This document shows positions 1 through 12,475 of a stretch of DNA of 12,475 nucleotides, piece by piece. The first letter of the stretch is position 1. The number at the start of each line of letters is the position of its first letter. The translations under genes were made by a program, and so were the position numbers. The stretch is from a virus. Taxonomy: Duplodnaviria; Heunggongvirae; Uroviricota; Caudoviricetes. The stretch spans positions 1 through 12,475 of IMG/VR virus record IMGVR_UViG_3300035034_001740; one strand, given 5' to 3'. The notes beneath the pieces were generated by a model. It made no database searches, was not told where the DNA came from, and was given only the letters and a program-made list of their open reading frames with translations.

Positions 1-1
1 C

Positions 2-130
2 AAGACTACTCACGGAGACGGAACTATCAGTCATCTCTGGCTTAACGATGGAATCTGCCAGCACCTCTCCGACTCCACGGATGGTCTAGCGGGGCAAACG
101 CTACCCCTGATTTCTTTGGAGAACGCATGA
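2..130 (+). CDS. 3' end of a small phage protein (DUF6527-like), partial; part of the high-GC segment
   Basis: My translation of frame 2, open from the window edge: KTTHGDGTISHLWLNDGICQHLSDSTDGLAGQTLPLISLENA*. It resembles the C-terminal 'CHSFxxDGxIQFLxDCTHxLAGQTVxL' pattern of DUF6527-type phage proteins (recalled, not searched). The stop TGA overlaps the next ATG (ATGA, 127-130). Confidence 0.45.
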   Translation, partial: KTTHGDGTISHLWLNDGICQHLSDSTDGLAGQTLPLISLENA

Positions 131-282
131 AGCCAGGCATCCACAACGAGCGAAGCGAGGCAGAGGATTGTCCTGCGCTGTTTTGTTCTCTCCTCGATTT
201 GTTTTGTTGCGGAGGCGGGGCTTCCGAAGGCTATTCCCGCGCCGGATTCACCGTGACGGGTGTAGACATCAAGCCACACCAA
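127..282 (+). pseudogene. N-terminal fragment of a C5-cytosine DNA methyltransferase (motif I only), fused in-frame to Thg1
   Basis: LLDLFCCGGGASEGYSRAGFTVTGVDIKP is the SAM-binding motif I (LDLFxGxGG...G..AGF.V.GVD) of phage DNA cytosine methylases. No catalytic PC motif follows. GC of 1-280 counted as 156/280 (~56%). Confidence 0.75.
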
Positions 283-909
283 ACCGATGCGTTTTTCGGT
301 GGTCAGATTCAAAAGATGTGTTCGGTTGTTGCTAGTATGGCAACTGCTAAGTTTAATGAACTTAGAAGCCGGAGATATTGGAATATTGACAGTGACATGG
401 AAGACTGGGACAAAAATAGTAAACAGATTAAGAATATTAGGGGTGAGTTCTCTGATGGGTATAATGTATTTGAACACAAAGTATGTCTGGGTGATATTGT
501 GAATTATGTTCCAAATTTGCCATTGGCGATTTTTGACGCTCGTGCGTTTAATGTTCCTAACTTTGGCGAAGTGTTGAATTATCTTCGATGGAGACAGCGT
601 GATGCTGTAAAGAACTCAATCTCTATGGTCGCACAGTCTTTGTATTCTAGTAAAGAGTTACACGGAAAGAACGGAAACGAACAACAAGAATTGATCTTCC
701 AAAAAGGCCAAAACTGGAACGATTTCAATCCTTCTGTAAAACGAGGAACCACTGTTGTCATGCGATTCGAAGAATATAACGATACTGAACACGGTAAGTA
801 TCAACGAAGGGTTTGGACTTCTGAAACTCCTGATTTATGCAAAGATGATGGTGTATCATACCTTGAAAAACATCTTCTACCTTTTTATAAACCGATTCAA
901 AACAGTTGA
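283..909 (+). CDS. thg1: tRNA-His guanylyltransferase (Thg1-like, 3'-5' polymerase), C-terminal part lacking the N-terminal catalytic motifs
   Basis: TDAFFGGQIQKMCSVVASMATAKFN, FDARAFNVP, NYLRWRQRDAVKNSISMVAQ and ELHGKN...GQNWND...KRG are Thg1/TLP motifs. The N-terminal DG..F and SDE metal-binding motifs are absent and replaced by methylase sequence. Confidence 0.85.
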   Translation, partial: TDAFFGGQIQKMCSVVASMATAKFNELRSRRYWNIDSDMEDWDKNSKQIKNIRGEFSDGYNVFEHKVCLGDIVNYVPNLPLAIFDARAFNVPNFGEVLNYLRWRQRDAVKNSISMVAQSLYSSKELHGKNGNEQQELIFQKGQNWNDFNPSVKRGTTVVMRFEEYNDTEHGKYQRRVWTSETPDLCKDDGVSYLEKHLLPFYKPIQNS

Positions 910-1183
910 AAAGAATTGTGATGGGTTGTAAGCCTGACACTTACAAGTTTACAGTTGGATATATTGAGGTAGTCAATGGTAATAGGTCGGTCATGAATGA
1001 CATAAAAATCTGGTATCCGAAGGTAAAAGACGGTGGGATATTAGCTGGATACGACTACTTTTATAGAAACTTAAGACGTAATCTTGTGGAGGTGTCACTA
1101 GCGGTAAAAGACTTTTTTACAATAAACATGATATTTATAGTACTACAGAGGATTTGCCTTCTTGGTATATCTTCAAAGATTGA
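906..1183 (+). pseudogene. Degraded class I SAM-dependent methyltransferase (Methyltransf_24-like) C-terminal remnant, frameshifted
   Basis: DIKIWYPKVKDGGILAGYDY matches the D...W.PKVK.GGILAGHDY motif. The usual YIDGxH motif is eroded and the N-terminus is missing. A -1 shift at the T6 run (1113-1118) gives YNKHDIYSTTEDLPSWYIFKD*, ending at 1183 just before the next ATG at 1189. Confidence 0.6.
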
Positions 1184-1188
1184 CTACT

Positions 1189-1383
1189 ATGAAAACTAAA
1201 ACGACACCCGAAACAAAGACTTCCGCAGAGTGGTTGCACTCCGACGAATTCAAAAATATCATTATAAAAGAACCGTTGGGGTGGGATGCTGATAACTGGA
1301 CATCGGATTTCTACGAAAATAAAATATCCCTAGAAGAGTTCACAATCAGACTTCTAAAGTCTAAGATTGAAATAATGAAATGA
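1189..1383 (+). CDS. Hypothetical phage protein (64 aa)
   Basis: ATG at 1189 (MKTKTTPETK...) is preferred over the track start at 1162 because it follows the repaired upstream stop. ATGA overlap with NUDIX. Confidence 0.7.
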   Translation: MKTKTTPETKTSAEWLHSDEFKNIIIKEPLGWDADNWTSDFYENKISLEEFTIRLLKSKIEIMK

Positions 1384-1829
1384 GAGAAGTAATATCATCA
1401 GGAATCTTAATTAAAGGGGACGACAAGTTTCTATTGTGTCACCCCACGGGAATGAAACCACACCAAGGGTGGGGAATTCCAAAAGGTAGAGTTGACCCAG
1501 GAGAATCGATTGAACAAACAGCTGTGAGAGAAACGTTCGAAGAATGTGGTTTACGTATTCCTATATCTGAGATAAAGCCCTTTCATGAAACTTCTTACAG
1601 ATCAAGTGACGAAGAAGGACCGATTCGAAAGTTTTTGAAAGTTTTTTTATATGAAACGGATGAGGATATTCAACTCAAGGAACTTGAGTGTAATTCTTAT
1701 TTCACTCCTCGTTGGGCAAAGTCTGAGAACGTCAAGGTTCTTGAAGTTGACCAATTTCGATGGGTGACACTGGATGAGGCTAAAGGTTTGGCTATGAGGT
1801 CTATAAAAAGTGTATTTGATTTATTTTAA
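1380..1829 (+). CDS. NUDIX hydrolase
   Basis: Complete Nudix box GRVDPGESIEQTAVRETFEECGL (G-x5-E-x7-RE-x-x-EE-x-G-L), preceded by WGIPKG. Confidence 0.93.
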   Translation: MREVISSGILIKGDDKFLLCHPTGMKPHQGWGIPKGRVDPGESIEQTAVRETFEECGLRIPISEIKPFHETSYRSSDEEGPIRKFLKVFLYETDEDIQLKELECNSYFTPRWAKSENVKVLEVDQFRWVTLDEAKGLAMRSIKSVFDLF

Positions 1830-1830
1830 A

Positions 1831-1860
1831 TTGACGAGTCGCAAGTCGTTGGTCTATAAT
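1831..1860 (+). promoter_or_regulatory. Sigma70-type promoter
   Basis: TTGACG (1831-1836), 18-nt spacer, TATAAT (1855-1860), in the intergenic gap. ATG follows 6 nt later at 1867. Confidence 0.7.
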
Positions 1861-1866
1861 ATTTTT

Positions 1867-2376
1867 ATGAATCAAATAGTCGAACAATTAAAGGTTTTAG
1901 ATGATGCTACTATAAGCTTAGTAATTTCGTTTTATCTAACAGCTCATGATGAGTATCAAATTGCGTTAACAATCTTAGACACTGCTCTATCAGAAGGTAA
2001 AGTATCCAGAAGTCATTTGAAAGATAGTGTAGACGTTGTTAAAAACAAACAAGAGAAGTTTAAACTTCTTGATGATATATTAATAGGGTTACACTCACTC
2101 TATAAGAAGAAGATTGAGACAATTATACGTAATGCAGAGCCTGTCTTTCGTAAAGCCGATTCTGAACGTGATGAACAAATTGCACGTGAGGAAGACAGTA
2201 TGATTGTTGAGCACCTCAGAGAACAGTATAAAAAAGAATCACAGTTTCCAGATGGTGGAATTGATAAGTCTCATGGTTCTGAAGCTGATGACTCAAGTGG
2301 AATTCTAACGAACGGCGTTTCGTCACGTTTCGTAGGGGGAGACAACACTGGAATGAACAGTTCGTTCGATCACTAA
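1867..2376 (+). CDS. Hypothetical protein (helical N-terminus, low-complexity C-terminus)
   Basis: Open frame. The start is moved from 1810 to ATG 1867 (MNQIVEQ) because 1810-1866 overlaps NUDIX and the promoter. TAATG coupling to the next gene. Confidence 0.7.
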   Translation: MNQIVEQLKVLDDATISLVISFYLTAHDEYQIALTILDTALSEGKVSRSHLKDSVDVVKNKQEKFKLLDDILIGLHSLYKKKIETIIRNAEPVFRKADSERDEQIAREEDSMIVEHLREQYKKESQFPDGGIDKSHGSEADDSSGILTNGVSSRFVGGDNTGMNSSFDH

Positions 2377-2870
2377 TGCCCGCCAAGAAAACAGTTAAGA
2401 AGAAAGCAGCCAAGAAATCAAAAGGCCCGAAGAAGTTGGGTTTGTTTGACCACTTGAATGCTGTCAAATCTGAACAAGACCCAAAATACTTTGAGAAGAT
2501 GTCTGATGAAGATAAAAAGACTTGGAGTAATTGGATGATTCTAAAAGCGTTATCGTATAACATCGATTATCTGTTTGTGGCCAATTGGGCTCAACAGATG
2601 ATTAGTCTTCCGCCTGAACACATGTATTCGGTTCTTATTGAGATCATTCCAAAACAAAGAACTTTTGATAAGTTCATCAAAGGAAAGAACGCAGATAAGT
2701 TCGACGAGGGTTTGATTGAGTTGGTGGCTCACTTTTTCTTGGTTTCTAACAAGGAAGCTTTTGACTATTTGAGTATTTTTGTATCGTGTGATGAAGGCAA
2801 AAACGACTTGATTAACATATTGGAGAAACACGGTTATACTGAAAAAGAAATTAAAAAATTGAAACTATGA
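2376..2870 (+). CDS. Sliding clamp loader small subunit (T4 gp62-like)
   Basis: LFDHLNAV...WSNWMILKALS.NID.LFVAN...PKQRTFDKFIK...LIELVAHFFLVSNKEAFDYL fits the gp62 family pattern. Lys/Ala-rich N-terminal extension. Confidence 0.75.
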   Translation: MPAKKTVKKKAAKKSKGPKKLGLFDHLNAVKSEQDPKYFEKMSDEDKKTWSNWMILKALSYNIDYLFVANWAQQMISLPPEHMYSVLIEIIPKQRTFDKFIKGKNADKFDEGLIELVAHFFLVSNKEAFDYLSIFVSCDEGKNDLINILEKHGYTEKEIKKLKL

Positions 2871-3478
2871 AGCAAAAAATAATTGGATTGACAGGTTTTG
2901 CCAGGTCTGGTAAAGATAGCTTTTACAAAATCGCTTCGGAGATTTTAAAAGAAGAATATAATTTAAAGTCTATGAGATATGCCTTAGCTGATGCTTTGAA
3001 AGCTGATACTAAGAATTTTATCTACGATAAGGTTGGGTTGGATGTTTATACAGATAATCCAGATGAGAAGTCTATTTTCCGCCCACTGTTAGTAGCATAT
3101 GGTAAGTGTAAGCGTGTTCAATCTAATGGAACGTATTGGACATCCCTTTTACAAAACAAGATTGAATTAGATACTGAAAGTGATGTAGTCTTCGTCACTG
3201 ACATTCGATATGCTGAATATGAACAGGACGAAGTTCAATGGATTAAGAATGTAATGGGTGGTGACTTAATTCATATTACGAAATATGAAGAAGATGGGTT
3301 TGGAGGAAAACTTTACATAAAACCACCCAACGACGATGAAGCTAAAAACGATCCCGTAATAAGAAGTCATGCAGATGCTTTATTTCAATGGCGCCACAGT
3401 CTAGATGCTGGTGGAGTTATGGATACAGAATACATGAAATCTGTAGTTCGTCCATTACTACAAAAAATTATGAATTAA
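2867..3478 (+). CDS. Deoxynucleoside monophosphate kinase (T4 gp1-like)
   Basis: N-terminal P-loop IIGLTGFARSGKD, plus YALADALK, RPLLVAYG and VFVTDIRY motifs. Confidence 0.88.
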   Translation: MKQKIIGLTGFARSGKDSFYKIASEILKEEYNLKSMRYALADALKADTKNFIYDKVGLDVYTDNPDEKSIFRPLLVAYGKCKRVQSNGTYWTSLLQNKIELDTESDVVFVTDIRYAEYEQDEVQWIKNVMGGDLIHITKYEEDGFGGKLYIKPPNDDEAKNDPVIRSHADALFQWRHSLDAGGVMDTEYMKSVVRPLLQKIMN

Positions 3479-3539
3479 GTATAAAAACAAAAAGACATTT
3501 GAACTCCTATATAAAGGATATTATAGAAGATTGCCCTAA

Positions 3540-3565
3540 ATAGTTATATATATGATATTTATATA
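3540..3565 (+). promoter_or_regulatory. Tandem ATAnnTATATA motif (candidate phage-specific promoter)
   Basis: ATAGTTATATA (3540-3550) and ATATTTATATA (3555-3565), the second 4 nt before ATG 3570. The same 11-mer precedes the gene starting at 11855 on the minus strand. Confidence 0.45.
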
Positions 3566-3569
3566 TGCT

Positions 3570-3899
3570 ATGAAAAGTAAAATTCAACTCGAAATTAATG
3601 AGTCGGACGTTCTCAAATCAATAGCATCTCAAAGCAAAGATGAAACATTCGACTTTGTGGATAAGATACTAAACCATTACGAATATCCGTCGGAAATTGC
3701 AGGTGAACTAATTAACCATTTAGAGGGATATATTGACAGTTATCAAAGATCCGAATATCAACACGAAATACAATCATATGTTGATGGTTCCGGTAATCTA
3801 ACTGGAAAATACAAACCCAAAGAAAAAAGGGTACAGTTAGATAAAAAACCTCGAAAGTTAGATTTTTCGAAGGATAAGCCAAGTTATTGTCTAAAATGA
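3570..3899 (+). CDS. Hypothetical protein
   Basis: Open frame. The start is probably ATG 3570 (MKSKIQ) rather than 3552, which lies inside the AT-rich motif. Confidence 0.7.
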   Translation: MKSKIQLEINESDVLKSIASQSKDETFDFVDKILNHYEYPSEIAGELINHLEGYIDSYQRSEYQHEIQSYVDGSGNLTGKYKPKEKRVQLDKKPRKLDFSKDKPSYCLK

Positions 3900-3900
3900 G

Positions 3901-3929
3901 TTGACACTGAGTTATATATTTCGTATTGT
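3901..3929 (+). promoter_or_regulatory. Sigma70-type promoter
   Basis: TTGACA (3901-3906), 17-nt spacer, TATTGT (3924-3929). ATG follows 6 nt later at 3936. Confidence 0.7.
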
Positions 3930-3935
3930 ATAACC

Positions 3936-4364
3936 ATGAGCTTCTTATTTCTTGATGACGAACGAAACCCATCCCAAGTTAAATGGGGTGTAGATATCGT
4001 AGGTGCATGTGGTCAATTTGATTTGCCACCCGCTCCTTGGGATATTGTGTGTAACTATGATGAATTCGTAAAGTATATTGATACGAAAGGAGTACCTGTG
4101 TGGGTTGCGTTCGACCACGACTTGGCGGATGAACATTATCGTAAATCCATGTATGATCCAGACAAACATTACAGCGATTACTACACAGACGGTACTTTCA
4201 AAGAGAAGACAGGCAAGTCTTGTGCCGATTATCTAGTTCAATATTGTGTCGATAATAAGTTGAAACTGCCTGAACAAATGTTCATACACTCTATGAATCC
4301 AATTGGAAGGGAAAATATCCAAAGTGTATTTAAATCCGCGAAACGAACCTTTGACTTTTTATAA
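3936..4364 (+). CDS. Cyclic-phosphate processing receiver (cREC) domain protein
   Basis: LFLDDER.P, NYDEFVKYI, AFDHDL, KTG..CA.YL and IHSMNPIGRENI match the cREC/REC-like family linked to RNA end processing. Confidence 0.8.
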   Translation: MSFLFLDDERNPSQVKWGVDIVGACGQFDLPPAPWDIVCNYDEFVKYIDTKGVPVWVAFDHDLADEHYRKSMYDPDKHYSDYYTDGTFKEKTGKSCADYLVQYCVDNKLKLPEQMFIHSMNPIGRENIQSVFKSAKRTFDFL

Positions 4365-4365
4365 T

Positions 4366-4482
4366 ATGAAAATTCCAAGAGAATTAATCGATAAACAAAT
4401 CGAGCCGCGCTTATTGGGTTACTCTGACTCCGAACGTGGCAAACTGCGACTTCAAGTTAGGAAAATGTATCACGCTATATAA
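4366..4482 (+). CDS. Small hypothetical protein (38 aa), not in the ORF track
   Basis: MKIPRELIDKQIEPRLLGYSDSERGKLRLQVRKMYHAI*. It starts 1 nt after the cREC stop, and its TAA overlaps the next ATG (TAATG), filling the gap exactly. Confidence 0.6.
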   Translation: MKIPRELIDKQIEPRLLGYSDSERGKLRLQVRKMYHAI

Positions 4483-5204
4483 TGAACTTCTTAGATTACA
4501 GTGAAGAGATACATTATCCGATTTATTTGCAGTTGTGTACACAACCAGCAACTAACGAATTGTTCAGGTCGACGATTGACAATTTTCACTCATATGTAAA
4601 TTTTGTTTCAAGCCCAACACGCAATCTCCGTTGGTTAATCTACCAAACCGACAATAATAAGTTGTTAGGTGCTATTGGTTTATCAAGTTGTGTATTGGCT
4701 ATCAAATGCCGTGATGATTATATTGGTTGGTCTAAAGATTCACGATTGAAAAACAGTAACAAGGTCGCCAACAATTCAAGATTTTGTTTAATTCCAAATG
4801 CTACTGATATGAAAAATGTTGGGAGCATGGCTTTACGTCTGTTAAGAACGGATGGAGCTACAGAATGGAAACGTCGTTATGGTGATGACCTCATTGGAAT
4901 TGAAACTTATATTGAACCCATTGCAGATGGTGACTTGTATCGTAGCGGAACAGTCTACAAAGCTGATAATTGGACATACATGGGAATGACGAGTGGTAAT
5001 AGTATACGAAAAGCTCCATTGAGACTCTGGAAACAGGAAGATAGCGCAAGAGGAAAATTGGCTCGTCAGAATCCCGAAGCAGCTTGTGAGAAATACGGTT
5101 ACAATAAACAGGGATATGTAGTTAAAGATTCCAAACCGAAAATGGTATTTTTTAAACCGCTCACGAAAAAATGGAGAAACGAATTGTTGAATTATGAGGA
5201 TTGA
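4482..5204 (+). CDS. DUF4338/DruA-family protein (Mom-like, putative GNAT fold)
   Basis: FHSY...RNLRWLI...LLGAIGLSS...RDDYIGW...NNSRFCLIP...W..RYG...IETY...G.VYKADNWTYMGMTSG reproduces the DUF4338 motif series. No other Druantia genes are present in the window. Confidence 0.8.
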   Translation: MNFLDYSEEIHYPIYLQLCTQPATNELFRSTIDNFHSYVNFVSSPTRNLRWLIYQTDNNKLLGAIGLSSCVLAIKCRDDYIGWSKDSRLKNSNKVANNSRFCLIPNATDMKNVGSMALRLLRTDGATEWKRRYGDDLIGIETYIEPIADGDLYRSGTVYKADNWTYMGMTSGNSIRKAPLRLWKQEDSARGKLARQNPEAACEKYGYNKQGYVVKDSKPKMVFFKPLTKKWRNELLNYED

Positions 5205-5254
5205 GTCTGAACTTGAATTTTGTGAGAACTATATAACGACTAATATAAAAACTA

Positions 5255-5506
5255 ATGAAAATTGATTTATACCCACTTGATATGTTGACAATACCACAGT
5301 TGAAGCTTTGGTTTCGATTGTTTTGTAACTTATTTAAACGGAAGGCAAATGCAAAACCGACTAGGTTATATTACCCAAGACACAATAAATCATTGTCGGT
5401 TGAAGTTATTAAAGTCACTGACTATTCGGTAGAATACAAATCTAGTGGAACGATAAAAACTAGATCCCGAAAAGGATTTGAAAAGAGTTATCTGCCGATT
5501 AAGTGA
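5255..5506 (+). CDS. Hypothetical protein
   Basis: 83-aa ORF with an A-rich upstream region. Its stop abuts the convergent gene with no gap. Confidence 0.6.
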   Translation: MKIDLYPLDMLTIPQLKLWFRLFCNLFKRKANAKPTRLYYPRHNKSLSVEVIKVTDYSVEYKSSGTIKTRSRKGFEKSYLPIK

Positions 5507-6157
5507 TTAATCATACTTACAAGGTATATCCTCGAAATCCAGATCGAATTGTTCACAGATATCCATACATTTCAGCCAAGCTGATTTAGCTTCTTGTGGG
5601 TTGTCGGATTTTGATAATTGTTTTAACTTCTTTAATTTGGCGAACATTCCAGAATCCATGTTCTGATAAATATATTTATCCATATGAGGAACTCTCTCAC
5701 CTGTATCGAAATCGTCAATTCCATCCGCATGGTTTTCCGATAAGTCATTAAGTTCGTCAATGTCTACTTCAATCTTAGATTCATAATCAGATTGAAGGTT
5801 TCCATACTTTTCTTCATAGAGCTTTTTCAATTCGGAGACATCTTCGATTTGTTCACCGTATTCTCCTGTTAGGAAATATAACATGTTCAAAATAGGCGTG
5901 TGAACAGTCGGCATGAATTCGTTACTGTCTTTAAAGAACTCTTCTGCTTCTAGAGTCCCTTCTCTAATACCAGCATTCTCTAACATCAATTGACGTTTTC
6001 GTGTTCCTCTTTCAATATCTTTAGCATATTTCTTACTGTATTCTGCTGCTGTGGAATCTAAACTTTGTTTTGACTTTTTGGTTTCCTCTTTGGCTTCTTT
6101 TAAACTTTCGAAACAGAAGTCATTTTTCATTAAATCTATAAGTGAGTAATTATTCAT
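5507..6157 (-). CDS. Acidic protein with C-terminal DUF2786-like helical domain
   Basis: MFAKLKKLKQLSKSDNPQEAKSAWLKCMDICEQFDL fits DUF2786 (.KI.KL..LA.S.N..EA..A..KA..L...). The remainder is D/E-rich. Confidence 0.6.
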   Translation of the reverse strand: MNNYSLIDLMKNDFCFESLKEAKEETKKSKQSLDSTAAEYSKKYAKDIERGTRKRQLMLENAGIREGTLEAEEFFKDSNEFMPTVHTPILNMLYFLTGEYGEQIEDVSELKKLYEEKYGNLQSDYESKIEVDIDELNDLSENHADGIDDFDTGERVPHMDKYIYQNMDSGMFAKLKKLKQLSKSDNPQEAKSAWLKCMDICEQFDLDFEDIPCKYD

Positions 6158-6175
6158 AATTTTTTAGTTTCTTTG

Positions 6176-6192
6176 TATATATGTATATATAT
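6176..6192. promoter_or_regulatory. Bidirectional AT-repeat containing ATAnnTATATA on both strands between divergent genes
   Basis: Plus strand ATATGTATATA (6179-6189), 3 nt before ATG 6193. Minus strand ATACATATATA (6186-6176), 18 nt before ATG 6157. Confidence 0.4.
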
Positions 6193-6459
6193 ATGAGAGA
6201 TGTTAAAAAGTTACGCAAGAGGGTTGAAAAATGTATTTTCTGTGGTGAGAATGATAAGGTTGTATTGGATGTACACCGAATCAATGAGGGTTATAAAGGC
6301 GGAGAATACACGTTGGAGAATAGTCTAACTACGTGCAGCAATTGTCACCGAAGGGTTCACCACAGTGGACGTTATAAAATAGATGGTTGGGTTATGACCA
6401 CCGGCGGTTTACGACTACACTGCTGGATTGACGAAGAGGAACAATATCTCAAGAGGTAA
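6193..6459 (+). CDS. Small HNH endonuclease (zinc-binding)
   Basis: CIFC...DVHRI...GG.Y..EN..TTCSNCHRRVH gives CxxC / H / N / CxxCH..H. The start is probably ATG 6193 (6181 lies in the AT repeat). Confidence 0.85.
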   Translation: MRDVKKLRKRVEKCIFCGENDKVVLDVHRINEGYKGGEYTLENSLTTCSNCHRRVHHSGRYKIDGWVMTTGGLRLHCWIDEEEQYLKR

Positions 6460-7042
6460 TTTGAGAAGACACTTTGGGTAACATATAGTCATCAATCGAT
6501 ATATCAGAAGGTTTAGTATGAACCACCTTTTTTATAATTTCAGGGTTGTGAATTACCAACCATTCTTCTTCACCTGACTGAGATTGTAACGAAGCGTCAA
6601 CACCGTGTTCTACTACAAACTTCATAACCTCCATAGCTTGTTTACCGCCAATTTCTAAATTCACACTCATGTTCAACATTATGAATGCTGGAAGTCTACC
6701 CATACGGTCATATGATTTTTGAATTGCATCTAAAAAGTCTCGTCGGTTCTTGGTTCCAATATATAACTTGACAAAGTTAACAGCATCTTCTATGGGAATA
6801 TCAACTGCGTCCGCTAGAGTAATATCTTTATCGACATATACAATGGATACAACATTCGAACCACGGCCATATTTCTGTGCGGTTTCATAATTTGTTGTCG
6901 TATAAATCCCAGCACCCGCTTCATACCTTCCTTTTTTTGGTGCTGATACTGAAGCATCCCATCTACTCCATTTTTTACCGCCGTGATATACTTTAATGTA
7001 ATCCTCAACGGATTCATTTAAAATTGATTTTAATTTTATCAT
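6449..7042 (-). CDS. ADP-ribosyltransferase-like protein (H-Y-E type) with N-terminal MIKLKSILNE tag
   Basis: VYHG (beta1 His), GAGIYTTTNYETAQKY (G.GIY.T...A..Y) and EEEWLVIHNP (late Glu strand) match ART-fold motifs. Confidence 0.65.
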   Translation of the reverse strand: MIKLKSILNESVEDYIKVYHGGKKWSRWDASVSAPKKGRYEAGAGIYTTTNYETAQKYGRGSNVVSIVYVDKDITLADAVDIPIEDAVNFVKLYIGTKNRRDFLDAIQKSYDRMGRLPAFIMLNMSVNLEIGGKQAMEVMKFVVEHGVDASLQSQSGEEEWLVIHNPEIIKKVVHTKPSDISIDDYMLPKVSSQITS

Positions 7043-8304
7043 TATCGTTTCACCAATTGTAACAACTCTTCTTTGGAGACGTTTGGGTTCTCTTCAAATA
7101 CATCTTGAATTTTATCCAAAATCTGTTTGAACTCAGGTCCGGATTTCATCCCCATCTTAATCAAATCTTGTCCACTCACAGGTGGTTTGATTGGAGTTGA
7201 TTTCATCTGCTGTAATCGATCTCTGATTTTATCTACATCAACGGATAGGTTGAGGTCGTCAATCAACTGTAGAGTAACGTCAGCGTTCTTGCCAGCGATC
7301 CGTCTAAACTGACGAATACGCTTATCCGACTCACCGTTATTGAAAAATGATTGTAAAGTAACCGCGTTAGCAATCTTACCAACAACATCGTTGGGGTATT
7401 TCAATCTCTTTAGAATCGCTTCGATTTGACCCTTTGAAAGATCGTGGAATAGTATAGCAATCTTAACTCTTGGGTCAGACGCCTTTTGAATAAGATTCAT
7501 CTTTTCAGTAGTAATCTCAACTTCAGGAAACATTGACTTGTTTAGACCTGAGTTTTTGATTAACTTCAAAGCACGCCCTGCGTTATCAGTCTTGAGAATC
7601 TTGTCAAACTCATCTTGAATACGTTCATTTGAGATATTCTTCAACTGATCCGCGTTACGCTTTAATGCCTTCAAAGTATTAAGAGGAATCTTCCAATTGT
7701 ATTTAACAAAAAACCGAATCAGACGTAACATACGAAGTGGATCATCAGCAAAAGTCTTGTCAGGGTCTAAAGGAGTTCTAGCAATACCTTTCTCAAGGTC
7801 ATCCCTTCCTCTTCCTGTCAAGTCAACAATTTCGCCGGTTGATACGTTCTTGAATAAACTGTTAGCAGTCAAATCTCGTCGTTCCGCATCTGCTTTCAAT
7901 GACGCACCTTGAACTTCGGGTTTTCTGTTTCCAGGTTCATATTTTTCGGATCGTGGAGCAACAGTTTCGATATCAATCTCAGATAAGTCTTCCCCTTTGT
8001 AATTTACTTTACGCAAGTTAAACTTGGCGGTTCCGTATGTTGGAAATACGATTGGGTTACTTCCTTCTTTGAAGTTACCCATTTGTTTAGTTGCCCAATC
8101 AGCGAATTTCAGTCCGCCTTCGGGCATATCAACAACCAAGTCAATATCCTTAATAGGTTTGCCCATCAATTCATCACGTACAGCTCCTCCGGCTATGTAC
8201 ACTTTGTTTTCAAACTCACTTCCTTTGATAAGGTTCTTGAGGTATTCAACTGATAGAGTTTCTTTCAACCCTTCATTTATTAAGCTTTTAAGTTTAATGT
8301 TCAT
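7042..8304 (-). CDS. cca: CCA tRNA nucleotidyltransferase (class II) with N-terminal MNIKLKSLINE tag
   Basis: Motif A YIAGGAVRD...KDIDL, flexible loop RSEKYEPGNRKPEV, RRDLTANSL, template motif DDPLRMLRLIRF and ISNERIQDEFDKIL. No HD domain and no obvious poly(A)-polymerase signature. Confidence 0.9.
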   Translation of the reverse strand: MNIKLKSLINEGLKETLSVEYLKNLIKGSEFENKVYIAGGAVRDELMGKPIKDIDLVVDMPEGGLKFADWATKQMGNFKEGSNPIVFPTYGTAKFNLRKVNYKGEDLSEIDIETVAPRSEKYEPGNRKPEVQGASLKADAERRDLTANSLFKNVSTGEIVDLTGRGRDDLEKGIARTPLDPDKTFADDPLRMLRLIRFFVKYNWKIPLNTLKALKRNADQLKNISNERIQDEFDKILKTDNAGRALKLIKNSGLNKSMFPEVEITTEKMNLIQKASDPRVKIAILFHDLSKGQIEAILKRLKYPNDVVGKIANAVTLQSFFNNGESDKRIRQFRRIAGKNADVTLQLIDDLNLSVDVDKIRDRLQQMKSTPIKPPVSGQDLIKMGMKSGPEFKQILDKIQDVFEENPNVSKEELLQLVKR

Positions 8305-8735
8305 CTTGTATCTTTGTAAAAATTGCTACGGGAATTTTTACTTTATCTATGTAAAGTGTGAATCGTTCGTTTTTCTTTAAAATTCGTTGTAAAACATTAT
8401 GTAGAGCTAATGTGCGGTGTCGTCCCTCTTGATTTCCGTTTGGTGCTATAATTGGCATTGGAAATTGGTCATCTTCATTGTTCTGTAATATAGTTATAAA
8501 TCTTTTTCATATTTTTCAAGTAAATTCTTGTCTACACCCCTTATTTCTTCTGATCTAGTAGTATTTCGGTTACGGGCGGACAATCTGATATACTCATCTG
8601 GTCTAATACGGATGATTTCAGTTGTTATCCCCTTTCGTTCTGCATACTGTTCAGAAGTTCATCATACATTGGCATATCAGTTGTCGAATCGCTGATCATA
8701 GAATTCAATCTATTGACTAATTCGGGATATGTCAT
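8294..8735 (-). pseudogene. ParB/Srx-like domain gene interrupted by two frameshifts (missed by the ORF track)
   Basis: The ATG at 8735 overlaps the DUF5661 stop (TAATG). Segments: MTYPELVNRLNSMISDSTTDMPMYDELL (that frame stops at 8627-8625); -1 frame EQYAERKGITTEIIRIRPDEYIRLSARN...KNLLEKYEK (stop 8496-8494); a further -1 frame RFITILQNNEDDQFPMPIIAPNGNQEGRHRTLAL...IQDEH* (stop 8296-8294, overlapping the cca start). EGRHR resembles the ParB DGxHR motif. Confidence 0.65.
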
Positions 8736-8989
8736 TACGGTGTATTTTGATTTTCCATATCTGCTAACCTACTGTAATAATCTGACATTTCATACAGATG
8801 ATCCAACGCGATTTCTTCAGCAACGTTGCGGTCATCTGTGTGTTCCATTTCAACTTCAATACCAGCTTCTAATTCAGCTTGGACGTTTGATACGTCAACA
8901 TTGTGTTTGTCTGCTATGTCTTGAATAGAGTGGCTGTCGGCAATTCCTCCGTCCAGAATTTCTTCCATAATTTTTTTTATTCTGATCAT
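8735..8989 (-). CDS. DUF5661-family small acidic protein with N-terminal MIRIKKIMEE tag
   Basis: GIEVEMEHTDD...AEEIALDHLYE..DYYSRL..ME matches the DUF5661 pattern. Confidence 0.75.
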   Translation of the reverse strand: MIRIKKIMEEILDGGIADSHSIQDIADKHNVDVSNVQAELEAGIEVEMEHTDDRNVAEEIALDHLYEMSDYYSRLADMENQNTP

Positions 8990-9375
8990 GAGTTTAAATA
9001 GTTTGCTATATCTTTTAAATTTTTACAAATTTTAGCGCCGTTCTTATGAACCATTTTCACTGTCGCTATTAATGATTTCAATTCATCGTCTTGGAATGTT
9101 TTGGAATCATATGTCTTTAAAACACAAAAAATGGTTTTCTGTGGTTTCGTGTTGCTATCTTGAACAGCTTCAGCGATGCTGTACACACCTTTCATTTGTG
9201 GGGTGATTACATACAAAACAAAGTCGCTGTTTTCTCTAGCTTCCAACTCTCTTTGGTAATCATCTTCAGTCCAATCGTCAACGACTGGATTAAAATAATC
9301 AACTTTTAACATTGGAATCAATTCCTCACGCCAAGTCGAATCGTTACAGGTTCCTCCTAAGAATACTTTTTTCAT
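8986..9375 (-). CDS. Nucleoside 2-deoxyribosyltransferase-like (NDT fold) protein
   Basis: VFLGGTCN.STWRE...DYFNPVVDDW...E...RE.SD..LYVITP...GVYSIAEA, with the conserved Glu in SIAE. Confidence 0.8.
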   Translation of the reverse strand: MKKVFLGGTCNDSTWREELIPMLKVDYFNPVVDDWTEDDYQRELEARENSDFVLYVITPQMKGVYSIAEAVQDSNTKPQKTIFCVLKTYDSKTFQDDELKSLIATVKMVHKNGAKICKNLKDIANYLNS

Positions 9376-9917
9376 TTTACTAATTGTGTTTCTATTTTTA
9401 TATTTGGGTATTTAGATTTTAAAGTGTCGACTGATTCGATGTTTTTATGAGAGTCGTCGTAAAATATCACATACTTTATATTTGGATTTGTTCTAATTTG
9501 AGTTTCAATCCAATTCTTTTTATCGTTCGGGTCAGAACTATTGAGAGTTATCAACTCAACACTATTTCCTATTTTTAGGCTTCTAATAAATCTCAAAATT
9601 GATTTTCTAGCGCCAACTCCCCGAGCTGTTAATATAACATTCCTATGACCGTCATTACTTCTCAAGTGTTTAATGAATATTCTCATAATGTGTCGAATGT
9701 GAGTAGGGTCTTTAACCGATTCGAAATCTGAGTAGTCCATAGTATCTCCATCCTCCTTAGAATATACAGAATATTGGCTAGGGGATAGTTTTAATCTTTT
9801 GCCGTTTTCTTTAGTTACGTATACAAAAGATCTCGTTTTGACGAGCGTATCATCAAAATCAAAAACTCTTAAATGTTTCTCATACGATTCGTTTATTATG
9901 TTTTTTAACAATTTCAC
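9372..9917 (-). CDS. HAD-family phosphatase (Swiss-Army-knife RNA-repair / PNK 3'-phosphatase-like) with N-terminal MKLLKNIINE tag
   Basis: HAD motif I VFDFDDTL, motif II ILTAR, a Lys in DKK and motif IV FYDDS..NI. GTG start. Confidence 0.78.
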   Translation of the reverse strand: MKLLKNIINESYEKHLRVFDFDDTLVKTRSFVYVTKENGKRLKLSPSQYSVYSKEDGDTMDYSDFESVKDPTHIRHIMRIFIKHLRSNDGHRNVILTARGVGARKSILRFIRSLKIGNSVELITLNSSDPNDKKNWIETQIRTNPNIKYVIFYDDSHKNIESVDTLKSKYPNIKIETQLVK

Positions 9918-10606
9918 TTTACTCTTTCTATAAATACTTCTAAATGGTCTTTTGTGAAAAACTTTAATGGGTCAGCTCTGGAATCTGCATCTGACATACT
10001 AAACTCCTTGTCTTTCCCTTGTCTTCCCATCATCTGTCTCATTTCTTTTTTGGCTGAATGTGCATTTCTAACGAAAGCGTGTAAATAAGTTTCCATGTCA
10101 GTTTTTACCCAAGAACCTTTTTCTGTTAATATTTTTTTGGGTGGAACAAACTCTTTATGGTGATGCCAAATCTCACCTGAGTATTTGAATCTCCTAGGGT
10201 GAACTTTTTTTACAAGAGCATGATGTTTGTCGTCATGCCAAAATTCACCATCTTCATCTGGTTCTGCTCCATTTTTAAGACCGGTTTCGACAGACCATAT
10301 ATTATCGTTATCGTCATACTTGTTAAAGTCTGGATGTTCATCTGTTATTTTCTTTCCGTCCTTATCTTTTACGTAGACCAATCGATTTGAGGCGTCTTTT
10401 TTCTTTGGATTTCCGTAACCCCCACCCAACAGAAATGTTTCAATGTAACCTTTGGGAAAGGCGTAAATTCCTTTCCTAGTAGGTGGGCTATGGAAACCAT
10501 CGAAATTCGGATTATACCCTTTCTGTTTCACGGGAGATAGTCCGCCGAACCGAACAAACTCACCGACCGACTTTCCTTCTGTAAGTATCTGTTTTAATTT
10601 AATCAT
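9914..10606 (-). CDS. Hypothetical protein with N-terminal MIKLKQILTE tag
   Basis: Intact 230-aa ORF coupled on both sides (ATGA/GTGA overlaps). RFGG and FHSPPTRKGIYAFP motifs, family not confidently recognised. Confidence 0.75.
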   Translation of the reverse strand: MIKLKQILTEGKSVGEFVRFGGLSPVKQKGYNPNFDGFHSPPTRKGIYAFPKGYIETFLLGGGYGNPKKKDASNRLVYVKDKDGKKITDEHPDFNKYDDNDNIWSVETGLKNGAEPDEDGEFWHDDKHHALVKKVHPRRFKYSGEIWHHHKEFVPPKKILTEKGSWVKTDMETYLHAFVRNAHSAKKEMRQMMGRQGKDKEFSMSDADSRADPLKFFTKDHLEVFIERVK

Positions 10607-11187
10607 CCTCTTCTAACCGACTTCATCATAGCCACTAAATTTTTACCTCTGTATCCCACTTGTTGATACCAATCTGAATCTACCATTTCATTAGCAGCTC
10701 GTTTGAAATCATTTTGTGCTACGGCGGCTCTCATATTTTTAAATTTTGATAATCTGGTTTTTCCCAAATTGAAACTCATATCGATAATAACTTTTCTAAC
10801 GTCTTTAGGCAATTTTTGAAAATTAGGAAACAGATCAACAGCATCTTTGTATGCTAATCTAAGAGAGAAGTTATATAATACATAAACATCTCTTTTTGAT
10901 AACGGTATTTTACTAACAATCTTTTGTTTGATTTCTGGATTACGATCAAGAAACTTTCTATTAGTTTCGGAATCTAAGTTAAACCCGACTCCGATAGTTG
11001 GATGTCCATGTGTATCCATATACACTGTATCACGAAAACCTTCATGTCGTTCAATTTGACTATATAGTTCTACAGGATCAATCTTCTCAGCTCTATTAGC
11101 AAAAGAAGGCAACGCTGAAGCAGCAGCCATGGTTCCCATAGTTATAGCATTCTTCAATTTACCTTCTTGTAATTTTTCAGCAATCAT
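10603..11187 (-). CDS. T4-type lysozyme (GH24) with N-terminal extension
   Basis: Catalytic triad E-x8-D-x5-T in HEGFRDTVYMDTHGHPTIG, plus MSFNLG and AANEMVDSDWYQQV. Confidence 0.92.
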   Translation of the reverse strand: MIAEKLQEGKLKNAITMGTMAAASALPSFANRAEKIDPVELYSQIERHEGFRDTVYMDTHGHPTIGVGFNLDSETNRKFLDRNPEIKQKIVSKIPLSKRDVYVLYNFSLRLAYKDAVDLFPNFQKLPKDVRKVIIDMSFNLGKTRLSKFKNMRAAVAQNDFKRAANEMVDSDWYQQVGYRGKNLVAMMKSVRRG

Positions 11188-11855
11188 AATCCAGCTTTGT
11201 GTAATTGTTCTATTGTGTTTGGGGTTGACGTGTGAATGATACCCATACCACCGGCCTCAACGAACAGTTTGACATTCTTTTCCATGTCATCAATTAGTAA
11301 GTCGCCTTCTTTAGCGAATTCCCACTTGTCTTTGCCTGAGTTTACAATGTTGAACTTCAAACCTCCAAGTCCAGCTTTTTGTAACCACGCTTGTTTACCT
11401 CTATCGGCATATCCACCCGCACCAGCGGTTAAGATTTCGATTGGGATGTTTAAAGACCTAAGATACTTTACTAGCTCTTTTCCTCCGTCTTGCCAATCCA
11501 TATCAGACCAATAGTTTTCTTGGCCTTTCATTAGAACGTCCCACGCTGGAGACATAGTAAAGTTCTTTCTAAATTGGTCGCCAACAATACCATAGACATC
11601 AACTTCGCCTGAGTCTAAAATCTTGTTTCTCAAATCCGTGGCGGACTTCACGAATTCGGGACGTTCCATGTTGAGATTATCCAACTTTCGTTGTGAGATA
11701 GCCTTTCTATAATTAACCACAGAGTTCCAAATACTGTCGTTGGCTAGATACTTTCGATATTGCTTACTGAAGTCGCAAATCACTCCATCCATATCAAGAG
11801 CAATCCGCTTTACAGTGGTCGCATTCTCCGTTAGTAAGTATTTCATCTTAATCAT
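11184..11855 (-). CDS. 5'(3')-deoxyribonucleotidase (NT5C-type HAD) with N-terminal MIKMKYLLTE tag
   Basis: IALDMDGVICDF, ILTA, GKQAWL and LLIDDMEKN....EAGG.GIIH motifs. Confidence 0.85.
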   Translation of the reverse strand: MIKMKYLLTENATTVKRIALDMDGVICDFSKQYRKYLANDSIWNSVVNYRKAISQRKLDNLNMERPEFVKSATDLRNKILDSGEVDVYGIVGDQFRKNFTMSPAWDVLMKGQENYWSDMDWQDGGKELVKYLRSLNIPIEILTAGAGGYADRGKQAWLQKAGLGGLKFNIVNSGKDKWEFAKEGDLLIDDMEKNVKLFVEAGGMGIIHTSTPNTIEQLHKAGL

Positions 11856-11857
11856 CT

Positions 11858-11868
11858 TATATAAATAT
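11858..11868 (-). promoter_or_regulatory. ATATTTATATA motif heading the minus-strand operon
   Basis: Reverse complement of TATATAAATAT, 2 nt upstream of ATG 11855. Identical to the 11-mer at 3555-3565. Confidence 0.45.
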
Positions 11869-11887
11869 CGAATTATGTTTTTTTATG

Positions 11888-11916
11888 TTGACTACACAAA
11901 AGATAGATATCATAGT
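11888..11916 (+). promoter_or_regulatory. Possible sigma70-type promoter
   Basis: TTGACT (11888-11893), 17-nt spacer, CATAGT (11911-11916), upstream of ATG 11926. The -10 box is imperfect. Confidence 0.4.
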
Positions 11917-11925
11917 ATATAAATT

Positions 11926-12204
11926 ATGGAAGATCAAGTTAAAAAGAGTCGGTTCAAGGTAGCATTTTCAGAAGTCGCTGGTAGAGTGGCTATTGTAGAT
12001 AAAAATTCCGAAGAAGATGTTGAAACCTTTTCTGACAATGTACCTGAAGAGTTACTTGTTCAACGAATGATGGAAATCCGTGAGGATGAATTGTTTAGAG
12101 ATCAAATTATCAAAGGAACCTCCTTAGATACTAATATATCAGATGGTGGTATCATTGTTCCAGGAAGAGAGCCGTTACACGATAACGGAAATATTATAGT
12201 TTAA
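11926..12204 (+). CDS. Hypothetical acidic protein
   Basis: 92-aa ORF upstream of groES, with C-terminal DGGIIVPG. Confidence 0.7.
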   Translation: MEDQVKKSRFKVAFSEVAGRVAIVDKNSEEDVETFSDNVPEELLVQRMMEIREDELFRDQIIKGTSLDTNISDGGIIVPGREPLHDNGNIIV

Positions 12205-12222
12205 ACCAAAAATAAAATAATT

Positions 12223-12475
12223 ATGAGTAAAGAAAAATTAGTTCCAGTTGGACCACGGTTGTTGATACAACCCGTCGTAGATGAAGGTGAACAACAACTC
12301 GGAGGAATTATCATCCCCGACGCTGTTCGAAATGAGAAGGTAAACAAGTCAACAGTCGTTGCTGTTGGTGAAGGGTATCGAAACGAAAAGGGTGAGAACA
12401 TTGCTCTATCGATTCAGGTCGGTGATGTTGTTATTACGTCTAAAATGAGTGGGACTGAGGTTAAGTTCGATGGCA
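12223..12475 (+). CDS. groES: Co-chaperonin GroES (Cpn10), partial at the window end; not in the ORF track
   Basis: My translation: MSKEKLVPVGPRLLIQPVVDEGEQQLGGIIIPDAVRNEKVNKSTVVAVGEGYRNEKGENIALSIQVGDVVITSKMSGTEVKFDG. It has the mobile loop GGIIIP and the VVAVGEG, VGDVV and GTEVK motifs. Confidence 0.95.
   Translation, partial: MSKEKLVPVGPRLLIQPVVDEGEQQLGGIIIPDAVRNEKVNKSTVVAVGEGYRNEKGENIALSIQVGDVVITSKMSGTEVKFDG

Follow-up and report, generated by a model that had tools for sequence, protein, structure and literature searches.

In bacteriophage T4, a capsid-targeting sequence (CTS) puts the internal proteins onto the core, and gp23, gp24, Alt and these internal proteins each lose an N-terminal propeptide to the protease gp21, which cleaves after Glu (PMC5694885, PMC7697877, PMC3012670). 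Such a tag makes intact proteins stay in the T4 head (PMC7697877). Alt itself, an ADP-ribosyltransferase, is packaged too and undergoes processing at ITE-6 (PMC5694885). Here we describe an N-terminal peptide, M-I-K-L-K-x-I-L-x-E, that opens unrelated proteins of one phage operon and that, judged from sequence comparisons, is probably a T4-type capsid-targeting propeptide loading enzymes for delivery. Our literature search found neither a paper describing this decapeptide nor a virion proteome for any phage that carries it.

Unrelated proteins of one operon share an N-terminal tag

The window (the whole stretch of DNA under study, 12,475 nt) was analyzed together with the 76-kb contig to which it belongs, a fragment with a CheckV completeness of 23%. 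The contig encodes a T4-type clamp-loader A subunit, and 30 of its 124 ORFs are common to G037, a complete 365-kb genome. Its source is a large uncultured T4-like phage. In a minus-strand block of the window (6449-11855), ORF translation showed that the peptide or a close variant opens six of eight proteins: a 5'-nucleotidase-type HAD protein, a 230-aa protein that belongs to no family known so far (unk230), a second HAD protein, a DUF5661 protein, a CCA enzyme and an ADP-ribosyltransferase (ART)-like protein. The features are as follows.

11860..11893, minus strand: two-part promoter-like motif AGTCAACATA-N16-TATTTATA, its end 4 nt upstream of the first ATG in the operon
11184..11855, minus strand: opening gene of the operon, for a 223-aa 5'-nucleotidase-like protein of the HAD superfamily (sub-threshold Pfam matches to NT5C and Hydrolase)
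11826-11855, minus strand: tag MIKMKYLLTE (then N) of the 5'-nucleotidase-like gene, from translation
10603..11187, minus strand: phage lysozyme, 194 aa (Pfam Phage_lysozyme, 7.7e-8)
9914..10606, minus strand: unk230, 230 aa, no Pfam family in a Pfam search
10577-10606, minus strand: tag MIKLKQILTE (then G) of the unk230 gene, from translation
9372..9917, minus strand: HAD-like DUF2608 protein, 181 aa, GTG start (Pfam DUF2608, 9.4e-6)
9888-9917, minus strand: tag MKLLKNIINE (then S) of the DUF2608 gene, from translation
8986..9375, minus strand: nucleoside 2-deoxyribosyltransferase-like protein, 129 aa, untagged, N-terminus MKKVFLGG (Pfam Nuc_deoxyri_tr2, 2.8e-13)
8735..8989, minus strand: DUF5661 protein, 84 aa (Pfam DUF5661, 8.9e-17, from residue 23)
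8960-8989, minus strand: tag MIRIKKIMEE (then I) of the DUF5661 gene, from translation
7042..8304, minus strand: tRNA nucleotidyltransferase, CCA-adding type, 420 aa (Pfam PolyA_pol, PolyA_pol_RNAbd, tRNA_NucTran2_2)
8272-8304, minus strand: tag MNIKLKSLINE (then G) of the CCA gene, from translation
6449..7042, minus strand: ART-like protein, 197 aa (weak Pfam ART-PolyVal match, 1.2e-3, below cut-off)
7013-7042, minus strand: tag MIKLKSILNE (then S) of the ART-like gene, from translation

The Glu is residue 10 in five of the tagged proteins, the CCA enzyme has it at residue 11, all tags of the window end in L/I/M-x-E, and sequence conservation ends directly past the Glu. Synonymous codons differ between the copies of the tag and the 45 nt upstream are dissimilar, so that conservation is at the protein level. 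The operon genes overlap by 4 nt, the ART-like and CCA genes being coupled via TAATG, and no Shine-Dalgarno sequence is visible upstream of the tagged genes. The Nuc_deoxyri_tr2-like gene is untagged, as is a downstream gene at 5507-6157. A tag regex was run over the entire 76-kb contig, with its 1970 candidate starts, and matched operon genes only, with no match on any plus-strand gene; a looser match, MEITLKQLLLE, opens one more minus-strand gene (contig 20807-21247), and the tag is missing from the other ~115 ORFs. Tagged genes make up ~6% of the contig's genes. The exact DNA pattern of the decapeptide was observed twice in the window, against 0.00 occurrences expected by chance. These data confirm that the shared tag is real, and the first-pass annotation of this DNA had read correctly the six unrelated tagged proteins, the position of the Glu, the protein-level conservation and the lack of plus-strand matches.

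That annotation had also placed the tag before each catalytic domain. This holds for all of the tagged proteins except one: the DUF2608 match begins at residue 4, although the FDFDD motif of the protein still lies C-terminal to the tag. The Pfam domain of the CCA enzyme begins at residue 35, and the DxD motif of the 5'-nucleotidase-like protein follows residue 20. In an AF2 model of unk230 (pLDDT 82), the tag forms a short separate helix; comparison of the model with the PDB gave no clear match. The lysozyme, for which a shorter tag had been claimed, starts with MIAEKLQE (then G), a weak match with a hydrophobic segment next to it. Since its orthologue in the related phage contig L230 has no tag, we found this claim unconvincing and did not count the lysozyme as tagged.

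The motif AGTCAACATA-N16-TATTTATA also precedes the contig's only other tagged gene and presumably acts as a promoter. In L230 and in G037, tagged operons have leaders with ATATTTATA 3-5 nt ahead of them, and TATTTATA/TATAAATA are enriched in the structural block of G037. Strand and motif suggest late expression of the operon, and do not go further than suggesting it, because the operon lies among metabolic, not structural, genes: its neighbors in the G000, L375 and L230 lineage are tRNA-repair and nucleotide genes.

Comparison with described systems

The tag resembles the CTS of T4 IPI, IPII and IPIII (Mullaney & Black 1996; PMC3012670, PMC7697877) in being a peptide of some 10 residues at the N-terminus of unrelated, fast-evolving accessory proteins, in its hydrophobic-x-Glu end, in its association with a gp21-type protease and a gp23-type capsid, and in a cargo that includes counter-defence proteins. 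It differs in sequence (MIKLKxILxE versus MKTYQEFIAE, the T4 sequence as given in the first-pass annotation) and in its broader cargo, which is known here from sequence, spans at least 74 families and consists mostly of enzymes, a CCA-adding enzyme and HAD phosphatases among them. T4 gp24, which sheds a decapeptide, starts with MAKINELLRE (then S); compared with MIKLKSILNE (then S), M1, K3, L8 and E10 are identical and positions 4 and 7 similar. The cut site of gp23 lies between FLTE and A. The gp24 protein is, however, a shell protein and not cargo. The ART activity of Alt parallels the tagged ART-like cargo, but the propeptide of Alt has 6 residues and the ART-like proteins here are small and seem to be of the H-Y-E/ART-PolyVal type (a weak match). 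The ejection or inner-body proteins of phiKZ-like giant phages (phiKZ, SPN3US) offer a further parallel: many such proteins, enzymes among them, are loaded into the prohead, cut behind the Glu of a three-residue motif and ejected into the host (PMC5694885); those phages belong to a different lineage, with an S80 protease, an A/S/G-x-E motif, long propeptides and no shared decapeptide. Encapsulin cargo-loading peptides offer a functional resemblance only, with no homology implied: a short terminal peptide sends diverse enzymes inside an HK97-fold shell, but it is usually C-terminal and uncleaved, and the shell is a cellular compartment without delivery. Phages and conjugative elements have polyvalent proteins, reportedly described by Iyer et al. 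in 2017, which probably accompany the DNA into the host to counter its defences. They share ART-PolyVal, Zeta toxin, lysozyme/peptidase and nuclease domains with the tagged cargo, and CCA-lysozyme fusions occur among the CCA homologues (P0016). Polyvalent proteins are giant and multi-domain, in contrast to the separate small proteins seen here, each with one address tag.

The tag is restricted to viruses and is modular

A search of IMG/VR with the exact back-translated DNA pattern of the decapeptide found at least 134 sites in at least 120 contigs; at least 114 of the sites are clean ORF starts, on at least 74 BLAST-unrelated families. Matches fell at ORF starts in 85% of cases in viruses versus 13% in cellular genomes (596 Gb), where 16 of 120 matches have the look of ORF starts; among the 16, several resemble phage contigs. 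The tag regex matched 8-11% of N-termini versus 0.16% of internal Met. At the free position 6, about two thirds of the sites have Asp or Asn; Glu10, where conservation ends, was fixed by the search pattern itself. The clade carrying the tag is large and uncultured, with genomes of 145-370 kb. ART-like proteins are the commonest cargo, tagged YH-T-type paralogues of the operon's ART-like protein being common and present in the cultured Microcystis phage Mel-JY01. Other cargo comprises ADPrib_exo_Tox, Zeta toxin, M23 and tail lysozyme, RNase T (exonuclease), NUDIX and GNAT proteins and a 2H/Acb1-like protein just under Pfam cut-offs, types that match proteins known to be packaged or injected. 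One tagged protein with a predicted membrane segment and one integrase are odd members. A 735-kb phage bears another tag, MIxKFKLFE, on a CCA-containing protein and three neighbors; the x-E end is common to phage lineages whose peptides differ.

Orthologues occur both with and without the tag, which points to a modular add-on. Most of the 120 best CCA homologues begin with the tag or a variant close to it; phage CCA enzymes further away are 10-12 residues shorter at the start and have no tag. Members of the unk230 family are of three kinds (full tag, 9-mer tag, no tag), and DUF2608 homologues in other phage contigs start at the domain itself, untagged. L230, the closest relative with several orthologues, has a tagged ART-like protein (52% identity). 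The 5'-nucleotidase-like orthologues of L230 and L375 bear a 9-residue form, MIKLKxLIE. The tag is dispensable, as the CCA enzyme and unk230 are untagged in L230 and the DUF5661 orthologues of L230 and L375 have degenerate tags that have lost the Glu.

Head genes and the prohead protease in relatives

A T4 gp21-type (S77) prohead protease was present in all 13 near-complete (≥79%) genomes examined: 5 of 5 records of that completeness found by the tag pattern and 8 of 8 complete CCA-bearing phages reached via CCA homologues. Peptidase_S77 was also found in 8 of 22 fragments (5.8 expected if each genome had one). Among genomes complete enough to judge, the tag is confined to those encoding S77; the protease is no discriminating marker, since it also occurs in CCA-bearing phages with no tag at the CCA locus. 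Capsid proteins of tag-bearing relatives are of the gp23 type. In G002 the gene order is protease, basic protein, two tagged proteins, scaffold and major capsid protein (MCP); in G023 a tagged gene directly follows the protease. L146 has scaffold, MCP and two tagged ART-like genes, and its tagged lysozyme-like and tagged CCA genes adjoin each other and gp13. In G037, a 65-kb terminase-to-sheath block holds 20 of 33 tagged ORFs (binomial 5e-8), and adjoining tagged lysozyme and CCA genes lie between MCP and a gp13-like gene.

The first-pass annotation had asked whether motif matches are late or head-associated genes. They lie in head and neck modules in relatives; in the present lineage, the operon sits among metabolic genes. 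No protease, scaffold or capsid gene was found on the 76-kb fragment, so for this phage the link between tag and head rests on relatedness. The annotation's interpretation, a modular T4-type capsid-targeting tag cut after Glu, is partly supported: every computational test run fits it (many families, virus specificity, S77 genomes, head/neck modules, the hydrophobic-x-Glu end, tagged and untagged orthologues), and against it stand the doubtful lysozyme tag, the fragment lacking head genes and protease, the metabolic surroundings of the operon and the untagged L230 CCA enzyme.

Alternative explanations

The peptide might be a removable or partner-binding propeptide without any delivery: a timing switch that holds enzyme activity back until the head protease appears, a handle for a cytoplasmic complex or disposable filler of the prohead core. 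We consider this unlikely. The hydrophobic-x-Glu end and the S77 link do fit cleavage as well as packaging, and the operon is outside the structural module in the G000 lineage; however, a 10-residue helix would hardly inhibit all of the unrelated folds, the ART, Zeta toxin and lysozyme/M23 cargo matches proteins that other phages inject, and the comparable T4 tag keeps intact proteins in the head (PMC7697877). An address elsewhere than the capsid (membrane, periplasm or some other compartment made by the phage) would suit an amphipathic peptide, the hydrophobic N-terminal region of the operon's lysozyme and the one tagged IMG/VR protein with a membrane-like segment. Such a destination is quite improbable, as a signal peptide would be longer and less charged, and the tag sits on enzymes that handle nucleic acids in the cytoplasm (CCA, NUDIX, RNase T, integrase), is clustered among genes for head and neck and ends in a gp21 site.

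It is very doubtful that the peptide is functionless and reflects a need of the mRNA, either for an initiation region that is A/T-rich and unstructured, where the host makes no use of Shine-Dalgarno sequences, or for re-initiation in coupled genes. A/T-rich codons, the 4-nt overlaps and the invisible Shine-Dalgarno sequence agree with such a need, but synonymous variation is free and includes Leu codons containing C or G, Leu prevails over Phe by 117:4 where the pattern permitted either, and conservation stops at the (pattern-fixed) Glu10 with Asp/Asn favored at the free position 6. Moreover, so few of the contig's genes are tagged, none of them on the plus strand, and other lineages keep the x-E end with different peptides. 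The conserved gene starts could also be crossover points for accessory-gene shuffling, as has been suggested for the internal-protein loci of T-even phages, and the peptide would then have no function today. Tagged genes are indeed accessory, lie in arrays and are gained or lost between relatives; yet 30 nt with variable codons and non-conserved flanks are a poor substrate for homologous recombination, and protein-level conservation extends across very distant phages, making such a scar highly improbable.

Proposed role of the tag

As a capsid-targeting propeptide, the tag would fold into a short amphipathic helix at the N-terminus, by which the protein would dock on the scaffolding core as the prohead assembles. 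A gp21-type (S77) prohead protease would then cleave after the Glu (P3 Leu/Ile/Met, P1 Glu), and the mature enzyme would be kept in the head, to exit with the DNA at infection. For this phage, we infer core binding, cleavage, retention in the virion, injection and the protease itself. With head loading and tag removal, the enzymes would enter the host with the DNA, and the six tagged stand-alone proteins would act there ahead of phage gene expression, plausibly in tRNA or nucleotide repair and in counter-defence.

A shared N-terminal peptide in one minus-strand gene block

The contig that holds the window as its first 12.5 kb (G000; IMG/VR, linear, 76,475 bp) has a CheckV completeness of 23%, and the whole genome is therefore probably about 330 kb long. 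Almost all genes of the contig lie on the plus strand; the block at 6449–11855 lies on the minus strand. This block is composed of two tightly coupled runs, 11855→8735 and 8304→6449, in which adjacent genes overlap by 1–4 nt.

Genes of the minus-strand block and its plus-strand surroundings (window coordinates)
127–909, plus: weak Thg1-like protein
2376–2870, plus: T4-type clamp-loader A subunit
3936–4364, plus: cREC receiver domain
4482–5204, plus: DruA/Mom-like protein
6181–6459, plus: HNH endonuclease, with the operon on one side and gene 5507–6157 on the other
6449–7042, minus: ART-like protein (weak ART-PolyVal Pfam match); tag MIKLKSILNE
7042–8304, minus: class-II nucleotidyltransferase, CCA-adding type (Pfam); tag MNIKLKSLINE
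8735–8989, minus: DUF5661 (Pfam); tag MIRIKKIMEE
8986–9375, minus: nucleoside 2-deoxyribosyltransferase-like (Pfam)
9372–9917, minus: HAD-like DUF2608 (Pfam), GTG start; tag MKLLKNIINE
9914–10606, minus: 230-aa protein, no Pfam family; tag MIKLKQILTE
10603–11187, minus: phage lysozyme (Pfam); N-terminus MIAEKLQE
11184–11855, minus: HAD/NT5C-like nucleotidase (Pfam, below cut-off); tag MIKMKYLLTE
12223–12474, plus: GroES homologue

The first-pass annotation had claimed that one decapeptide, MIKLKxILxE or a close variant (the tag), heads unrelated proteins, and this was borne out: six of the eight block proteins are tagged, and their Pfam families are unrelated or absent. The peptide had also been placed before each catalytic domain. 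In the tagged proteins the Pfam domain does begin past the tag, except that the DUF2608 match runs from residue 4. The lysozyme N-terminus MIAEKLQE, previously read as a short tag, was rejected, because it fits poorly, is followed by a hydrophobic stretch and is untagged in the orthologue at L230, a locus of a related phage. A hydrophobic stretch after the N-terminus is typical of exported or membrane-tethered endolysins.

Among the 1970 candidate starts of the contig, matches to the tag regular expression were confined to block genes, in line with the earlier statement that the plus-strand replication genes have no clear match. One looser match, MEITLKQLLLE, heads a minus-strand gene at 20807–21247. 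This seventh tagged gene, outside the window and also on the minority strand, has a GTG start and encodes 146 aa, with Ile following the Glu. Occurrences of the exact DNA pattern of the tag expected from shuffles of the window numbered 0.00. The tag copies were confirmed to be coded by different synonymous codons, and the 45 nt upstream of them are unrelated; the tag is therefore conserved at the protein level.

The DUF5661 and CCA genes are separated by a 430-nt gap (8305–8734, minus strand), in which all three frames are rich in stop codons. No intact ORF of at least 60 aa, tRNA or Rfam match was found in this gap, which may represent the remains of a degraded gene, or else a regulatory spacer dividing the block into two transcription units. 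In the window as a whole, no tRNA genes or Rfam families were detected, and scans for sigma-70 promoters and terminators gave results no better than those for shuffles.

Contig G000 has 30/124 ORFs in common with G037, a complete 365-kb genome that carries the tag and encodes a prohead protease. At L375 and L230, loci of related phages with CCA enzymes 63% and 52% identical to that of the window, the operon lies amid the same Thg1, cREC, DruA and NUDIX genes that surround it in the window, and is on the strand opposite to them. The gene order in common with L375 shows conservation of the tRNA-repair neighborhood. Searches for close IMG/VR relatives of the window with single proteins (the 230-aa protein, the CCA enzyme and a 499-aa protein) returned none or one short contig, and the operon DNA gave only short, weak matches among GenBank phages, to Lak and other huge phages. 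No match to the ART-like protein or to a common 118-aa tagged family was obtained by tblastn against GenBank phages, and the MIKLK-type pattern was not found in Pelagibacter phage HTVC008M, Methylophilales phage Melnitz, Flavobacterium phage immuto or two huge uncultured phages. Another recurrent N-terminal peptide, MK[IV]KH[TNI][RQ]H[NK], was observed outside the window on otherwise unrelated small proteins of the G000 plus-strand genes at 34873, 44236, ~57580, 59943 and 71369 (and 70454); an exact-pattern IMG/VR scan detected it in no contig besides G000.

Distribution of the tag in viral and cellular sequence

IMG/VR was scanned with the back-translated sequence MIKLKxILxE. The pattern occurred in at least 120 contigs, and 114 of the 134 sites among the matches listed were clean ORF starts. 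Once the tag was stripped, the encoded proteins formed at least 74 BLAST-unrelated clusters. Among the matches listed, residue 6, which is free in the pattern, is Asp or Asn at about two-thirds of the sites, and Leu outnumbers Phe by 117:4 where the pattern permits both; synonymous codons vary at these sites, and residues 11–15 are not conserved. When the same scan was applied to bacterial and archaeal genomes totalling 596 Gb, only 16 of the 120 matches listed resembled ORF starts, several of which seem to lie on phage contigs within MAGs or SAGs, and the Asp/Asn preference was absent from the cellular matches listed. A broader regular expression matched 0.16% of internal Met versus 8–11% of the N-termini of ORFs in the loci retrieved. 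The cultured Microcystis phage Mel-JY01 (PP395634, L145 4277–7100) carries an array of tagged ISDRVWH-T-type paralogues (MIKLKSLLQE, MIKLKSLLKE and MIKLMSLVTE), with a fourth copy at 6734 interrupted by stop codons. Intact tagged genes of Mel-JY01 lie at 60276, 60923 and 62056.

Cargo and modularity of the tag

Among 20 tagged representatives, the Pfam families identified were ADPrib_exo_Tox, Zeta toxin, M23 peptidase plus tail lysozyme, RNase T-type exonuclease, NUDIX, RimK ATP-grasp, tyrosine recombinase and DUF5824. Tagged proteins of G037 include several GNATs, a lysozyme and, scoring just below Pfam cut-offs, a 2H/Acb1-like phosphoesterase. A YH-T motif, as in the ART-like protein of the window, is found in a very common tagged family. 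The tagged cargo overlaps strongly with proteins known or thought to be injected by other phages.

The tag comes and goes within single protein families. In the family of the 230-aa protein, nine close relatives have the full tag, one group has a 9-residue form (MIKLKxI[ILM]E, followed by Gly), and many members lack a tag, with the conserved F-[VI]-R-[FY]-G-G-L-S core at their very N-terminus. Most of the best 120 CCA homologues have the tag or a close variant, and more distant phage CCA enzymes start 10–12 residues later. At L230, tags are present on the orthologues of NT5C and ART and absent from those of the CCA enzyme and the 230-aa protein; these untagged starts are not a gene-calling artefact, because stop codons lie upstream. 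The CCA domain of the 735-kb phage LR756501 is contained in a 1233-aa protein (L149:3730–7431), which, together with three neighbors, starts with a different tag, MIxKFKLFE. The existence of tagged and untagged orthologues and of differing tags indicates that phages have acquired, lost and swapped the tag independently of the enzyme behind it. Versions of the tag are specific to phage lineages and have the x-Glu end in common.

CCA domains are also fused to a phage lysozyme domain (P0016, a homologue of 651 aa) or to GNAT domains (homologues P0071 and P0118). These fusions, including that in the 1233-aa tagged protein, echo the lysozyme–CCA–GNAT neighborhoods of G037 and of L146, a 223-kb contig of a related phage. 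Polyvalent proteins combine several effector domains in one very large polypeptide, unlike the tagged proteins of the window, which are 84–420 aa long with one domain each; polyvalent-like fusions do exist in relatives, namely P0016 and the 1233-aa protein.

In a confident structural model of the 230-aa protein (pLDDT 82), the tag forms a separate short helix. Foldseek against the PDB gave no match for the fold, and VIA-align returned only rows of Z 2.1–2.6, several of them DarT or OspC3/CopC, which are too weak for naming a fold; a very divergent ART-like fold is thus a lead and nothing more. Invariant positions in the family are H39, P41, P42, F50, W147 and H149, plus L-E-V-F at 222–225.

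Tagged genes, the prohead protease and head genes

Peptidase_S77, the family of the T4 gp21 prohead protease, was present in 5/5 pattern-found records of at least 79% completeness among the matches listed, and in 8/22 fragments, compared with 5.8 predicted from summed completeness if every genome has one copy. It was also present in 8/8 complete CCA-bearing phages; since all complete CCA-bearing large phages compared have it, S77 does not discriminate tagged from untagged CCA loci. The phage of the window presumably encodes an S77 protease; contig G000, a 23%-complete fragment, carries no head genes, S77 protease or gp23-type capsid gene. The S77-encoding phages have gp23-type capsid proteins, and their nearest relatives are Flavobacterium phage immuto, Microcystis phage Mel-JY01, Rhodothermus phage RM378 and some huge uncultured phages. 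A Gp23 family search of five small related contigs yielded no match, as did that of control genomes.

The association of tagged genes with head genes differs between lineages. In the related G002, the portal gene is followed by genes for small core-like proteins, the S77 protease (L125:6052–6654), a basic protein, two tagged proteins, the scaffold and the major capsid protein (MCP), and in G023 the protease gene is directly followed by a tagged gene. L146 has two tagged ART-like genes after the scaffold and MCP genes, and its gp13 gene is adjoined by tagged genes for a lysozyme-like protein and a CCA enzyme. In G037, the tag regular expression matches 33 ORFs, in two flavors (MIKLKxLLxE and MKKSQLKxLIKE); 20 of them lie in a 65-kb terminase-to-tail-sheath block that makes up 18% of the genome (binomial 5e-8, although the genes are clustered), and a run of tagged lysozyme, tagged CCA, GNAT and 2H enzyme genes lies between the MCP and a gp13-like gene. 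The association did not extend to the lineage of the window, where the operon lies amid metabolic genes on the minority strand. A predicted complex of the G002 S77 protease with the first 45 residues of the neighboring tagged protein scored 0.01, which is evidence for nothing.

The leader MKKSQLKxLIKEI was observed on about 10 proteins of G037 (L232–L250; e.g., 343723, 357613, 29730 and 284162), including the product of the gene right after the prohead protease, and leaders resembling it are found at the start of small proteins from the head modules of G002 and L146. Two related tags may be in use within a single phage.

A promoter-like element upstream of tagged genes

The first ATG of the operon is preceded by AGTCAACATA-N16-TATTTATA-TAAG, with TATTTATA at 11860–11867, and the one further tagged gene on the contig (20807–21247) has the same arrangement. 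ATATTTATA lies 3–5 nt before the tagged-operon leader in L230, and also before tagged leaders in G037. The T4 late promoter is TATAAATA. In G037, TATTTATA or TATAAATA occurs within 45 nt upstream of 11/71 structural-block genes versus 18/486 genes elsewhere (p = 3.6e-4). Upstream of the 134 IMG/VR tagged genes among the matches listed, TATTTATA was slightly enriched (16% versus 10%), and TATAAATA, Shine-Dalgarno and Bacteroidetes -7 elements were not. The resemblance of the TATTTATA-type element before the operon to the T4 late promoter is only suggestive, and the element is a candidate promoter.

Interpretation of the tag

Passages of the T4 literature describe cleavage by gp21 after Glu and the processing of Alt at ITE-6 (PMC5694885), the loading of internal proteins onto the scaffolding core by a capsid-targeting sequence (CTS) of about 10 residues that is then removed (PMC7697877; PMC3012670), and the sufficiency of this CTS for encapsidating a foreign protein (PMC7697877). 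The tags of the window end in LTE, LTE, INE, MEE, INE and LNE, that is, Leu/Ile/Met-x-Glu. The T4 gp24 propeptide ends in LRE before Ser, and T4 gp23 is cut between LTE and Ala; judged by sequence only, the window tags match the gp21 motif (P3 Leu/Ile, P1 Glu). The gp24 propeptide has the same length as the tag and is identical at M1, K3, L8 and E10 (4/10). The T-even CTS has no sequence homology to the tag, and the two have in common only the Met, an early Lys, two hydrophobic residues at 7–8 and the Glu at 10. Of the two, the gp24 propeptide resembles the tag more closely. Relative to the T-even CTS, the tag would be a functional analogue or a distant variant from another sequence family.

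We consider that the tag is probably a T4-type capsid-targeting propeptide, removed after the Glu by the prohead protease. The tag would bind the protein to the scaffolding core, the prohead protease would cleave it after the Glu, and the mature enzyme would be retained in the head and injected into the host. Other readings fit fewer of the observations. The tag could be a removable propeptide or a partner-binding handle without any role in delivery, it could direct proteins to another destination in the cell, or it could be a recombination scar. A translation-initiation effect likewise fits fewer observations, and it is contradicted by the codon data of the tag sites.

Beyond a capsid-targeting propeptide as such, we tentatively entertain the possibility that the tag is a sequence-readable address label defining the injected proteome of a large, abundant uncultured clade of T4-superfamily phages. 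In the present phage, a tRNA CCA-adding enzyme, two HAD phosphatases/nucleotidases and ART-like enzymes would then enter the host with the DNA, as a pre-loaded repair and counter-defence kit active before any phage gene expression. The capsid-targeting principle is already known from T4, since 1996. In the parts of the literature open to searching, no report was found of this tag, of its wide occurrence in a large uncultured clade, of so large a cargo repertoire or of a tagged CCA-adding enzyme, and titles, abstracts and passages on 'capsid targeting sequence' mentioned no such tags in uncultured phages. Literature searches with tag sequence strings and Mel-JY01 gave no match, and, as the first-pass annotation had suspected, no description of a virion-delivered CCA-adding enzyme was found; nor was a virion proteome found for any phage with the tag.

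If the tag works as in T4, injected phage proteins could be read from sequence in thousands of uncultured genomes. The tag would point to enzymes of counter-defence and takeover in the first minute of infection, including ADP-ribosyltransferases, Acb1-like phosphodiesterases, nucleases and tRNA repair enzymes such as the CCA enzyme, and would provide a natural, portable means of putting foreign proteins into the capsids of non-model phages. The T4 internal-protein strategy would then be no T-even peculiarity, but general and greatly expanded in large aquatic phages.
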